Of a stretch of DNA of 64,000 nucleotides, positions 1 through 64,000 are shown piece after piece (the stretch's first letter is position 1; every line of letters starts with the position of its first letter). The stretch comes from Obrimoposthia wandeli. Taxonomy: Eukaryota. A program made the position numbers and the translations under genes. Where the stretch lies: assembly GCA_977020255.1 (NCBI GenBank), contig CDROCS010006454.1, positions 1 through 64,000 of the forward strand, in the 5' to 3' direction. The notes below the pieces were generated by a model. That model was not told the DNA's origin, did no database searches, and was given only the letters and a program-made list of their open reading frames with translations.

Positions 1-331
1 CACGCCATGGAAATGGATGTAATCCATCCTTTTGGCGAATAGTATGCAATTGATCTCGTCGACCGGTTAATATTTTATGTGGGTAGGCTTGATGTCCAAC
101 ATCCCAAATCAAATGATCAAAAGGCGTGTTGTAGACATAATGCAGGGCAACGGTTAATTCAATAGTGCCTAATCCAGAGGCAAAGTGGCCACTACTTTTA
201 CTGACTGAATTTAACAGGTAACGTCTTAATTCTTCACTGGTTTGTGTAAGTTTTTTTTGATCTAGTTTTCGTAAATCATCAGGAGTATCGATGTTACTCA
301 GCAAAGGGTATTCAGTTAGGTTTATAGTCAT
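1..331 (-). CDS. dxs: 1-deoxy-D-xylulose-5-phosphate synthase, N-terminal part (runs off window start)
   Basis: Manual translation from ATG at 331: [11 protein letters not shown]...[46 protein letters not shown], the DXS signature; directly downstream of ispA. Confidence 0.96.
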
Positions 332-353
332 ATTATTCTATTAAGTTTAAATA

Positions 354-1244
354 TTAATGCTTGCGACTAACAATGAAAGTCGCAAAATCGGACAAGCTTT
401 GTGTATTGTAGGGCAAAGTGGTTAAAGCTTGAAGCGCTTGTTGATATAAGTTTTCTGCTTTTTCTTGTGCGCCTTGTAAACCCAACAACGCAGGATAAGT
501 ACTTTTATTAGCTGCTAGGTCTGAGCCTGCCGGTTTACCGAGTTCTTCTTCGGTAGACGTTATATCGATTATATCATCGCGTACTTGGTAAGCTAAGCCG
601 ATAAGTTTAGCATATTTTGCCAATTGTACTTTATCGAATTTACTTGCTTTAATACTGCATTCTGCTGCCATCATCACTGAAGCTTCAAGCAGTGCGCCAG
701 TTTTTAAAGAATGTAGATTTTCTAACTCTACTAGAGAAATCGTTTTATCGGTCGCCGCTAAATCTAAGGCTTGGCCGCCACACATGCCTTGGTAACCCGC
801 AGCATTAACAAGATAGCGCAGTAAGTTAATACGTTTATTGCTTACGGCGGCAGAAAAGTGATGGTTGGCAATAATATCAAAAGCTAACGTTTGCAAACTA
901 TCACCGGCAAGAATCGCGGTCGCCTCATCAAACGCTTTGTGACACGTAGGCTGGCCACGGCGTAGATCATCGTCATCCATTGCTGGTAAATCATCGTGCA
1001 ATAATGAATAAGCATGAATACATTCTATTGCGGCAGCTACCCCATCAATATCACTTTGTTCAGCATCTAATGCTTCACCGGTAATATAAGCTAAATAAGG
1101 ACGCATGCGCTTGCCACCAATAAGAAGACCATAGCGCATAGCGGCTAATAATCTTTCGTCGTTGACAGGCAAACTGGTTAGCTTTTCTGTTAAATAATGG
1201 TCAATGCGCACTTGTACAGCATCAATATTCGAAAGTTTAGTCAC
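354..1244 (-). CDS. ispA: Farnesyl diphosphate synthase (geranyltranstransferase)
   Basis: GGKRMRP, LLHDDLPAMDDDDLRRG and QVRDDIID motifs; xseB-ispA-dxs operon. Confidence 0.96.
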   Translation of the reverse strand: MTKLSNIDAVQVRIDHYLTEKLTSLPVNDERLLAAMRYGLLIGGKRMRPYLAYITGEALDAEQSDIDGVAAAIECIHAYSLLHDDLPAMDDDDLRRGQPTCHKAFDEATAILAGDSLQTLAFDIIANHHFSAAVSNKRINLLRYLVNAAGYQGMCGGQALDLAATDKTISLVELENLHSLKTGALLEASVMMAAECSIKASKFDKVQLAKYAKLIGLAYQVRDDIIDITSTEEELGKPAGSDLAANKSTYPALLGLQGAQEKAENLYQQALQALTTLPYNTQSLSDFATFIVSRKH

Positions 1245-1491
1245 TGCTTGAAGTCTCGTCGGCGGTAAATTTTTCTAACTGTGCTTGACCGTTTTTTGCT
1301 AACAAAATATTGATTTGCTGCTCGGCACCTTTAAGCTTTTCTTGATTATGTTGGCTTAGATGCAGTCCGCGTTCAAATAAGGTCATAGAATCTTCAAGGT
1401 TAAGATCACCTTGTTCTAAATTTTGCACGATTGTTTCTAATTCAATTAATGATTCTTCGAAGCTTAAATTTTCAATTTTTTTTCTGGCCAT
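1237..1491 (-). CDS. xseB: Exodeoxyribonuclease VII small subunit
   Basis: SFEESLIELETIVQNLEQGDLNLEDSMTLFERG; overlaps ispA start. Confidence 0.95.
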   Translation of the reverse strand: MARKKIENLSFEESLIELETIVQNLEQGDLNLEDSMTLFERGLHLSQHNQEKLKGAEQQINILLAKNGQAQLEKFTADETSSSD

Positions 1492-1726
1492 GGACTTTTT
1501 TTAGCGTGATATGAACTCTAGGCGCAAACTTACCTTAGCTGGAGCGCTGGGTCAATTAATGATGAATTTCAGTCGAACGGTTAAATAATATCACTACCTT
1601 GTTAAGTTATTGACAATATGGGCGATAATAGAACTACAGCAAGAAATATAAGTATTCGCGAAACCTCAATTCATCAGGTATTATCAACATAGCGCGTACA
1701 TCAAAGAAAATTTATCGGAGGCATTT

Positions 1727-2491
1727 GTGGATTTAGCAACGTTAATAGGCATAGTCGGTGCAATAGGGTTACTGGTGATGGCGATGTTACTAGCCGGTGA
1801 CATTAGCATGTTTGTAGATATGCAATCGGTGATCATTGTATTTGGTGGCTCAATATTTGTTGTCTTATCCAATTATAATCTCGGACAGTTTTTTGGTATC
1901 GGGAAAATCATTGGTAAATCCTTCATGTTTAAATTAGAAAAGCCTGAAGAGTTAATTGAAAAATCAGTTGAAATGGCGGATGCCGCGCGCAAAGGTGGTT
2001 TTTTAGCCTTGGAAGAAGCCGAAATATCAAATGCTTTTATGCAAAAGGGTGTTGATATGCTCGTTGATGGCCATGACGCTGACGTCGTGCGAGCAACCAT
2101 GCAAAAGGATATCGACCTGACCACTGAACGTCATGAAACTGGCTCTAATATGATGATGGCATTAGCTGATGTTGCTCCCGCTATGGGCATGATTGGTACC
2201 TTGATTGGCTTGGTGGCTATGCTGTCAAATATGGATGATCCAAAAGCGATTGGTCCAGCCATGGCAGTAGCACTACTAACCACTTTATATGGCGCCTTTT
2301 TAGCCAACGTTATTGCCATTCCAATTGCCAACAAATTAAAATTACGTATGGCCGAAGAGAAAATGAATCAAGAATTAGTACTTGATGCAGTGCTCGGTAT
2401 TCAAGACGGTCAAAATCCACGCGTTATTGAAGGCCTGTTGAAAAATTATCTTGCTGAAGGTAAGCGAGCTATTAATACAACCGAAGAATAG
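1727..2491 (+). CDS. pomA: Na+-driven flagellar motor stator subunit PomA
   Basis: MDLATLIG start, APAMGMIGTLIGLVAML, IGPAMAVALLTTLYGA; GTG start with GGAGG RBS. Confidence 0.95.
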   Translation: MDLATLIGIVGAIGLLVMAMLLAGDISMFVDMQSVIIVFGGSIFVVLSNYNLGQFFGIGKIIGKSFMFKLEKPEELIEKSVEMADAARKGGFLALEEAEISNAFMQKGVDMLVDGHDADVVRATMQKDIDLTTERHETGSNMMMALADVAPAMGMIGTLIGLVAMLSNMDDPKAIGPAMAVALLTTLYGAFLANVIAIPIANKLKLRMAEEKMNQELVLDAVLGIQDGQNPRVIEGLLKNYLAEGKRAINTTEE

Positions 2492-2503
2492 CGGGAGTAA
2501 ATC

Positions 2504-3442
2504 ATGGCTGATAAATGTAAATGTCCACCTCCTGGGCTACCTGCATGGATGGGAACATTCGCTGACTTAATGTCGTTGTTGATGTGTTTCTTCGTCTTAC
2601 TTTTATCATTTTCTGAGATGGATGTTTTAAAATTTAAACAAATAGCGGGCTCAATGAAGTTCGCTTTTGGTGTTCAGAACAAGATAGAAGTTAAGGATAT
2701 TCCTAAGGGTACCAGCATTATTGCGCAAGAGTTTCGCCCAGGTAAGCCAGAACCAACCCCCATTGAAGTTATTCAGCAGCAAACCATGGAAATGACACAG
2801 CAGATGTTAGAATTTCAGGCTGGTGATGAAACTTCAGCCGGTGGTCGACAAGAGCAGCGCGGCACTGAGCGTGGTGGCCAGTCACAAAGTACCGCTGATG
2901 AAATGTCGGCAGAAGCGATGCAAAAAGCGAAAGATGAGTTAGAACAAGCGTCGCAAGAACAAGTGAATGAGCTGGTGAAAAAAATTGCTGAACAATTAGA
3001 ACAACAAATTCAAGATGGCGCTATCGAATTAGAGTCTTTAGGTCAGCAAGTTATCATTCGTATTCGTGAAAATGGCTCATTTCCGTCAGGCTCTGCATTT
3101 TTACAGCCGCAATTTAAACCTATCATGCGCGAAATTGGCTTGTTATTGAATACTGTGCCAGGCGAAATCATGATCTCAGGCAATACTGATAATCAAGGTA
3201 TCAACTCTGAGCTATTTACGTCTAACTGGGATCTTTCAAGTAAGCGTGCAGTGGCTATTGCTCATGAAATTATTAAAGTGCCGGACTTTGACCAATCTCG
3301 TTTACTTGTGGTTGGCCATGCCGATACTCGGCCATTAGTCCCCAATACTAATCGCTTAAATCGTCGCCGAAATCGTCGGGTGGAAATCGCGATTAATCAA
3401 GGTAAAGCGAAAGAAACCGAACCTATCTCAATTAGCCAGTAA
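2504..3442 (+). CDS. pomB: Flagellar motor stator subunit PomB/MotB
   Basis: PAWMGTFADLMSLLMCFFVLL TM motif with the conserved Asp; C-terminal OmpA-like domain (NWDLSSKRA, NRRVEI). Confidence 0.95.
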   Translation: MADKCKCPPPGLPAWMGTFADLMSLLMCFFVLLLSFSEMDVLKFKQIAGSMKFAFGVQNKIEVKDIPKGTSIIAQEFRPGKPEPTPIEVIQQQTMEMTQQMLEFQAGDETSAGGRQEQRGTERGGQSQSTADEMSAEAMQKAKDELEQASQEQVNELVKKIAEQLEQQIQDGAIELESLGQQVIIRIRENGSFPSGSAFLQPQFKPIMREIGLLLNTVPGEIMISGNTDNQGINSELFTSNWDLSSKRAVAIAHEIIKVPDFDQSRLLVVGHADTRPLVPNTNRLNRRRNRRVEIAINQGKAKETEPISISQ

Positions 3443-3474
3443 GGGCCATATCGGTTATGGCATTATTTGGGTAT

Positions 3475-3505
3475 AAAGGAGTACATGAGTTGTACTCCTT
3501 TTTTT
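3475..3505 (+). terminator. Intrinsic terminator after pomB
   Basis: AAAGGAGTACA-TGAGT-TGTACTCCTTT plus T run. Confidence 0.8.
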
Positions 3506-3747
3506 ATGGGCGTATTAGTTTGTAAAACGCTTTCTCTAGACGATAAAAATATCAGAGATTAATTTTTAAGCATTGATGGCTAAGGATTAATCGCCTTATG
3601 ACCCTAGTATGAGATTATAAGCTAATGTAATTCTCTCTTGAACTAAGGCTATTGCCGTGGAGATATTGGCTTTCGAACATGATCGTTGAAATTGCATATT
3701 GCAGTAGAACGGGTATATAATGCGCGCCATTCTATGTATGGGTATTA

Positions 3748-5208
3748 TTGTTAATGAAATTTATTGTTAAGTTACAGGCTGAAATTACCATTAAAAGCCG
3801 TCCGGTGCGTAAGCGTTTTACTAAGATATTAGAGTCTAGTATTAAGAATGTTTTACGTCGTGTTGATGAACAAGTGACAACACGAATGAACTGGGACAAT
3901 ATTGAAGTTAACACTGCCAATAACACACCAGAAAACCGCTTAAAATTAATTGATACGCTAAAGTCAATTCCAGGTATTCCTACATTTCTTGAAGTGCAAC
4001 AAACTGACTTCACAGATGTTCATGATATTTATGAGAAAACTTTAGCTGTTCATGCGAAAAATATCGAAAATAAAAGTTTTTGTGTCCGTGTTAAACGCAC
4101 CGGTAAGCACGACTTTAATTCGATTAAAGTTGAACAATATGTTGGTGGTGGTTTAAATCAACAAGTTGAATCAGCACGGGTTAAATTAACCAAACCAGAT
4201 GTGACGGTTTATTTAGAAATTAAAAACGAAAACTTGTTTATCGTTACTGAACGCCATAAAGGTATGGGCGGCTTTCCAATCGCTACTCAGGAAGACGTTT
4301 TATCATTAATGTCTGGCGGTTTTGATTCAGGTGTTGCCAGTTATCAAATGATCAAAAAAGGTGCACGCACGCATTATTGTTTCTTTAATTTAGGCGGCGC
4401 TGCGCACGAAGTTGGTGTTAAGCAAGTTAGCTATTATTTATGGAACAAGTTTGGCGCGTCACACAAAGTGAAGTTTTTCGCTGTCGATTTTGAACCTGTG
4501 GTTGCTGAAATTCTTGAAAACATTGAAAACGGTCAAATGGGTGTTGTACTTAAGCGCATGATGATGCGTGCCGCAGCTAAAATTGCCGATAAAATGGACA
4601 TTAAAGCATTAATTACCGGTGAAGCGGTAGGGCAAGTATCAAGCCAGACACTAACCAATTTGAACGTTATTGACCGTGTTACCGAAACTTTAATTTTACG
4701 TCCGCTTGTTGCTTACGATAAACAAGATATTATTGATATAGCTCGTAAGATTGGTACTGAAGATTTTGCTAAAACTATTCCTGAGTATTGTGGCGTTATT
4801 TCTAAAAAGCCAACCGTCAAAGCTGTGCTATCAAAAGTTGAAGCAGAAGAAGCTAATTTTGACTTTGCTGTTTTAGACAAGGTTATCGATGAAACACGCG
4901 TTTATGATATTCGTGATATCGGTAAAGAAAGTGAAGAAGAGATCCACGCGGTTGATACTCTAGATAATATTCCTGATAATGCGATTGTGCTCGACATTCG
5001 TAGCCCGGAAGAAGAAGATGACAACCCGTTAGAAATTGAAGCTGTAGAAGTACTACACTTACCATTTTATAAGTTATCGACTCAGTTTGGTGATTTAGAC
5101 AAGTCTAAAGATTATCTACTTTATTGTGACCAAGGCGTGATGAGTAAGCTACAAGCGCTATATTTGTTAGGTGCTGGCTTCACTAATGTGAAAGTTTATC
5201 GCCCTTAA
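3748..5208 (+). CDS. thiI: tRNA 4-thiouridine(8) synthase with C-terminal rhodanese domain (ATG at 3754 is the likely start)
   Basis: THUMP region, SGGFDS PP-loop, [17 protein letters not shown]-terminal YCDQGVMS. Confidence 0.96.
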
Positions 5209-5227
5209 TCAATACCGCATATTTAAT

Positions 5228-5268
5228 AAAAAAGCCCTTAAGCAATGAATTGTTTAAGGGCTTTTTTT
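5228..5268. terminator. Bidirectional intrinsic terminator between thiI and panE
   Basis: AAAAAAGCCCTTAAGCAAT...ATTGTTTAAGGGCTTTTTTT between convergent genes. Confidence 0.8.
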
Positions 5269-5350
5269 ATAGCTACAGTGAGTGCGGATTATTGGGCTTA
5301 AGTACGGTACTTAAGTTAAGTGTGCGCTACTCAAGTGTGCAGTATTCAAG

Positions 5351-6253
5351 TTACTGTCGCTCTAAGGTTTTAACTTGTTGCACTAGCTTTTCATTTTCGG
5401 GTGCTGTTAGCTGATGTTTCGCTGCTAAATCGACGATATAACCATTGATATAATCAATTTCAGTGTTACGTTGTTGGAGAACATCACTGCGCATTGACGA
5501 GCAATTTTTTGTGGTTTTTTCCGCTACTGACAACACTTGGGCTGTTAACTCATTAATCGTGAAGTGTAGACCTTGATAACTAGCGATGGTAATAATTTCA
5601 GCGAGTAAGCTCTCAATGAGTGTCGTGTACTTATCGTTAAGTATTTGACCATTATCGATATTATCAATTGCAGTTATGGGGTTGATAATGCAATTGATTG
5701 CTAATTTTAACCATTGTTTTTCTTTTATATTATTGCCTAATGTTAACGTTGGTAATGCCTTGGTTAGTATCCGTAACATATTCTCTTGTTTTATTGGGCA
5801 AGCCTTACCTCTGATTAAACCTAAGTCATTGTGCCCTAACCCTGTGTGTTGGGCATGAAACGGCTGTAAAACTTTACTGGCGTGTGTGGTCAGTAATGCA
5901 TAGCAAGGTTGCGTCAAAGTGTTAAACTTTTCGATATCGACCATACCATTGTGGCAAAAAATAATACTCGCACTCGGATTAAATTTCTTGGCTAGTGACG
6001 TTAATACGGAGTCAAGGTGGTACGATTTTACACAGATCAATATAAGCTCAGCATTACTTAGCTTTTCATCGTCTGAAAGTATTAATCGACTTTTTGTTGT
6101 TTGATTGTTGATATCAGTAAAATGGGTCTCAAGTGGCGGCTGTTGTACTCGAGATGAGCAAGCTAAGCTGAGATTATTATTTATGTCTTTTGTTAACTGA
6201 TGATACCAAAGCAAACCAATGGCTCCTTGCCCGACAATAGTAATATTCATCAT
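5351..6253 (-). CDS. panE: 2-dehydropantoate 2-reductase
   Basis: GQGAIG Rossmann motif, ICVKSY, HNGM, WLKLAINCIINP, SSMRSD, TEIDYING. Confidence 0.92.
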   Translation of the reverse strand: MMNITIVGQGAIGLLWYHQLTKDINNNLSLACSSRVQQPPLETHFTDINNQTTKSRLILSDDEKLSNAELILICVKSYHLDSVLTSLAKKFNPSASIIFCHNGMVDIEKFNTLTQPCYALLTTHASKVLQPFHAQHTGLGHNDLGLIRGKACPIKQENMLRILTKALPTLTLGNNIKEKQWLKLAINCIINPITAIDNIDNGQILNDKYTTLIESLLAEIITIASYQGLHFTINELTAQVLSVAEKTTKNCSSMRSDVLQQRNTEIDYINGYIVDLAAKHQLTAPENEKLVQQVKTLERQ

Positions 6254-6630
6254 GATGGCCTATTACTTGAACGATTACGATACATTAAAATCCCCCAGCG
6301 TATCGTAGCAAAAATGGCGATGCCGATTAAGTCAGCAATAAAATCAGTAAACTCGGCGCTGCGAAAACCTAAGTAATATTGACCCAACTCAGTTAATGCC
6401 CCATAAAAAGCGACAGTTATCATAGTATTAAATAAAGGCAGTTTTAATATGCTGTGCAAGACCCAAGTTAAACAAAGAAAGCTAATAATGTGACCAATAG
6501 AGTCGATTTGCGTGCTACGAAAAGCAAGTCGTCTAAAGTCGGCAGAATAGAAATAGACGCAAAAAAATAAGCCGATAATAATGGCAAGAATAGATAAGTG
6601 ATAGCGACTTTTCATTGGTGTGTGGGTCAT
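6250..6630 (-). CDS. VanZ-family membrane protein
   Basis: DSIGHIISF...YGALTELGQYYLGFRSAEFTDFIADLIG pattern. Confidence 0.8.
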   Translation of the reverse strand: MTHTPMKSRYHLSILAIIIGLFFCVYFYSADFRRLAFRSTQIDSIGHIISFLCLTWVLHSILKLPLFNTMITVAFYGALTELGQYYLGFRSAEFTDFIADLIGIAIFATIRWGILMYRNRSSNRPS

Positions 6631-6908
6631 TATACTTTGCGAAAACAGATGCTATTTATCATATCAGGGCTAAGCACTGAAAACTATCACTGTTGTTTTA
6701 TGCTAATCGCGCGAAAGTTAGTCACTCAAGTGTTTTAATTTGTTTATGTTGCACTATGAGCGCATCATAAAAAGTAAAAATTATTATGTCGCTATATACA
6801 AATTTTACAATATTTAGGTGCTAAAGCCTGTGTTTACTATTTTCGGCATTGGTATTAATTTCATATATTGATAATATATGATTAATTTTAGTTAGATAGA
6901 GATTCATC

Positions 6909-7391
6909 ATGCCTTCAATGGATATCGTTTCCGAAATTAATTTGGAAGAAGTAAAAAACGCGACTGATAATGCCACTCGTGAACTCACCACTCGTTTCGA
7001 TTTTCGTGGATCCACAGCAAGCTTTGAATGGAAAAGTCCTGCCGTTACTATGAAAGGTGACTCCGATCATCAACTAAAGCAGATGGCTGATATGTTACGT
7101 GGACAATTAGTAAAAAGAAAAGTGGATGCTAAAGCATTAACATTGGGTAACGCTGAAAGCTCGGGCCGTAATTATAGCCAAGTAGCGACCTTCAAAGAGG
7201 GCATTGAGCAGCCTGTTGCTAAAAAAGTAGTTAAATTGATTAAAGACAGCAAACTAAAAGTACAGGCTTCTATTCAAGGCGAGCAAGTGCGTGTTACTGG
7301 TAAAAAACGTGATGATTTACAAGCTGTGATGCAATTACTAAGAGAAACAGAATTAGAGCAGTCATTTCAGTTTAATAACTTTAAAGACTAG
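6909..7391 (+). CDS. yajQ: YajQ-family nucleotide/c-di-GMP-binding protein
   Basis: [43 protein letters not shown]. Confidence 0.95.
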
Positions 7392-7464
7392 CGCTATGCT
7401 CAACTTTCTAAGCTGCATGGTAGTTAATTAGCTAGGTAGTTAAGGTAGGTTATGATTTTATTTT

Positions 7465-7491
7465 AAAAAAGAGGCTTGAGCCTCTTTTTTT
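7465..7491 (+). terminator. Intrinsic terminator after yajQ
   Basis: AAAAAAGAGGC-TTGA-GCCTCTTTTTTT. Confidence 0.8.
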
Positions 7492-7720
7492 CGCTTTACT
7501 GAATGCACAAATGTGAATATTGAAAGCGAAGATGTACACAACAAATTTAAAAAAATACAAAAAACCTACTTATCGAGTGTAATTTAACCAGTAATTAAAT
7601 CTTTACGCGACGAAACGTCATAAAAACAGCTTTCATGACGTTTTTTAACAATAAACACTGTTTATTTCCTAATAGTTTGAGTAAATTAACTTATTCGAAT
7701 AATAATAATGATGGTTTTAA

Positions 7721-9067
7721 ATGGCTGCTTCTAGAGGTGCGTTCAGTTCTCGTTTTGGTTTTATCATGGCTGCTGCGGGTTCTGCCGTAGGGTTGGGTAA
7801 TATTTGGGGTTTTCCAACACAAACCGCAAGTAATGGTGGTGCAGCATTTGTACTGGTGTATTTAGTACTTGCCTTTTGTTTAGCGTATCCCGCTTTTATG
7901 GCGGAGCTACTCATTGGTCGATATGGCCAAGCGAACGCTGTAACGTCACTACAAAAAATATCACGTACTATCTTTCACAAGCGATTCGCTTTTGTTGTTG
8001 GTTTTGGTGGCATTATTTGTGCTGCTTTAATTCTCAGTTTTTATGGCATTTTAGCGGGTTGGATGATGTCGTATGCTGTAGAGCCCTTTGCTCGCTTGTT
8101 AGGCGTGGACTCTGCTGCTGATTGGGTGATCGCGCAGTCATTACCGCGTAATTTATTCTTTTGTGCTTTGTTTATGTTTCTGACTATTTTTATCATTCGC
8201 CGTGGTGTTGAAGACGGTATTGAAAAATGGTCGAAGCGACTTATGCCTCTGTTGATTTTTTTACTGTTAGGTTTAATTTCTTACGTGATGACATTAGAAG
8301 GCGCTAGAGAAGGCGTTAATGCTTATCTAAACCCTGATATTAGCCGTGTACTTGAACCTGATTTACTAATTAGTGCACTAGGGCAGGCATTTTTCTCATT
8401 GTCGCTAGGCACAAGTGTGATGGTGATTTACGGCTCTTATATCTCTAAAAAAGAAAATTTAGTCACCTTAGGCGCACAAGTGACCTTAATAGATGTGTCT
8501 ATCGCATTCTTAGCCGGACTACTGATCATTCCATCAATGTATGTCGCACAAGCGCAAGGTGTCGCGATATTTGCAGAAGACGGCAGTTTGATCTCAGGCT
8601 CAAGCTTAGTGTTCACGGTTTTACCTAGCTTGTTTAACAGCATGGGCAGTATTGGTTTATATGTCGCATTAGCCTTTTTTATCCTTATGTCTGTTGCCGC
8701 ACTAACTTCTTCAATTTCCATGCTTGAAGGACCTGTATCTTATGCGGTAGAGCGCCATAACATGGAACGTAAAAAAGTGACTACTTATATCGGTATTGGT
8801 ATTTTTGTTTTAAGCGCGATTATTATTTTTAATATTAGTTTTATGCTCGATTTTGTCGCGATATTAGCCACGCAATACGGCCAGCCAATTATCGCTATGC
8901 TGTGTTGTGTATTCGCCGGATGGATTTGGTTTCGTAATGATATTCTTACTGAGCTTAAACAAGGTAACGAAATGGTCGAACATTCATTATTTTGGAAAAT
9001 TTGGCCTTGGTATACCAAGTTTGTTTGTCCAACGGCAATTGCAATTGTGTTCTGGCACTCACTGTAA
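7721..9067 (+). CDS. Sodium-dependent transporter, neurotransmitter:sodium symporter (NSS) family
   Basis: GSAVGLGNIWGFP, GGAAFVLVY, ALGQAFFSLSLG motifs. Confidence 0.92.
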   Translation: MAASRGAFSSRFGFIMAAAGSAVGLGNIWGFPTQTASNGGAAFVLVYLVLAFCLAYPAFMAELLIGRYGQANAVTSLQKISRTIFHKRFAFVVGFGGIICAALILSFYGILAGWMMSYAVEPFARLLGVDSAADWVIAQSLPRNLFFCALFMFLTIFIIRRGVEDGIEKWSKRLMPLLIFLLLGLISYVMTLEGAREGVNAYLNPDISRVLEPDLLISALGQAFFSLSLGTSVMVIYGSYISKKENLVTLGAQVTLIDVSIAFLAGLLIIPSMYVAQAQGVAIFAEDGSLISGSSLVFTVLPSLFNSMGSIGLYVALAFFILMSVAALTSSISMLEGPVSYAVERHNMERKKVTTYIGIGIFVLSAIIIFNISFMLDFVAILATQYGQPIIAMLCCVFAGWIWFRNDILTELKQGNEMVEHSLFWKIWPWYTKFVCPTAIAIVFWHSL

Positions 9068-9094
9068 GCGAATAACGTTAACGCTTAGTCATTG

Positions 9095-9122
9095 AAAAGG
9101 GAGCTATTTAGCTCCCTTTTTT
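9095..9122. terminator. Bidirectional terminator between the NSS transporter and the RluA-family gene
   Basis: AAAAGGGAGCT-ATTT-AGCTCCCTTTTTT. Confidence 0.8.
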
Positions 9123-9172
9123 ATACGTTGCTTTTACTGTACTGATACACCGTTGTGCTCAATGGCTTCACA

Positions 9173-9877
9173 TTAAAATGTCGGCCATGGTAGCTGCCAA
9201 GGAGGCGTTAGCTTATTGATAACATCGAGCGTTGATGGGGCATTAAAAACACGGCCATTACTCGGCGCCAAGCAATATTGATATGGTTGCTGGTTTAAGC
9301 TAAAGCTTAAGGCAAAGGCATGCAGATAACCTCTATCGGCATCCTCGACATTGTTATAAAGTGCATCGCCAAATATAGGAACGCCAATGCTATTAAGTGC
9401 TACTCTAATTTGGTGGGTTTTACCTGAATGTGGCTTGATTAAGTAAAGGCGCTGCTTTGGCGCAATGCTATAAGAAAAAAACTGACTAACGGCTGGGTTG
9501 TCCATCGTTCTCAGCAATTTCCACATGCCTCTGCGGCTTTTTTCCATATCACCTTTAATGACACCTTGCTTTTTCTTTGGCTTACCTTCTGCAATCGCAA
9601 GGTAGTACTTCTGTATTTGGTGTTGTTCAAACTGTTGTTGAAACGCTCTTGCCGTCGCGCTATTTTTAGCGACCAGTATCAATCCTGATGTCATTTTGTC
9701 TAGGCGATGAACCGGGTAGAGCTCTGTGATAGAAAATTGCGCTGCTAATTGTGCTTTTATTTGTGAGAAAAAACCACTACCGACGTTTTCTTCATCATGA
9801 AAGCCAATGTTGGCCGGTTTATCAATCACCAAAAAATCAGCTTGGTGATCGACAATAGTAAATTGTTGTTCTGTCAT
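9173..9877 (-). CDS. RluA-family pseudouridine synthase (short form)
   Basis: VIDKP, VHRLDKMTSG catalytic motif, GKTHQIRV, PIFGDALY. Confidence 0.92.
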   Translation of the reverse strand: MTEQQFTIVDHQADFLVIDKPANIGFHDEENVGSGFFSQIKAQLAAQFSITELYPVHRLDKMTSGLILVAKNSATARAFQQQFEQHQIQKYYLAIAEGKPKKKQGVIKGDMEKSRRGMWKLLRTMDNPAVSQFFSYSIAPKQRLYLIKPHSGKTHQIRVALNSIGVPIFGDALYNNVEDADRGYLHAFALSFSLNQQPYQYCLAPSNGRVFNAPSTLDVINKLTPPWQLPWPTF

Positions 9878-11235
9878 TAAAAGCTTAATCCAATGATGAT
9901 ATAAGTGATCAAAGTAATTAATGCGCCAAATAGTGCATAAGGCAATTGGGTTTTCACATGTTCAAAATGATCACAGCCACTAGCAATGGAAGCGACAACG
10001 GTAGTGTCAGAAATTGGCGAGGCATGGTCACCAAAAATACCACCACCCAGTACAGCTGCCACTAAAAACTCAATAGGTAAACCACTTTGTTGCGCAATCG
10101 GTACAGCAATAGGGATGAGTATCGCAAATGTGCCCCAAGAGGTGCCTGTAGCAAATGCCATAAAAGCTGCGACAACAAATAGTATTGGAGCCATAAGAAA
10201 CAAAGGAACTTCAACATTAATTAATTGGCTGACATAAACCCCGGTACCTAGCGCCTTAATGGCATCGCCGAAGGCAAAAGATAAGACCAAAATGGCGACA
10301 ACAGGTGACATGTGCTTAATGCCAGTAATGATACTTTTGAATACGTTAGTAAACGACATGACTTTATAGCTTAAAATAAGCGTGACTAGTAGTGTGAGGG
10401 CAGCCATGACTGACCAAAATACTGAAAAAGCGCCTGAGCCACGGCGTATATCTCCGTCGCCGGTGTGCCAAAGTAAGATAAAAGTACCCATTAATAGGGT
10501 TAGCATAGGTAGCCACATAATTAAAGCTGGAGCGACATGGTCAATCGTTGTTTTTTGCTTTTCCTCTACCAATGACTCAGCACGTTTTAATGGTCCGAAA
10601 ACTCTACCACTAAAGGCAGTGTAATAAGCTAAGGCCACAGCGACAATGGCATAAATGTTGTAGCCGATAGTGCCAATTAAAATACCCACAGGATCGTCAA
10701 ACGAATAACCATCTAGTAAGCCTAAAACATAAGCGCCCCAGCCGTTCACCAAAAATAAAATGCTGACTGGCGCACAAGTAGAGTCAACGAGATAAGCTAA
10801 CCTAGCTCGGCTCAATTTATGGTGATCAAATAGTTTTTGGCTCGACATACCCGCGGTAAACATACTTAGATTAGTGTCGGTAAATATGGTGGTACCAATA
10901 ACTGTGGGCAACATGGCTGCTTGTCGACTGTTTTTCACCAAGTTTAATGAGGCAAGGTGGTTAATAAAGCCATTTACAGCGCCTGACTGATTCATTAGGG
11001 TCACTAATGCACCAATCAAAAGGCTAAAAGTTATGATGTAAACATTACCAAGCGAATAAAAAACGCCTGCAACGCCTGTACTTGTCGCTATAATGCTATC
11101 AATAGGTTGCCCATTCGATATCATTAAATGGCAAAGGGCGACACCACAAAAAAGTGCGAAAAGTGCATTTTTTCGCCATATAGCGATGATGATAGCCACT
11201 AGTGGCGGGAGTAAGCTAAAAATGCTGTCTTGCAT
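9877..11235 (-). CDS. Na+/H+ antiporter NhaC-family transporter
   Basis: SLLPPLVAI, LAYLVDSTCAP, ATGTSWGTFAI, GIFGDHASPISDTT, HVKTQLPYA. Confidence 0.9.
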   Translation of the reverse strand: MQDSIFSLLPPLVAIIIAIWRKNALFALFCGVALCHLMISNGQPIDSIIATSTGVAGVFYSLGNVYIITFSLLIGALVTLMNQSGAVNGFINHLASLNLVKNSRQAAMLPTVIGTTIFTDTNLSMFTAGMSSQKLFDHHKLSRARLAYLVDSTCAPVSILFLVNGWGAYVLGLLDGYSFDDPVGILIGTIGYNIYAIVAVALAYYTAFSGRVFGPLKRAESLVEEKQKTTIDHVAPALIMWLPMLTLLMGTFILLWHTGDGDIRRGSGAFSVFWSVMAALTLLVTLILSYKVMSFTNVFKSIITGIKHMSPVVAILVLSFAFGDAIKALGTGVYVSQLINVEVPLFLMAPILFVVAAFMAFATGTSWGTFAILIPIAVPIAQQSGLPIEFLVAAVLGGGIFGDHASPISDTTVVASIASGCDHFEHVKTQLPYALFGALITLITYIIIGLSF

Positions 11236-11686
11236 GGCGAACCTTTATTATTATTTTATGTTAACTTTAGCGTAACCTAATACAATAAGAAACCGCATTA
11301 GTTGTGGTACCTAAGGTAAGTGACTAAAGTGAAAACGAATCTCATTAGAACTTATTCGTCGTATAGAAGATATTTATTTAAAAAAGCTATTGTCGATAAT
11401 ACTCAATCGCATTTAAATATTAATTTTTCTATCTTTAGTGCTGATTAATGGCTAATTCACTTGTGAAAACTCAGACAGATAGGATATCTGATGCGATATA
11501 GCGTATATTTTACCAGTTTAAGGTGGTGAGTTTAAAGCGAGTTCTTCAATTCTGACATCTTTGCTTATACTTTATTGGTTTGACCTAGTTCACATTTACA
11601 TAATAATAAACTACCGTAGGCATTGAAAATTTAAGTTTCACCCTTAAATAACAGTTACTCACTGGCGTAACGCTTCAGGAATTATT

Positions 11687-13255
11687 TTGACACTATTATT
11701 AAACGATTATATCGCTGCTTTTGCTCAAGAAAAGCATATTACTTCTTTGAGCCAATTTGGTCGCGGTATAGAGCGTGAAACACTTAGGGTGCTGCCACAA
11801 GCTCGACTATCTGAACAACCGCACAGTGAACGCTTAGGCTCAGCATTAACGCATCCCAATATAACAACTGACTATTCAGAGACTTTACTTGAATTTATTA
11901 CACCGGTTAGTTATGCCCCAGAAACGGTTATTGCTCAGCTCGAAGACGTACAGAAATTTACTTTAAGCCAGCTTGACGGTGAACTATTATGGCCGATGAG
12001 CATGCCGTGCTTTGTTGAAGATGATGATAAAATACCGTTAGCACAATACGGTAAATCGAATATCGGTAAGATGAAAACGGTTTATCGCCAAGGTTTAAAA
12101 AATCGTTACGGCAGTATGATGCAGGTTATTTCTGGCATCCATTTCAATTTTTCTTTTCCGAAAGATTTTTGGCAATCAATGCAAACGATTGAACAAAATA
12201 CCGATGCACTTGATGATTATATTTCTGATAAATATTTCGCACTATTAAGAAACTATAAACGCTTTTGTTGGTTAATCCCTTATTTATACGGTAGCTCACC
12301 GGCTATTTGTAGTTCTTTTTTAAAAAATAAAGCGACTGATTTACCTTTTAAAAAATCTGAAAAAGGTTATATGTACCTTGAGTATGCTACGTCATTGCGT
12401 ATGAGCGATTTGGGTTATACCAATAGCGAACAGTCATCGTTGCAAATTTGTTATAACAATTTATCAGGTTATTTAGATGGGGTGAAAAATGCCATTAATT
12501 TACCGTCGAAAAAATTTGAAAAAATTGGTCTTAAAGTAGATGGAAAATATCAGCAACTCAATAGTAATGTACTACAAATAGAAAATGAATTGTACGCACC
12601 GGTTCGTCCAAAATGTGTTGCCCAAGCCGGTGAAAAACCTTCTGAAGCACTAAAAAATCGAGGTGTTGAGTATATTGAAGTTAGAGCGCTCGACGTTAAT
12701 CCTTGGTCAGCAACAGGAATAACCGTTGAGCAAGTTAGATTTTTAGACATTTTTTTAACTTTCTGTATGTTCGAACCGAGTGAGATTCTTAATTGTAGTG
12801 AACAAGCAACTTGTGAAGAAAATATGGATGCTATTGTTGTTCGAGGTCGCGATCCTGCTTTACGATTACATGACAATGCAGAAGAAAAATCGGTTAAGCA
12901 GTGGGGCGGAGAAATTTTTACAAAAATGGCTGATGTTGCTACGTTATTAGATCAAGCTAACGGCAGTGATTTATATCGTGCTGTTTTTGAGACTGAAGCT
13001 GCGAAGATTAATGACGCGAGTTTAACGCCTTCAGCAAAAATTTTAGCATCGGTTGTTGGTGAAAATAAATCATTAATAAAAACGGCACTCGATAGAGCAA
13101 TTGAGTATCGTGAGCAACTTTTAGCTAATGACTATCAAGAGTTTACGGAACAATATTTTGTCGATGCTGCGGCAGAGTCCTTGCAAAAACAAGCAGATAT
13201 TGAAATGAATGATAAGCTTGATTTTGACGCATTTCTAAAAGACTATTTTTCTTAA
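11687..13255 (+). CDS. gshA: Glutamate-cysteine ligase
   Basis: RGIERETLRV, ITTDYSETLLEFITP, WPMSMPC, SGIHFNFS, LQIENELY, GVEYIEVRALD; TTG start. Confidence 0.96.
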   Translation: MTLLLNDYIAAFAQEKHITSLSQFGRGIERETLRVLPQARLSEQPHSERLGSALTHPNITTDYSETLLEFITPVSYAPETVIAQLEDVQKFTLSQLDGELLWPMSMPCFVEDDDKIPLAQYGKSNIGKMKTVYRQGLKNRYGSMMQVISGIHFNFSFPKDFWQSMQTIEQNTDALDDYISDKYFALLRNYKRFCWLIPYLYGSSPAICSSFLKNKATDLPFKKSEKGYMYLEYATSLRMSDLGYTNSEQSSLQICYNNLSGYLDGVKNAINLPSKKFEKIGLKVDGKYQQLNSNVLQIENELYAPVRPKCVAQAGEKPSEALKNRGVEYIEVRALDVNPWSATGITVEQVRFLDIFLTFCMFEPSEILNCSEQATCEENMDAIVVRGRDPALRLHDNAEEKSVKQWGGEIFTKMADVATLLDQANGSDLYRAVFETEAAKINDASLTPSAKILASVVGENKSLIKTALDRAIEYREQLLANDYQEFTEQYFVDAAAESLQKQADIEMNDKLDFDAFLKDYFS

Positions 13256-13410
13256 TCGTTACTGCGCTTAATATTGATGCTAACCTTGGTTTTAATCTTG
13301 AGCTTTAGGTGAGTTTCGAAATATTTATTGGAATTTTCAGTGACACTGTTTTTAGATCACAACTTATCCAGAGTCACTATTTAAGAATTATCATTTATTA
13401 AATTACAGGC

Positions 13411-13439
13411 AAAAAAATAGCGCGTTAATGTAACGCGCT
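13411..13439 (-). terminator. Minus-strand intrinsic terminator with no annotated gene upstream
   Basis: On minus: AGCGCGTTA-CAT-TAACGCGCT-A-TTTTTTT. Confidence 0.75.
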
Positions 13440-13706
13440 GCAAATAATAAGAAAGTAGTCCAGGGAGGTTTACTTTCAAGTTATTCGACTTCGGCTTTTT
13501 TTATTAGTTCATTTTTATTCAAAATAGATCTTTTATTTTTTAGTTCGCCCTAGCTAGCTATAAAATCATAAATCAATGCTGGTTTGTTCAGCTACAATTC
13601 CCTGCTATTACTGGCTACGCTGTTATATTTTATGATATTGCTTTATTGGCTTCCTATCACTCTAAAGTTAATCGTTCATCTTGCTTTAATTCTCTATTTG
13701 TCTTGT

Positions 13707-13781
13707 TTATACCTCTTTAGCTGAGTCGTTAACTATCGATACTTTGTCGTTTGAGAAGCCATTGATGCTCAAACTACTCAT
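13707..13781 (-). CDS. Candidate small protein, 24 aa (MSSLSINGFSNDKVSIVNDSAKEV)
   Basis: ATG..TAA frame read manually; GAGGAG 12 nt upstream; lies upstream of the 13411-13439 terminator. Confidence 0.3.
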   Translation of the reverse strand: MSSLSINGFSNDKVSIVNDSAKEV

Positions 13782-13839
13782 AATATGAAACCACTCCTCT
13801 TTACATTATTTAGCGGTAGCGAATCGAAGAAAATCAGAC

Positions 13840-13930
13840 AAAAAAAAGCACATTTATTAAATAATAAATGTGCAGTAGAACAATGAAGATTATAAACACT
13901 AAAATATAAACACTAAGGAATAACACTCTC
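13840..13930 (-). ncRNA. Candidate sigma-E-dependent small RNA (~90 nt), MicA-positioned
   Basis: GGAACTA-N16-TCATA promoter at 13964-13937, then an ORF-free U/G-rich body, an 11-bp perfect hairpin (13848-13873) and U8. Confidence 0.55.
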
Positions 13931-13936
13931 ATATAG

Positions 13937-13964
13937 TATGAACATCAAAAGTTAAGTTAGTTCC
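13937..13964 (-). promoter_or_regulatory. Putative RpoE (sigma-E) promoter
   Basis: -35 GGAACTA (13964-13958), 16-nt spacer, -10 TCATA (13941-13937), versus consensus GGAACTT-N16-TCAAA/TCTRA. Confidence 0.55.
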
Positions 13965-14112
13965 TCAGCCCAAATAAAATTTTTAATTTATTAAAGATAA
14001 ATGTTGTGAATACACTATTTTTTAGAAAAATTTAATGATGCTTAAGAGAAATAAGTAAAGAAAAAGTCCATTAAATGACGAGTTTAACCTGATAAGTCAC
14101 AAATATTCTGGC

Positions 14113-14772
14113 ATGATAAAAGCAATTCAATTATACGTAACTGTGTGCATGACTTTTATTAAAACATTTATCATTTCAACATTGGCGTGCTTAACATTAT
14201 CAAGTTGTGCGACAAGTCCCCCTAAAAAACCTGAAAACCTATGTGAAATATTCCGTGAACATCGAGATTGGTACTTTGCTGCCAAGGAAATGCGTGAACG
14301 GTGGGGTGTTCCCATTCATGTGCCAATGAGTATGATGTATCAAGAAAGCTCTTTTAAAGCTGATGCTTTGCCCCCTAAAGACTATATTTTAGGCTTTATT
14401 CCTTGGGGCCGTGTTAGTAGTGCCTATGGCTATTCACAGGCTAAAACGATGACATGGGATGATTACATCAGGGAAACGGATAACTCTGGTGCTGACCGTG
14501 ATGACTTTGAAGATGCTATCGACTTTATGGGATGGTTTATTTTTAAAACGCAAAAAATTAACAAAGTCTCAAAATGGGATGCTTATGGCCAATATTTAAA
14601 TTACCACGAAGGCTGGGGTGGTTTTAAACGCAAGAGCTATAAGAAAAAATCTTGGTTAGTGAAGGTTGCTCGAAAAGTCGATAATCGTGCTAAACGTTAT
14701 GGTGGTCAGCTTAAAAGTTGCGAAGAGGAGCTGGATCACGGCTGGTTATGGCGTTTTGTCTTTGAGGATTAG
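14113..14772 (+). CDS. Lipoprotein with a transglycosylase SLT-like domain (ATG at 14149 is the likely start)
   Basis: Lipobox LSSC; MMYQESSF catalytic Glu, SSAYGYSQA, YLNYHEGWGG. Confidence 0.85.
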   Translation: MIKAIQLYVTVCMTFIKTFIISTLACLTLSSCATSPPKKPENLCEIFREHRDWYFAAKEMRERWGVPIHVPMSMMYQESSFKADALPPKDYILGFIPWGRVSSAYGYSQAKTMTWDDYIRETDNSGADRDDFEDAIDFMGWFIFKTQKINKVSKWDAYGQYLNYHEGWGGFKRKSYKKKSWLVKVARKVDNRAKRYGGQLKSCEEELDHGWLWRFVFED

Positions 14773-14830
14773 TACCTTTAAGTAGCGGGAAAATCCAACT
14801 TACCAATAATGCACTGTCATATTTCTATTT

Positions 14831-14886
14831 TATACCCGCTCTATTTTGTAAGGCTAAGATATGCTTTATAAAATAGCACGGGTATA
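14831..14886. mobile_element. 56-bp hairpin with TATACCCG...CGGGTATA ends; probable mini-MITE of a second ERIC-like family
   Basis: TATACCCG-CT-CTATTTT-GTAAGGC-TAAGATAT-GCTTTAT-AAAATAG-CA-CGGGTATA imperfect long inverted repeat with TATA termini. Confidence 0.5.
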
Positions 14887-15498
14887 GTTGTATCTAGGGG
14901 AGTGATTTTTTGCATACCTGGGGTATTTGGTTGATATATTTATTACACCAGCACCCTATTTTTCAATCGATAATTGACTGCTAATTATCACATTAGTGAG
15001 TTATCTTGTTGATATAATTCGTGCGTATAGCTCATCTTCTATTCCTAGCTGGCAGGCCTAATTTTGCAGAGGTTGGATTCAGACAATATGATTAACCTTA
15101 ACCTTAACTTTAACTTTAGCAGGTTTTCGAACGATCAATATTATTGGGCATTGAGCATTGTCATTAACAGCTGATTTTTTTAATTTTTGATTGGAAGAAA
15201 CTAGTTCATAGTAACGCTAAATATTTACCTGCCTGTTACGTTCACGCCAGTTTCTTAAATCTATTTTGTACTCTTTTTATTCTTTTTCTAGTATTCGATT
15301 TTATTTTTCACTGATATTTGTACTTATTAAATACTGCATAGTTCTTGCCAACGTTAATTGGAATGGTATTAAATTTAAGCAATTCTAGCGTGAGTAAGGC
15401 TTATAAAATAAGCAAATTTTTATTAAAAAAAAACTTCATGTTTTTGTGAAAAATTGATTGCAAAATACAAAGGTTATTTCTTATGGGGCTTGCATTTG

Positions 15499-15679
15499 TT
15501 ATCCACAGAAATTGTGGAAAGTTGATCCTTAGATCTAGTGTTGTGGATAACTTTGTTATTAACTTTCTTTGTGAGGACTTCTATCCACAAAAAGTTATAA
15601 AAATAGAATATTTATCTATTTTTTAATAAAAGGTTATCCTGAATGATCGTTAGGTATTGATCCTTAACCAAGATTGATC
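15499..15679. promoter_or_regulatory. DnaA-box cluster with GATC sites (DARS-, datA- or origin-like)
   Basis: TTATCCACA 15499-15507, TGTGGAAAG 15513-15521, TGTGGATAA 15542-15550, CTATCCACA 15581-15589; GATC at 15524, 15532, 15645, 15659, 15676. Confidence 0.7.
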
Positions 15680-15863
15680 TAATGCTAAAATAATGCAGGC
15701 ACTAAGTTGAATTTATCACGTATTGTTAAGCAAATAATTAGCGTGTTTCTCGGCTCATAACTAAGGTATTTATTAGCTGTTTAATTTGTTGCTGTCTTGT
15801 TGTTTCTAGGTAGAAGCGCTAGCTGCTTGTGCTATTGATTTGATTGATAGTGACAAAGTAAGT

Positions 15864-15899
15864 AAAAAAAAGCCCCGTTGCTTGATGGCAACGAGGCTT
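15864..15899 (-). terminator. Terminator after corB
   Basis: Minus strand AAGCCTCGTTGCC...GCAACGGGGCTTTTTTTT. Confidence 0.75.
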
Positions 15900-15923
15900 A
15901 CTTTGATTTTTGTTAGTAATATT

Positions 15924-17207
15924 TTAGTTTTCGAAAACTTCACCATCATAAAAGTCAGGTAAGATCCTAACCGTTTTAATCATGTTATCTTTCACTTCAA
16001 TGATCTCAAGTGGGTAGCCTGAGATCCTAACACTTAAGTTCGCTTCTGGAATATCTTCAAGATACTCTAAAATTAAACCATTAATCGTTTTAGGGCCATC
16101 GGTAGGAAAGTTCCATGTCATTTCTTTGTTTACGTCACGAACCGTTGCACTGCCGTCAACCAAGTAACTACCGTCAGGCTGAATATTTACTTCATCACTG
16201 CTGGTCGGAGTCATCGTTGTAGTGAAATCTCCGACGATTTCTTCAAGAATATCTTCTAATGTTACTAAACCTTGGATATCACCATATTCGTCAACCACAA
16301 GGCCTAGGCGCTCCTTAGCACGTTGAAATTTTAGTAACTGCACATTCAGTGGTGTGCCTTCAGGAATAAAGTAAAGCTCTCGTACAGCACGTAGCAGCGT
16401 TGCTTTAGTGAATTGCCCTTTTGATACTAATCGCAAAGCATCGCGGACATGAACGTAGCCGACAGCATCGTCAATATTATCGCGATATAATAAAACACGT
16501 GTATGGTTTGATTGTGTTAGTTGCTTTTGAATACGTTTCCAATCTTCGTTGATATCAATACCGACTAATTCATTACGCGGGATCATAATATCTTCAACGG
16601 TAACGTTCTCTAAATCTAGAATGCCAACGAGCATATCTTGATCTCGAGATTTTAACATCGCACCCGACTCATTTACTACGGTACGTAATTCTTCAGAGCT
16701 TAAGCTATGCTGTTCACGTTGCTCTGAACTAATACCTAACATAGCTAAAATACCATTGGTGATCCAATTGACAGCGATAACAAAAGGGTAGAGTACTCTT
16801 AACAACAAAGTCAGCACCAGTGAACTTGGAAATGCTACTTTTTCTGGATACAGTGCTGCTAAAGTTTTAGGGGTTATTTCTGCAAAGATTAATATGACTA
16901 AAGTAAGCAATAAGCCGGAATAGAATACTCCCGCATCGCCATAAAGCCGTTGAGCAATAATACCTGTGATAAGCGTTGCAAATATATTGACTAAGTTATT
17001 ACCGATTAGGATCAGGCCGATCAACTTATCAGGTTTGGCCAATAATTTACTGACACGTTTAGCGCCATTATGGTTTTGTTTTTCAAGATGTTTTAACCGA
17101 TAACGATTAATCGACATCATGCCTGTTTCAGAGCCAGAGAAATAGGCTGATATAAATATGAGAATGCCAAGCACGACAAACAGCATATCGGTAGAGATGT
17201 TATCCAA
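15924..17207 (-). CDS. corB: HlyC/CorC-family (CNNM-CBS-CorC) magnesium/cobalt transporter CorB/YfjD
   Basis: SAYFSGSETG, ILIGNNLVN, FAEITPKT, DIMIPR, VVDEYG..GLVTLEDILEEIVG. Confidence 0.92.
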   Translation of the reverse strand: MDNISTDMLFVVLGILIFISAYFSGSETGMMSINRYRLKHLEKQNHNGAKRVSKLLAKPDKLIGLILIGNNLVNIFATLITGIIAQRLYGDAGVFYSGLLLTLVILIFAEITPKTLAALYPEKVAFPSSLVLTLLLRVLYPFVIAVNWITNGILAMLGISSEQREQHSLSSEELRTVVNESGAMLKSRDQDMLVGILDLENVTVEDIMIPRNELVGIDINEDWKRIQKQLTQSNHTRVLLYRDNIDDAVGYVHVRDALRLVSKGQFTKATLLRAVRELYFIPEGTPLNVQLLKFQRAKERLGLVVDEYGDIQGLVTLEDILEEIVGDFTTTMTPTSSDEVNIQPDGSYLVDGSATVRDVNKEMTWNFPTDGPKTINGLILEYLEDIPEANLSVRISGYPLEIIEVKDNMIKTVRILPDFYDGEVFEN

Positions 17208-17293
17208 AAAAGGGACCCTATATTTAATTGTAAAACGTATTACAGCTCAAAATAGAAGAAAATGTAATACAAAGTTAACTTATACCTTAAAAG

Positions 17294-18124
17294 TTATAAT
17301 AAGAGAAATTCTTTCACAAATCGGCTACCGAAATAAGCCAAAGTCAGCGTGAAGGTTGCAATAATCGTTAATGTGAGTACGCGCTTTCCTCGCCAACCTT
17401 GCTTAAAATGTCCCCACAAGGTGATAAAATATAGTGCGCATGCGAGTAGAGATAAAATCGTTTTATGGGCATTCTCTTTGGCGATCATGCCATCAAGAAA
17501 AATAAAACCTAGTAATTGGCTAAGTAGCAAACAAATACTGCCCATTAGCAATATAGTAAATAATTGTCGCTCAACTTGCATTAGAGGAGGTAATTGACTA
17601 ACAGCCTGTAAGTTTTTACTTTTTAGTTTCATGTTTATATAGGCTACTTGAAAGGCATATAAAGTAGCAATAACCAAGATACAATAAGCAATGAGAGCTA
17701 AAGTTATATGGCTCAACATAGCAAACTTATCAGTGACAATTTCTAAGTTACTAATAGGTGCAATGAAAATCATACCGAGTTGCCATAGCCCTGCGAAACC
17801 ATAAACCACGGGTAGTAATAAATTAACTTTAAATCGCAAAGCTACCGTTGAGATAACTAGGGTAATAATCAAACTGACCAGAGAAACAACGTTAGGTAGC
17901 GAAAAGTTCAGATGATCGTGAGTCAATAAAAATTGTGAGCTACCTAAGGCGTGAAATACTATTGCTAAACAGGCAAAAATTAGTGTAACAATTAAATTTG
18001 GCCCCTTAGGATGAAATAAACGAGATAAAATTGACAGCGTTGCGCCGCTGTAGCACAAAAATGCTGTAAATGAACTAATACTTGAAAATTCCACAAAGCG
18101 CTCCGAAAAAATAAAACTGTTCAT
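17294..18124 (-). CDS. ypjD: Inner membrane protein YpjD (CcsA-like)
   Basis: Multi-TM; LPPLMQVER, HKTILSL, GWRG, LAYFGSRFVKEFLL; conserved ffh-ypjD-corB synteny. Confidence 0.9.
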   Translation of the reverse strand: MNSFIFSERFVEFSSISSFTAFLCYSGATLSILSRLFHPKGPNLIVTLIFACLAIVFHALGSSQFLLTHDHLNFSLPNVVSLVSLIITLVISTVALRFKVNLLLPVVYGFAGLWQLGMIFIAPISNLEIVTDKFAMLSHITLALIAYCILVIATLYAFQVAYINMKLKSKNLQAVSQLPPLMQVERQLFTILLMGSICLLLSQLLGFIFLDGMIAKENAHKTILSLLACALYFITLWGHFKQGWRGKRVLTLTIIATFTLTLAYFGSRFVKEFLLL

Positions 18125-18211
18125 AAGCTAGCTAGCATTGTTAGTTCACATTGCTAGTTAGTATCGCGATTCTAGCAGAATAGTCACTAGACACCATAAC
18201 TATTGTTTATT

Positions 18212-19294
18212 TTATATCAATAGTTTACGTAAGGGTTTAACCGCTAGGAATACTAATATGACAACACATGTTAAACCAAACCAAAAGGGTAACAATTCAT
18301 GACTGTGTTGCATTTGTTGGCTTATATCAATCATAAAATATACCAGTCCCCAATCTAATATTAAACCAAAGGTAATGGCCGAAATACTAATACCTAACAG
18401 GTACTTTATTAATACGGTACCACCCATTTCGCTTTTAATAACTCCTAAAGTGGAAATATTAGTTGCAGGTCCGGCCATCATGAAAACTAATGCTGTACCA
18501 GGGGAAATGCCCGCCATAATAAATCCAGCAGCGATAGGTGTTGAAGCCGTAGCACAAATATACATAGGTATAGACATGGCAATCATCACTAGCATCGCCG
18601 TTAGACCGCTGCCATAACTTAATAAAAATGAAGTCGGTACAAATGTTCTGACTGCAGTCGCAAATAGTAGGCCTAATAATAGCCAACGTACTAAATCGTC
18701 AATGAGTTGTGTCGCACTATAGCGAACCCCCATTAATGTTTTAGCGATGAATGTTTGTTTAATAACTTTATTTTTGCTTGCACAACATGAACTTGTCACA
18801 GTTTCAGGCTCAACAGCGTTTGTTTTACTTGCACAGCAACTGGTTGGTTTATTTTTGCTGCTATTGGTTTCATTTTCTATAACCGTGTCTGTTGTGGTCG
18901 CAACAATCATTCCGGTAAATATTGCTGACAGTATCGCGGTTATTGGTCGGTAAATAGCGAATACGGGACCTAAAAGAGCATAAGAGACCGAAACTGAATC
19001 AACACCGGTTTCAGGTGTTGCTACTAAAAAAGCTGAAGTCGCGGGAGCTGATGCACCTGAACGCCGTAATTCTGTTGCTACTGGGATCACGCCGCAAGAG
19101 CATAAAGGTAGCGGTGCACCAATAAATGCCGCTTTGATAATAGCTTTGTTACCTTGGCCCAAATGTCGACTTAAAATTTTTGTTGGCACCCAAGCTTTCA
19201 TTAACCCAGCAATGAGTAAGCCGAGAAGTAACCATGGACTTGCTTCGACACTAAGTTGTAATAAGTTTTCAAAAAATAAAACGAAAGTACTCAC
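18212..19294 (-). CDS. Predicted heavy-metal (Cu/Zn) permease, SO_0444/ArsP-like family
   Basis: GAPLPLCSCGVIP, FLVATPETGVDS, PMYICATASTPIA, FMMAGPATN; central Cys-pair linker. Confidence 0.85.
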   Translation of the reverse strand: MSTFVLFFENLLQLSVEASPWLLLGLLIAGLMKAWVPTKILSRHLGQGNKAIIKAAFIGAPLPLCSCGVIPVATELRRSGASAPATSAFLVATPETGVDSVSVSYALLGPVFAIYRPITAILSAIFTGMIVATTTDTVIENETNSSKNKPTSCCASKTNAVEPETVTSSCCASKNKVIKQTFIAKTLMGVRYSATQLIDDLVRWLLLGLLFATAVRTFVPTSFLLSYGSGLTAMLVMIAMSIPMYICATASTPIAAGFIMAGISPGTALVFMMAGPATNISTLGVIKSEMGGTVLIKYLLGISISAITFGLILDWGLVYFMIDISQQMQHSHELLPFWFGLTCVVILVFLAVKPLRKLLI

Positions 19295-19493
19295 GTTGCT
19301 TCACTTGTTAAAAATGACGTAATTATCGACAGTTTATCATAAAAATTTTAGCGATTATTGATCTGTATTCGTGCTTTTTTGTTTTCCTTTTACGCAGGTA
19401 CATTATTTAAATGCATAACTTCTACTTTCGCTAATTAATTGTACGGGTATAATAGAGCTAATTTTTTGCGCAAAGTTAATATTTGAGTCATTT

Positions 19494-20885
19494 ATGTTTG
19501 AAAATCTTTCCGATCGTTTAACGAAAACACTAAAAAATATCAGTGGCCGTGGTCGCCTAACTGATGACAATATAAAAGATACTTTACGTGAAGTACGAAT
19601 GGCATTGCTAGAAGCCGACGTTGCTTTACCGGTTATTCGTGAGTTTATTGCCAAAGTAAAAGAAAGTGCTGTTGGGCAAGACGTTTCAAAAAGTTTAACG
19701 CCAGGCCAAGTTTTTGTAAAAATAGTACGTACCGAACTTGAATCAGCCATGGGTGAAGTTAATGAAGCCCTTGATCTAAAAGCAGCCCCACCAGCGGTTG
19801 TTTTAATGGCAGGTTTGCAAGGCGCTGGTAAAACTACGTCTGTTGCTAAGTTAGCTAAATTTTTAACTGAGCGTGAAAAGAAAAAAGTATTAGTGGTGAG
19901 TGCCGATGTTTATCGTCCTGCGGCGATAAAACAACTTGAAATGTTAGCGGCTGAAATTAATGTTGGCTTTTTCCCAAGCGACATTAAACAAAAACCTATT
20001 GATATTGCTAATGGTGCGATAGATCACGCTAAGAAAAACTTTTTTGATGTTGTTATTGTTGATACTGCTGGGCGTTTGCATATTGACAGCGACATGATGG
20101 CAGAAATACAGCAACTTCATGCAGCCATTAACCCAATTGAAACCTTGTTTACTGTTGACGCTATGACGGGTCAAGATGCGGCCAATACAGCTAAAGCTTT
20201 TAATGATGCCTTACCATTAACAGGTGTGATCTTAACCAAAGCAGATGGTGATGCTCGTGGTGGTGCTGCTCTTTCTATTCGTCATATCACGGGTAAACCT
20301 ATCAAGTTTATGGGTGTTGGTGAGAAAATTGAAGCCTTAGAGCCTTTCCATCCAGACCGTATTGCATCACGCATACTTGGCATGGGCGATGTATTGTCGT
20401 TGATTGAAGAAGTCGAACAAAAGGTCGATCGTAAACAAGCAGAAAAATTAGCGAAAAAAGTAAAAAGTGGTAAAGGTTTTGACTTAGAAGACTTTCGTGA
20501 TCAGCTTGTGCAGATGAAAAGTATGGGTGGCATGATGGGCTTAATGGATAAATTACCAGGTATGGGTAATATGTCAGAGCAAGTTAAAGGCCAAATGGAT
20601 GATAAAGTTACCATACGCATGGAAGCCATGATCAACTCGATGACAGCAGCTGAACGTAAACGCCCTGATATGATCAAAGGCTCACGTAAGCGTCGCATCG
20701 CTGCAGGTTCAGGTACACAAATACAAGATGTTAATAAACTGCTTAAACAATTTACTCAAATGCAAAAAATGATGAAAAAAATGTCCGGTAAAGGCGGCAT
20801 GCAAAAAATGATGCGCTCGATGAAGGGCATGATGCCTCCTGGTGGTGGCGCTGGTGGTATGGGCGGTGGTATGTTTGGTCGTTAA
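19494..20885 (+). CDS. ffh: Signal recognition particle protein
   Basis: MFENLSDRL, GLQGAGKTT, DTAGR, TKADGDARGG, Met-rich M domain. Confidence 0.98.
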   Translation: MFENLSDRLTKTLKNISGRGRLTDDNIKDTLREVRMALLEADVALPVIREFIAKVKESAVGQDVSKSLTPGQVFVKIVRTELESAMGEVNEALDLKAAPPAVVLMAGLQGAGKTTSVAKLAKFLTEREKKKVLVVSADVYRPAAIKQLEMLAAEINVGFFPSDIKQKPIDIANGAIDHAKKNFFDVVIVDTAGRLHIDSDMMAEIQQLHAAINPIETLFTVDAMTGQDAANTAKAFNDALPLTGVILTKADGDARGGAALSIRHITGKPIKFMGVGEKIEALEPFHPDRIASRILGMGDVLSLIEEVEQKVDRKQAEKLAKKVKSGKGFDLEDFRDQLVQMKSMGGMMGLMDKLPGMGNMSEQVKGQMDDKVTIRMEAMINSMTAAERKRPDMIKGSRKRRIAAGSGTQIQDVNKLLKQFTQMQKMMKKMSGKGGMQKMMRSMKGMMPPGGGAGGMGGGMFGR

Positions 20886-20916
20886 TATTAACTCTCGATA
20901 AAAATTAATTATTTAT

Positions 20917-20942
20917 AAAGGTAGCAAATTGCTACCTTTTTT
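20917..20942 (+). terminator. Terminator after ffh
   Basis: AAAGGTAGCAA-ATT overlap stem GGTAGCAA/TTGCTACC followed by T6. Confidence 0.75.
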
Positions 20943-20995
20943 GTTTTCTAAACTACACTACAAAATGATACTGATTTAGATAAGGTGATACTTTT

Positions 20996-21244
20996 ATGGT
21001 GGTAGAGCAAGAAATTATTAGTCAAAAAGATTTAGACCAATTGCTGCACATTAACGAGTTCATTGAAAAGCAAAATGAAAACTCACTCGTTGGTGAGTTA
21101 AAAGAGGCTATTCTCGATTCAGGAAAGCTTGAATTAGCGCAATGGGAATCGCTTCGAGAGCATATTAGCGAAATTGAAGATCTCATTCCTCATATTGAAT
21201 TGATTATTAAATTGAAGAAAAACAATAAGAAAACTCGAAAATAA
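20996..21244 (+). CDS. Hypothetical small protein, acidic helical with a Lys-rich tail
   Basis: 82-aa ORF with AAGGTG RBS-like element upstream, no recognisable motif. Confidence 0.6.
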   Translation: MVVEQEIISQKDLDQLLHINEFIEKQNENSLVGELKEAILDSGKLELAQWESLREHISEIEDLIPHIELIIKLKKNNKKTRK

Positions 21245-21472
21245 GACATAAATACGCGTATGATTTTTTCGATAGATAGTATTTGATCTTTTAGATGACT
21301 ATGCTCAATAGCAGCAGTAGATACGTTTGATTGACGCATGCCCAATGGCATGCTTTTTTTATTGTTATTTTACATTGCAGTGTAAATAGTCAGTACCTGA
21401 ACAATAACAATAACGATGAAAACGTGAAGGGCATGGAGCATATTTATTCTTTACCCTTCTACTTTTTAAGTG

Positions 21473-22447
21473 CTAACTTTTAAGGTTTAAAGTACTTTTC
21501 AGTAAATTAAAATTCTTTCTATTGAATACTTTATCGCCGAGAGCGGTAAGCATTGAACCTATTACCACGCAGGCACCCCCTATATAAGCCAACATATTTA
21601 AATGCTGTGCCTGAAATGACGAAGGCCATAGCTGTTCAGCAACAGAAGCAAAAAATACCGTTAATAAAGGTGTTATCGCTAATGTCGCACTGACTTTAGC
21701 TGTAGGTAGGTACTCCAATGATTTAGCGAAAGTGCCATAGGCTATCAGAGTATTCGCACAGCAAAAAAACAATAACAGTAGAGCCGTATTATCTAAGGTC
21801 GTTATTTTTTCTGGGCTCGCTAATGGTAAAAAGAACAACGTACTGAGTAAATAAATACACCACATAATTTGATTTGAACTGTAATAACGCAACATTTTCT
21901 TTTGGATAATGGCGTAAGCTGCCCATGTAATAGCCGCACCAAAGATAATAATAAATCCTATCAAAAAGTCATGATGGCTAATACTTTTGTCGTTATCGAT
22001 AAATTGTTGGTTGAAAAATAACAGTAAACCTGAGATCAACACAAAAGAGCCCACCATTTGTCCGCGACTAAAGCGCTCTTTAATAAAAATAACACTGCCG
22101 ATTAACATAAAAAACGGCGCCATTTGAATGAGCATTTGTGCTGTCTCTGCCGGTATGTAATGCAGAGACACAAGATACAGCACGTAATTTAGACTCAAAA
22201 ATATAGCAGCAAATAATAATCGCTTCATAATGCCTTTGTGCTGAAGAACAGAGTTAGGTAGATTTTTTTTCGCTGTTAATAACAGCGCAACAAAGAATGC
22301 GGCAAAGACAAAACGGAACCAAGTAATCGTATAAGCGTCCATGAGTACTAAAACGGACTTTAGTGCTAATGGTAGTAAACCCCACATAATTGCAGTGGTC
22401 ATGGCTAGCATTAGCCCTTTTGCGCTTTTGTTGTCCAATTGAGTCAT
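21473..22447 (-). CDS. DMT/EamA-family permease
   Basis: 10 TM; WGLLP, ITWFRF, AQMLIQMAPF, FIKERFS, ITPLLT duplicated EamA pattern. Confidence 0.9.
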   Translation of the reverse strand: MTQLDNKSAKGLMLAMTTAIMWGLLPLALKSVLVLMDAYTITWFRFVFAAFFVALLLTAKKNLPNSVLQHKGIMKRLLFAAIFLSLNYVLYLVSLHYIPAETAQMLIQMAPFFMLIGSVIFIKERFSRGQMVGSFVLISGLLLFFNQQFIDNDKSISHHDFLIGFIIIFGAAITWAAYAIIQKKMLRYYSSNQIMWCIYLLSTLFFLPLASPEKITTLDNTALLLLFFCCANTLIAYGTFAKSLEYLPTAKVSATLAITPLLTVFFASVAEQLWPSSFQAQHLNMLAYIGGACVVIGSMLTALGDKVFNRKNFNLLKSTLNLKS

Positions 22448-22689
22448 AGTTCTCGGTCCTAAAGGACAAATAATGGTGTAGGTATGCTTATACAGCGGCT
22501 AGTTGAGCGGGCGGATTATATAGCGATATTGCTGACGGTGGTAACTAATTAAACAAAAAAAGTCACTATCAATTAGCTTTAGGTTGCTTTGTCAGCAGAA
22601 AAGCGTAAAATACGCGAGCTTTTCTGTCGCTTAGTTGACAGAAATGTCTGGGAAATTCGTTTTAACACTTACATTATATAGAGGACGAT

Positions 22690-22938
22690 ATGGTTACCAT
22701 TCGTTTAGCTCGTGGCGGCGCAAAGAAGCGTCCATTCTATCAGGTTGTTGTTGCAGATAGCCGTAACTCTCGCGATGGTCGATTCATCGAGAAAGTTGGC
22801 TTTTTCAACCCTACAGCGCAAGGTCAAGCGGAAAAATTACGTTTAGACTTAGACCGTATCAACCATTGGGTTGGTCAAGGTGCAACTGTATCTGATCGTG
22901 TGGCCAAGTTAGTAAAAGATGCTCAAAAAGCAGCTTAA
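22690..22938 (+). CDS. rpsP: 30S ribosomal protein S16
   Basis: [34 protein letters not shown]. Confidence 0.99.
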
Positions 22939-22968
22939 ATTAACCTTGGTAGGTTTTAGGAGTTATTT

Positions 22969-23499
22969 GTGGAAGTTATTGGTAAAGAAGTCATCTTAGG
23001 TAAAGTAGGCGCTGTTTACGGTATCAAGGGTTGGTTGAAAATTCATTCATTCACAGATGATCATGAAGCCATACTAGACTATTTCCCTTGGTCTTTAAAA
23101 TTAGGGAATAAAATACAATCAGTAGAAATTACCGATTGGCGCAAACATAACAATGGTCTTGTTGTTAAAGTTGCAGGTATTGATGATCGTGATATAGCCC
23201 AAAAGCTTGTCGGTTCAGAAATATTTGTTAGCGAAGACGCGTTATCTGACTTGCCTGAAGGTGAGTTTTATTGGCGTGATCTAATCGGCATGACTGTAGT
23301 TACTGACAAAGGTTACGACCTAGGTCAGGTTTCCGACATAATGGAAACGGGCGCTAACGACGTACTGGTTGTGAAAGCGAATCTTAAGGATGGCTTTGGA
23401 AAGAAAGAAAGGTTAATTCCTTACTTAATGGACCAAGTTATACTTTCGGTGAGCGCTGAAGATAAACAAATTTGTGTTGACTGGGACCCAGGTTTCTAA
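22969..23499 (+). CDS. rimM: Ribosome maturation factor RimM
   Basis: [39 protein letters not shown]. Confidence 0.97.
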
Positions 23500-23524
23500 C
23501 TTGAGTAATAGTGTATCAACAGAC

Positions 23525-24352
23525 ATGCTTAGCAATAAGAAAATGTGGATTGGGGTGATAAGCCTTTTTCCCGAGATGTTTGACGCAATTACTGAGTATG
23601 GGGTGACAGGCCGAGCTATTCGTAATGGCTTAATTGAGTTTCATAAGTGGAACCCAAGAGATTTTACTCATGATAAACATCGTACTGTGGACGACCGACC
23701 TTACGGCGGCGGACCAGGCATGCTTATGATGGTACAACCACTACGAGATGCTATTCAAGCTGCAAGACAAGCTGCAGATGAAAATAGCAGCCCTGATCTT
23801 ATTAAAGAAAAGGGAAGAGCGAAGGTTATTTATTTGTCGCCGCAAGGACGGAAATTGGACCAAGCTGGTGTACGCGAATTAGCACAGCATGACCGACTGA
23901 TATTTATAGCAGGACGTTATGAAGGCATAGATGAACGACTAATCGATTCAGAAATTGATGAAGAATGGTCGGTCGGAGATTACGTATTAAGTGGTGGGGA
24001 ATTACCTGCTATGAATGTAATTGATGCTGTAGCACGCTTTGTGCCTGGTGTATTAGGACATCAACAATCGGCCGAGCAGGATTCATTTTCTGACGGTTTA
24101 TTAGATTGTCCACATTACACTCGGCCTGAGGTTATGGAAGTTTCTGCAAATGAAACAATCTCTGTACCCAAAGTGCTATTAAGTGGTAATCACGAACATA
24201 TTAGGCAATGGCGCCAATATCAGTCGTTAGAAAGAACATGGACTAGAAGACCAGAACTATTAACTAACCTAGCTCTGACAGCAGAGCAGCAAAAAATGTT
24301 AACAGCTATTAAAGCTGATAATAAACTTGCTGTTGATGACTGTGAACCCTAG
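23525..24352 (+). CDS. trmD: tRNA (guanine37-N1)-methyltransferase
   Basis: [44 protein letters not shown]; start set at ATG 23525 rather than the GTG at 23474. Confidence 0.97.
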
Positions 24353-24364
24353 GAAGAAGGTATT

Positions 24365-24718
24365 ATGAGCAATATTATTAAGCAGCTTGAAGCTGAGCAA
24401 ATGAAGCAAGATGTACCAGCATACCGCCCAGGCGATACTGTTGTAGTACAAGTAAAAGTTACAGAAGGTGATAAATCACGTCTTCAAGCATTTGAAGGTG
24501 TTGTAATCGCAATTAAAAACCGCGGCATCAATTCTGCATTCACTGTTCGTAAAATTTCGAACGGTGTTGGTGTAGAGCGTGTATTCCAGACACATAGCCC
24601 AATCGTTGATTCAATTGAAATCAAACGTCGCGGCGATGTACGTCAAGCTAAGCTTTACTATCTTCGTGAACGTTCAGGTCGCTCTGCACGTATCAAAGAG
24701 AAATTGGCAAAAAGATAA
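24365..24718 (+). CDS. rplS: 50S ribosomal protein L19
   Basis: [43 protein letters not shown]. Confidence 0.99.
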
Positions 24719-24771
24719 TCACTCTTTTATAAGAGTATTTTCTGCTAATTTTTTAGTAAAGAAAGATGATG

Positions 24772-24806
24772 AAAAAAGCCTGAATAAGCAATTATTCAGG
24801 CTTTTT
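24772..24806 (+). terminator. Terminator after rplS
   Basis: AAAAAAGCCTGAATAA-GCAA-TTATTCAGGCTTTTT. Confidence 0.85.
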
Positions 24807-25249
24807 GTTTATCTATTCTTTGTGATATGTTTTTATCGCAACGTGGATAACATTAACAATGAAAACCAATACACTCTATAAATACTATCTTCTACAAATG
24901 CTCCTTTCCTTAAGATCACCACAAGTAAAATGCAGCTTTTTTTGATCAGCGACAGCATGGCTAAACATCTACAATTCACCATCACTTCACATTATTGAAC
25001 TTAAACGTTATCTATTCCTGTTTTATTTTGTTGTTTTAAATCGGCTTTTTAAGGCTTTGCCATAGAGTGCCAATAGGTAAGTAGATGCACTTTTCATTTA
25101 TCGAAGCGTAGTGCACGATGAATCATTAGCATCAAAAATACAGGCCTTTTTTGTAGCAGAGCTGACAGTATTTAGTTTATTCGTTATATTAATTTTGCTT
25201 TATGGCATCTCGTAAATGCGTAGCCTAGTGATAAGTCATTGTTTAACTA

Positions 25250-25753
25250 TATACCCAAACCACTTGAAGATGCAGTTTCAGCGCTAAGCTAGGAAATTAG
25301 ATCAAGGCGCAGCACGAAGACAAGGGTTATTCTCGGTAATTGCTCCTAATCTCTTAATGCCTATCCATGTAGGAACCTTATCAAGTGCTGCACAGCTTTT
25401 TTGCTCCAGGCAAAAGCTAAGTACATACATCCGTGTATGCACAGCTTTTTTGCTCCAGGCAAAAGCTAAGTACATACATCCGTGTATGCACAGCTTTTTT
25501 GTTCCAGACAAAAGCTAAGTACATACATCCGTGTATGCAACGCGGAGCTGGTTTTCTAGCTTAGCTCCCTTCGGGCAAGGCGATAAAGGGTCATCTGTGG
25601 CGTTATTGATTTCGACAATGGAACAACCATTCTCGGCTCTAGCATCCTGCTTCGCTCTACCTTCACCATCCATGGTTTCGTCTTCAATCAATGCCTTGGT
25701 GCTAACCCTTTCTCGACTTGCACAATCCTGTATCTTCAAGTGGCTTGGGTATA
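25250..25753. mobile_element. ERIC-like MITE copy A (504 bp) with an internal 3 x 49-bp tandem array
   Basis: Termini TATACCCAAACCACTTGAAGATGCA ... TGTATCTTCAAGTGGCTTGGGTATA; highly similar to the inverted copy at 34526-35052; no transposase. Confidence 0.9.
25389..25535. repeat. Tandem repeat, 49 bp x 3
   Basis: TGCACAGCTTTTTTGCTCCAGGCAAAAGCTAAGTACATACATCCGTGTA starting at 25389, 25438, 25487 (third unit has 2 substitutions). Confidence 0.95.
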
Positions 25754-26125
25754 TTCGTGATGTTCACCTTGCTATAGCATTTACTTTGTCACCTAAGCTT
25801 TTGATTCACTTAAGTATCAAGCACTCATTATCCAGAGCTCAGGTTAACTAGAAAGAGTCATTAAAATGATATCAATGAACGTTAAACTACCAGTTTAAGT
25901 TTTTTATTTCTAACAAGAATCAAACATTGCGTATTCTTTGTGCTATTTCGTTTGATATATCAGCAATTAAGGCTAGTAGCTGACAAATATTCGACTTTAG
26001 TGGTGTGTTCGAGCGTTAAAACTTAGGCTATGATGTTGGCAACTTAAAATGAGATTGATCGTTGAGTTAGATGTTACATCGACGTATCAACAAACCACTA
26101 AATATTAGAAAATCAAGGATTAAGC

Positions 26126-28069
26126 ATGCAAGAATTAAAAAGCCGTTATCCCGTATTAGCGCAGGCAAAAGCTCACACTTACATTGATTCAGCGACCTAC
26201 GATGCCATGTATCAGCAGTCAGTTGAACAGCCTGAAGTTTTCTGGGCGGAACAAGCTGATAAGTTTCTTGATTGGTATAAACCTTGGGACAGTGTGTCAG
26301 ATGTTGACTTGAAAGCTGGAGATATTAAATGGTTTTCTGGTGGTAAGCTTAATGTCAGTTATAACTGTATTGATCGTCACTTAGCCAACAAAGCAAATGA
26401 CACGGCTATTATCTGGGAAGGTGATGATCCCAATGAAGATAAAAAAATAACTTACCAAGAGCTACATGATCATGTCTGTCGCTTTGCTAATTTATTAAAA
26501 GCTCGTGGCGTGAAAAAAGGCGACCGAGTTTGTATTTATATGCCGATGATCCCTGAGATCGGTTATGCAATGTTAGCTTGTGCTCGTATAGGTGCTGTTC
26601 ATTCCGTAGTGTTTGGTGGCTTTTCTACTGAAGCTATCCGCTCTCGGATTATTGATGCTGACTGTAAAGTGGTTGTTACCTCTGATGAAAGTTTGCGTGG
26701 CGGTCGTGTTATTCCATTAAAAGTGAATGTTGACGCAGCTGTTGCTGATTGCCCTGATGTGCACTCAGTTATTGTGGTTAAACGCACCGGCGGTGACGTT
26801 GCATGGAACGATCAAATCGATATTAATTACCAAGAAGAAGTGGCAAAACAACCTGCTACATGTACACCAGAAGTTATGGATGCTGAAGATCCACTCTTTA
26901 TTTTGTATACCTCAGGCTCAACAGGGACACCTAAAGGTGTTTTACATACTTGTGGTGGCTATTTACTTTATGCTGCAATGACTCATAAATATGTCTTTGA
27001 CTATAAAGACGGTGAAGTTTATTGGTGTACGGCTGATGCCGGGTGGATCACAGGTCATTCATACATATTTTACGGACCATTAGCTAATGGCGCTACTACG
27101 TTAGTCTTTGAAGGCGTACCCACTTACCCGGATGCAGGACGTTTTTGGGAAGTGTGTGATAAGCACCAAGTTAATATTTTTTATACCGCGCCAACCGCTA
27201 TTCGTGCGCTAATGAGTGTGGGTGACAGCTTTGTTGAAAAAGCTGACTTATCATCACTACGTATTTTAGGCACTGTTGGTGAGCCAATTAATCCAGAAGC
27301 ATGGCATTGGTATTATGAAGTGGTTGGCAAAAATAAATGCCCTATTGTTGATACATGGTGGCAAACGGAAACCGGTGGCATATTAATTACATCGCTACCA
27401 GGGGCAGTTGACATGAAGCCAGGTGCCGCAGGTAAGCCATTTTTTGGTGTTCAGCCTGCATTATTCGATAAAGACGGCAATACGCTTGAAGGTGAAAACC
27501 AAGGTTTATTAATGATGACAGGCAGTTGGCCAGGTCAATTACGTAGTGTTTATGGTGATCACGATCGCTTCTATCAGACCTATTTAAGCCAATATCCAGG
27601 TAACTACTTTACGGGTGATGGTGCTAAACGTGACGAAGACGGCTTTTATTGGATCACAGGCCGCGTTGATGACGTATTAAATGTTTCTGGCCATAGATTG
27701 GGCACAGCAGAAATTGAAAGCGCTCTAGTATTGCATCCTGCGGTTGCTGAAGCTGCCGTGGTTGGTTACCCTCATGACATTAAAGGCCAAGGTGTTTATG
27801 CTTATGTAACCTTGATGAGCAATGCAACAGAGTCTGATGAACTGTTAGCCGAACTCACCGAGTTTGTTGCGAAAGAGCTAGGTCGTTTTGCTAAGCCTGA
27901 TTATATTCAATATGCCCCAGGTTTACCTAAAACTCGTTCCGGTAAAATTATGCGTCGTATTTTACGAAAAATTGCGGAAAACGATATAGATACCTTAGGA
28001 GATATCTCAACATTGGCTGAGCCGGCTGTTGTAGAGCACTTAGTGAGTAATAGAATCGTAAAAAGTTAA
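26126..28069 (+). CDS. acs: Acetyl-CoA synthetase
   Basis: [46 protein letters not shown]. Confidence 0.97.
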
Positions 28070-28095
28070 GTTATTAACTGCTTGATTTGAGATAG

Positions 28096-28120
28096 AAAGC
28101 GCCGGTAGGCGCTTTTTTTT
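28096..28120 (+). terminator. Terminator after acs
   Basis: AAAGCGCC-GGTA-GGCGCTTTTTTTT. Confidence 0.85.
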
Positions 28121-28163
28121 GTGATTCAATTCATATATAGGGCTGTACCAGAGTAAATTATAG

Positions 28164-28204
28164 TGTAATATAATCAATACAAATTAAGTAAAGTTTAATT
28201 TACA
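28164..28204. promoter_or_regulatory. Tandem TyrR boxes upstream of aroF
   Basis: TGTAAT-ATAATC-AATACA (28164-28181) and AGTAAA-GTTTAA-TTTACA (28187-28204) versus TGTAAA-N6-TTTACA. Confidence 0.7.
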
Positions 28205-28368
28205 CTTAAGGTTTTGAATAAAATGTACGATCTGCAGTATCGATATTATTACCTCCCATACTTTAGCTAGTTGTTCACCTAGCATTAATAACCGTGTCGA
28301 AAATAACCATTCATCGACAACACTTTACTCACAAATTCAAATTTATTACCCATATTCAGGAAAGCACT

Positions 28369-29493
28369 ATGTCAGAAGATACTTTAATTACGTCTGCCGC
28401 TAGCACCATACCGAAAAGCAGACTGAACGATATTCATGTTAATGCCGAAGAAGTGTTAATTACCCCTAACGCTTTACGTGAAGAGTTACCTTTGCCAGAA
28501 AACGGTCGTGTTTTCGTCAAAAATGCACGTAATATCATCGCTAATATTATCCACAAAGAAGATCATCGTTTACTGGTGATAACTGGCCCTTGTTCGGTTC
28601 ATGATGTTGAAGCAGCAAAAGCTTACGCCAGAAAGCTGAAAGTGTTGCATGATAAATACCAAGATAGCTTATATATTGTCATGCGTGTTTACTTTGAAAA
28701 ACCTCGTACGACTGTCGGTTGGAAAGGCTTAATTAATGACCCACATATGGATGGTTCATTTGATGTTGAAAGTGGCTTACGCAAAGCGCGAGAATTACTT
28801 ATTTACTTAACTGAGTTAGGCTTGCCTTTAGCAACAGAAGCGCTTGATCCCATCAGCCCACAATACTTGGCTGAGCTTTTCAGTTGGTCTGCTATTGGCG
28901 CGCGTACTACAGAGTCACAAACTCATCGCGAGATGGCTAGTGGTTTGTCTATGCCGATAGGCTTTAAAAATGGTACTAATGGTGGTTTAGGTGTTGCGAT
29001 TAATGCGCTACAGTCTGCCGCTTCTCCACATCGCTTTATGGGCATTAATCGTTTAGGACAAGTCGCACTGATTAAAACTTCTGGTAATCCTGATGGCCAT
29101 GTTATTTTGCGAGGCGGCAAGCAACCTAATTACGATTCCGTTAATGTTGCACTATGCGAAGAAGACTTAGCAAAACAAAACTTAGAGCCGGGTATTGTAG
29201 TTGATTGCTCACACGGAAACTCTAATAAAGATTATCGACGTCAGCCTTTAGTGGCTGATAATGTTTTTAATCAAATTTGTGATGGTAATAAATCTATTAT
29301 TGGTATTATGTTAGAGAGTAATATAAAGGCAGGTAATCAAAGTTCAGAGTTGCCGAAAGATGAACTTGAATACGGTGTTTCTGTCACGGATGCTTGTATT
29401 GATTTTGATACCACAGAGCAACTAATTTCAGCGGCCAGTACAAAGCTTGAAACTGTTTTAAAACAACGAACAAATTCAGTCGTTAGTAAATAG
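28369..29493 (+). CDS. aroF: DAHP synthase class I (Tyr-sensitive by context)
   Basis: GPCSVHD, MRVYFEKPRTTVGWKGL, AIGARTTESQTHRE, DCSHGNS, SVTDAC; ATG 28369 with AGGA RBS (the ORF track starts at GTG 28294). Confidence 0.93.
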   Translation: MSEDTLITSAASTIPKSRLNDIHVNAEEVLITPNALREELPLPENGRVFVKNARNIIANIIHKEDHRLLVITGPCSVHDVEAAKAYARKLKVLHDKYQDSLYIVMRVYFEKPRTTVGWKGLINDPHMDGSFDVESGLRKARELLIYLTELGLPLATEALDPISPQYLAELFSWSAIGARTTESQTHREMASGLSMPIGFKNGTNGGLGVAINALQSAASPHRFMGINRLGQVALIKTSGNPDGHVILRGGKQPNYDSVNVALCEEDLAKQNLEPGIVVDCSHGNSNKDYRRQPLVADNVFNQICDGNKSIIGIMLESNIKAGNQSSELPKDELEYGVSVTDACIDFDTTEQLISAASTKLETVLKQRTNSVVSK

Positions 29494-29499
29494 GAATAA

Positions 29500-30651
29500 A
29501 TGCCAGTAATGAAAAAGCAATCTACATTTGAGCAGCAATTAGGTGAATTACGCGATGAAATTGATGATATTGATCAGCAATTAGTCGCGTTGTTAGCTAA
29601 ACGTCGCGCAGTAACCACCAATGTTGGTTTATTGAAAAGTGAAGTGGGCATGCCTATTTTTGCGCCCGAGCGCGAGGCGAGTTTACTTAAAGTGCGTCGT
29701 CAACAAGCCATTGATGCCGGCCTTTCACCTGAACTTATTGAAGATATTTTGCGTCGTTTAATGCAGGACTCATACGTGAGTCAAGACGCCAGTGGTTACC
29801 GTTGTGTAAATCCTGCTTGTAAAAAGGTTGTTGTTATTGGTGGTGAAGGGCAATTAGGGCGAATCTTCGTTGATTTATTTAAGCGCTCTGGATATAAAAC
29901 TCAAACATTAGAACAAACTGATTGGCCAAATAGCACCGAAATTTTAACTGATGCAAGCCTAGTGATTGTCGCTGTACCTATTAGATTAACTAATATGATT
30001 ATACAGCAGCTGAACGCATTGCCTGAAGATTGCATTTTAGCTGATGTCACCAGCATTAAAGAATCACCATTATATGAAATGATGAAAGTGCATAACGGTC
30101 CAGTTGTTGGCTTACATCCAATGTTTGGACCTGATGTTACCGGTTTGGTAAAGCAAACCATTATTGCTTGTGAAGGGCGACTTCCTGCGCAATATCATTG
30201 GGTCTTGGAGCAATTTCAGGTTTGGGGAGCAAAAATTTATCCCGCAGAAGCTCATGCTCATGATCAAGCTATGTCGATGGTGCAAGTTATGCGACATTTT
30301 TCAACCATTGCTTATGGTTACCATTTAATGGCAGAAGGCGCCGATATTGCGCAACTTGTTGAAATGAGCTCGCCCATTTATCGATTAGAATTGATTATGG
30401 TTGGACGTTTATTTGCGCAAAGCCCTGAGCTATATACCGATATTATTTTTGCCAATCAGGATAATATTGCTATGATGAAGCGCTTCGCATATCGGTTCTT
30501 AGAATTACTTGAAGACGTGCAATTAGATGATAAAACCGCCTTTACAGCGATGTTTTCCCAAGTTGCCGATTGGTTTGGCGATTATGCTGATATTTTCTTA
30601 CAGGAAAGTAAGGCGATGTTGATTAAAGCAGACCAACTCAAGAAACACTAA
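29500..30651 (+). CDS. tyrA: Bifunctional chorismate mutase/prephenate dehydrogenase
   Basis: N-terminal CM (LRDEIDDID, REASLL), IGGEGQLG, LHPMFGPD, HDQAMSMVQ, SSPIYRLE. Confidence 0.96.
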   Translation: MPVMKKQSTFEQQLGELRDEIDDIDQQLVALLAKRRAVTTNVGLLKSEVGMPIFAPEREASLLKVRRQQAIDAGLSPELIEDILRRLMQDSYVSQDASGYRCVNPACKKVVVIGGEGQLGRIFVDLFKRSGYKTQTLEQTDWPNSTEILTDASLVIVAVPIRLTNMIIQQLNALPEDCILADVTSIKESPLYEMMKVHNGPVVGLHPMFGPDVTGLVKQTIIACEGRLPAQYHWVLEQFQVWGAKIYPAEAHAHDQAMSMVQVMRHFSTIAYGYHLMAEGADIAQLVEMSSPIYRLELIMVGRLFAQSPELYTDIIFANQDNIAMMKRFAYRFLELLEDVQLDDKTAFTAMFSQVADWFGDYADIFLQESKAMLIKADQLKKH

Positions 30652-30683
30652 GCGTAAATACCAAACTTTGAACAAGGAATGAA

Positions 30684-31163
30684 ATGAGAGTACTTTCTGC
30701 TATTTTATTGAGCTTTATTTTAGTTGCCTCTTCGGCTTGTGCTGCAAGTCATGAGGAAAAAAACACCATGGCTCTTGGTGAAATTAGCCAACAGCAATTA
30801 GTAACGAATTATCGGGCTTTTCAGGACGGTTATCAGAAATTTCAGCTGTCGAAGGCTGAAATTAATGAAATAAAAAGTTGGCCAAATGACTTACATATCG
30901 ATGTATATTTTGGTTCATGGTGTCATGACAGTGAACGAGAAGTACCAAGATTTCTAAAAATGATGACAGAGAATTCTACGCTTTCAAATCGTCTGATTGG
31001 TCTTAATTACGATAAATTAGAACCAGGCGGCTCAGCGAAAAAACATGAGATTAGCTATACGCCGACCTTTGTTGTTTATCAAAATAATAGAGAAATTGGT
31101 CGTATTATTGAGCGTCCTAATGTTTCATTAACCGCTGATATTTCTGCCATGCTAACTAAATAA
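30684..31163 (+). CDS. Exported thioredoxin-family protein (WCHDS motif)
   Basis: Signal peptide, FGSWCHDSEREVP, YTPTF, EIGRIIE. Confidence 0.8.
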   Translation: MRVLSAILLSFILVASSACAASHEEKNTMALGEISQQQLVTNYRAFQDGYQKFQLSKAEINEIKSWPNDLHIDVYFGSWCHDSEREVPRFLKMMTENSTLSNRLIGLNYDKLEPGGSAKKHEISYTPTFVVYQNNREIGRIIERPNVSLTADISAMLTK

Positions 31164-31184
31164 CTAAATATTTTTTAGCTTGAT

Positions 31185-31221
31185 AAAAAATCGCACATGA
31201 ATACTCTTTTGTGCGATTTTT
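31185..31221. terminator. Bidirectional terminator
   Basis: AAAAAATCGCAC...GTGCGATTTTT between convergent genes. Confidence 0.75.
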
Positions 31222-31286
31222 ATTTAACTGATATACTGATATTTAACGGACATCTAGCTGCTCTATAGAATTTAATTACCTCTGCC

Positions 31287-31994
31287 TTAACCGCATTTCG
31301 AATCACCACAGTTTAAACACGTTGAACAGCCATCTAGCAACACTACAGATTTCTGATGGCATTTTTTACAACTACTAGCGCTCGCAGGAAAACTGCTCTG
31401 TTGGTTTTTATTCTCGCTTTCTATCATTGTCACTTTCTTTTTCTGCTGCAAGTAGGCTTGTTGGTGTGCATCTATTTCACTTTTCGGTAGCATATCTAGC
31501 GTTTTTAAATGAGTTTCAATGACATGACCAATATCAGCAACCACTGAGGGCATAAAGATGCCAGTGCCGGGTTGGTAATATCCGCCTTTAGGATCAAAAA
31601 CAGCTTTTAATTCTTCGACTAAAAATGTGCAATCACCACCTTTACGAAATACGGCTGAAATAACACGTGTTAACGCGACAATCCAAGCATAAAATTCCAT
31701 ATTTTTTGAATTAACGAATACTTCAAATGGTCGTCTAACTTCATGTGCCGTGCCTTGATTTAATAAAATATCGTTGACGGTTATATACAGAGCATGGTCT
31801 GAAACCGGTGGTTTTATCTTGTAAGTTGAGCCAATTAACATTTCAGGTCGTTTGGTTTTTTCGGTCAAATTTACTGTCGTGCTCTGGTGAGTATTTTCTT
31901 CACTCTTCTGGTTGTTCTCTTGCTGGTTTTGAGTACTCGTCGCTACTTCTGCTTGTACTTTTGCAGCGGTAATATTTTGTGTTATTTCTTTCAT
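31287..31994 (-). CDS. nrdJb: NrdJb, C-terminal subunit of a split class II ribonucleotide reductase (TSCPD domain plus Zn ribbon)
   Basis: GSTYKIKPP, ALYITVND, RPFEVFVNSK, LKAVFDPKGG, CKKC...DGCSTCLNCGDSKCG. Confidence 0.88.
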   Translation of the reverse strand: MKEITQNITAAKVQAEVATSTQNQQENNQKSEENTHQSTTVNLTEKTKRPEMLIGSTYKIKPPVSDHALYITVNDILLNQGTAHEVRRPFEVFVNSKNMEFYAWIVALTRVISAVFRKGGDCTFLVEELKAVFDPKGGYYQPGTGIFMPSVVADIGHVIETHLKTLDMLPKSEIDAHQQAYLQQKKKVTMIESENKNQQSSFPASASSCKKCHQKSVVLLDGCSTCLNCGDSKCG

Positions 31995-32035
31995 TACTTT
32001 ATTTCCCTCAAATTTTTAACTTCTACTTTTAGCTT

Positions 32036-34219
32036 CTAAAGTTTGCCGTAATAGCCTTCTTTTAAGGCATCATGTAAGTTGGCCGCGGTATGTATTTCAC
32101 CGTCATAGCGGATTTCTTCATTACCTTTAGCGATGACTTTTGTGCCATCGGCAAGGGTGAATTCATAGCTGACTTTTTCTAAATCAGTTTCTTTCACTAA
32201 TACACCCTGATGTACTTCAGGATTAAAGCGAAAAGTCGTGCAGCCTTTTAGGCCTTTTTCAAAAGCATAGAGATAAATATTTTTGAATTTTTCATAATCA
32301 AAATCAGTAGGGATATTAATGGTTTTTGAAATAGAAGAGTCTATCCAAAACTGTGCTGCGGCTTGAATATCGACATGCTCCTGTGGGCTTATCGTGTCGC
32401 TAACCGCAAAGTAATTGGGCAGTTTATTGTTGCCTTCAGTGGCATAAGCTTGTGCATTAGCATTAACTGTCGCGCGATAGGCTAAAAGCTCATAACTTGA
32501 TACCGCAACAGACTCCTTAGATTTTTTGCCTTCACGAATAATATTACGATGGTATTCATGAGCAAAACTTGGCTCAATACCGTTTGAGACATTATTACCT
32601 AAACTCAGCGCAAGTGTGCCTGTTGGTGCGATAGAGCTATGGTGTGTGAAGCGCGCACCAACTTTAGCAAGTTGCGCAATTAACTCAGGCTCTTCTTCGG
32701 CAATTCTTTGCATATAACGGCTGTATTTTGCATGTAATACGGCGCCTTTAATTTTGTCGCCAACCTTGATGCCGTCTTTTTTCATCTCAGGGCGTTTATT
32801 AAGCATGGCTTGATCAACGACAAATATTTGCTTGAGAATAGGAGCTGGGCCTTTCTCTTTCGCCAAATTTAGCGCTTCTTGCCAGCCGGTAATAGCGAGA
32901 ACTTTTGTTACTTCTTCGGTAAATGCTAACGCTTCTGGACTGTTGTAAGGTATTTTTAGCAAGGTTAGTGCTGAGCCCAAGCCAAGGTAACCCATGCCAT
33001 GTCGACGTTTATTTTCGATCTCTGAGCGTTGCTCTGCCAGTGGTAAGCCGTTTATCTCTACGACGTTATCTAGCATGCGAGTGAAGACACGAATTACTTC
33101 TTTAAACTTATTCCAATCAAATTGGGCATTAGCAGAAAATGGTTGTTCGACAAATTTCACTAAATCGATTGAACCGAGTAAACAAGCACCGTGCGGAGGT
33201 AATATTTGTTCGCCGCAAGGGTTGCTGGCACGCAGTTGCTCGCAAAACCAATTGTTATTGAGTTCATTGGCATGATCGATAAGTATGAAACCAGGCTCGG
33301 CATAATCGAAGGTGTTACTCATGATCATATCCCACAGTCGCTGTGCTGGAATATGTTGATAAATCTTACAGGCAATTTCTCCTTGCTCATTGAGGATGTA
33401 GCCGTGGTTGTTAATAAAGTCGGCGTGATAATGGTTGGCTTTAAAAAGTACGATGGAATCATCACTAAGATCGATATTATCAGCCTGTACTTCTTTATGT
33501 GTTAAGGGAAAGTTTAATGGCCAATCTGCATTATTTTTTACTGCCGTGATAAAGCTATCGCTGATCAGTAAAGATAAATTAAATTGTCGTAAACGACCAT
33601 TTTCACGTTTGGCGAGAATAAAATCTTTTACATCAGGGTGAGAAATATCAAACACCCCCATTTGGGCACCGCGACGACCACCGGCAGAGCTAACGGTAAA
33701 ACACATTTTATCGTAAATATCCATAAACGATAGTGGTCCTGAAGTTGTTGCTCCTGCACCTGCAACATAAGCACCGCTTGGCCTTAATGTCGAAAATTCG
33801 TAACCTATGCCACAACCGGCTTTAAGCGTTAAGCCCGCTTGATGTACTTGCTGTAAAATTCCAGTCATTGAATCTTCAATCGTGCCAGATACTGTGCAAT
33901 TTATGGTTGAGGTCGCGGGTTTAAACTTTTCTGCTCCGGCATTAGAAATAATACGCCCTGCGGGATAAGCACCAGACTCCATCGCCCAAAGAAATTTTTG
34001 CTGCCATTTTGCTTGTTCGCTAGTTTCGATATCAGCTAGTGCTGTGGCAACTCGAATAAAGGTTTCGTGTACTGAAGACTCTTGATTGTTACCGTGTTTA
34101 TCTTTGAGACGATATTTTTTGTCCCAAATGTCATGTGATGCGGCCTGCAATGGCAATGAGGTGCTTTTTTGCCGTATATTAACGTTGGTCAACGTTGTTT
34201 TTATTTTAGCTAGATTCAT
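32036..34219 (-). CDS. nrdJa: Adenosylcobalamin-dependent ribonucleotide reductase NrdJa
   Basis: PAGRI, TINC, AGGRRGAQM, SNPCGEQ, SIAPTGT, WIDSSISKTIN, LKGCTTFR. Confidence 0.92.
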   Translation of the reverse strand: MNLAKIKTTLTNVNIRQKSTSLPLQAASHDIWDKKYRLKDKHGNNQESSVHETFIRVATALADIETSEQAKWQQKFLWAMESGAYPAGRIISNAGAEKFKPATSTINCTVSGTIEDSMTGILQQVHQAGLTLKAGCGIGYEFSTLRPSGAYVAGAGATTSGPLSFMDIYDKMCFTVSSAGGRRGAQMGVFDISHPDVKDFILAKRENGRLRQFNLSLLISDSFITAVKNNADWPLNFPLTHKEVQADNIDLSDDSIVLFKANHYHADFINNHGYILNEQGEIACKIYQHIPAQRLWDMIMSNTFDYAEPGFILIDHANELNNNWFCEQLRASNPCGEQILPPHGACLLGSIDLVKFVEQPFSANAQFDWNKFKEVIRVFTRMLDNVVEINGLPLAEQRSEIENKRRHGMGYLGLGSALTLLKIPYNSPEALAFTEEVTKVLAITGWQEALNLAKEKGPAPILKQIFVVDQAMLNKRPEMKKDGIKVGDKIKGAVLHAKYSRYMQRIAEEEPELIAQLAKVGARFTHHSSIAPTGTLALSLGNNVSNGIEPSFAHEYHRNIIREGKKSKESVAVSSYELLAYRATVNANAQAYATEGNNKLPNYFAVSDTISPQEHVDIQAAAQFWIDSSISKTINIPTDFDYEKFKNIYLYAFEKGLKGCTTFRFNPEVHQGVLVKETDLEKVSYEFTLADGTKVIAKGNEEIRYDGEIHTAANLHDALKEGYYGKL

Positions 34220-34291
34220 GGTTCAGCGACTTTGTTTTATGTAAATTGAGTCGCTAGATAATAAGATGAAAATATTTTTGCACAAGTTGAT

Positions 34292-34339
34292 TGTCTATAT
34301 ATAGTGCTTTAAATCAAGCTTGTGTTCAATATGTTGTGT
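34292..34339. promoter_or_regulatory. Two NrdR boxes upstream of nrdJa
   Basis: Minus strand ACACAACATATTGAAC (34339-34324) and GCACTATATATAGACA (34307-34292), 32 bp apart, versus acaCwAtATaTwGtgt. Confidence 0.8.
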
Positions 34340-34525
34340 TTGGTGTTTTTTTACTTGTAAGTGATATTTATCAAGTAAACTTTTAAAAGCGTGGAGGTTA
34401 CAAGCGAGCTTCAATGTAAATGTTACTTAAGTCGCTATTTGAATAGATAACCAGCTTAATCAAGTACATTTCGTTCACTTGTGATGTTAAAACGCTGTAC
34501 TGTAAGAATTGAAAAGATTGTTTTG

Positions 34526-35052
34526 TATACCCAAGCCACTTGAAGATGCGGGATTGTGCAAGTCGAGAAAGGGTTAGCACCAAGGCATTGATTGAAGACG
34601 ACACCATGGATGGTGAAGGTAGAGCGAAGCAGGATGCCAGAGCCGAGAATGGTTGTTCCATTGTCGAAATCAATAACGACGGAGATGACCCTTTATCGCC
34701 TTGCCCGAAGGGAGCTAAGCTAGAAAACCAGCTCCGCGTTGCATACACGGATGTATGTACTTAGCTTTTGTCTGGAACAAAAAAGCTGTGCATACACGGA
34801 TGTATGTACTTAGCTTTTGTCTGGAACAAAAAAGCTGTATTGTTGTAGCTTTTGTCTGAACAAAAAAGCTGTGCATACTGTCCTTAGCTTTTGCACTGGA
34901 GCTGTGCAGCACTTGATAAGGTTCCTACATGGATGTAGGACATTAGGGTAATGCAGGAGCAATTACCGAGAATAACCCTTGTCTTCGTGCTGCGCCTTGA
35001 TCTGATTTCCTAGCTTAGCGCTGAAACTGCATCTTCAAGTGATTTGGGTATA
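34526..35052. mobile_element. ERIC-like MITE copy B (527 bp), inverted relative to A, with 2 full and 2 degenerate 49-bp units
   Basis: TATACCCAAGCCACTTGAAGATGCG ... TGCATCTTCAAGTGATTTGGGTATA; full units start at 34741 and 34790. Confidence 0.9.
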
Positions 35053-35063
35053 TAACCGCAGAA

Positions 35064-35099
35064 AGTTTTGGCGCTAATGGGTAGGTTAGCGCCAAAACT
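35064..35099. terminator. 14-bp perfect hairpin 3' of the MCP gene (probable terminator)
   Basis: AGTTTTGGCGCTAA...TTAGCGCCAAAACT. Confidence 0.6.
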
Positions 35100-35112
35100 G
35101 TTGTTTATCTGT

Positions 35113-36633
35113 TTACTTCGCTGGAGGAATAAAAGTACTAGCAACATTGGTGATATCGTTAACGCTAGCCGATAGTGCTAACATCTCTTGAGTGACAATA
35201 TCTGTTTGCGTCCAGGTAAGCTCAATAGACTGTTGTACGTCTTCAACATGGGCGTTTATAGAGATTGTGGTGGCGTTTTGTTGCTCTGTTGCTGCCGCTA
35301 TCTGATTAGCGACATCTGCCACTTTTTGAACGCGGTCAACAACGTCGGCAATTTTTTGATTAGAGCTTTCAGCAATGCCTACACATAGCTGTGCTTCATC
35401 CTTATTTTTCGACATTAATAGCACCCATTGCGCGATGGTTTCCAACATGACTGATATGCGTTGATGAATTTTTTCTGCCGAATCTTGAGTGCGTGAAGAT
35501 AAATTTCTTACTTCGTTAGCTACTACCGCAAATCCTCTGCCATGATCGCCAGCACGAGCAGCTTCAATAGCTGCATTGAGCGCTAATAAGTTGGTTTGAT
35601 CAGCAATTGACTGTATCTCTTGCATTAAAGCACTAACGTTATTAGCCGACTGCGTTAAGCTATCTGCTGATGATGATGCTTGGCCAATATCATCGGCAAG
35701 TGCTTTGATTTTGTCCGTAGTGGAAAATATACCTTGCTGTGCTTGTTCACATTGTGTGAATGTCTCATCTAAATCACTTGCTGCAGTGACCACGTTTGCT
35801 GAAATCTCACTGGTGGTGGTTTGCATTTCAAGCATCTCTCGACTTAACTGATCTATGGCATGCTTTTGTGTGGTTAAATTATCACGGGTTGAACTGATTC
35901 CTTCACTGACATTGCGCATGACTGCACTTATCGGTTTAGCGGTATCTAACGTGCGTTCAATAATCGCGCGAAGTTTGGCTTTTAACATGGCAAAGTTAAA
36001 TTCAAAGATGCTAGCAGTGCCCGTGCCGAAGTAAACTTTACGTGAGGCTGAATCGAACATCGATTGCATGCCTTGTGCACGAATAGCGGTTGGGATTATA
36101 TCTTGCCAAAAAACGGCAACAGGTGTCGCAGCGCACAAAGCTGCGAATATAGAGTGATATAAACCAAAATAAGTGAAAATAAAATATTGCGCAATGGCAC
36201 TGATCACTAATAAAAAGATAAATTTATGATTTTTAGAAATTTCTAAATTTGCCCAACCGTTATCAGTATTTATGGCTGAGTAAATGCTAATAGCGCGTTT
36301 GATTAATGCCGGTTCAGCTACGGTGGCTATGGATTGGTAACCTGTTATTTTACCTGCTTGATATTGCGGAGTAATAAAAGCGTCAAGCCAAATATCTTGA
36401 TTTTTTTTGTTGGTATACCTAACGAGTCCTTGCCATGAAAAGCCTTTTTTTAAGGTGTTTTCAATCTCATTGAGCATGCTTTTTGGCATCTCTTGATGAT
36501 AATAATTCGCTTGATATTCTTCGGATGCATGTGCGGGATCTAATCCTAGTACTGAAGCATAAGCGGCATTAATATAGGTATATTGACCTTGAATATTGGT
36601 AATAGAAATAAGTTGCTGTCTTGGTGAAGTCAT
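35113..36633 (-). CDS. Methyl-accepting chemotaxis protein with an Aer-like N-terminal PAS domain
   Basis: [40 protein letters not shown]; PAS with MPK...[18 protein letters not shown]. Confidence 0.92.
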
Positions 36634-36797
36634 AACTTTCCTAAATTTAACTTTTGGGCTAATTGGTATTGTCTAAACTCGCGCTAAGCTAGCACGGGAA
36701 GATTAATTTAATGTGATAATAAGGCGACTGATTTACTCTTTACTTGCTTTTTACGACAAAAAACAGCGCAACTAATCCATCAATTAAAAATCACTTG

Positions 36798-37412
36798 CTA
36801 ATACTTGATCGCGATACCAACCGAAATAGTACTATCGGTCCACAAAGAATGGTCAAAATTAACACGACAAAGTGCTTGTTGGCAAAATATAACGTCATCT
36901 TTATTGATTAAAGTCGCATAACCACGAATTTCAGTGACTATGGCCATATTTTTATAAAACTCATAACGTGTACCAATAGCCGCAGTCGCTGAAGGATAAA
37001 GCTTATCATTGCCATAATCGGCATCAAAGTACGCACCACCAACACCTAAACTTATTGTGGTTACATAATATTGCTGACGAAACATAGCAACACCATTGAA
37101 GTGGGCATAGGTAATATCTATAACATTGGGGGAGGTGTTTTCACTGGTAAAATCATGACTAGCGTGGTTTAAAAGTATCTGACCTTGGCCATTGCTACTT
37201 TCTTGCCAGGCGATAGCGATGGCAATATTACGAGCAGAACCAACCTTAATTGCTGTATCGTTGTTGCTGATAAGATCTGAGCTGTGCATTTGACCTAACA
37301 TGGCGCTGATTTCAAATTCGCTTGCTTGTGTTGCATGCGATAGTGATAACAATGTCGGTAGTAATAAAGTATAAAAAAATACTGTTGATCTGAATCGGAA
37401 TTTTACTTTCAT
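36798..37412 (-). CDS. Putative outer-membrane beta-barrel protein
   Basis: Signal peptide, alternating beta pattern, terminal VGIAIKY. Confidence 0.7.
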   Translation of the reverse strand: MKVKFRFRSTVFFYTLLLPTLLSLSHATQASEFEISAMLGQMHSSDLISNNDTAIKVGSARNIAIAIAWQESSNGQGQILLNHASHDFTSENTSPNVIDITYAHFNGVAMFRQQYYVTTISLGVGGAYFDADYGNDKLYPSATAAIGTRYEFYKNMAIVTEIRGYATLINKDDVIFCQQALCRVNFDHSLWTDSTISVGIAIKY

Positions 37413-37492
37413 TCCTGGTGATCCTTTACTTATTTTGTATAAACCTAGCTAAACGCTGTTTAGCTAGGTTTTACCGTGCAAAGTAGGAGAGA

Positions 37493-38236
37493 TTAACCGA
37501 ATAAATCAGTTAATTTTTTCTTTGCTTTCTCTTTTAATTTATCTTTAGCACTATCGATTAGCTTTTGTTTTTGCGTCGCTTTGGCTTGCTTCCAAATATG
37601 AGACAACGCTTGTTTAGCAATTTCACTACCTAGCTGGCTTGCCGGTAAGCCTGCATCGCCGCCAACATTGTTTAATATAATGTCTGGTAATGTTGCGCTA
37701 TGTTCTTTATTGCCAAAAGCACTTAAATCAAGCGTCAAAGCCGTTCCAACAAGTACAATTTTACTGACTTTAATTCTTGGCTCATCACCCTTGTTTACTG
37801 ACTCTTCAGTTGTAGCTGCCGCGTCGCCTTTAGGTGTGTTACGTTCAATTGCGTCTAAAATATCTTGAATATTAGAACCACCTGTTTGGGTAAACTCGAC
37901 AAAAGCTTGCGGTGATTTGATAACAATAGCGTCAATAATAATAGGTGATGACGTTAAGCTTTCTAAATTTATATCCAATGTCATTTCACCTAAAGAAAAT
38001 GCACTCGGTTGCTTATAAGTTTTAGGGTTAGCCAAATTGATACCTAAAATACTACCAGCACCACTGGTGATTTTAATATCGACAGCTTTTACCGTAACTG
38101 CTTGTTCGGTTATCTCTGTACCAACGGTTTCAATTTGGGTTTTAATATAGTCATTTAATGAGCCCCCTGCTAAAAACCAAGATGCAGCACCACTGAGTAA
38201 TAATAAAACGACAATAATCGAGGCAATAATTTTCAC
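37493..38236 (-). CDS. AsmA/DUF748-like protein
   Basis: N-terminal TM anchor, ITEQAVTVKAVDI, NPKTYKQPSAFSLG, GGSNIQDI; GTG at 38236 with AAGGA RBS preferred over 38293. Confidence 0.7.
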   Translation of the reverse strand: MKIIASIIVVLLLLSGAASWFLAGGSLNDYIKTQIETVGTEITEQAVTVKAVDIKITSGAGSILGINLANPKTYKQPSAFSLGEMTLDINLESLTSSPIIIDAIVIKSPQAFVEFTQTGGSNIQDILDAIERNTPKGDAAATTEESVNKGDEPRIKVSKIVLVGTALTLDLSAFGNKEHSATLPDIILNNVGGDAGLPASQLGSEIAKQALSHIWKQAKATQKQKLIDSAKDKLKEKAKKKLTDLFG

Positions 38237-38458
38237 GTGTTCAATCCTTAAAGTGTAAAATAAAAGCAATATCGCTAGGGTGATATTACTCATTTAATTT
38301 GAGTATGGTTAAATTATATCTTATTAAACACAAAGTTAATTATTTTTCTAATTTGCGACCAAAGCGGTAAATCCTAGGCTAAGCTGCATCGAGCGTTTAT
38401 GGTATCTAGGCTATAGTAAGGCTAATATAATTATTCAAAAATCTAGAGAATTTGTTTT

Positions 38459-39517
38459 ATGTCAACTGCTATTAGTCGTCGCTTGCCCTTGCTATTACTT
38501 GTTGGAGTATTAGTTGCTTTAGTCGTTTATTTACAGTGGCCTGAAACATTGACCACACAAGAAAATCAGCAGCGTATTGTTTCGGTGAAAACGATTAAAA
38601 TCGTGGCGGCTGAATTTAAAGATTCGGTTGAAGCCATTGGTACATCGCGAGCCAACGAACAAGTGCTAATTACCAGTAAGTACTCTGATTTAGTCGATGA
38701 AATATCATTCAAAGATGGTGATGTTGTTAAAAAAGGAGATGTTCTCCTCCGCCTTAATAGCCGCGAAGAAGCAGCCAAGGTCAAAGAATTAGAAGCTAAT
38801 CTTGCTGAGTCTGTTGCGCAACTGAATCGTTTTCAAGATTTATTTGCTAAAAAAGCAACCTCTAAATCTTTGGTTGATCAACAAGAAGCTAAAACGAAAG
38901 CCATTTCAGCACAGTTGCTCAGTGCAAAAATAAAACTTAACGATTTTACTATTAAAGCACCATTTTCAGGTGTACTCGGCTTTAGAGAAATTAGTTTAGG
39001 TGCTTTAATTGATGTTGGTGGTGTTATCACCAGTTTAGATGATTTAACTATTATTAAAGTCGATTTTTCAATTCCTGAACGCTACTTAACTACAGTGTCA
39101 GTCGGCCAAAGCATAGAAGCGATTAATACAGCGTATAAATCTCAAGTATTTATTGGCAAGATTACCTCATTAGACTCTCGCATTGATCCCGTCACGAGAA
39201 CGTTAAAAGTTCGAGCTGAAATTTCGAATGCGGATAAAAAGTTACGTGCTGGAATGCTGCTAAATTTAGAGGTGGTACGAAACGTTGAGCAAATATTACA
39301 AATTCCTGAAAGTGCTGTTATTCCGATTGAAAATGATCACTTTGTCTTTGTTATCGAGGCGGGTAAAGCCATTAAAAAACAATTAGAAATTGGTCGACGT
39401 TCACATGGTTTTATTGAAGTTACTGGTGGTATTGAAGCCGGTACAGAAGTTGTTATTGAAGGTGCATTAAAGTTACGTGACGGTACGGCTGTGAATGTCT
39501 TAGGGAGCGAGTCGTGA
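38459..39517 (+). CDS. RND efflux membrane fusion protein
   Basis: VKKGDVL, IKAPFSGVLG, IDPVTRT, LRAGM, IPESAV. Confidence 0.92.
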   Translation: MSTAISRRLPLLLLVGVLVALVVYLQWPETLTTQENQQRIVSVKTIKIVAAEFKDSVEAIGTSRANEQVLITSKYSDLVDEISFKDGDVVKKGDVLLRLNSREEAAKVKELEANLAESVAQLNRFQDLFAKKATSKSLVDQQEAKTKAISAQLLSAKIKLNDFTIKAPFSGVLGFREISLGALIDVGGVITSLDDLTIIKVDFSIPERYLTTVSVGQSIEAINTAYKSQVFIGKITSLDSRIDPVTRTLKVRAEISNADKKLRAGMLLNLEVVRNVEQILQIPESAVIPIENDHFVFVIEAGKAIKKQLEIGRRSHGFIEVTGGIEAGTEVVIEGALKLRDGTAVNVLGSES

Positions 39518-42500
39518 TTTTATCTGATCTATCGGTAAAGCGTCCGGTTTTTGCCACGGTAATAAATTTGCTATTAATCACCTTTGGTATTGTCGCCTTT
39601 TTAACCTTACCGCTACGTGAATATCCTGATATTGATCCGCCAGTGGTTAGCATTAATACCTCATATCCTGGTGCATCAGCCGCCATAGTGGAAAGTAAAG
39701 TCACACAGCTACTAGAGGATAGAATTAGCGGTATTGAAGGGGTTAAGTTTATCAACTCGAACAGTCGTGTTGGTCGCTCAAGTATCTCGATTGAATTTGA
39801 ATTGGACCGTGACATTGATGCGGCGACAAATGATGTACGAGACAGAGTTTCACGCGCCTTAAATAACTTACCTGAGCAAGCAGATCCGCCTGAAGTTTTT
39901 AAAGCTAATGATGACGAAGACGCCATTGTTTGGTTTGTTTTACAAAGTGACACCATGAGTAGCTTACAGCTAACCGACTATGCGGAACGCTATATTGTTG
40001 ACCGATTCTCTGTCGTTGATGGCGTAGCACGTGTACGAGTTGGCGGCGGTAGAACTTATGCGATGAACGTACTGCTTAATCGAAAAGCGATGGCGGCAAG
40101 AGGCGTTACCGTTAATGATATCGAGCAGACCTTGCGAGCAGAAAACGTTGAACTACCTGCCGGTAAAGTTGAATCAATTGACCGAGATTTTTCAATTCGT
40201 GTCGAACGCAGTTATTTAACGGTTGATGATTTTGCCACTATGGTCATCGCGCGTAATAATGACAAATCATTGGTTTACCTTGGTGATGTTGCAAAAATTG
40301 GTCTGTCAGCTGAAGACGAAGAAAACTTGTTTCGCGGCAATGGCAAGAACATGGTTGGTTTAGGAATTATTAAGCAATCAAAAGCTAATACGCTAGAAGT
40401 GGTAAAATCAGCCCGAAAAGAAATGATGTTAATTCGAGACGGTTTACCCCAAGGCACATCGATTACCAATAGCTATGACTCCTCAGTATTCATTCAAGGC
40501 TCAATTGATGAGGTTTACAGCACATTAGGTGTTGCCATGTTGATGGTAGTATTGGTGATATTTCTATTCTTAGGCAATGTTAGAGCAACGCTTATTCCCG
40601 CCGTTACTGTACCCGTGGCCTTAATTGGTTCGATGATGGTACTGTCATGGTTTGGTTTCTCGATAAACTTATTAACATTGCTAGCGTTAGTGTTAGCCAT
40701 TGGCTTAGTGGTTGATGACGCTATTGTGGTACTCGAAAATATTTATCGGCGTATTGAAAACGGGCAAACCCCCTTACTTGCTGCCTATGAAGGTGGACGA
40801 GAAGTTGCTTTTGCCGTTATCGCCACTACCTTGGTTTTAGTTGCCGTTTTCGTGCCGTTGATTTTCTTATCAGGTAACGTGGGGCGATTATTCACCGAAT
40901 TTGCTATCGCTATTGCCGCTGCTGTTATTTTTTCAAGTCTTACCGCTTTATCATTAACGCCGATGATGTGTTCAAAAATGTTAAAGCATAAAGAGCGTAG
41001 CTCATCTTTTGGTCAAAAGTTAGATAAAGGTTTTGCTAAGCTTGAGTCGGCTTATGCTGGCGCCTTGAAAAGCAGTGTTCATCAACCAATGATGATATTT
41101 TTTGTCATTATTTTATCATTATTTGCTGTTTACACCTTGTTCAACGACTTGCCTGCTGAATACACCCCTAAAGAAGACCGAGGAAATTTCTTTGTCATGA
41201 TGCGTGGTGCAGAAGGGGCGAGTTATGAAAATAACGTTAAAAACATGCAGCAAATCGAAGAAAAGTTAATGGTGCATCAAGATAATGGCGAACTCGACCG
41301 TGTACTTGTGCGGGTTCCTGGCTTTGGTGGTTCTGGCGGCATTGCGATTGTTGGCATGCCTGCTTGGGATGAACGTAAAGTTGAGACCTTTGATTTTATT
41401 AATAAAATGAATGGCGAATTAGCAGAAATTACCGATGTTAGAGCGTTTGCCATGATGCGCCGAGGTTTAGGTGGGGGTGGTTCTTCATCGCCGGTTTCTT
41501 TTGTTTTACAGGGTAATACCTATGAAGAGCTTGCTAAATGGCGTGACATTATTATTGCTAAAGCGCAAGAAAACCCTAAATTACATAGTATTGATAGTGA
41601 TTACAAAGAAACTTACCCGCAATTATTAGTGAAAATAGATCACACTAGAGCGTTCGATTTAGGCGTTTCTGTTGGTGATATCGGTCGTACGCTTGAAACC
41701 ATGTTAGGGCAACGTCGAGTGACTAATTTTGTTGAACGTGGTGAAGAATATTATGTGGTAGTACGTGGTGAAAAAACAGATTTTTCAAACCCGAAAGATA
41801 TCGACAATATTTTTGTTCGTTCTACGGTGAGTGATAAATTGATCCCGCTATCAAACTTGATCACTATTGAAGAGAATGCCACGTCATCACGATTGAATCG
41901 TTTCAATCGCTTACGTAGTGTCACTATCAGCGCTAGTTTAGCGACAGGCTATGCCTTGGGTGATGCTTTAGACTATTTAAATACAGCCGTGGCTGAAAAC
42001 TTGCCTGAAGAAACGCAAGTTGCCTATAAAGGTCAGTCACAATTATTACAAGAGTCGGGTAGCTCTATTGCGTTCATTTTTGCTTTAGCGCTGGTGATTA
42101 CCTATTTAGTGATGGCGGCTCAATTTGAGAGCTTTATTCATCCCTTTGTTATCATGTTGACGGTGCCCTTAGCTTTAGTTGGCGCGTTGGCTGGTCTTAA
42201 GTTAATGGGGATGAGCCTCAATATTTATAGCCAAATCGGTATTGTCATGCTGATTGGTTTAGCGGCAAAAAATGGTATTTTAATTGTTGAATTTGCTAAC
42301 CAACTACGTGATAAAGGTATTGCTTTTGAAGAAGCCTTAATTGCTGCCGCTACCCAACGTTTAAGACCAATAGTGATGACCACGTTTACGACCGTAACAA
42401 GTGCTATTCCGTTGGTTCTTGCTGTTGGCCCTGGCGCTGAAAGTAGAATGGTTATCGGAGTGGTGATCTTTGCCGGTGTATCGTTAGCCAGTATTTTTAC

Positions 42501-42615
42501 CTTATTCGTGGTACCCGGTGCTTATTATTGGTTGTGTCGAAATACAGGCTCGCCACAAGTTATTACTCAAGAAATTGAGCGACAACAGGCGGAAGCCGCA
42601 ATAACTAAAAGCTAG
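39514..42615 (+). CDS. RND efflux permease (AcrB/AcrD/AcrF family)
   Basis: LSVKRPVFA, REYPDIDPP, AIGLVVDDAIVVLEN, GLAAKNGILIVEFA, RLRPIVMTT. Confidence 0.95.
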   Translation: MILSDLSVKRPVFATVINLLLITFGIVAFLTLPLREYPDIDPPVVSINTSYPGASAAIVESKVTQLLEDRISGIEGVKFINSNSRVGRSSISIEFELDRDIDAATNDVRDRVSRALNNLPEQADPPEVFKANDDEDAIVWFVLQSDTMSSLQLTDYAERYIVDRFSVVDGVARVRVGGGRTYAMNVLLNRKAMAARGVTVNDIEQTLRAENVELPAGKVESIDRDFSIRVERSYLTVDDFATMVIARNNDKSLVYLGDVAKIGLSAEDEENLFRGNGKNMVGLGIIKQSKANTLEVVKSARKEMMLIRDGLPQGTSITNSYDSSVFIQGSIDEVYSTLGVAMLMVVLVIFLFLGNVRATLIPAVTVPVALIGSMMVLSWFGFSINLLTLLALVLAIGLVVDDAIVVLENIYRRIENGQTPLLAAYEGGREVAFAVIATTLVLVAVFVPLIFLSGNVGRLFTEFAIAIAAAVIFSSLTALSLTPMMCSKMLKHKERSSSFGQKLDKGFAKLESAYAGALKSSVHQPMMIFFVIILSLFAVYTLFNDLPAEYTPKEDRGNFFVMMRGAEGASYENNVKNMQQIEEKLMVHQDNGELDRVLVRVPGFGGSGGIAIVGMPAWDERKVETFDFINKMNGELAEITDVRAFAMMRRGLGGGGSSSPVSFVLQGNTYEELAKWRDIIIAKAQENPKLHSIDSDYKETYPQLLVKIDHTRAFDLGVSVGDIGRTLETMLGQRRVTNFVERGEEYYVVVRGEKTDFSNPKDIDNIFVRSTVSDKLIPLSNLITIEENATSSRLNRFNRLRSVTISASLATGYALGDALDYLNTAVAENLPEETQVAYKGQSQLLQESGSSIAFIFALALVITYLVMAAQFESFIHPFVIMLTVPLALVGALAGLKLMGMSLNIYSQIGIVMLIGLAAKNGILIVEFANQLRDKGIAFEEALIAAATQRLRPIVMTTFTTVTSAIPLVLAVGPGAESRMVIGVVIFAGVSLASIFTLFVVPGAYYWLCRNTGSPQVITQEIERQQAEAAITKS

Positions 42616-42671
42616 TGAAAGCTTGTGTAAATCTAGTTATTCATACGAGTTAATGTGCATGAGTAGTATTG

Positions 42672-42709
42672 AAAAAGCCGATATAAACAGTGTTTATATC
42701 GGCTTTTTT
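42672..42709 (+). terminator. Terminator after the RND operon
   Basis: AAAAAGCCGATATAAAC-AGT-GTTTATATCGGCTTTTTT. Confidence 0.85.
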
Positions 42710-42802
42710 ATTTCAACCTTATTTCTTTGTTTGTACGAAATAACAACAGCTTGATTAAAAAATGAACTTGCGTTATAAAAGAAGGAAATAATAACAATAA
42801 GT

Positions 42803-43231
42803 TTGATAAATACTATGTTTAACGTCAACAAAAAACTATGGTCGTTCAATTTTGGTTGTTTAATCGCAGGTTCATTGGTTTGGCTTGTTCATATTGGCAA
42901 CTTAGCCCCAGTGCCAAGCATGCTCCATCCTCATACTGACTTTATTCTTGATTATTATCCCGGTTTAGTCACTGCTATTACCGCGATCTTAGCCAGTTTT
43001 ATCTTGCTGACCTTAATGCGTAAATGTTTTAAATTATGCGCTAGTGAACATACCTTTTGGTTATTATTACCGACCTTTTGCTTTGTTGCATTAACATTGT
43101 CAATTGGTCCATTTTTGTTTTTAACTATTTTATATGCGGCTATTCCAGTGCTCTCCATCCTGCTTGTCAGTGCGATTATTTTTCGCTTGAAAGCTCAAAA
43201 ATCTGTGCTAAGCAAAAGCTTTATAAAATAA
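42803..43231 (+). CDS. Hypothetical 4-TM membrane protein (ATG at 42815 is the likely start)
   Basis: Hydrophobic 138-142 aa ORF, GAAGGA upstream. Confidence 0.65.
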   Translation: MINTMFNVNKKLWSFNFGCLIAGSLVWLVHIGNLAPVPSMLHPHTDFILDYYPGLVTAITAILASFILLTLMRKCFKLCASEHTFWLLLPTFCFVALTLSIGPFLFLTILYAAIPVLSILLVSAIIFRLKAQKSVLSKSFIK

Positions 43232-43335
43232 AGCCGGTGTGATCAGTAAATGATGATCTGAAATAAGGCAAAGGGGAAATGAATTTGTTCTACTGAGCAG
43301 ATAATGTTTCATCTCCAATATGGACTTCAATTGAT

Positions 43336-43794
43336 ATGAGCAAAGCGACCAAAATTATTTTACTGACATTAGCGTGTTTCTTTTTATTTGTTGGTATTAA
43401 AAGTGCTATCGATACCAAACCCTATGCTGAAATGACCGATATAAAAACCTTCGAGGGTATGATTTTTAAATTACACTGTCCGCATAAAGGAGCTGCCGCG
43501 TTGTCGTTAGAAAACTCAGCATTAACGTTTAATCTCAGTGTTAAATTTCGTGCTGATTATTGTAGTGGCAGCGATTCACAAGCGTTACTAGGTCAACATG
43601 TCAGTTTGAAAGCGCGTCAGGTTAATGGTGAGTTTTATCAAGTTTACGAAATTAAAACACCTGAGCAGATTATTTTAAGCTCAGAAGAAATTGAAGCCGA
43701 TCAAGGAAGCTCTACTTTTGGCATGTTCTTGTTAGCGTTCTTGTTATTTGCTTTGGTTATTTATAAAAGCAGAAAAAGTAAATCATTAACTTAG
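43336..43794 (+). CDS. Hypothetical protein with N- and C-terminal TM helices and a Cys-containing periplasmic domain
   Basis: 152-aa ORF, LHCP...ADYCSG. Confidence 0.65.
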   Translation: MSKATKIILLTLACFFLFVGIKSAIDTKPYAEMTDIKTFEGMIFKLHCPHKGAAALSLENSALTFNLSVKFRADYCSGSDSQALLGQHVSLKARQVNGEFYQVYEIKTPEQIILSSEEIEADQGSSTFGMFLLAFLLFALVIYKSRKSKSLT

Positions 43795-43911
43795 TAGCGG
43801 GCAATAACGTCAAACGTACAGGTTTATGCTTTAGGTATTAAGGTTACGCGTTAACCATTAAAGGGTTAAGTGACTAAGCATTATAGTGCTTAGTCACAAG
43901 TTGGCAGTCGT

Positions 43912-45090
43912 TTATTGTAAAGCGCTGCTAGGCACATTGGTTGGACTGATGTGTTCGATAGGGTAGCAACCTAATATTTTAATAAAATTCGTTTGTTCTG
44001 TAATTTCGCTGATCGCTTCTTGCAAAGCTAAATGCTTTAAATTTGCTTCAACATCGACATAAAACATTTCTTCCCAAGGTCGGCCTTGAATAGGGCGCGA
44101 CTCAAGTTTACACATGTTAATACCTTTGTTTTTCAAGACCACAAGGCACTCAACTAGAGCGCCAGGTTTTTGTCCTGTTGCAATAATTAGTGTGGTTTTA
44201 GCAGGTATCTGCTCTGCTACATCGATAGGTTTACGGGCGACTAAAATGAAGCGACTGTGGTTTTCAGCTTGATTAGCAATTGATTTTTCTAGCGCTTGCA
44301 GTTGATATAAGTTACCGCCTTCTTCGCTGCCGATAACAGCGACACTGTCATCTTGTAACTGATAAACCTTCGCCATGGCATCAGCGGTACTTTCGCAGTA
44401 TTCAATGCGAATATCACTTTGTTTATCAAGAAAATTACTACATTGCGCGAAAGGTTGGCCGTGAGCATAAATTGTTTTAATTTTATTTAATTGGCTGTTT
44501 ACTGCGGTCAGTAGGCAGTGCTCGATCGGTTGGGTTATTTCACCCACAATCGACAAATTAGTGTGTTGTAGTACGTCATAAACTTCATTAATACTGCCTG
44601 AGCTGGTGTTTTCTATCGGCAGCATACCGTAGTCAACCATCCCCGATTCAACTTGCTGCATAATCTCGGCAAAACTTTGGCAACCGTGTTCGATAATTTT
44701 TGCTGCACGACGAGAGAAGTAGCGATGGCTAGCCAAATAGCTGTACGAGCCCTTGTCACCCAAGAATGCGACGCTAACTGCTGGCTCTTGTATATTGGGG
44801 TTGGCTAACGTTTGTAGGTAAGCTTGTTGATTTAGCACTGAATCTTCAATAATGGTTTGAAAAATACTGGTGACGTAATGGGCATCTAGTCCTAGTTTTT
44901 TACCTTCGGTAATTAAACGAATTAATAGCTCTTGCTCACGCTGTTGATCGCGCACGGGACGAATTTGATGAGCTTTGCTTTTCGCAACATTTAAGGTCAG
45001 GGCGCGGCGTTCAGCAAATAAGGTAAGTAACTGCTGATCGAGGTGGGTAATTTTTTCACGTATTTTATTTAAGTCTAATGCTTCGTTCAC
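43912..45090 (-). CDS. pheA: Bifunctional chorismate mutase/prephenate dehydratase
   Basis: RDQQREQELL, AFLGDKGSYS, LPIENTSSGSI, NHSRF, KLESRP, EEMFYVD. Confidence 0.96.
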   Translation of the reverse strand: MNEALDLNKIREKITHLDQQLLTLFAERRALTLNVAKSKAHQIRPVRDQQREQELLIRLITEGKKLGLDAHYVTSIFQTIIEDSVLNQQAYLQTLANPNIQEPAVSVAFLGDKGSYSYLASHRYFSRRAAKIIEHGCQSFAEIMQQVESGMVDYGMLPIENTSSGSINEVYDVLQHTNLSIVGEITQPIEHCLLTAVNSQLNKIKTIYAHGQPFAQCSNFLDKQSDIRIEYCESTADAMAKVYQLQDDSVAVIGSEEGGNLYQLQALEKSIANQAENHSRFILVARKPIDVAEQIPAKTTLIIATGQKPGALVECLVVLKNKGINMCKLESRPIQGRPWEEMFYVDVEANLKHLALQEAISEITEQTNFIKILGCYPIEHISPTNVPSSALQ

Positions 45091-45164
45091 CGCGTATTCC
45101 TACTATGTTGATGTGAGTTAATGTTGCTGTTAATGGTGCTATTTATCTTGCTGTTCTAAAAACT

Positions 45165-45190
45165 AAAAAACCTCCAGTAGGAGGTTTTTT
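45165..45190 (-). terminator. pheA attenuator terminator
   Basis: AAAAAACCTCC-TACT-GGAGGTTTTTT on minus, between the leader peptide and pheA. Confidence 0.85.
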
Positions 45191-45215
45191 ATAAATGCCA
45201 AAACCCAAAGCCCGC

Positions 45216-45266
45216 TCAGATAACTGAGAGAAAGAAAGCGTTAAAGAAAAAGTTAGATTTTGTCAT
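45216..45266 (-). CDS. pheL: Phe leader peptide (MTKSNFFFNAFFLSVI)
   Basis: 16 codons with 5 Phe, directly upstream of the attenuator and pheA; alternative start at 45272. Confidence 0.88.
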   Translation of the reverse strand: MTKSNFFFNAFFLSVI

Positions 45267-45376
45267 TTGCATAGCTTTACTGTATCTACCCTGTAGCAAT
45301 AGTTCAACCGTTTCTTTATGCCTATTTATATATAAAAAAGAGAAAAGGCTTAAAAGCGAGCAGCTAAGAATGTGAT

Positions 45377-45760
45377 CTACAGACAAAGAAAAATAATGGC
45401 TAAAGCGCTGATGATACCAACGGCCCAGATTAATGAGCGAATAGTGGCGATATCCATTAAGTAAGCAATATTATAAAGTACTCTTGCGACAACATGGGTA
45501 ATGGCAAGTTGCTCAATAATAATCCCGGTGTTTTTTGTTGCTATGGCTAATAATACGGCTGGCGCAAAAACAATAAAGGATTCAAAGGCATTTTGATGAG
45601 CCGCTAATGCTCGAGCACCAAAACCTGTTAGTTCGGTTTGCTGTGCGCGAGGATGGTTATTATTGTAGCGCCCCAGTTTATGCATGGCGATCGCCACCGG
45701 TATTTTCGCAATAATAGGTAAAATTGCCGCGATAAATAAACAAATGATCAAAGTGGTCAT
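45377..45760 (-). CDS. MAPEG-family membrane protein
   Basis: YNNNHPRAQ, GFGARALAAHQNAFE, ARVLY..AY. Confidence 0.9.
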   Translation of the reverse strand: MTTLIICLFIAAILPIIAKIPVAIAMHKLGRYNNNHPRAQQTELTGFGARALAAHQNAFESFIVFAPAVLLAIATKNTGIIIEQLAITHVVARVLYNIAYLMDIATIRSLIWAVGIISALAIIFLCL

Positions 45761-45771
45761 TATAATTCCTC

Positions 45772-45811
45772 GTTGTTTTTAGTTGTTTTTAGTTGTTTTT
45801 AGTTGTTTTTA
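45772..45811 (-). repeat. 10-bp VNTR (TAAAAACAAC)x4 abutting the MAPEG RBS
   Basis: GTTGTTTTTA x4 on plus; on minus it is followed immediately by GAGGAATTATA-ATG. Confidence 0.95.
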
Positions 45812-45826
45812 ATAAAAGCTAATTTC

Positions 45827-48283
45827 TTAATAATTCAGTAGTATCAGTTTATAAACACTGGGACCTGGTAGAAAGCTTGAAGCGGTGCCACTTACCCAGT
45901 TTTCATGTCCAACACCATAATACGGGCTCCACGGGTGGCCTGATTGACTTGTCGGCATATGAAAAATCCCACGCTCTTCATGACCAGGAGACACCACCAT
46001 ACGCTGTGACGCACCAAATGATTTACCTTGTACTCTTGGCATATAACTATCTCCAGGCAAGGCGACTGCAGGCATATCAAGCCAGCGACCAATAAAGGGT
46101 ACCGCATTACTTAAAGGGTGCTGAATTGTACTGATATTTTCCTGACCCCAGGTTGCCTTTGCTAGCGTTGTTGACTCTGTCATTTGTGCTAATGTTTTAT
46201 CTAAACTTGCTTCGAATAACGCTGGCCAGCTGTCATGACTTCGCCACAGAAAGTTCTCTGGTTGTTGATTGACCAACTGCCATAGTGGGGCTTCTATTTG
46301 GTGACGTATCGTATTAAAGCTATAGCTGTGGTCGATATTAGTCATATTTTCATTGAAAATATCGAAAACTTGCGCTCTGGTGTTTAATCGAAAATTTCTT
46401 ACCAAGCGATAAGCAACAGAGTCGGTACTTGCCGCTAGGTTTTTAACGCTAATGATTTTTTTAACTTCTTGCCAGCTGCTATGTTTAACCAGCATTTCAT
46501 CGGTTAGGACTTTCGATAAGAGAAATTCTTGCCAGCGTAACAGGAACAAAGCGCGATCATCGAGAGCGACATCAAGCAAAGCTTGTTCATCGAAAGATGC
46601 TTTAGCGTTGAGGTTCTGTTTTATTTGCGATGATCTTGCGCCTAACGCATAACCGCCATTACCGACTTTCTCCAACATTTCGCCACCAACAACACGTGAA
46701 TTTGCTGTCCATAAACGAGAATTTTCTGGGTTAATAACTTTCGGATAATCTTGAGGAGGCAATAGCCCTAACCACTTATGTTTACCATCGGCCCAAGAGG
46801 TAGGTATTGCTCCAAACGTTGCACTACGCTGTGGTATGGGGCCCATAATTGTCCAGCCGATATTGCCGGCCTTGTCGCCAACCATTAAGTTTTGTGCTGG
46901 CATACCGGCCCGTGCAGCAATTGCCAAAGCTTGCGCTACATTAGTTGTGCTTTCAAATTCAGTAATCGCCATATTAACGGCGGCTTTATCGTGCGCAATC
47001 CAGTGATATACCAATAAGTTGCCTTGAGCATTCTTACCAATAACAGGACCCCAAATAGTATCTATTACCGTGATATTTACCGCTTCTTTATCTTTTACCG
47101 CGATTATTTGTTTACGTTCGATAAAGTCTTGATAGCCATCAGGTGTTAAATATTGGCTTTCATCGGCGTTGGTTTCTAGTACGATTACATCGCTCCAGTC
47201 ACCATAGCTATTAGTGAAACCCCATGCAATGTGGCCATTACTACCAATAATTATATTAGGCGTACCGGGTAATGTCGCTCCCGTGACTTTGACTGGGCTA
47301 GCATCAGCATCATTATATTCAAATGATGCTCTAAACCAGGTATTAGGTACACGAATGCCTAAGTGCATATCGTTAGCAACAATCGCGCTGCCTGTTTCGC
47401 TGATTTGACCATTGACAGCCCAGTTATTTGAGCCCGGAAATTCTTCATTTTGAGCTGATTGCTCTCTGGCAAGAACAGCAGGTATTGTGCTCGATAATGG
47501 TGATGCTAATGTTTGCGCTTTGAATAATGCGGCCATATCCTCACTTGACGCTGAAGGCCAAGGTGCTTTAGGTAATGGTGATTCACTAAACTCAGTACCA
47601 TCAATAGCGGCGTCCCATTTACTGCCTTTAGGGTTAAGAAAGGCAAATACTTCAGGGCTTAATACCGAATGTAATAAACCTAACGTGCGTTCACGTTCGC
47701 CATCAGGGTATTGTAAATCGATATACATACTGAGCACGGTTAAAATGGTGTCTTCTTCTCGCCATTCAACCGGCTCTTGGCGTAGTAATAAATATTCAAA
47801 AGGTGGCGCTTTAAGGTATTTTAGCCCTTGATTGACACCACGGGTATAGGCTTTTAATAGGTTTAATTCAGCGCTTGATAGTTGCGCTACTATCGCCATT
47901 GCACGTTCACGAAAACGGTGTCGGCGGATCTCACTGTCATAATCAACTGCTGCTTCACCAAATAAACTGGCGAGTTCTCCTGCTGAGTTTCGGCGTAATA
48001 AATCCATCTGAAAAAAGCGTTCTTGGGCGTGAACGAAACCTGTCGCTACGGCAACGTCTAGGCGATTTTCTGCTTTGATAGTAACAATACCTTGCTTGTC
48101 TCGCTCAACTATTGCGCTAGTAGATAAACCAAAAAGCGTCCGTTTACCGTCTAATTGTGGCAATGCACTGTCAATTTGGCTGTATATCCAAGTCCCTAAA
48201 GTCGCAAGGACTAAAAACAAAACAAACAGCAGGCCGAGTAAGGTACTTTTTAAATATTTCATGAGTTTTGAGTAGAGTGACAA
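45827..48283 (-). CDS. Penicillin acylase family Ntn-hydrolase
   Basis: GFVHAQERFFQMDLLRR, beta-chain start SNNWAV, ANDMHL, GATLPG, AWGFTN, GQS-type GHPWSPYY. Confidence 0.92.
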   Translation of the reverse strand: MSLYSKLMKYLKSTLLGLLFVLFLVLATLGTWIYSQIDSALPQLDGKRTLFGLSTSAIVERDKQGIVTIKAENRLDVAVATGFVHAQERFFQMDLLRRNSAGELASLFGEAAVDYDSEIRRHRFRERAMAIVAQLSSAELNLLKAYTRGVNQGLKYLKAPPFEYLLLRQEPVEWREEDTILTVLSMYIDLQYPDGERERTLGLLHSVLSPEVFAFLNPKGSKWDAAIDGTEFSESPLPKAPWPSASSEDMAALFKAQTLASPLSSTIPAVLAREQSAQNEEFPGSNNWAVNGQISETGSAIVANDMHLGIRVPNTWFRASFEYNDADASPVKVTGATLPGTPNIIIGSNGHIAWGFTNSYGDWSDVIVLETNADESQYLTPDGYQDFIERKQIIAVKDKEAVNITVIDTIWGPVIGKNAQGNLLVYHWIAHDKAAVNMAITEFESTTNVAQALAIAARAGMPAQNLMVGDKAGNIGWTIMGPIPQRSATFGAIPTSWADGKHKWLGLLPPQDYPKVINPENSRLWTANSRVVGGEMLEKVGNGGYALGARSSQIKQNLNAKASFDEQALLDVALDDRALFLLRWQEFLLSKVLTDEMLVKHSSWQEVKKIISVKNLAASTDSVAYRLVRNFRLNTRAQVFDIFNENMTNIDHSYSFNTIRHQIEAPLWQLVNQQPENFLWRSHDSWPALFEASLDKTLAQMTESTTLAKATWGQENISTIQHPLSNAVPFIGRWLDMPAVALPGDSYMPRVQGKSFGASQRMVVSPGHEERGIFHMPTSQSGHPWSPYYGVGHENWVSGTASSFLPGPSVYKLILLNY

Positions 48284-48596
48284 TCGCGATGCATTAGAGT
48301 ACCTGAATATAACGGAAGTTTGAACCGTGATCTAACGAAAATAAATAGTGTAAAATCATGAGGTGATTGGTAAAAAAGTCAACGTACATTTGTAAAGCGA
48401 AAAATGAGTCGTGAACTTGTTATATTCATCGATATATCAGTGTGTTGTGAGCTTGATTTTTGTAGTGTAATACGTTGTTGTGAGTGCGAAATATGAGGTT
48501 GATACCTGATGAAATTTTCTGTGCTTATTATTCAATGTTACACTGAAGTTTATTTATCTTTGAGCAGGCTAAAATGATGTTAGCTATTAAGTTGCA

Positions 48597-49241
48597 ATGA
48601 CAGTAACAACGGCTGTAAATGATTCGTTTGCCATTATAGTTTTGGCCGCTGGGCAATCGTCTCGCTTGGGTCAGATGAAGCAATTAATAACAGTGCAAGA
48701 AAAAAGCTTACTTGAGGTTAGACTAACGCAAGCGTTAGAGCTAACTTCTCAAGTGTACTGCGTATTGGGCTTTAACGCTGAGCTGTTGCAAACACATATT
48801 GAGCATTTACCGGTCAATATCATTATCAACCAGCAGTGGTCTTCTGGCATGGCAACATCGATTGCTGGTGGCGTTAAAGCGTTAAGTTCTGACATTAAAG
48901 CGGTGATGATCGTGTTAGTTGATCAATGGCAATTAACGGCCACTGATTTATTTACCATTGAAAGCTGTTGGCAAAATAATCCTCATGCTATCGTTGTTGC
49001 ACACGCACTAGCAACTAATGCTTTAGGCGGAAAAGAAAAAGTTGGTCCGCCGGTCATATTCCCACAAGGTTACTTTTCAGAGTTGACGCAGTTGTCAGGA
49101 GAAGAAGGCGCAAAGCCATTATTAAAAAAATATCAAAAAATGCTAGTAAAAGTCGAATTAGCTCATGCCTTTATTGATGTTGATACACCTGAGCAATTAA
49201 CAGAAATGAATAAAATACTCAGTGCTGATTTGAGCCGATAA
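48597..49241 (+). CDS. Molybdenum cofactor nucleotidyltransferase family (MocA-like)
   Basis: VLAAGQSSRLGQMKQL, GMATSI, LVDQ, GEEGAK, DVDTPE; adjacent to a molybdoenzyme. Confidence 0.85.
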   Translation: MTVTTAVNDSFAIIVLAAGQSSRLGQMKQLITVQEKSLLEVRLTQALELTSQVYCVLGFNAELLQTHIEHLPVNIIINQQWSSGMATSIAGGVKALSSDIKAVMIVLVDQWQLTATDLFTIESCWQNNPHAIVVAHALATNALGGKEKVGPPVIFPQGYFSELTQLSGEEGAKPLLKKYQKMLVKVELAHAFIDVDTPEQLTEMNKILSADLSR

Positions 49242-49389
49242 TTTGTCATGTAATGATTGGTTTATGTCTCAACTATATGGTTTTAAATGTTTAAATTACA
49301 GTAAGAAATATTAAAACTATTTTAAATGAAATTATATTTAGTCTATTTATTAAGTCCCTATTTACATAAACACAGAAGGAAGCTATCGC

Positions 49390-49860
49390 ATGATCACCTT
49401 AAACGTCAATGGTAAAGAACACCAATTTAATGATGACGGTAATATGCCATTGTTATGGGCATTGAGAGATGTTTTAAAATATACCGGCACTAAATATGGT
49501 TGCGGTAAAGGATTATGCGGAGCATGCACTGTGCATGTTGATGGCCAAGCTATTCGCTCATGTGTCACGCCAGTAGCGGCGATTGCTCAGCAAAAAGTCA
49601 CCACAGTTGAAGGACTCTCTGAAACCGGTGATCATCCAGTTCAGCAAGCATGGCAAGATTTAAATGTGCCGCAGTGTGGTTATTGCCAACCCGGACAAAT
49701 GATGTCAGCGGCTGCGTTGTTAAAGCGTAATAAAAAACCTAACGATCAAGATATTGAACTTGCCATGAGTGGTAATATTTGTCGCTGTGGTACCTACCAA
49801 CGTATTAAACAAGCGATCCATTTAGCTGCGGATCTTGCCACTGAAGTGAAGGGGAGCTAA
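49390..49860 (+). CDS. (2Fe-2S)-binding small subunit of an isoquinoline/aldehyde oxidoreductase
   Basis: [32 protein letters not shown]. Confidence 0.93.
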
Positions 49861-49862
49861 CC

Positions 49863-52118
49863 ATGAAACATATCGATAATGTTAGCCGACGTGGCTTCTT
49901 AAAAAAATTAGGTATTAGCTCGACAGCACTGGTATTAGGTGTGCAATTACCTTCGATGTTAACGATCCCAAAAGCTTTGGCGGGTGTTAACGCTACTGAT
50001 AAATTTTCCCCTAGTGTTTATGTACAAATTGGCGCTGACAATATCGTTAGCATCGTGGTGCATCGCTCTGAAATGGGCCAAGGTATCAGAACCAGTATTC
50101 CGATGATTGTGGCCGATGAACTCGGTGCTGATTGGCAAAAAATCGCCGTTGTGCAAGGTTTAGGTGATAAAAAATATGGTAGTCAAAATACTGATGGTTC
50201 ACGCTCAGTAAGACGTTTTTATCAGCCATTGCGTGAAGCCGGCGCTACGGCGCGTATGATGTTGCAACAAGCCGCCGCCAATCAATGGCAAGTTGACGTT
50301 AGTGAAACACGTGCGATAAATAATACTATTGTCCATGAAAAAAGTGGTCGCGAACTATCTTTTGGTAGCCTAGTCGCCACAGCGAGCACGTTAGCCTTAC
50401 CTGAACAATCAGCGTTAATACTTAAAGCCAAGCAGGACTTTACCCTTATTGGTAAGTCTGATGTCGCGTTAGTTGATGGTGAAAAAATCGTGACAGGTAC
50501 CGCGACTTACGGCTTCGATGTTGAACTAGCCAACATGCAATACGCGGTTATCGCGAGACCTCCAGTCTTAGGGTCGAAAGTTAAATCATTTAATGCTGAA
50601 GCGGCAAAAGCGATTGCCGGTGTTATTGATGTTGTGCAATTACCTGATTTAGAAGAGCCTGCGGTATTTAAACCTTTGGGCGGCGTGGCGGTTATTGCTA
50701 AAAACACTTGGGCGGCGATTAAAGGTCGTGAAGCGTTAGCAATGCAATGGCATGAAAGCGAGCATAAAAGTTACAATACAGAACAGTACAAGCAGGCACT
50801 AGCTGAGAGTTGCGATAATCCAGCGAAAGTGCTGCGCAGTAAAGGCGACACGGTTAACGCTTTAGCGACAGCTAAACAAGTGATTAAAGCGTCGTATTAT
50901 GTCCCTGAATTAATTCATGTGCCGATGGAGCCACCTGCGGCAACCGCGCACTATCATGATGGTATTTTTGATATTTGGGCGTGTTCACAAACCCCGCAAT
51001 CAGCGCAAGCTACGGTTGCACAAATTACCGGTGTCGCCGCTGAAAAAGTCAATATCAATGTGACGCTACTCGGTGGTGGCTTTGGCCGTAAATCTAAGCC
51101 AGACTTTGTCGTTGAAGCTGCTATATTGTCGAAACAACTTAATGTCCCTATTAAAGTGTTGTGGACGCGTGAGGACGAAATTCAAAATGGTTATTATCAT
51201 GCGGTCAGTTATCAAAAACTGGCGGCTGGTATTGATGAAAATGGCAATGTTAGTGCATGGCAACACCATGCAGCAGAGCCACCTATTGGTTCAACGTTTA
51301 GTAAAGGCGCAGATTTAATTAGTTCGGAAGCTGATTTAGGCTTAATTGATATGCCGTTCGATATTGCTAATGTCAGCTGTGCTATTGGTAAAGCACCCGC
51401 TCATACGCGCATTGGTTGGATGCGTTCAGTCACTAATATTAATCATGTCTTTGCTATTGGCTCATTTGCTGATGAGTTAGCACAAGCTAGAGGCGCAGAC
51501 AGTAAAGATCATTTACTGGCACTGATTGGCGCTGACCGTAAAATTGATTTTTCCACCGAGCAGGCCAAATATGGCAATTACGGTGAAACATTAGAAAAAT
51601 TTCCTGTTGATACCGCGCGTATGAAGGCGGTAGTAGAAAAAGCCAGTGTTATGGCAAAATGGGGCAGAAAGTTACCGAAAGGCCATGGCTTAGGTATTGC
51701 TATGCACCGAAGCTTTGTTAGCTATGTTGCCTGTGTGGTTGAAGTGTCAGAAAACAGCGATGGTAAAATTAAAGTGCATGATGTTTGGATGGCGGTCGAT
51801 TGTGGCTTAGCGGTAAATCCAGAGCGTATTCGCTCGCAAATGGAAGGCGCGGCTATTTTTGCTTTATCTTATACATTTTATAGTGAGCTAACCGCTAAAA
51901 ATGGTGTTATTGAACAAAATAACTTTGACGGTTATCAAATTGCTCGATTGAGCGACGCGCCGACTACTCATGTAGAAATTATTGACAGCGATGCACCTCC
52001 TGGCGGTGTTGGTGAACCCGGCGTGCCGCCGATCGCCCCGGCTATTTGTAATGCTATTTTTAATGCCACGGGTAAACGTTATCGAGAGCTACCATTGAAA
52101 AAGTATGGCATTGTTTAA
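49863..52118 (+). CDS. Molybdopterin-binding large subunit (IorB-like, xanthine dehydrogenase family), Tat signal
   Basis: SRRGFLK, SEMGQG, GGGFGRK, WTRE, DCGLAVNP, GGVGEPGVPP. Confidence 0.92.
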   Translation: MKHIDNVSRRGFLKKLGISSTALVLGVQLPSMLTIPKALAGVNATDKFSPSVYVQIGADNIVSIVVHRSEMGQGIRTSIPMIVADELGADWQKIAVVQGLGDKKYGSQNTDGSRSVRRFYQPLREAGATARMMLQQAAANQWQVDVSETRAINNTIVHEKSGRELSFGSLVATASTLALPEQSALILKAKQDFTLIGKSDVALVDGEKIVTGTATYGFDVELANMQYAVIARPPVLGSKVKSFNAEAAKAIAGVIDVVQLPDLEEPAVFKPLGGVAVIAKNTWAAIKGREALAMQWHESEHKSYNTEQYKQALAESCDNPAKVLRSKGDTVNALATAKQVIKASYYVPELIHVPMEPPAATAHYHDGIFDIWACSQTPQSAQATVAQITGVAAEKVNINVTLLGGGFGRKSKPDFVVEAAILSKQLNVPIKVLWTREDEIQNGYYHAVSYQKLAAGIDENGNVSAWQHHAAEPPIGSTFSKGADLISSEADLGLIDMPFDIANVSCAIGKAPAHTRIGWMRSVTNINHVFAIGSFADELAQARGADSKDHLLALIGADRKIDFSTEQAKYGNYGETLEKFPVDTARMKAVVEKASVMAKWGRKLPKGHGLGIAMHRSFVSYVACVVEVSENSDGKIKVHDVWMAVDCGLAVNPERIRSQMEGAAIFALSYTFYSELTAKNGVIEQNNFDGYQIARLSDAPTTHVEIIDSDAPPGGVGEPGVPPIAPAICNAIFNATGKRYRELPLKKYGIV

Positions 52119-52159
52119 CGAGAAACTTGTTACTCAATATCTTGAGTTAATATAAATTT

Positions 52160-52185
52160 AAAGCAGCAAATAATGCTGCTTTTTT
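52160..52185 (+). terminator. Terminator after the oxidoreductase operon
   Basis: AAAGCAGCA-AATAA-TGCTGCTTTTTT. Confidence 0.8.
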
Positions 52186-52310
52186 ATTGCATGCTGTAAA
52201 ATAGTAAATGAACTGATAAAATAGCGCCGATATCGATATTCAGAGCAGTTGAAGTCATGAGCCTAGCTAGGATTCAGTACTTCGAGTGACAATATACCTT
52301 AGGAAAATAG

Positions 52311-52862
52311 ATGGCTTCTTTACAAGACCAGTTGTTAAAAGCGGGTTTAACCACCAAGCAAAAAGCACGACAAGCAAATAGTGATAAGCGAAAAACCGGT
52401 AAGCAAAAACGCAGTGGTGTTAAGGTTGACGCCAGTTTACAAGAGCAAGTAAAGCAAGAACTTGAGCTAGCGAAAAAAGAAAAGTTAGCGCGTGATGTCG
52501 CCTTAAATAATGAAAAGAAAGCAGCGCTGGTTGCTAAAGAGCAACAGCTGAGAATTTTACAAATTTTAAAGCATCACCATGTCACTAATGTGAATGGCGA
52601 AGCGGTTTATAATTACACTTTTAATAGTAAAATTAAAAAGCTATTTGTTGATAGCATAACGCATAAGGCCTTAGTCAATGGCCGTTTAGCCTTATGTGGC
52701 GTTGATGATACAACGTATATTGTTACCGCGGAAACCGCGGAAAAAGTAGCAAGTTTAGATAAAGACGTTATTTTGGTACAGAATACCAAAGTTGTTGAAG
52801 AAGTGATTGCTGAAGATGACCCTTATGCAGAGTTTCAAATTCCTGATGATATGATGTGGTAA
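52311..52862 (+). CDS. DUF2058 (YaiL-like) protein
   Basis: MASLQDQLLKAGL start, DDPYAEFQIPDDMMW end. Confidence 0.85.
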   Translation: MASLQDQLLKAGLTTKQKARQANSDKRKTGKQKRSGVKVDASLQEQVKQELELAKKEKLARDVALNNEKKAALVAKEQQLRILQILKHHHVTNVNGEAVYNYTFNSKIKKLFVDSITHKALVNGRLALCGVDDTTYIVTAETAEKVASLDKDVILVQNTKVVEEVIAEDDPYAEFQIPDDMMW

Positions 52863-52929
52863 ACAAGTCATGTCATTTTCTTAATTTGTATGATTAATTT
52901 ATTTACTTAACCAAGAGCAAAAAATCTAT

Positions 52930-53292
52930 ATGTTTTTAATTCGTTGGCCTATTGGCCGTTTAATTTTATTATTAAATTTTTTATTTTCGCCAAGTGCACC
53001 AAAACGTACTTCTCAATTACAAAAAGAAGTGGATGCAAGTACGGCACATTTAAGCCTGTACCAATTACCGGCTTGCCCATTTTGTGTAAAAACTCGTCGT
53101 GCCATGAAACGATTAGGTTTAAATATTGAATTGCGCAATATCAATCAGCATGAGCATTATCGTGAAGAATTGATTAATGAAGGTGGCAAAAAAACCGTAC
53201 CATGCTTGAAAATTATTAATGAAGATCAATCTATTACCTGGATGTATGAGTCAGGTGACATTATTAACTATTTACAACAATTTGCCCGTTAA
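52930..53292 (+). CDS. Glutaredoxin-like protein (CPFC)
   Basis: LYQLPACPFCVK, GGKKTVPCL, WMYESGDI. Confidence 0.88.
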   Translation: MFLIRWPIGRLILLLNFLFSPSAPKRTSQLQKEVDASTAHLSLYQLPACPFCVKTRRAMKRLGLNIELRNINQHEHYREELINEGGKKTVPCLKIINEDQSITWMYESGDIINYLQQFAR

Positions 53293-53388
53293 AGGTAATA
53301 TTAAATAACTAATTAAGTTTACAAAGAATTTAATTAGCTCTTATGAGGTCTCTATACTTGAAGGTAATGAGACCGATTAGAGGTAAAA

Positions 53389-54399
53389 ATGTTAATTAAA
53401 ACTAAAAAAAGCTATCAACTGTCTGAGCAAGTAGTAACAGACGAATCCGTTTATCACTCTAGACGCGATCTTTTAAAAAAACTGGGTTACCTTGGCGCTG
53501 GTAGTTTATTAGCACAATCAGCCACAGCTAATGCTGGTCCATTAGACTTTTTTAGTAGTAAAGAAGCCGCGGTATTTCAGCGCAAAGCGCTAACCTTTCA
53601 AAAAGCCAATGAATCTTCGCAAATTTTAACCCCTGAAGCGAAAGTAACCTCTCATAATAACTTTTATGAATTTGGTACCGCAAAGGGCGATCCGGTCGAA
53701 AACGCTCAAGAATTTAAAGTTGATCCTTGGCAGCTAAGTATTTCTGGTGAAGTCGATAAGCCTTACACTTTAGGCTACGACGATCTCTTTAAAAGCTTCC
53801 CTTTAGAAGAGCGTATATATCGCTTACGTTGTGTTGAAGCATGGTCAATGGTCGTGCCTTGGGTTGGCTTTGGATTAGCTGACTTAATTAAAAGAGCCGC
53901 ACCAAATTCAAGAGCCAAATATGTTGCCTTTGAAACCTTGTACGATCCAAAACAGATGCCCGGGCAAGAAAGTCGTCGTATCGGTGGTGGTGTTAAATAT
54001 CCTTATGTTGAAGGTTTACGTATAGATGAAGCGATGAACCCACTGACATTTATGAGTGTTGGTTTATATGGTAAAACGTTACCGGCCCAAAATGGCGCGC
54101 CTATTCGCTTGGTTGTGCCATGGAAATATGGTTTTAAAAGCATTAAATCCATTGTTGGCATAAAATTGGTTGAACATAAACCACCAACAACATGGAACAT
54201 CTTAGCTGATAGTGAATACGGTTTTTATGCCAATGTTAATCCTGAGGTTGATCATCCGCGCTGGAGTCAAGCAAGTGAAAGGCGCATAACCACAGGTGGC
54301 TTATTCGCTCGTAATCGTATCGCTACATTACCCTTTAATGGTTATGGTGAAGAAGTGGCTGATATGTATAAAAATATGGATTTAAGGAAAAACTATTAG
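53389..54399 (+). CDS. msrP: Protein-methionine-sulfoxide reductase catalytic subunit
   Basis: Tat [50 protein letters not shown]. Confidence 0.95.
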
Positions 54400-55037
54400 T
54401 GAGTACTAGTGTAAAAAAGCCGAATAAAGTGTCTTTTAAAACAGTATTTAAACGTAATAGAGTGTTATTACTAAAAATTGCTATTCACTTAATGTCTTTT
54501 TTGCCGCTACTTGCCTTATATTTATTGGCATTTGATGAGCAGCTTGGTGCAGATCCGGTCAAAGAAGTGATTCATTTTACCGGTATTGGTGCTTTTAATT
54601 TATTATTGCTTTCATTGGTATTAACGCCGATTGCAAAAAGGTATCGTCAAGGTTATTTATTACAAACAAGGCGACTACTCGGCTTATATAGTTTTACTTA
54701 TGCGTTGTTTCATTTATTGAGCTTTTTAGCGTTTGAAGTGCAGTTTGATTTGATGCTGTTTTTTAGTGAAATTATTGATAGACCATACATTACAGTAGGC
54801 ATGGCGGCGTTAATTATTCTTTTTGCTTTGAGCGTAACATCAATAACGTCACTTAGACGAAAAATGGGTAAAAAGTGGCAAAAACTACATAATTGGGTTT
54901 ATGGCGCGCTTTTACTTATCGCCTTACATTTTTTTTGGTCAGTAAAGTCTGATATTGTTGAGCCAATGTTCTACGTTTTTATGGCGTTATTTTTATTGAA
55001 CTTACGCAGAGATAAAATTAAAGCTTGGTTTAAATAG
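54399..55037 (+). CDS. msrQ: Protein-methionine-sulfoxide reductase heme-binding subunit
   Basis: LGADPV, HFTG, RRLLGL, RPYITVG, WQKLHNWVY. Confidence 0.93.
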   Translation: MSTSVKKPNKVSFKTVFKRNRVLLLKIAIHLMSFLPLLALYLLAFDEQLGADPVKEVIHFTGIGAFNLLLLSLVLTPIAKRYRQGYLLQTRRLLGLYSFTYALFHLLSFLAFEVQFDLMLFFSEIIDRPYITVGMAALIILFALSVTSITSLRRKMGKKWQKLHNWVYGALLLIALHFFWSVKSDIVEPMFYVFMALFLLNLRRDKIKAWFK

Positions 55038-55053
55038 CGCTCATTGAAACAAC

Positions 55054-55086
55054 AAAAAAGCGAAGGTAAATACCTTCGCTTTTTTT
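55054..55086. terminator. Bidirectional terminator between msrQ and ppiC
   Basis: AAAAAAGCGAAGGTA-AA-TACCTTCGCTTTTTTT. Confidence 0.85.
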
Positions 55087-55177
55087 ATATCGATCAGTTT
55101 GCTTTCAGTGCAGTGCAAATGTAAAGCTGTTCATGAACTTAGTATGATACAAGCCTTATCTGCGCTGAATAAAAAGA

Positions 55178-55459
55178 CTACTCGCTTCGTGCTGTTACTT
55201 CTACTAAGTGAAAACCGAACTGAGTTTTAATAGGTCCTTTGACTTCATTCAATGGTGCTGAAAAAACAACTTCATCAAATTCTTGTACCATTTGGCCACG
55301 ACCAAAAGAACCTAGTGCTCCACCTTGCTCTTTTGAAGGGCAATTTGAATGGGCTTTCGCTACTGCTGTGAAGTCTTCACCTGCTGCGATTTGTTGCTTT
55401 AATGTTAGACACTGCTCTTCAGTATCTACCAATATATGACGTGCTGATGCTCTTAGCAT
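55178..55459 (-). CDS. ppiC: Parvulin-type peptidyl-prolyl isomerase
   Basis: ASARHILV, HSNCPS, GGALG.F.RGQMV, GPIKTQFGFH. Confidence 0.93.
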   Translation of the reverse strand: MLRASARHILVDTEEQCLTLKQQIAAGEDFTAVAKAHSNCPSKEQGGALGSFGRGQMVQEFDEVVFSAPLNEVKGPIKTQFGFHLVEVTARSE

Positions 55460-55723
55460 TGCTTTTCCTTTTTTGTTACTTGAAATTATAAATGGACTGT
55501 AGCGTATTTATTTTGAAAATAAAATAGCCAAAAAATAAAATGTGTCGCTGTAATATCGTTGTGATGTTATGCATTGATAGGGGGATGAAGAGCCAAGCTA
55601 TTGATAAAAAATAGCTCGAGAGTTTACTTCTTAAGGTACGAATAGCACTTCTTGGTAAAGTCATTAGTTGATAAGTATTACAATTTATCTTTGGTTATTA
55701 TTGTTTCAATAAAGCCAGAGGTG

Positions 55724-56176
55724 TTAATTGTGTTTTTTATTCTGCTCTTGTTGGCGCTCATTTTTCTTATTGTCATCTGATGATGAGAAATCAAAATAGG
55801 CCAAAATCTGTTGTAGTTTATCGTTAAATTTTGCTGCGAATTCAAAGATAGAGTTTTTTTTCTTAAACTTCTTTGGTGATAAAATAGAAAAATCAGTAGT
55901 TTGGATATCAAGTAATGGTTTTTGATCTCTTGGAATATATACAGAAATATTTAACCTATTCTTGAGTAATACTTTGCTAACGGTGTGTGAAGAAACATAG
56001 CGTGCAGCAATATTATTTGCTGCTGAATTTATTTTTACTGTCACATTATCAATATTAACAGTGAAAGATTGTCGCTGTTTATCTTTTATTTCTGGACCTG
56101 CATGGACAACTGAGCAATATAAACCCAGGATAACAAAAATAGATCCAACTAAATTTTTTTTAGCGTGCTTTGCCAT
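55724..56176 (-). CDS. Hypothetical exported protein, very AT-rich
   Basis: ATG 56176 with GAGGA RBS; signal peptide ending VVHA; 150 aa. Confidence 0.6.
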   Translation of the reverse strand: MAKHAKKNLVGSIFVILGLYCSVVHAGPEIKDKQRQSFTVNIDNVTVKINSAANNIAARYVSSHTVSKVLLKNRLNISVYIPRDQKPLLDIQTTDFSILSPKKFKKKNSIFEFAAKFNDKLQQILAYFDFSSSDDNKKNERQQEQNKKHN

Positions 56177-56451
56177 TTTGTATTCCTCATTATTTATCTT
56201 CCTTGATGTTGCCATTGTAGCATCGTGTTACAAATCAATATAGATTGGAATAGATTTCTATGCGATAAAAATAAGATAAAGCGCTTATTTTTTCAGCCCA
56301 ATTGCGTAATGAGTCAGCCAACTTAATACTCTTAATCGTAACAAAGCACTATTTCTCAATAAAAAAGCCGGCAACGATGAAGTATTAGTTCATTGGAACA
56401 GGCTTTTTTATAGCTAGCTATTGTCTCTGGAACATTTTTATATCACTACTT

Positions 56452-56507
56452 TATACCCAAACCACTTGAAGATGCACAATCCTGCACCTTCAAGTGGCTT
56501 GGGTATA
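56452..56507. mobile_element. ERIC-like MITE copy C, 56-bp minimal derivative (two TIRs fused)
   Basis: TATACCCAAACCACTTGAAGATGCA-CAATCC-TGCACCTTCAAGTGGCTTGGGTATA. Confidence 0.9.
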
Positions 56508-56549
56508 GATGTTAACTGTATTTTTAGACTTCACCTTGAATAATAATGC

Positions 56550-58724
56550 TTACTTGTTTTGTGCTTTAAATAAAAGTCTGTTCTTATGGAGCAAAGGCTC
56601 TGTATAGCCATTGGGCTGCAAGTGACCTTTAAAGACAAGCTCTAATGCTGTTTGAAAGGCAATGTTATGGTCAAAATTATCTGACATCGCCTGATACTGC
56701 TCATCGTATTGGTTTTGCTGATCAACAATAGTCGCCATTTTTTTCATACTGGTTAACACTTGCTCTGGTGTGCAAATATTATGTTGTAACCAGTTAGCCA
56801 TATGCTGACTTGATATCCGTAGCGTTGCTCTATCTTCCATTAAGCCAACATTGTTTATATCGGGCACCTTTGAGCAACCAACGCCGTGATCAATCCAACG
56901 TACCACGTAACCTAGTATACCTTGTGAATTATTATCGAGTTCATCAGAGATTTCTTGTGCTGACCATTGAGTATTTTCTGCTAATGGTATCGTTAAAATA
57001 TCGTCAACATTTGCCGGCGTACGATTTTTAAGTTGTTGCTGTAACTTTAAAACATTAATTTTATGGTAATGAAGCGCGTGTAAGGTTGCTGCGGTTGGTG
57101 ATGGTACCCATGCGGTGTTTGCGCCGGCCTCAACATGATTGATTTTAGTTGCGAGCATATTGGCCATTTGATCTGGAATTGGCCACATGCCTTTGCCAAT
57201 TTGTGCTCTGCCACTAAAGCCACACGCTAAACCAACATCAACATTGTTGTCTTCATAAGCTCCAATCCATTTTGTTAGCTTTATATCGGCTTTTCTAGCC
57301 ATTACACCAGCTGCCATTGAGGTATGAATTTCATCACCTGTTCGGTCAAGAAAACCGGTATTGATAAATACGACACGTTCTTTAGCTTGGTAAATACAGG
57401 CTTTTAAGTTAACACTGGTACGACGCTCCTCATCCATAATACCCATTTTGATGGTGTTACGTGGCAAAGATAATAAATCTTCAGTGCGATCAAATAATTC
57501 ATTAGCAAAGGCAACTTCTTCTGGGCCATGCATTTTAGGTTTTACAATATAAATTGAGCCAGTGTCACTGTTGCGTAAGCTATTTTTTTGATTAACGTCA
57601 TAGGTTGATATTAATGAGGTAATAACGGCGTCCATAATGCCCTCAGGTATCTCATTGTTCTGATGATCAATAATGGCGTTATTTGTCATTAAGTGACCAA
57701 CATTACGAACAAACATTAAGCTACGTGCTTTGAGTTTAGCTGTTGTGCCGTCAAGCGCTTGATAGCTTTTATCTTGATGCATTAAACGCGTTTGTTGCTG
57801 ACCTGACTTTTCAAAAGTTTCAGACAGTGTACCTTGATTTAAGCCAAGCCAATTTTGATAAACCACCACTTTATCTTGTGCGTCAACGGCGGCAACTGAA
57901 TCTTCGCAGTCCATAATAGTGGTTAGAGCGGACTCCATTGCGATATCACTAACGCCCGCCATATCACTTTGGGCAATTGGATTACTTTGATCAAATTGCA
58001 CGATAAAATGTAAGTCGTTATGTTTAAAAACAAGTTCGATTGGTTTCGCTGCTTCGCCATTAAAACCCATAAATGCTGTTGAGTCGGCCAAGCCCGTACT
58101 GTCGCCATTATTTAGTTTAATCACTAAGGCACTATCTATAACTTGATAGGACTGGGCATCGTGATGCGAGCCATCACTTAACGGGATGGCTTGATCTAAA
58201 AAGTCACGAGAAAACGCGACAACTTTAGCACCGCGAGCAGGATTATAAGATTTTGTTTTTTCAGCGCCGCCTGCGTCAGAAATAACATCAGAGCCATATA
58301 AAGCGTCATATAAGCTGCCCCAACGTGCATTGACGGCATTTAAAGCAAAACGAGCATTCATCACTGGCACAACAAGTTGCGGACCAGCCATTGTGGCTAA
58401 TTCGGCGTCAACATTCTCTGTCGATATAGTGAAATCTGCCACGGGTGCTGCTAGGTAGCCAATGCTTGTTAAAAAACTTTTATAGTCAGTAAAGTTGAAT
58501 TTATCTGCTTGATGCTCTTGATGATAAGTCGTTATCTGCTGCTGAAGCGATGTACGTTTTTCTAATAAAGCTTTATTCTTAGGGCTTAATTCTGCAATAA
58601 GTTTTGAAAAGTCAGCCCAGAATGTTTTAGCTGCTATTGCAGTGCCCGGTAGCACTTTTTCATTAACGAAATTATATAATTCTTCTGCTACCTGCAAATC
58701 TGCGATTGAAATTCTTTTTGTCAT
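56550..58724 (-). CDS. glcB: Malate synthase G
   Basis: AGPQLVVPV, ARWGSLYDALY, IMDCEDS, RNVGHLM, KPKMHGP, MDEERRT, INTGFLDRTGD, MEDRATLRISSQH. Confidence 0.97.
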   Translation of the reverse strand: MTKRISIADLQVAEELYNFVNEKVLPGTAIAAKTFWADFSKLIAELSPKNKALLEKRTSLQQQITTYHQEHQADKFNFTDYKSFLTSIGYLAAPVADFTISTENVDAELATMAGPQLVVPVMNARFALNAVNARWGSLYDALYGSDVISDAGGAEKTKSYNPARGAKVVAFSRDFLDQAIPLSDGSHHDAQSYQVIDSALVIKLNNGDSTGLADSTAFMGFNGEAAKPIELVFKHNDLHFIVQFDQSNPIAQSDMAGVSDIAMESALTTIMDCEDSVAAVDAQDKVVVYQNWLGLNQGTLSETFEKSGQQQTRLMHQDKSYQALDGTTAKLKARSLMFVRNVGHLMTNNAIIDHQNNEIPEGIMDAVITSLISTYDVNQKNSLRNSDTGSIYIVKPKMHGPEEVAFANELFDRTEDLLSLPRNTIKMGIMDEERRTSVNLKACIYQAKERVVFINTGFLDRTGDEIHTSMAAGVMARKADIKLTKWIGAYEDNNVDVGLACGFSGRAQIGKGMWPIPDQMANMLATKINHVEAGANTAWVPSPTAATLHALHYHKINVLKLQQQLKNRTPANVDDILTIPLAENTQWSAQEISDELDNNSQGILGYVVRWIDHGVGCSKVPDINNVGLMEDRATLRISSQHMANWLQHNICTPEQVLTSMKKMATIVDQQNQYDEQYQAMSDNFDHNIAFQTALELVFKGHLQPNGYTEPLLHKNRLLFKAQNK

Positions 58725-59240
58725 GGGACACCTATCTTGAAAGTTTAGAAGAAAGTTTTCTGATAAAAATTTAAATAATATATTGTCACTTAGCGATAAT
58801 CTTAAGGTTTATTGATACCGGCTTACCGTTTGAGTTCGGCCTCAGTGCTTATTGCCTACTGAAACCATTTGTAAAGCCAATAATGTTGCCAGTGTCCCTT
58901 TGAAGTCACCTTCTGGAAGTTAAATAGCAAATTAATAAGTTATCTAAATATACTTAATAGCTTTTGCTTTATCCAAGCTTGTTACTGAGGTATTAAGCTG
59001 ACTGATTTATTATTTTAATTGTTATTACTTTACGTGTTAACGAAAAACTAATACCTGCAATGTAAAAACATTACGCGTCTGATGCAATAGCTATTAAGCA
59101 GAGTAATTTTTTATTTAGTTAAAAATCTGCTGTTTGAAAAACAGACTTTAATTCAAGTTATTGTTAAATAATAAATTAATTTTATTTTTTTAGTGTTTTA
59201 TATGGTTTTATTCATATCATTGTTTGTTTCTATTTTTGGT

Positions 59241-59255
59241 ATTCATCTTGTGAAT
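59241..59255. promoter_or_regulatory. Putative LysR operator (ATTCA-N5-TGAAT) upstream of glcB
   Basis: Perfect T-N11-A dyad ATTCATCTTGTGAAT; single-mismatch copies at 61485 and 61681. Confidence 0.45.
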
Positions 59256-59437
59256 TAAACGGGGTATTACTAAACAGGAGATGAAAACCACTATATTCAT
59301 GTCTTCGAACTGTTTTTGTACTCAACATAACATTATGCGATATCAATGAAGCCGTTTAGTTATAACTGCATCTTTAAGTGGTTTGGGCATAAATTCATTT
59401 AAGACGTTAACTTGAAAAATGAATGCTCATCATGCCG

Positions 59438-60157
59438 CTAAAAAAATGATGCCAAAAAGGTAATGATAAATGGGCTGGTTATCGCTGTAATCACTGCTGA
59501 AACAATTAATGCTAACGAGCTATAGGCGGCGTGCTCATAACTGATATTACTAACCGTTGCTGTGCCAATCGCATGGCTTGCTGCACCAATGGCCAAGCCT
59601 TGTGCTTTGGGCGACTTCACTTGAATAAAGGCCAACCAGCGTGGGCCAACTAAGGCGCCAAAGAAACCAGCTAAAATGATAGCAAAAGCAGTAATTGCTG
59701 TATTGCCATCTAATTGACCTGCAATGGCAATAGCTATGGGGGTTGTTATGGATTTTAGTGATAGTGCTACGGCAATGGTGTAATCACCAATTAATAACAT
59801 TGCGACAATAAAGCTGCTGGTGATAGCAAATAATGCGCCGATCAATAAGACTAATAATATGCTCTTCCATTGCTTAGTAATTGTTTCTAGGTGTTGGTAT
59901 AGAGGAAAGCCGAGAGCAACAACAGCAGGTTCAAGTAGTGCATTAAGCAACCAAGAATTAGAAAAGTAGCTTTCAAAAGTGATGTCTTGCCAAACTAAGA
60001 TGGCAATGAGTGCCAAAATACTCATTAGCATGGGCTGTAGCCAAATAGCGTTTAATTTTCGCTGCAACAGTGCAATAAATTGAAACAGTGTGATGGTGCC
60101 AAGTACAACAATAATCGATGACAGTAACGCTGAGTTGGAGAGTGCCGTTATGGTCAT
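59438..60157 (-). CDS. lrgB: LrgB-family membrane protein
   Basis: LLEPAVVALGFPLY, KSITTPIA, GLAIGAASHAIGTA. Confidence 0.92.
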   Translation of the reverse strand: MTITALSNSALLSSIIVVLGTITLFQFIALLQRKLNAIWLQPMLMSILALIAILVWQDITFESYFSNSWLLNALLEPAVVALGFPLYQHLETITKQWKSILLVLLIGALFAITSSFIVAMLLIGDYTIAVALSLKSITTPIAIAIAGQLDGNTAITAFAIILAGFFGALVGPRWLAFIQVKSPKAQGLAIGAASHAIGTATVSNISYEHAAYSSLALIVSAVITAITSPFIITFLASFF

Positions 60158-60531
60158 TAGTCTTCCTCGTCATTCACTGCGTAGCGTTGATAATAAAGAC
60201 CAACAATGGTGAGCAAAACAAATGTGCTTGCAAAGGTAATGGCAACGATAACAAGACCAAATTGTTTAATTAATTCAAGGTGATTGATAATACCAACACC
60301 AGCGGGAACAAAACATACTCCCATATGTTTCAAGCACCATACTACACTGCTTTTGATGTTATCAGCGTCAAATACGCGAAAGTGTAGCGTTAAAGTAAAG
60401 ATAATTAAACCGTATAAACTGCCCGGCAATATCGGTGCAAAATACGCACATAACTTACCAAAGGCAAGACAACTGCCTATGGCAAAAATACTATATAGCG
60501 CATTGAATGCTTTGTACTTAAATGCTATCAC
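60157..60531 (-). CDS. CidA/LrgA-family membrane protein
   Basis: LPGSLYG, FVPAGVGII; translationally coupled to lrgB; GTG start. Confidence 0.88.
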   Translation of the reverse strand: MIAFKYKAFNALYSIFAIGSCLAFGKLCAYFAPILPGSLYGLIIFTLTLHFRVFDADNIKSSVVWCLKHMGVCFVPAGVGIINHLELIKQFGLVIVAITFASTFVLLTIVGLYYQRYAVNDEED

Positions 60532-60551
60532 TTTCGTTATGACCTTAAGTG

Positions 60552-61490
60552 TTACAACCCTTCATTTGCCGCTTCAATAACCAGTTGTCTAAACCAAATA
60601 TGGCTAGCATCATGGTGTAAAAGTGGGCTCCAGATCATTTTTAATTCAATATCAGGAATATCGAATGGTGGTTTGAGGATGGTATAGTTAGCATCGTTCT
60701 TATGAATTAATGCTGCTCGTGTTGGTAACGTTGCCACCAATTCATCTTCAAAGGCGAGCTGCATTGCCACATGATAATTACGGGTGAAAACCTTAATATC
60801 TCTTTTTTTGCCAAGTCGAGCTAAGGCTTCATCAACCCAACCTAGTTTTTGAACATCTTGTGGATCCATGCCCACGCCGACGCCAAAGCCAGTTTTAGAT
60901 ACCCAAACGTGTTTGGCGCCTAAGTAGGTATTAAGGTTAAACTTTGAAACTACGGGATTATCTGCGCTTAATAAACATGAGAAAGTATCTCGCCAGATAG
61001 TTTTTTGATGAAAGGACTGAGGTAATTCATCGAAGCGATTAATCGCCATATCAATCTTACCCGCTTCAACGTCATGAAACGTAACATCACTAGGCGTCAT
61101 GATATCTATGGTGACATTAGGCGCTAATTGATTAATACGCTTTAACAGTTTTGGTAGTAACGTTGATGCCGCGTAATCACTAGCCATTAAGCGAAAAACT
61201 CGATGACTATTTTTTTCATTAAAGTCTTCTTCGCCTTGTAGTGCTTCTTCAAGCTCCATCAAAATTTTTCTAATCGCTGGCGCTAAGGCTCTAGATCGTT
61301 CGGTTGGTACCATGCCGTCAGATGTGCGCACTAAAATGGGATCATTAAATAAGGTGCGTAATCGTTTTAAGCCATTACTCATTGCCGGTTGTGTAATATT
61401 TAGTTGCCCGGCCGCGCGAGTAACATTTTTTTCTCTGAGTAATACATCAAGATAAATTAGCAGGTTTAAATCAATTTTCGAGATATTCAT
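60552..61490 (-). CDS. LysR-family transcriptional regulator, divergent from aceA
   Basis: DLNLL...NVTRAAGQLNITQPAMSNGLKRLR..FNDPILVR. Confidence 0.95.
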   Translation of the reverse strand: MNISKIDLNLLIYLDVLLREKNVTRAAGQLNITQPAMSNGLKRLRTLFNDPILVRTSDGMVPTERSRALAPAIRKILMELEEALQGEEDFNEKNSHRVFRLMASDYAASTLLPKLLKRINQLAPNVTIDIMTPSDVTFHDVEAGKIDMAINRFDELPQSFHQKTIWRDTFSCLLSADNPVVSKFNLNTYLGAKHVWVSKTGFGVGVGMDPQDVQKLGWVDEALARLGKKRDIKVFTRNYHVAMQLAFEDELVATLPTRAALIHKNDANYTILKPPFDIPDIELKMIWSPLLHHDASHIWFRQLVIEAANEGL

Positions 61491-61834
61491 AACATTAATA
61501 ATCTAGAACAAAAACATAACTTAGATATATGTCATGGCTTATAACGATAATCAAGTAAATTAGCTGAAATAATTGAATTGATTTATTCACTAATCTTTAT
61601 AAATAGTATTGCTTTAAATTTTTTAGTTGTTGAATTTAAAGTGTTATTTAGTGTTTGTGTTTTAGAGTTTATATACTATTATTAATTGTGTGAATGGTAG
61701 GGATGCATATTATATATTTTATTTATTTAGTGTGGGTGGTTTAGTATTTGTGTTGTCCGGTGTGAAAGCTAACATTAGTAATTACATCATCAAAATTTTA
61801 AACACTGTCAGTTAATACGTTTGGAGAAAGCGCT

Positions 61835-63418
61835 ATGTCTAATTATCAAAATGCAATAGAAGCCGTTAAAGCAATTAAAGAAAAGGCTGGCAGTTCATGG
61901 AATGCCATTAATCCTGAATCAGTAGCCCGTATGCGAGCACAGAATCGATTCAAAACGGGTTTAGAGATTGCTCAATATACCGCTGACATTATGCGTCGCG
62001 ATATGGATGCTTATGATGCTGATAACACTAAATATACCCAGTCTTTAGGTTGTTGGCATGGCTTTGTTGGCCAACAAAAAATGATTTCTGTTAAGAAACA
62101 TTTTGCTGGTCAAACTGATCGTCGATACTTGTATCTTTCAGGTTGGATGGTTGCTGCACTTCGTTCAGAATTGGGCCCGCTTCCTGATCAATCTATGCAT
62201 GAGAAAACGTCAGTAGCTGCTTTAGTAAAAGAGCTTTATACCTTTTTACGTCAAGCCGATGCACGTGAATTAGGTGGTCTTTTCCGTGAGTTAGATGCAG
62301 CAAGCGGCGCAGAAAAAGCAGCTATTCAAGACAAAATTGATAATCATGTTACTCATGTTGTTCCTATTATTGCCGATATCGATGCTGGTTTTGGTAACGC
62401 AGAAGCCACTTATTTAATGGCTAAGCAAATGATTGAAGCAGGTGCTTGTGCACTACAAATTGAAAACCAAGTTGCTGATGAAAAACAATGTGGTCATCAA
62501 GACGGCAAGGTAACTGTGCCTCATGCTGATTTCCATTCAAAAATTCGTGCTTTACGTCATGCTTTCTTAGAGCTAGGTATTGATAACGGTATTATTGTTT
62601 CACGTACTGACTCAGAAGGTGCGGGTCTTACGAAAGAAATTGCCGTTGTGAAAGAGCCTGGTGATCAAGGTGACATATATAACTCTTTCCTAGACGTTGA
62701 AGAAATTGACGTAGCTGACATGGCAGAAGGCGATGTATGCTTTAACCGCGATGGTAAACTTGTTCGTCCTAAGCGCTTACCTTCTGGTTTATACCAATTC
62801 CGTGCTGGTACAGGTGAAGAACGCTGTGTATTTGATAGTATCGAAGCGATTAAAGCCGGTGCTGATTTACTTTGGATCGAAACAGCAACACCAAATGTTG
62901 CTGACATCACAGCGATGATGAACGAAGTACGTAAAGAAATTCCAAATGCTAAGCTAGTTTACAATAACAGCCCTTCATTTAACTGGACGCTTAACTTCCG
63001 TCAACAGCAGTTTGATACTATGGAAGCCGCCGGTGAAGATGTATCTAGTTATGTTCGTGCTGACTTAATGAATGTTGAATATGATGAATCTGAGTTATCT
63101 AAACGAGCAGATGATAAGATTCGCAGTTTCCAAGCAGATACGTCACGTGAAGCGGGTATTTTCCATCACTTGATCACACTGCCTACTTATCACACAACAG
63201 CATTATCTGTTGATAATCTAGCGAAAGAGTACTTCGGTGATGCGGCAATGCTAGGTTATGTAGAAGGCGTGCAACGTAAAGAAATTCGTCAAGGTATCGC
63301 CTGTGTTAAACATCAAAACATGTCAGGCTCTGATATGGGTGATGATCACAAAGAATATTTTGCTGGTGAGAACGCACTAAAGGCTGGCGGTGAGAAAAAC
63401 ACGTCTAACCAGTTTTAA
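61835..63418 (+). CDS. aceA: Isocitrate lyase, long Pseudomonas/Colwellia type
   Basis: YLSGWMVAA, IIADIDAGFG, QIENQVADEKQCGHQDGK, RTD, WIET, YNNSPSFNW, ITLPTYH. Confidence 0.97.
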   Translation: MSNYQNAIEAVKAIKEKAGSSWNAINPESVARMRAQNRFKTGLEIAQYTADIMRRDMDAYDADNTKYTQSLGCWHGFVGQQKMISVKKHFAGQTDRRYLYLSGWMVAALRSELGPLPDQSMHEKTSVAALVKELYTFLRQADARELGGLFRELDAASGAEKAAIQDKIDNHVTHVVPIIADIDAGFGNAEATYLMAKQMIEAGACALQIENQVADEKQCGHQDGKVTVPHADFHSKIRALRHAFLELGIDNGIIVSRTDSEGAGLTKEIAVVKEPGDQGDIYNSFLDVEEIDVADMAEGDVCFNRDGKLVRPKRLPSGLYQFRAGTGEERCVFDSIEAIKAGADLLWIETATPNVADITAMMNEVRKEIPNAKLVYNNSPSFNWTLNFRQQQFDTMEAAGEDVSSYVRADLMNVEYDESELSKRADDKIRSFQADTSREAGIFHHLITLPTYHTTALSVDNLAKEYFGDAAMLGYVEGVQRKEIRQGIACVKHQNMSGSDMGDDHKEYFAGENALKAGGEKNTSNQF

Positions 63419-63482
63419 TCATCAGTTTAAATAAATGCTAGACAGTAAGTGAATAACTTACGATAAAGAACCCAACCAATGT

Positions 63483-63515
63483 AAAGGCTCTACTTTTAAA
63501 CGTAGAGCCTTTTTT
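63483..63515 (+). terminator. Terminator after aceA
   Basis: AAAGGCTCTAC-TTTTAAAC-GTAGAGCCTTTTTT. Confidence 0.85.
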
Positions 63516-63544
63516 GTTGCCAATAGTAAGATAACTAAGACTGT

Positions 63545-63775
63545 TATACCCAAACCACTTGAAGATGGAGTTTCAGAGCTAAGTTAGGAAATCAGGTCAA
63601 GGCGATAAAGGGTCATCTCCATCGTTATTGATTTCGACAATGGAACAACCATTCTCGGCTCTGGCATCCTGCTTCGCTCTACCTTCACCATCCATGGTTT
63701 CGTCTTCAATCAATACCTTGGTGTTAACCCTTTCTCGACTTGCACAATTCTGCATCTTCAAGTGGCTTGGGTATA
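63545..63775. mobile_element. ERIC-like MITE copy D (231 bp), lacking the 273-bp internal module
   Basis: TATACCCAAACCACTTGAAGATG ... TGCATCTTCAAGTGGCTTGGGTATA; aligns to copy A apart from the segment between the two CAAGGCG repeats. Confidence 0.92.
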
Positions 63776-63782
63776 TAACGCT

Positions 63783-64000
63783 TTAACTTGCGCTAATTCT
63801 CTCAAGCGCTTTTAATTTCCTGCTGTGTAATAGCATTAATATTACATACAATAAAAGACAGATGTTGATGGTGATGATGGCGGGAATTAAAGTTAATTTA
63901 CCGTAAATAAAGCTATAGCCTATGATGGTTGCGAGTAATGTAGCAGAGGTCACTATAAGTAAAGTATGACGTATTCTAGCGACATTTTTTATTAAGCAAG
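63783..64000 (-). CDS. C-terminal part of a membrane protein (runs off window end)
   Basis: Open frame ...KNVARIRHTLLIVTSATLLATIIGYSFIYGKLTLIPAIITINICLLLYVILMLLHSRKLKALERISAS* with 2 TM segments. Confidence 0.65.
   Translation of the reverse strand, partial: CLIKNVARIRHTLLIVTSATLLATIIGYSFIYGKLTLIPAIITINICLLLYVILMLLHSRKLKALERISAS

What the first reader, a model, noticed from the sequence alone, without database searches (positions are those of the whole stretch)
13840..13964. Unannotated sigma-E-type sRNA at the MicA position next to gshA
Seen: on the minus strand a GGAACTA-N16-TCATA promoter, then about 90 nt without an ORF, containing a duplicated UUAGUGUUUAUA seed-like tract (13894-13920 region), ending in a perfect 11-bp hairpin and U8. 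Established: in enterobacteria the RpoE-dependent, Hfq-binding sRNA MicA lies just downstream of gshA on the opposite strand and represses porins; Vibrio use unrelated RpoE sRNAs (VrrA, MicV). Inference: a Colwelliaceae envelope-stress sRNA with no obvious sequence similarity to MicA.
Basis: partly seen in the sequence, partly recalled or inferred. Interest (0 to 1): 0.7.

Follow-up and report, generated by a model that had tools for sequence, protein, structure and literature searches.

The report
Sigma-E-type small RNA beside gshA
A short non-coding RNA gene carrying the promoter type read by the bacterial envelope-stress sigma factor lies between gshA and a cell-wall enzyme gene. It belongs to a conserved, often tandemly multiplied RNA family of the marine Colwelliaceae for which I found no entry in Rfam or in the searched literature.

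Summary
On the minus strand there is GGAACTA-N16-TCATA, a predicted start at 13930, a 12-nt tract repeated twice, an 11-12 bp hairpin and U8. The one error is a 32-codon ORF that spans the unit, but that ORF is not conserved.

Comparison with 50 gshA loci and 11 metagenome contigs shows a real gene. 80 promoter-plus-terminator units lie on the same strand between gshA and an SLT transglycosylase gene across Colwelliaceae. All have exactly the N16 spacing. The -35, the -10 and the 5' part of the RNA are conserved, the spacers are not, and the terminator stem covaries.

The units form two paralogous families:
- Family A is single-copy and lies next to gshA.
- Family B has 0-7 copies. The finding is the window's only B copy and the longest B unit found (91 nt), because of a 14-nt internal duplication seen in no other copy.

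The promoter layout equals that of E. coli micA and rybB. No similarity to MicA, RybB or any Rfam family was detected.

It is most likely a sigma-E-driven, Hfq-type trans-acting regulator. Sigma-E dependence and the targets remain inferred. Family A, not the finding, occupies the MicA-like position.

The parts
13958..13964 (-). -35 element GGAACTA of the family B unit
   Evidence: GAACT is invariant in all 80 clean units.
13937..13941 (-). -10 element TCATA, exactly 16 nt after the -35 heptamer
   Evidence: The N16 spacing is invariant in 80 of 80 units. The layout matches E. coli micA and rybB.
13840..13930 (-). Predicted family B small RNA, about 91 nt. The start at G13930 is inferred, 7 nt after the -10 element.
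   Evidence: BLAST match to L038 at E=4e-16. Longest of 51 B units, median 69 nt.
13908..13924 (-). Conserved 5' core (GUUAUUCCUUAGUGUUU), the presumed seed
   Evidence: The most conserved block of family B in alignments A1 and A4. This region is unstructured in the centroid fold.
13891..13916 (-). Two 12-nt direct repeats (13916-13905 and 13902-13891), period 14, duplicating the 3' part of the core
   Evidence: The duplication is absent from every other B copy, including 11 metagenome copies of the same lineage.
13848..13873 (-). Terminator hairpin
   Evidence: Identical to the hairpin of L038. The stem covaries across the family.
13840..13847 (-). U8 tail
13484..13510 (-). Promoter of the neighbouring family A unit (GAACTA-N16-TCGAA)
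13411..13477 (-). Family A small RNA, 67 nt: a 5' stem enclosing a C-rich loop, a U-rich linker, terminator 13439-13419 and a U tail
   Evidence: z = -5.75. Scores 85.7 bits with model R2.
11687..13255 (+). gshA, convergent with both RNA genes
   Evidence: Pfam Glu_cys_ligase, E=3e-164.
14113..14772 (+). SLT_4 transglycosylase gene, divergent from the B promoter. It is the conserved far border of the cluster.

Best explanation
Window 13964-13840 (minus strand) is a functional gene for a small non-coding RNA of about 91 nt. It is transcribed from an RpoE (sigma-E, ECF02-type) promoter and ended by an intrinsic terminator.

It is the window's single copy of a Colwelliaceae RNA family, called B here. 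Family B has a paralogue, family A, and both are confined to the gshA-SLT spacer.

Inferred mechanism: envelope stress releases sigma-E, which fires the promoter. The RNA binds Hfq through its U-rich stretch, terminator and U tail. Its unstructured, conserved, C-containing 5' core pairs with ribosome-binding regions of mRNAs, most plausibly for outer-membrane or envelope proteins, and lowers their translation. The window copy carries a lineage-specific 14-nt duplication of part of that core.

Shown here: the anatomy, the conservation, the paralogy and the absence of a coding signal. Inferred: the sigma factor, the exact start, Hfq binding, the targets and the direction of regulation.
For: - 80 clean promoter-plus-terminator units lie downstream of gshA in the window and 34 Colwelliaceae loci. 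All have exactly N16 spacing, and 79 of 80 have a purine at the predicted start.
- Information content peaks at GAACT and (G/C)TC(A/T)TA and is zero in the spacer.
- The motif is about 300-fold enriched on that strand of the spacer compared with the rest of the loci: 69 hits in 26.8 kb against 5 in 595 kb of strand.
- The layout equals E. coli micA (GAACTC-N16-TCTGA-N6-G) and rybB (GAACTT-N16-TCTTA-N6-G), read from NC_000913.3.
- Terminator stem: 7 of 7 pairs show compensatory changes, 99% of cells are paired, and 0 of 500 shuffles reach this.
- The sequence between the units has no detectable homology in relatives, whereas the units do.
- A 20-base pattern taken from the 5' core found 11 metagenome contigs. 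Every one carries the full promoter and terminator; gshA and/or SLT was found on 10 of the 11, both on 8.
- Models of A and B hit each other over their full length (E about 1e-6 to 1e-2). Alignment of A against B gives z=5.3.
- The 5' 57 nt are unstructured in the centroid fold.
Against: - No expression data, and no rpoE promoter or known sigma-E regulon gene from this clade could be examined. The sigma factor is assigned from the motif only.
- No outer-membrane protein gene lies in the window, so target pairing is untested.
- The window copy is atypical. It has CC where its closest relatives have CCC or CCCC, it carries an insertion, and model R1 matches only its 3' half (20.5 bits, E=0.075). 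It could be a drifting copy.
- Eight of the closest genomes lack family B altogether, so B is dispensable.
- The covariation count was made on an alignment fitted to the model's structure, which leans toward that structure.
Confidence: 0.7

Rival explanations
1. The cluster, through its gshA-proximal member, is the true positional orthologue of enterobacterial MicA, diverged beyond recognition. The finding would then be a duplicated MicA sibling.
For: It has the same geometry as E. coli: convergent with the 3' end of gshA, the same promoter layout, a similar length and the same first five bases GAAAG in family A.
Against: - The Rfam MicA model gives no hit at E<=10 in the window spacer or E<=1 in 7 loci.
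- Model R2 does not hit the E. coli micA locus at E<=5.
- Alignment z is about 0.
- Vibrio (gshA-luxS) and Rheinheimera (gshA-SLT) have no such unit at this site.
- MicA is reported only in Enterobacteriaceae (PMC4618604).
Confidence: 0.2
2. The unit encodes a 32-residue hydrophobic peptide, such as a type I toxin or small membrane protein (ORF 13932-13834).
For: An ATG ORF spans the unit and its product is strongly hydrophobic.
Against: - Across 51 B copies the start codon, reading frame and length all vary (0-44 codons), and some copies have no ORF.
- The ATG lies 2 nt upstream of the predicted transcription start and has no Shine-Dalgarno sequence.
- The stop codon lies beyond the U8 terminator, so a terminated RNA would lack it.
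- T-rich DNA yields hydrophobic codons by composition alone.
Confidence: 0.04
3. The window copy is a decaying or neutral paralogue. It is transcribed or not, but no longer a working regulator, and family A does the work.
For: - Family B is absent from 8 of the nearest genomes.
- The window copy has lost C residues from the core and carries a unique duplication plus extra bases.
- Its match to model R1 is weak and partial.
Against: - Promoter elements, the upstream A/T-rich tract and the terminator are intact. The terminator is identical to that of L038 although the flanks have diverged beyond BLAST detection.
- CC variants of the core also occur in the multi-copy arrays of L041.
Confidence: 0.15
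4. The promoter is read by a different ECF sigma factor or by sigma-70, so the RNA is not part of the envelope-stress response.
For: GAAC at -35 is common to many ECF groups. The sigma-70 scan also reports a weak site inside the unit, with 9 of 12 positions matched.
Against: The full layout (GAACT, N16, TCnnA, N6, purine) matches two experimentally established E. coli sigma-E sRNA promoters base for base in form. It is invariant in 80 units. Sigma-70-like sites in the spacer are not above chance: 3 found against 5.2 expected.
Confidence: 0.1

Closest known systems
MicA (Rfam RF00078), the sigma-E-dependent Hfq-binding sRNA of Enterobacteriaceae
   Same: It has a sigma-E-type promoter with identical spacing, is convergent with the 3' end of gshA, has a similar size and ends in an intrinsic terminator with a U tail. 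Repeat variation inside the mRNA-binding region is also reported for MicA (PMC4618604).
   Different: No sequence or structure similarity was detected. The far neighbour is an SLT gene, not luxS. The finding is the second gene from gshA, not the first. Copy number is variable.
RybB (E. coli), and MicV and VrrA (Vibrio): sigma-E sRNAs that share the seed CRCUGCUUUU
   Same: The rybB -10 element, TCTTA, is the consensus of family B. Like RybB, family B has a 5'-terminal single-stranded conserved region followed directly by a U-rich stretch and the terminator.
   Different: Family B lacks the shared seed. Family A contains ACUGCUUU, but there it forms one arm of a stem, and in the window copy it is changed with a compensating change on the other arm. 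The genomic sites also differ: MicV lies at vc2640/vc2641.
Sibling sRNA sets such as Qrr1-5, OmrA/B, PrrF1/2 and LhrC1-5 (from my own knowledge, not tested here)
   Same: Tandem or multi-copy paralogues share a seed and a promoter type. Relatives carry up to 7 family B copies in a row.
   Different: The regulator and seed differ. I know of no sigma-E-type sRNA described as a tandem array.

Membership tests
MicA (RF00078) | Match to the family covariance model, or significant sequence similarity | tested here: not met
   No hit at E<=10 in window 13000-14400, none at E<=1 in 7 loci, and none at the gathering score in the whole window. Alignment z is -0.7 to 0.2.
MicA (RF00078) | Location on the strand opposite gshA, at its 3' end | tested here: met
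   This holds for the cluster as a whole. Family A ends 156 nt from the gshA stop, while the finding ends 585 nt from it with family A in between.
MicA (RF00078) | Pairing with ompA and other omp mRNAs, and Hfq dependence | not testable with these tools
   No omp gene lies in the window. The rest of the genome is not available.
Sigma-E-dependent trans-acting sRNA (functional class) | Promoter GGAACTT-N16-TCnnA with the start 6-7 nt downstream | tested here: met
   Compared directly with E. coli micA and rybB. This is a motif-level test only.
Sigma-E-dependent trans-acting sRNA (functional class) | RpoE-dependent expression | not testable with these tools
   No transcript data are available, and no rpoE locus of this clade could be fetched.
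Sigma-E-dependent trans-acting sRNA (functional class) | Intrinsic terminator with a long U tail preceded by a U-rich stretch (the Hfq-binding module) | tested here: met
   Stem covariation.
Sigma-E-dependent trans-acting sRNA (functional class) | The shared seed CRCUGCUUUU of RybB, MicV and VrrA | tested here: not met
   The seed is absent from family B. The seed is defined in PMC6694218.
Colwelliaceae gshA-linked family B (defined here) | GAGAG start, U/C-rich core ending in UAGUGUUU, terminator, and a place between gshA and SLT on the strand opposite gshA | tested here: met
   BLAST match to L038 at E=4e-16. Alignment A1. Synteny. Model R1 matches only the 3' half because of the insertion.
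Small protein or type I toxin gene | An ORF conserved in frame, start and length | tested here: not met

The most novel reading that the evidence does not exclude
The 3' flank of gshA may be an ancient, fixed landing site for sigma-E-driven small RNAs. On this reading MicA of enterobacteria and the A/B cluster of Colwelliaceae descend from one ancestral gene. Its sequence turned over completely while its promoter, orientation and position were kept, and in Colwelliaceae it expanded into sibling arrays. The window's duplicated core would be a snapshot of seed evolution by slippage.
Probability: 0.2. Interest if true: 0.65.

Novelty: new member of a known kind. Interest (0 to 1): 0.5.

Why it matters
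Sigma-E-controlled small RNAs are a central arm of the Gram-negative envelope-stress response. They are known in detail only from enterobacteria (MicA, RybB, MicL) and Vibrio (VrrA, MicV).

This locus gives two new candidate families in a cold-marine lineage, with a clear comparative signature and up to eight units side by side. That offers a natural series for studying how sRNA genes duplicate, change their seeds and are lost.

The coincidence with the MicA position raises a testable question: is the 3' flank of gshA a conserved or a recurrent home for such genes? It is not a new kind of mechanism.

Tried and rejected
- Rfam: three scans gave nothing for either family. These were the window spacer at E<=10, seven loci at E<=1, and the whole window at the gathering score. 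The one weak suhB/mmgR hit (E=0.73) lies on family A and rests on its terminator.
- RNAalifold on a plain MAFFT alignment of family B found no pairs, because hairpin lengths differ. The model-based alignment was used instead.
- An exact-protein look-up of the SLT product, meant to find strains of the same species, found nothing on record.
- Target search. RNAduplex against 49 start regions of the window gave only long, bulged AU-rich duplexes of no discriminating value. A search for perfect 10-nt complementarity in the neighbouring genes of every locus gave no recurrent site.
- Literature searches for Colwellia, Alteromonadales or sigma-E sRNAs found no prior description.
- I did not use the large protein searches. 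No protein question was open, and the operators had asked for restraint.
The N-bearing unit L028:6146-6227 is excluded from all the unit tallies (80 clean units). It is still one of the 95 rows of the alignment on which the covariation count was made; there its N cells are set aside. Nothing was looked up to fill those positions.

Full report
**What is in the sequence.** gshA occupies 11687-13255 on the plus strand (Pfam Glu_cys_ligase). The next gene, 14113-14772 on the plus strand, is an SLT_4 lytic transglycosylase. The 857-nt spacer between them has 30% G+C, against 39% for the whole window.

- GGAACTA at 13964-13958, 16 nt of spacer, then TCATA at 13941-13937.
- Six bases further on, G13930.
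- A 12-nt tract present twice, at 13916-13905 and 13902-13891.
- A hairpin at 13873-13848 and eight T at 13847-13840.

The remark that there is no ORF is wrong in the letter, because a 32-codon ATG ORF runs from 13932 to 13834. The promoter motif on its own is within chance, with 0.68 matches expected per window.

Closer to gshA on the same strand lies GAACTA-N16-TCGAA (13510-13484). It is followed by a 67-nt RNA (13477-13411) with its own terminator (13439-13419) and U tail. Of the three matches to the looser motif in 64 kb, two lie in this one spacer.

**Comparative evidence.** The search for related loci with GshA returned 50 loci, mostly Colwellia, Cognaticolwellia, Thalassotalea and Pseudocolwellia. 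The best shares 85% identity, so the window's own species is not among them.
- Scripts found 80 clean units of promoter plus terminator on the minus strand downstream of gshA, in the window and 34 loci.
79 of 80 have a purine at the predicted start.
- Information content is maximal at GAACT and (G/C)TC(A/T)TA and nil in the spacer, with an A/T-rich tract upstream.
- The motif is about 300 times denser on that strand of the gshA-SLT spacer than in the remaining 595 kb of strand.
- Stretches between the units have no BLAST-detectable homology in relatives, while the units do.

**Two families.**
- Family A is about 65-68 nt, longer in Colwellia proper. It is single-copy and proximal to gshA. It starts with GAAAGC, which pairs with GCUUUC to close a loop holding CCUCCCUGG, and continues with a U-rich linker and a strongly conserved terminator. 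The window copy keeps the stem through a change on both arms (GAAAGU with ACUUUC).
- Family B has a median length of 69 nt and 0-7 copies per locus. It starts with GAGAG or AGUAA and carries a conserved, unstructured core (consensus UUCCCUUAGUGUUUCAUG). It ends in terminators whose sequences differ between lineages.

A covariance model of family B (R1) recovered 95 matches. On that alignment all 7 stem pairs show compensatory changes, 99% of cells are paired, and 0 of 500 shuffles reach this. The caveat is that the alignment was fitted to the model.

R1 also finds A copies, and the A model (R2) finds B copies, both over their full length. Direct alignment of A against B gives z=5.3. The two families are therefore paralogues. 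Neither model finds further copies in the 64-kb window.

**The window copy.** It is the longest B unit, at 91 nt. Its terminator is identical to that of L038 and its promoter is intact. Its core reads UUCCUUAG where its closest relatives have three or four C, and it contains the 14-nt-period duplication plus about 7 extra bases. A metagenome scan with a 20-base pattern from the core gave 11 contigs. All are true units with promoter and terminator; gshA and/or SLT was found on 10 of the 11. None has the duplication. Family A accompanies 9 of them.

**Distribution.**
- Within the clade nearest to the window, family A is always present, but family B is missing from 8 genomes.
- Thalassotalea piscium (L022) has seven B-type units and one A unit within about 1.1 kb. 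Colwellia sp. RSH04 (L041) and C. asteriadis (L044) have five or more.
- Rheinheimera keeps gshA next to SLT, with about 180 nt between them and no unit. A Vibrio locus has gshA followed by luxS and no unit.

**Coding test.** Across the B copies the longest sense ORF varies in start codon, frame and length (0-44 codons), and some copies have none. In the window the ATG lies upstream of the predicted start, and the stop lies beyond the terminator. I reject a peptide gene.

**Comparison with known RNAs.** From NC_000913.3, micA reads GAACTC-N16-TCTGA-N6-GAAAG and ends 9 nt from the gshA stop on the opposite strand. rybB reads GAACTT-N16-TCTTA-N6-G. The promoter architecture is thus the same, and TCTTA is the family B consensus.

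In sequence and structure there is nothing in common. There are no Rfam hits, R2 does not hit the micA locus, and alignment z-scores are about 0 for MicA and at most 1.7 for RybB. The seed CRCUGCUUUU shared by RybB, MicV and VrrA (PMC6694218) is absent from family B. Family A has ACUGCUUU, but as a stem arm. MicA is described only in Enterobacteriaceae (PMC4618604), and MicV lies elsewhere in the Vibrio genome.

**Mechanism.**
- Shown: a conserved stand-alone unit with an ECF02-type promoter layout, a conserved single-stranded 5' core, a U-rich stretch, a covarying terminator, no downstream gene to lead into, and no coding signal.
- Inferred: sigma-E fires it under envelope stress, Hfq binds the 3' module, and the C-containing core pairs with ribosome-binding regions of envelope-protein mRNAs and represses them. 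This is how the five known sigma-E sRNAs act.
- Targets could not be examined, because the window has no omp or rpoE genes and the local pairing scans were uninformative.

**Verdict.** This is a real and, as far as Rfam and the searched literature show, undescribed sRNA family. It is a new member of a known kind. Confidence that it is a genuine sigma-E-type sRNA gene is high. Confidence in the envelope-stress repressor role is moderate.

Noticed in passing
window 13411-13510 (minus strand): A second sigma-E-type sRNA unit (family A) lies between the finding and gshA. It has a 5' stem closing a C-rich loop, is conserved in 28 loci besides the window, and shows a compensatory change in the window copy.
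   Followed up: yes
L022:5604-6677; L041:6836-8607; L044:5724-6472: Tandem arrays of 5-8 promoter-RNA-terminator units lie downstream of gshA in Thalassotalea piscium, Colwellia sp. RSH04 and Colwellia asteriadis.
   Followed up: partly
L016:6104-6174; L022:6581-6644; L023:6173-6243; L025:5971-6035; L034:6202-6272; L036:5913-5982: A third variant starts with AAGACAU and places the UUUCCCUUG motif later in the RNA. It is always the unit farthest from gshA in Thalassotalea-type loci.
   Followed up: no
L039 and L040 (Rheinheimera); L042:5576-5680 (Vibrio): Rheinheimera has gshA next to the SLT gene with about 180 nt between them and no sRNA unit. Vibrio has gshA followed by luxS with about 100 nt between them and no unit. 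The cluster therefore looks specific to Colwelliaceae.
   Followed up: partly
L037:5624-5689 and L037:6715-6783 (plus strand): In Colwelliaceae bacterium BS250 the units lie on the same strand as gshA, the reverse of every other locus.
   Followed up: no
window 31287-31994 and 32036-34219 (minus strand): A B12-dependent ribonucleotide reductase is encoded in two consecutive ORFs. The N-terminal 727 residues and a 235-residue C-terminal piece match one NCBIfam model end to end.
   Followed up: no
L057:1-70 (contig end): The metagenome contig switches to adapter-like sequence partway through the terminator of its family B unit, which is probably untrimmed library adapter.
   Followed up: no
L016:183-266: A weak MicF-like Rfam match (40.7 bits, gathering score 79, E=0.02) lies upstream of gshA in Thalassotalea castellviae.
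   Followed up: no
window 1-64000: No Rfam family reaches its gathering score anywhere in the 64-kb window.
   Followed up: yes

Follow-up and report, generated by a model that had tools for sequence, protein, structure and literature searches.

A non-coding island of approximately 260 bp, located at positions 15334-15593 on the forward strand of the window (the whole 64,000-nucleotide stretch of DNA analysed here), was found to carry a group of DnaA boxes that some 90 related marine bacteria retain in single copy and almost letter-for-letter. The island, which we treat as one functional unit, is very probably a functional DnaA-binding cis-element, and we put the probability that it is a chromosomal non-coding DARS-type DnaA-reactivating site at roughly 0.5. 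Its parts are, in order, a flank motif, box I, 5 bp, box IIa (head-to-head with box I), a spacer of 18-29 bp, box IIb, 3 bp and box III, to which the subclass represented by the window adds a box IV. Reactivation of ADP-DnaA is favoured over a datA-like or titration role by three features, namely the pair of head-to-head boxes, a flank of the DARS1 type and the fact that no IHF site was found.

The bacterial contig to which the window belongs is 99.7 kb long, and the window covers its first 64 kb. The assembly from which it derives (1.35 Gb in 6912 contigs) contains many different bacteria, with 20 or more distinct full-length copies of dnaA and no fewer than 23 of mnmG, and is therefore a host-plus-microbiome or metagenome-like assembly. 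There is no whole chromosome for the window's organism, hence the chromosomal position of the element was taken entirely from relatives. A second, related bacterium in the same assembly (contig C4620) carries a 28-bp-spacer form of the element.

A gene-free gap of about 1.15 kb had been described in an earlier reading of the sequence alone (hereafter, the sequence-only reading), and was measured here as 1151 bp (14773-15923). It is flanked by two converging genes, a point absent from that reading: on the left, a + strand gene encoding a 219-aa lipoprotein with an SLT_4 transglycosylase domain and, on the right, a - strand yfjD/corB-like gene of the CNNM family (NCBIfam PRK11573), past which follow a ypjD-like gene, a Cu/Zn efflux gene, ffh and rpsP. 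Since both flanking genes converge on the gap, no promoter of either would be expected inside it; a strong, bidirectional yfjD terminator is present at 15870-15899. No ORF of 60 aa or more was found in the gap, and the smaller ORFs, all below 48 aa and none of them conserved, were rejected as coding candidates. Searches of 13000-17000 for Rfam families, with E values up to 1, returned nothing beyond chance matches on the yfjD terminator.

The first ~560 bp of the gap, from the stop codon of the SLT-lipoprotein gene to the conserved island (14773-15333), aligned to no relative and were not repeated within the window. The whole gap measures only ~335 bp in Colwellia proper, compared with 1151 bp in the window, and the 14773-15333 stretch is a lineage-specific insertion. 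A repeat or MITE origin for the non-conserved parts of the gap was considered and rejected, with no second copy present in the window. In an echinoderm metatranscriptome run (X20), the only contigs near the element covered 13604-13792 and 13948-14143, in the spacer between gshA and the lipoprotein gene.

Four DnaA boxes, two of them perfect, had been reported within 91 bp, and all four were re-found at 15499-15589. The perfect box I (TTATCCACA; 15499-15507, + strand) is faced, across the 5-bp spacer GAAAT (15508-15512, + strand), by box IIa on the - strand (TGTGGAAAG, or CTTTCCACA when read on the - strand; 15513-15521), which confirms the opposite orientation and the 5-bp distance noted for the first two boxes. 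A variable spacer, here of 20 bp (15522-15541) and containing GATC at 15524-15527 and 15532-15535, leads to the perfect box IIb (TGTGGATAA; 15542-15550, - strand), 3 bp past which lies a weak box III in the same orientation (TGTTATTAA; 15554-15562, - strand), such that IIb and III together form a 'double DnaA box'. Box IV (CTATCCACA; 15581-15589, + strand) and the AAAA that follows it, to 15593, close the conserved island on its right side. Three features had been missed in the sequence-only reading: the split architecture, the weak box III and the ~165 bp of conserved sequence upstream of the boxes. The chance of finding three boxes with no more than one mismatch inside 91 bp was P = 0.005 for this window.

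The YfjD protein was utilized as a query to retrieve 80 loci from named genomes. A head-to-head pair was found just downstream of yfjD in 13 loci of Colwellia, Cognaticolwellia and Thalassotalea, as well as in a further contig of the same assembly (L007); in all named relatives with the element, it lies just past the 3' end of yfjD. No such pair was present at the yfjD locus in Pseudoalteromonas, Shewanella, Vibrio, Aeromonas and others. A 21-nt core (TTATCCACAGAAATTGTGGAA), searched with up to one mismatch in a sample of 401 genomes from the window's GTDB family, was detected in 110 of them and was single-copy in 108, whilst the reversed control gave no hits; exact-pattern searches of this kind miss diverged copies, and the 401-genome sets are samples. 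Conservation of the boxes among relatives had been suggested as a check, and the element proved to be conserved within the Colwellia clade. Eighty of the core sites were fetched and 93 distinct loci compared, 83 of which have one architecture in common, though these 83 species are related, and the counts given below are not independent events and overstate the independent support. A pattern written for the split layout matched nine of 401 genomes drawn from across the GTDB order, and every one of the nine falls within this clade.

The core shared by these loci is TTG-TTATCCACA-GAAAT-TGTGGAAA, with TGTGGAAAN as the general form of box IIa, and the shared right module is TGTGNATAA-N3-TGTKNNTAA followed by CTTT; unlike both of these, the spacer and the outer flanks vary freely. 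Box I is TTATCCACA in 81 of the 83 species and TTTTCCACA in two. The spacer between boxes I and IIa is always 5 bp long and is mostly GAAAT, with GAAAA, GATAT, GAATT and GAAAC as variants, and box IIa (TGTGGAAA) is near-invariant, with only its last base varying. Variation in box IIb is confined to the free N position (TGTG[G/T/C/A]ATAA; consensus TTWTNCACA) and occurs without covariation in box I, which is fixed; the constraint would therefore be one of protein recognition rather than of an inverted-repeat stem. Box III (TGTKNNTAA) is held at a fixed distance of 3 bp from IIb.

The IIa-IIb spacer fell into three length classes, one of 18-20 bp (62 species), one of 28-29 bp (17-19 species) and one of 32 bp (three to four species), the window belonging to the 20-bp class. 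Of the 42 species in the 20-bp class, 41 have box IV (yTATCCACAAAA, + oriented, at +82), which hardly any species of the other classes carries, and conservation ends directly after this box. Two further ideas regarding the spacer were tried and rejected. A dyad or hairpin in the 28-29 bp spacers was not borne out (best stems of 4.4-4.8 bp, against 3.8-3.9 bp in shuffled sequences), and helical phasing of the 18-20 and 28-29 bp classes was only suggestive, the classes being clades that represent few independent events and the centre-to-centre distances not being whole turns.

In the alignment to a Cognaticolwellia MAG (L011), the closest distinct relative, 15334-15592 was the only part of the gap to align, with an identity of 78.6%, equal to that of the neighbouring coding DNA. 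The ~165 bp conserved upstream of the boxes comprise GCATA..CTTGCCAA, a small hairpin, an A-run and T-run, TTGCAA and TatTGGGCT. The first of these blocks, GCATAgttCTTGCCAA (15336-15351, + strand), contains GCATA and TTGCCAA, each ~90% conserved in the 83-species alignment. The small hairpin and the T-rich run that follows it (15399-15413, + strand) occur in the same place in relatives with different stems, as read by eye (CTAGCT/AGCTAG and CTACGC/GCGTAG), and may terminate transcription of the SLT-lipoprotein gene that precedes them. An A-run, 7 nt, a T-run, AAAAA and TTGCAA then occupy 15425-15463 (+ strand), in columns that are 80-99% conserved, with TTGCAA itself (15458-15463, + strand) resembling a -35 hexamer. 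The flank motif TTATGGGGCTTG (15481-15492, + strand) ends 6 bp before box I; a GG in its register is present in 81 of the 83 species, and the register is common to the rsxA/MATE-linked cores of other genera.

The five GATCs reported previously (15524, 15532, 15645, 15659 and 15676) were found to lie within 156 bp, the last three spaced by 14 and 17 bp, against an expectation of 0.40 for 156 bp (window density of one per 393 bp). As a cluster these are weak evidence, with a scan-level P of 0.083, and another cluster of five in 189 bp lies at 26372. The proposal of Dam/SeqA gating is partly supported, with one spacer GATC alone conserved in position: a GATC at spacer offset 10 (window position 15532) was found in 27 of the 42 species of the 20-bp class, compared with 2.4 expected from composition, and SeqA was present in all five carriers tested among the relatives. 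A GATC at offset 2 (window position 15524) occurred in 13 of these 42 species, and the other spacer classes have no GATC, except for two of three 32-bp spacers, which carry one at offset 10. Conservation of the spacer GATC is real, but at the level of a subclade, and could signify a methylation-sensitive assembly or occlusion by SeqA after fork passage.

The AT-rich tract that carries the remaining three GATCs (15594-15679; GATCs at 15645, 15659 and 15676) lies outside the conserved element. It is kept only in a near-conspecific genome (G012), with which the window shares ~95% identity over the gap, and could be aligned neither in L011 nor in L012. A promoter-like match (TTAACC-16-TAAAAT, with TG) at 15664-15691 overlaps two of its three GATCs, and the tract may belong to something else. 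The adjoining stretch at 15685-15811 (context 15664-15905) has all of its 127 bases in common with G012, whilst the flanks differ by ~5%. With the promoter-like match and the bidirectional terminator at 15870-15899, this region could be an sRNA of ~200 nt, but its fold z-score is only -1.24 and the stretch has no alignment in L011.

The position of the element on the chromosome was determined in 20 complete relatives, in which it lies 0.64-1.32 Mb from dnaA, corresponding to 0.13-0.29 chromosome lengths (median ~0.19), or ~40% of the way down a replichore in its origin-proximal half. In G012, the element is at 4,024,399 of 4,741,350 bp and dnaA at 370. This distance and the absence of any GC-skew switch in the 64-kb window, in which skew is positive throughout, argue that the element is not an origin, in agreement with the earlier view that it is not the primary oriC; as also stated there, neither dnaA nor gidA (mnmG) is nearby, with no match to either on the contig. 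A relic or secondary replication origin, in which the boxes would stand beside an AT-rich, GATC-bearing unwinding element, had been offered as an alternative, and the boxes do adjoin the AT-rich three-GATC tract (15590-15679). That tract, however, is conserved no further than the near-conspecific genome and is unalignable in the next closest, no conserved DUE was found, and the element abuts yfjD in most species, which therefore leaves no room for one. Together with the missing skew switch and the 0.64-1.32 Mb to dnaA in the 20 relatives, this excludes an origin for practical purposes.

A site at which DnaA is titrated or inactivated, as at datA, is an alternative reading. Its box cluster would sequester DnaA or stimulate ATP hydrolysis, and the initiation potential would be lowered until the site is duplicated. 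The five boxes in 91 bp, comprising one perfect double box and three more, would suit such a sink, as would the single copy in the origin-proximal half of a replichore; a double box of the same kind is found at E. coli datA, polA and purH, and ADP release and ATP hydrolysis are indistinguishable from sequence alone. Yet datA activity requires IHF (PMC5742627), and no IHF consensus was found between the oppositely oriented boxes or at any fixed position, which counts against the 'datA-like' label of the sequence-only reading. Nor does datA have a flank of the DARS1 type or an invariant head-to-head pair with 5-bp spacing, and the element lies at ~0.19 of the chromosome, compared with 0.10 for datA. 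On balance, we regard a sink as rather unlikely. In another reading, the island would be a DnaA-controlled transcription signal, with a promoter (TTGCAA at 15458, the A/T tracts serving as a UP-like element) firing into the boxes or with the boxes acting as a roadblock at the converging gene ends; the unit would then serve an unannotated RNA. A conserved TTGCAA/TTGAAA hexamer with upstream A- and T-tracts does lie 35-41 bp before box I, and E. coli DARS1 is itself situated in the uvrB promoter region. Against this, no acceptable -10 follows TTGCAA, the expected T(-7) being G in ~90% of species, and a promoter scan gave no match at this site. Nothing is conserved downstream of box IV, and the yfjD stop codon is reached ~45-60 bp past the element in Colwellia proper. 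Nor is an RNA apparent, with no Rfam match, no RNA contig over the gap in public runs (contigs only, and weak data), and no covariation of IIb with box I that would indicate an RNA stem. Such a signal is possible but weak as an explanation, and we consider it very unlikely.

Head-to-head 5-bp pairs are otherwise rare in these genomes, numbering zero to three per genome (control, 0), with zero to two per genome for the pattern TTATCC-N8-TGTGGATAA (control, 0), and fall at two further conserved loci, A and B. Locus A is situated in the interval between rsxA and a MATE transporter gene in the Alteromonadaceae and between rsxA and uvrB in the Vibrionaceae, and carries a contiguous I-5-II-3-III core; it was seen in L091, L092, L094, L095, L098 and about 30 further loci, and corresponds in position to DARS1 of E. 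coli. Where a genome has the yfjD-type site, its locus A has lost the GGGCT flank, which is kept at the yfjD-type site. Locus B, of which no description was found in the literature searched, lies upstream of an ACT-domain gene, beside an ArsC-family gene and dapE, and faces pta or a patatin-like gene. It reads TTATCCACK-N5-TGTGGATAA-cct-TGTTGAGTA in many Alteromonadaceae (canonical form in L096, L188, L194, L196, L204, L206, L208, L213 and L214) and ATATCCACA-N5-TGTGGATAT in the Colwellia clade, as at G012:C1:2116268 (L181) and G001:C1:2467132.

A role of the yfjD-type site as a substitute for another canonical DARS was ruled out, given that a relaxed pattern finds locus B kept in 15 of 20 genomes with the yfjD-type site. 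Because loci A and B persist, the window's element is a third, clade-specific locus rather than a replacement. Loci A and B were found at 0.29-0.47 of the chromosome in all Alteromonadaceae placed, inside and outside the clade, with the exception of Pseudoalteromonas locus A, at 0.22, and three further complete genomes from the family gave 0.29-0.46; only the yfjD-type site occupies the origin-proximal half in the Alteromonadaceae genomes placed. In another instance, Pseudoalteromonas sp. T1lg65 (L097; contig C2 of G004, at 127446) harbours a fully palindromic pair, TTATCCACA-TTTTT-TGTGGATAA, upstream of an agcS amino-acid carrier gene on its second replicon.

The DARS core is defined by boxes I and II in head-to-head orientation, 5 bp apart, together with box III (PMC6868365), and fixed spacing of the boxes is a common feature of the DARS family (PMC5742627). 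The window has the opposite pair with its 5-bp spacer (15499-15521) at a non-coding locus of conserved position relative to oriC. The DARS-like geometry first noticed from the letters is supported, the pair being invariant in ~83 species, single-copy and mid-replichore, with the DARS1 flank motif in register. Homology extends beyond the boxes, in that TatTGGGCT at -18 to -9 is common to the element, DARS1 and the MATE/uvrB-linked cores, which we consider supportive, though not formally defining, of membership in the DARS family. As for the protein partner, Gln208, Leu290 and Arg227 of DnaA are needed for DARS-dependent ADP release (PMC6868365), and all three are kept in the DnaA of G012 and G001, which also keeps R285, R399 and T435 and is 79-80% identical to E. 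coli DnaA (90% in domain IV). What holds for DnaA boxes in E. coli, and for the residues specific to DARS, should therefore carry over, though retention of these residues is a weak indication of a DARS, as they are widely conserved.

Several observations stand against a DARS. There is no contiguous I-5-II-3-III core, and nothing box-like occurs 2-5 bp after box IIa, and hence not at the 3 bp where box III would lie; the II-3-III pair is instead that of IIb and III, 18-29 bp downstream, whilst the adjacent box III is reported to be essential in E. coli DARS (PMC11724364). No match to IHF (WATCAANNNNTTR) and no Fis-like match was found at a fixed position in the 83 sequences, using consensus scans that weak sites could escape; the IHF and Fis sites at fixed distances that mark the DARS2 subtype were thus not found, nor was the IHF site between boxes that marks datA, the 18-20 bp gaps here being shorter than an IHF footprint. 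Furthermore, the positional match to DARS2 could be mere synteny within one clade and, with two other head-to-head loci present, a third reactivation site is not obviously needed.

If the element is nonetheless a DARS, a mechanism can be suggested. Two DnaA molecules would bind boxes I and IIa, head-to-head across the 5-bp spacer, a geometry in which ADP-DnaA would release ADP, as in E. coli, and rebind ATP. The high-affinity double box IIb+III, 18-29 bp away and oriented as IIa, would recruit DnaA and stabilise the assembly, a role that in a canonical DARS falls to box III directly beside box II, and box IV would add one further protomer in the window's subclass. Given the position-conserved GATC in the spacer, activity may be reset at fork passage, through hemimethylation and SeqA, at a site ~40% down the replichore. 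DnaA binding, nucleotide exchange and Dam/SeqA gating at the element are all inferred steps. The fullest form of this proposal, a third, lineage-specific DARS in which a catalytic pair and a recruiting double box some two helical turns apart are combined with a fixed Dam site into a replication-coupled timer, is unlikely. Were such a timer real, fork passage, by way of hemimethylation and SeqA binding, would switch DnaA reactivation at ~40% of the replichore, and the split would be a natural experiment indicating that box III need not touch box II.

To our knowledge, DARS function has been shown experimentally in E. coli only. Outside the enterobacteria, the published DARS are sequence homologues with a contiguous core (PMC8682772, PMC4245941), and include those of Vibrio cholerae and Shewanella denitrificans, hence a non-enterobacterial DARS is not new in itself, a point that had escaped the sequence-only reading. 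No DARS in Colwellia or its relatives, and no split core, was found in the literature searched. The element would be a naturally occurring and deeply conserved variant in which the two functions of DARS box II are kept apart; if it is active, the accepted rule of fixed I-II-III spacing would be relaxed, and bacteria could add DnaA-recharging sites at new chromosomal positions. The loci at rsxA-MATE/uvrB and ACT/ArsC-pta, which seem to be conserved across a large marine family, give a wider map of DnaA control beyond the model organism.

Amongst known systems, crtS of Vibrio cholerae is also a short non-coding site ~0.2 chromosome lengths from the origin, the duplication of which times a replication event, but it shows no sequence resemblance to the element and acts on RctB and chromosome 2 rather than on DnaA (PMC11724364, citing PMC10810183). 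E. coli datA is likewise non-coding and single-copy, with a box cluster that includes a double box and with a copy number that changes at fork passage; unlike the element, it needs an IHF site between its boxes, acts on ATP-DnaA, has no 5-bp head-to-head pair and lies nearer to oriC (0.10 of the chromosome, against ~0.19). The IIb-3-III arrangement is the 'double DnaA box' preferred by E. coli DnaA in vivo, and its spacer, AAG on the other strand, is that found at E. coli polA and nrdA (PMC11317965). DARS2, in the 455-bp rppH-mutH intergenic region, resembles the element in its core geometry (read from E. coli MG1655 as TTATCCCAG-ctttc-TGTGGATAA-cat-GGTGTAAGA), in a long conserved regulatory flank, in a GATC in the core region and in its position, at 0.206 of the chromosome (coordinates from PMC11317965) compared with a median of ~0.19. 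The element differs from it in having no IHF or Fis consensus, another neighbourhood and a split core, whereas the DARS2 homologues of V. cholerae and S. denitrificans keep the contiguous core (PMC8682772).

The closest resemblance is to DARS1, of the 101-bp bioD-uvrB intergenic region, to which the left half of the element is homologous. In both, boxes I and II are head-to-head across 5 bp, and the DARS1 flank (GATAGGGGCTGG-agacag-TTATCCACT) is in the same register as that of the window (TTATGGGGCTTG, 6 bp, TTATCCACA), with GGGCT at -13 to -9 in common. Both also have a perfect box with a weak box 3 bp on in the same orientation (TGTGGATAA-cca-TGTGTATTA in DARS1, the full core of which was read from E. 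coli MG1655 as TTATCCACT-attcc-TGTGGATAA-cca-TGTGTATTA), and both are non-coding, with no recognisable IHF or Fis site needed (PMC6868365). The element lies beside yfjD rather than uvrB and adds box IV and the ~165 bp of conserved upstream sequence; and whilst a single box II takes both roles in DARS1, in the element these would be split onto IIa and IIb, 18-29 bp apart.

Follow-up and report, generated by a model that had tools for sequence, protein, structure and literature searches.

GGA-loop hairpins of an ERIC-like MITE lie in nested 48–49-nt modules that look like independent insertion units

The looped GGA motifs of a miniature element (MITE) in a 64-kb stretch of DNA (the window) are nearly all supplied by nested twin-hairpin modules of 48–49 nt, which look, on sequence comparison, like independent insertion units. 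The explanation that we favour, tentatively and with somewhat less than even confidence, is that each module is a site-specific, non-autonomous micro-element nested in MITEs and kept mainly for its own propagation, CsrA binding being a by-product or a secondary effect. The initial annotation had taken the MITE itself as the carrier of the CsrA-type motif, which is the wrong level: the motif is carried by the nested modules, and most members of the MITE family are without them. Three sequence types of module are present in the copy that was annotated (copy B), with T1 occurring once, T2 as a tandem array and T3 once. The MITE copies, their modules and a neighbouring hairpin are located as follows.

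34526–35052, plus strand: MITE copy B, a composite ERIC-like element of 527 bp, with TA at either end
34599–34646, plus strand: module T1 of copy B, 48 nt, its CACC-ATGGAT-GGTG hairpin joined by a GGTAGAG spacer to a weak GC-AGGA-TGC hairpin
34740–34837, plus strand: two intact tandem T2 modules of copy B, 49 nt each, scoring 51.8 bits each with the covariance model
34838–34913, plus strand: decayed T2 units of copy B, scoring only 6 bits with the covariance model
34922–34969, plus strand: module T3 of copy B, 48 nt, scoring 67.6 bits with the covariance model
35064–35099, no strand assigned: strong hairpin just beyond copy B, outside the element
25250–25753, minus strand: MITE copy A, 504 bp, in the orientation opposite to copy B
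25633–25680: T1 of copy A
25393–25539: three T2 units of copy A
25333–25374: T3 of copy A, decayed
63545–63775, minus strand: MITE copy C, 231 bp, with T1 only (63655–63702)
56452–56507, plus strand: mini-element D, 56 bp, both terminal repeats alone, with zero modules

The MITE is represented by four copies in the 64-kb window and by >120 loci in other genomes. Its chassis, a TA-flanked core of ~265 bp with TATACCC...GGGTATA termini, is common in Colwellia, Cognaticolwellia, Psychromonas, Shewanella and vibrios, and the host of the element is a marine bacterium. The terminal inverted repeats of copy B are TATACCCAAGCCACTTGAAGATGC ... GCATCTTCAAGTGATTTGGGTATA. Copy C lost its centre, T2 and T3 when a deletion removed the interior between two CGCCTTG direct repeats. 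The MITE is intergenic and non-coding, overlapped by spurious ORFs only, and contig depth over it is 40–400 times that of its flanks, the summed depth suggesting many copies in the source sample. Inspection of paired elements revealed that 46 of 46 start with TA-TACCC and finish with GGGTA-TA; no empty MITE site was recovered for a comparison of target duplications. Enterovibrio loci were also considered as a possible autonomous transposon between paired termini, and were rejected on finding that the intervening ORFs are ordinary genes separating distinct MITEs.

The element resembles ERIC (IRU, RU-1) of enterobacteria and vibrios in its termini, TATACCC...ACTT.AAG.TGCAG and ...GGGTATA (PMC2759123, Table 1a), and in being an intergenic, non-coding, imperfect palindrome with TA ends, many copies, and size variants produced by internal indels. 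It differs from ERIC in the length of its core (~265 bp vs 127 bp), in having no likeness to the ERIC central core or RU-1 outside the termini, in its marine Alteromonadales hosts, and in the nested twin-hairpin modules that it carries. Judged by these features, the element belongs to the ERIC superfamily at most, and not to ERIC proper.

The modules follow a common plan, in which a C-G pair closes the A-N-GGA-Y loop of the first hairpin and a spacer with a conserved TAG leads to another hairpin that has GGA in its loop, the two GGAs lying 23–25 nt apart. The stems of T1, T2 and T3 are unrelated, while the loops, the TAG spacer and the GGA spacing are alike. T1 of copy B scores 42 bits with the covariance model. 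T2 consists of a GCATAC-ACGGAT-GTATGT hairpin, a CTTAG spacer and a AGCTTTTGT-CTGGA-ACAAAAAAGCT hairpin, and in T3 a CATTAG spacer separates the hairpins TCCTAC-ATGGAT-GTAGGA and GGTAATGC-AGGA-GCAATTACC. In the decayed T2 stretch of copy B the first hairpin is lost and one loop now reads CTGAAC, the GGA being gone; one remnant, TGCAC-TGGAGCT-GTGCA, is kept. GGA has been lost in some modules, namely the third unit of copy B, T3 of copy A, and the modules at loci L126 and L148. A reading of ATGGATGTAGGACATTAG as a mini-ORF was discarded, the T of its ATG being the freely variable N of the loop.

All hairpins listed in the initial annotation were found at the positions given there, including CACC-ATGGAT-GGTG at 34602–34615, GC-AGGA-TGC at 34629–34637, CATAC-ACGGAT-GTATG twice, 49 nt apart, TCCTAC-ATGGAT-GTAGGA at 34923–34940, and the AGGA hairpin of T3, which ends at 34967. 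The strand bias claimed for copy B (13 GGA against 5 on the other strand) and for copy A (12 against 4) was likewise reproduced, with recounts of 13 GGA and 5 TCC over 34526–35052, and of 12 GGA and 4 TCC on the minus strand of copy A; copy C has three of each. Comparison with dinucleotide shuffles gave P ~0.02 for the GGA count and P ~0.1 for the strand asymmetry, and several other trinucleotides are skewed as strongly as GGA. The bare count is weak evidence because tandem duplication supplies four of the GGAs, and we did not retain it as an argument. A more specific pattern, CA-N-GGA-N-G, has nine occurrences within the MITE copies (1.26 kb) and nine within the other 125 kb (both strands), and is thus ~100-fold denser in the MITE copies than in the remaining sequence. 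The GGA-hairpin pattern is not due to chance. Stripped of its modules, copy B has 4 GGA vs 3 TCC, showing that the MITE core is unbiased, and the intact modules contain 9 GGA and 1 TCC within 194 nt. The GGA bias originates in the modules, and not in the MITE.

The global minimum-energy fold places just 2–3 GGAs in hairpin loops, and was rejected as a test of looping, being swamped by long-range and inter-unit pairings. Ensemble and local folds were used in its place, E. coli CsrB serving as the control, and revealed that 6–9 of the 12–13 GGAs have an unpaired probability >0.5, with eight GGAs in hairpin loops in the local folds. The mean unpaired probability is 0.51–0.66 at GGAs vs 0.30–0.32 across the whole RNA, and GGAs of the other strand are mostly paired (unpaired probability 0.13–0.17). 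In the predicted fold, the arms of the right sub-hairpin of the MITE enclose T3.

Modules were collected with a search pattern that left loop 1 unconstrained. Loop 1 reads A-N-GGA-T in 20 of 22 matches, with C, G, T or A at N. Helix 1 is 90% paired, with double changes at four of its six pairs, and compensatory stem changes are seen between genera. The stem covariation score is 0.226 vs 0.127 in shuffles (0 of 500 reaching 0.226), and is at most 0.118 with slid partners. The N columns rank 6 and 10 in diversity among 386 columns, and the neighbouring GGA columns are invariant or nearly so. The initial annotation is supported on two points: the stems covary, and GGA is mostly retained next to a freely varying N. 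Within one MITE family, the conservation of T2 does not exceed that of the remaining MITE sequence, and that of T3 does so only mildly (variable columns 5/32 vs 97/290, P 0.045). Stem mismatches (G-T 12 vs A-C 9) were also considered for assigning the strand that folds, and were not decisive.

Alignment of the window copies with 16 module-free relatives revealed the modules as inserts. The insertions measure exactly 48–49 nt, with exact-boundary presence or absence at ≥5 different sites. T1 of copy B lies between TTGAAGA and GAATGG and is missing from all relatives in the alignment; T3, flanked by GATAAGG and GAATAACC, occupies the loop of the right sub-hairpin of the MITE. A Psychrobium copy carries a module at a different site and in reverse orientation, and in a second MITE family T2 is present in 10 copies and absent from three. 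Contigs from metatranscriptomes and from the probable source sample bypass precisely the T1 stretch, and the T2 plus T3 stretch. Target and boundary rules were then checked over 50 modules. In 29 of 30 cases, drawn from ≥7 host contexts, T1 and T3 are followed directly by GAAT or GAAC on the 3′ side, and T2 is bordered on both sides by TGC(A), a repeat of 3–4 nt. T3 occupies either of two MITE sub-hairpins, on opposite strands.

Module identity is 83–98%, vs 47–69% for the flanks, and T3 is 94–98% identical across MITE families whose arms are ~50% identical, values that are inflated by a T3 search pattern fixing 16 of 48 positions. Near-identity within MITEs with unrelated arms, together with exact presence or absence, suggests that the modules are themselves the units of insertion. 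The modules seen so far are all inside MITEs. The covariance model, run with filters off over the 64-kb window, gave zero scoring modules beyond the three MITE copies, and just two modules were found in 660 kb around ~100 other ERIC-like termini. A scan of viral contigs returned three partial matches only, which were chance-like and were rejected.

The closest parallels for such behaviour are REP/REPIN-RAYT and IS200/IS605-derived elements, which are likewise tiny, hairpin-based, non-autonomous repeats found in tandem arrays. T1 and T3 have the hallmarks of this type, hairpins at the ends and insertion beside a short fixed sequence (5′ of GAAT) with no clear target duplication; T2 differs. In contrast to REP and IS200/IS605 elements, the two hairpins of a module are not inverted copies of each other, TGC(A) is found at both borders of T2, and the modules are confined to MITEs. 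No cognate HUH/Y1 or other module-moving enzyme was identified among the flanking genes.

In the pathway that we tentatively favour, a module would insert site-specifically into an ERIC-like MITE, probably as folded single-stranded DNA, and would then hitch-hike on amplification of the MITE, with the conserved loop, spacer and end nucleotides retained mainly for propagation of the module. The initial annotation had offered, as an alternative, that the loops are recognition sites for a mobilising enzyme, an idea made more credible by modules that act like units of site-specific insertion. Transcription of the GGA strand would give paired CsrA-type sites at a dimer-compatible spacing in each module, and 6–9 exposed GGAs in a full copy. 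In the subset of copies that are read in the appropriate sense, CsrA binding is thus probably a by-product, or else a secondary effect that may have been co-opted. Several points tell against this explanation. The module-moving enzyme was not identified, and no autonomous relative was found. Since all modules seen lie inside MITEs, arm-to-arm recombination or gene conversion in a quasi-symmetric MITE could give part of the pattern. The identity values carry the inflation noted above for T3, the mismatches leave the folding strand undecided, and the conservation of T2 and T3 exceeds that of the MITE not at all and only mildly, respectively. A motif and a paired spacing at the CsrA/RsmE optimum would be a striking coincidence if CsrA plays no part, and TwoAYGGAY, an RNA class discussed below, has the same motif across phyla that all possess CsrA.

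A less likely, though possible, explanation is that the GGA hairpins are kept for CsrA binding at the RNA level, either for titration in the manner of CsrB and RsmZ or for control of neighbouring mRNAs, and are spread by transposition. The match to the published CsrA/RsmE optimum that the initial annotation had pointed out holds: the loops are CA-N-GGA-N-G hexaloops closed by C-G, agreeing with RUACARGGAUGU at 10–11 of 12 positions, and four hairpins per full copy fit this description. The presence of two suitably spaced GGA loops per module, the free variation of N beside a retained GGA, and the preferential exposure of GGAs on the GGA strand only are all consistent with this explanation. CsrA binding by the modules is plausible. 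Csr systems are present in Colwellia, and according to the literature the host family has CsrA; a motif search of the 64-kb window found no csrA. Besides the high copy number suggested by contig depth, metatranscriptome libraries hold module-bearing pieces identical to copy B, on contigs that are unstranded and for which DNA carry-over would look alike.

The best Rfam match of copy B is TwoAYGGAY (RF01731, clan CL00106), on the tandem T2 stretch at 34740–34837, with scores of 30 bits for copy B and 20 bits for copy A that fall below the gathering threshold of 43. A search of Rfam at the gathering threshold gave zero matches, and six other module-bearing loci have no TwoAYGGAY match at E up to 1. 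Membership was rejected, the match being sub-threshold and its score resting on the tandem T2 array, which mimics the basal stem of the model. TwoAYGGAY has been proposed as a CsrA/Rsm binder and Csr/Rsm decoy (PMC4333381), and a September 2026 preprint suggested mobile-element-like, multivalent Csr/Rsm sponges, with extra AYGGAY hairpins in variable number (10.64898/2026.09.22.753630). The sponge idea, which the initial annotation had thought undescribed, was thus already suggested for that class. The modules share with TwoAYGGAY two adjacent hairpins with GGA in the terminal loops, the first being AYGGAY, and a presence in many copies. Hairpin 1 is here AYGGAU (ANGGAU in relatives), and the loop of hairpin 2 is CUGGAA or GCAGGAGC, not AYGGAY. 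Unlike TwoAYGGAY, the unit is only 48–49 nt and has no basal stem itself, one being supplied by the arms of the host MITE. The modules are always nested in ERIC-like MITEs of Alteromonadales, and TwoAYGGAY occurs in Pseudomonas or Clostridia; its copies in Pseudomonas adjoin REP arrays.

Comparison with CsrB/RsmZ-type sRNAs gave a mixed result. The element has multiple GGAs in hairpin loops on one strand, and its 6–9 exposed GGAs per full copy are comparable in number to those of RsmY or RsmZ. By the published features of CsrA-sequestering sRNAs (PMC1488887), it has GGA in loops or unpaired, and lacks a high A(R)GGA density, a GacA/UvrY box with a promoter, and a 3′ terminator. It matches no such sRNA in Rfam, most of its motifs are YGGA rather than A(R)GGA, and rather than a gene it is a repeat dispersed in either orientation. 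Copy B has 2.4 GGAs per 100 nt vs 6.0 in E. coli CsrB (40%), and A(R)GGA accounts for 4 of 13 GGAs in 527 nt vs 20 of 22 in 369 nt. A GacA/UvrY box (TGTAAG-N6-CTTACA, ≤2 mismatches) occurs nowhere in the window, and promoter-like sites in the element are at chance level. The only good terminator is the hairpin at 35064–35099, outside copy B, which terminates the adjacent chemotaxis-receptor gene and looks terminator-like on either strand; copies A and C are without one at the equivalent place. In copies A and B the GGA strand runs antisense to the genes on either side, and a survey of 29 module-bearing elements showed no preferred orientation towards flanking genes (upstream gene, 12 same and 14 opposite; downstream gene, 8 same and 14 opposite). 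The decayed modules also count against a role in CsrA binding, and the TAG spacer and the module ends are left unexplained by it. For the candidate CsrA sponge of the initial annotation, the loop motif, the covariation and the TwoAYGGAY likeness stand in support, and the sRNA-gene features, the orientation bias and a CsrB-like density are missing. It also seems unlikely that, in a combination of both views, a mobile 48–49-nt unit inserts in single-stranded MITE loops, delivers CsrA-dimer sites made of two GGA hairpins ~24 nt apart, and tunes both Csr titration and wiring, with T2 arrays acting as a dosage dial.

We consider it improbable that the modules act in RNA through a partner other than CsrA, as processing, stability or termination signals of read-through transcripts, like those known from ERIC and Correia elements, or as sites for another loop-binding protein. 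ERIC elements are co-transcribed and have an orientation-dependent effect on mRNA stability (PMC3184786), which provides a precedent. The hairpins are stable and conserved, one T2 hairpin is flagged as terminator-like, and conservation of the TAG spacer points to contacts beyond the two GGAs. Against such a role, orientation bias is absent, no T-tract follows the module hairpins, and the loop motif is the CsrA optimum, unlike RNase E or terminator signatures. Most improbable is the absence of selection, with neutral palindromes arising by duplication, slippage or template-switch correction, recent descent, and a chance likeness to CsrA sites: the marginal and duplication-inflated GGA count, the T2 conservation at MITE background in one family, the decayed copies, and the motif coincidences expected on screening many repeat families would fit this, but it is at odds with three module types that have unrelated stems yet common loops, TAG and GGA spacing, with compensatory changes between genera and a hypervariable N beside an invariant GGA, with near-identical modules in MITEs with divergent arms, and with exact insertions at several sites.

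If the modules bind CsrA in vivo, the sites of a global post-transcriptional regulator would be spread by nested mobile DNA, and the long-orphan TwoAYGGAY class would gain a tractable relative with clear insertion boundaries. Should CsrA have no role, a site-specific 48-nt two-hairpin unit would still rank with the smallest mobile units on record, and the question would become which enzyme moves it.

The window holds four copies of the repeat and one solitary terminus:

Copy A, 25250-25753, minus strand, 504 bp.
Copy B, 34526-35052, plus strand, 527 bp.
Copy C, 63545-63775, minus strand, 231 bp, with a deletion between two CGCCTTG direct repeats.
Mini-element D, 56452-56507, plus strand, 56 bp, just two terminal repeats joined head to head.
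Solitary terminal repeat TATGCCCAAACCACTTAAAG, 59372-59391, slightly diverged (2 mismatches), without a partner and probably a MITE remnant.

Over 120 stretches from other genomes contained the terminal repeat TATACCCAAGCCACTTGAAGATGC, among them stretches from Enterovibrio, Vibrio, Aliivibrio, Shewanella, Psychromonas, Colwellia, Cognaticolwellia, Psychrobium and Rheinheimera, and paired termini most often enclosed 264-269 bp. Similar termini occur in E. coli ERIC/RU-1 (tatacccgtcatatttcaagctgcag ... ttgggtata; PMC2759123), with TA at both ends in each, whereas the interior bears no likeness to ERIC; the chassis is thus termed an ERIC-like MITE. Interior similarity to B was found only in Colwellia, Cognaticolwellia and Alteromonadaceae loci, which together with a G+C content of 38.9% suggests a Colwelliaceae host. 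Of the first 120 stretches carrying the terminal repeat, over half came from two Enterovibrio MAGs, indicating massive expansion of the family in those MAGs, and a covariance-model search of their copies in this set detected no module of the kind described below. Mini-element D sits just downstream of the malate synthase G gene (56550-58724, minus strand), and acetate or glyoxylate-shunt genes adjoin three of the four copies (acs for A, malate synthase G for D, isocitrate lyase for C), a proximity that may be due to chance, given four copies.

Alignment with 16 relatives revealed three inserts that set A, B and C apart from the 265-bp core and contain nearly all of the looped GGAs:

T1, 34599-34646 in B, shared by all three copies.
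T2, 49 nt per unit; A has three units, B has two that are intact and others that have decayed, and a Cognaticolwellia MAG (L074) has one.
T3, 34922-34969 in B, where it is intact; the T3 of A has decayed.

These modules share a plan: a first stem of 4-9 pairs around A-N-GGA-Y with C-G closing, a spacer with a nearly invariant TAG, and a second hairpin whose loop contains GGA, giving a GGA-to-GGA distance of 23-25 nt and an overall length of 48-49 nt. The stems are wholly different between module types, and within types they carry compensatory changes (TCCTAC/GTAGGA vs TTCTAC/GTAGAA; GGTAAT/ATTACC vs GATAAC/GTTATC; AGCTTTTGT/ACAAAAAAGCT vs AGATTTCG/TGAAATCT).

The initial annotation had described the MITE itself as packed with CsrA-type hairpins. 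Recounting gave the same bias (13 GGA vs 5 TCC in B, 12 vs 4 in A; C has 3 of each), every hairpin it listed was recovered in place, and the pattern is real and non-random, but its carrier is the nested module: without modules, B contains 4 GGA vs 3 TCC, like its module-free relatives (2-5 vs 2-3), while the intact modules of B hold 9 vs 1 in 194 nt. The bare GGA count is weak evidence, since its P value against dinucleotide-preserving shuffles is marginal (~0.02; strand asymmetry, ~0.1) and the asymmetry of TGT, TTG, TGA, GAT and GAA is as strong or stronger. Better evidence comes from the motif in its context: the MITE copies contain CA-N-GGA-N-G 9 times in 1.26 kb, vs 9 times in the other 125 kb (both strands), and ensemble folding of the GGA strand gave an unpaired probability of 0.51-0.66 at GGAs vs 0.30-0.32 overall, with GGAs of the other strand mostly paired. 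A separate hairpin with a 9-bp stem, AGTACTAAA-ACGGAC-TTTAGTGCT, lies outside all MITEs at 22344-22367, upstream of the rimM-trmD-rplS region; no second GGA hairpin accompanies it, and it gave no match to the module covariance model.

A metagenome scan with the T3 pattern, its first loop unconstrained, gave 22 true modules plus 14 matches due to chance; the loci recovered also contained more modules of the T2 type and showed that additional ERIC-like MITE families serve as hosts. A covariance model built from the 22 modules detected, with filters off, only the nine intact modules of A, B and C in the window (next score 11.7 bits), two in 660 kb around ~100 other ERIC-like termini, and 56 matches among the remaining loci. 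Matches at L151 46-76 and 1555-1595 were cut by an adapter-like string, CTGTCTCTTATACACA, and were excluded from the counts, these contig ends probably being chimeric artefacts. In the model alignment, helix 1 was 90% paired, 4 of its 6 pairs showed double changes, and its covariation score of 0.226 compared with 0.127 in shuffles (0 of 500 as high) and with no more than 0.118 when partners were slid; the lower score of helix 2 is due to T2 and T3 not being aligned in register. Loop 1 is a constrained motif with a free N: it read A-N-GGA-T in 20 of the 22 modules, with N any base, and in one MITE family the two columns holding N ranked 6th and 10th in diversity among 386, beside GGA columns that were invariant or nearly so. 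Conservation of the looped GGA, a check proposed in the initial annotation, holds for most modules and fails for some: GGA is gone from both loops in two loci (L126, L148), loop 2 reads AAGA in two others (L129, L153), the third T2 unit of B reads CTGAAC, and the decayed T3 of A scores 6 bits. Within the MITE family used for the column ranking, T3 was mildly more conserved than the rest of the element (P 0.045), and T2 was not. A second ERIC-like MITE family (termini TATACCCGTTACCAATCAAAATGC; L131, L132, L138 and other loci of metagenome Ga0209185) has T3 and T2 modules separated by 30 nt; the columns that vary most in this family show three alleles and are concentrated in predicted hairpin loops, which suggests that loop positions are mutational hot spots.

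Filled and empty sites, border sequences and module identity all favour insertion of a 48-nt unit at specific sites. Exact boundaries were observed for T1 (TTGAAGA^GAATGG), for T3 in the right sub-hairpin of B's family (GATAAGG^GAATAACC) and, on the opposite strand, in the left sub-hairpin of Psychrobium and others (TTATTAA^GAATGAC), and for T2 at CGCGT^TGCAGCAC (window and L074); at ATGCCT^TGCCTAAA, T2 was present in 10 and absent from 3 copies of one family. Contigs from the likely source sample and from metatranscriptomes skipped precisely the module stretches. GAAT or GAAC directly followed T1 or T3 in 29 of 30 cases, and TGC(A) bordered T2 on each side. Between MITE families, T3 identity was 83-98% vs 47-69% for 120-nt flanks (for B vs L134 or L152, 98% vs ~55%), a figure partly due to ascertainment, the search pattern having fixed 16 of 48 positions; at the free positions agreement was still far above that of the flanks. 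The insertion target is possibly the single-stranded hairpin loop, and some filled and empty cases could have arisen by conversion of one quasi-symmetric arm of the MITE by the other. The analysis found neither a mobilising enzyme nor an autonomous relative.

Selection of the modules as a CsrA decoy or cis-module is a possible but doubtful alternative. In its favour, the loops equal the published CsrA/RsmE optimum, as first noted from the sequence, and the sites are paired at a spacing suited to CsrA, with N free. The sole Rfam family to come up was TwoAYGGAY (RF01731; B 30 bits, E 0.013; A 20 bits; threshold 43), itself put forward as a CsrA binder (PMC4333381). According to a preprint, TwoAYGGAY has up to 202 copies per Pseudomonas genome, adjoins REP arrays and may be a multivalent Csr/Rsm sponge with mobile-element-like spread (10.64898/2026.09.22.753630). 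It belongs to the Csr/Rsm clan, CL00106; the modules' match to it stays below threshold. A literature search found no paper on CsrA-type sites carried by MITEs, and the TwoAYGGAY work is the nearest precedent.

Several results count against the suggestion that transcripts titrate CsrA as CsrB/C sRNA genes do: there was no Rfam match to CsrB, CsrC, RsmX, RsmY or RsmZ and no GacA/UvrY box in the window, promoter-like sites on the element were at chance level, and the sole terminator is a neighbouring gene's. The MITE has 2.4 GGA per 100 nt with a predicted 6-9 exposed, below E. coli CsrB (6.0 and 19). A 15-pair hairpin at 35064-35099, between the chemotaxis receptor gene and B, is terminator-like on the plus strand too, so that any plus-strand transcript through B would probably end there. 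Contigs from three metatranscriptome libraries were identical to B across T1 (34551-34674, 0 differences; strand not recorded), and could be DNA carry-over, since contig depth in the source sample, summed over the repeat, was 40-400 times that of its flanks.

Gene orientation also speaks against CsrA control of neighbouring mRNAs as a rule. Both neighbours of A (rplS and acs) and both of B (the chemotaxis receptor and ribonucleotide reductase genes) run antisense to the GGA strand; C alone is in sense, lying downstream of an ORF on the minus strand that extends past the window end, with isocitrate lyase (plus strand) on its other side. Across 29 module-bearing elements, orientation was mixed, with no excess of co-orientation (upstream gene, 12 co-oriented and 14 opposed; downstream gene, 8 and 14).

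Another RNA-level role of the modules is improbable, and their being under no selection at all slightly more so. The likeliest reading, though held tentatively, is a self-propagating micro-element nested within the MITE: a 48-nt unit that would propagate itself by site-specific insertion, perhaps into single-stranded hairpin loops, while any sense-transcribed copies would probably bind CsrA as a by-product.
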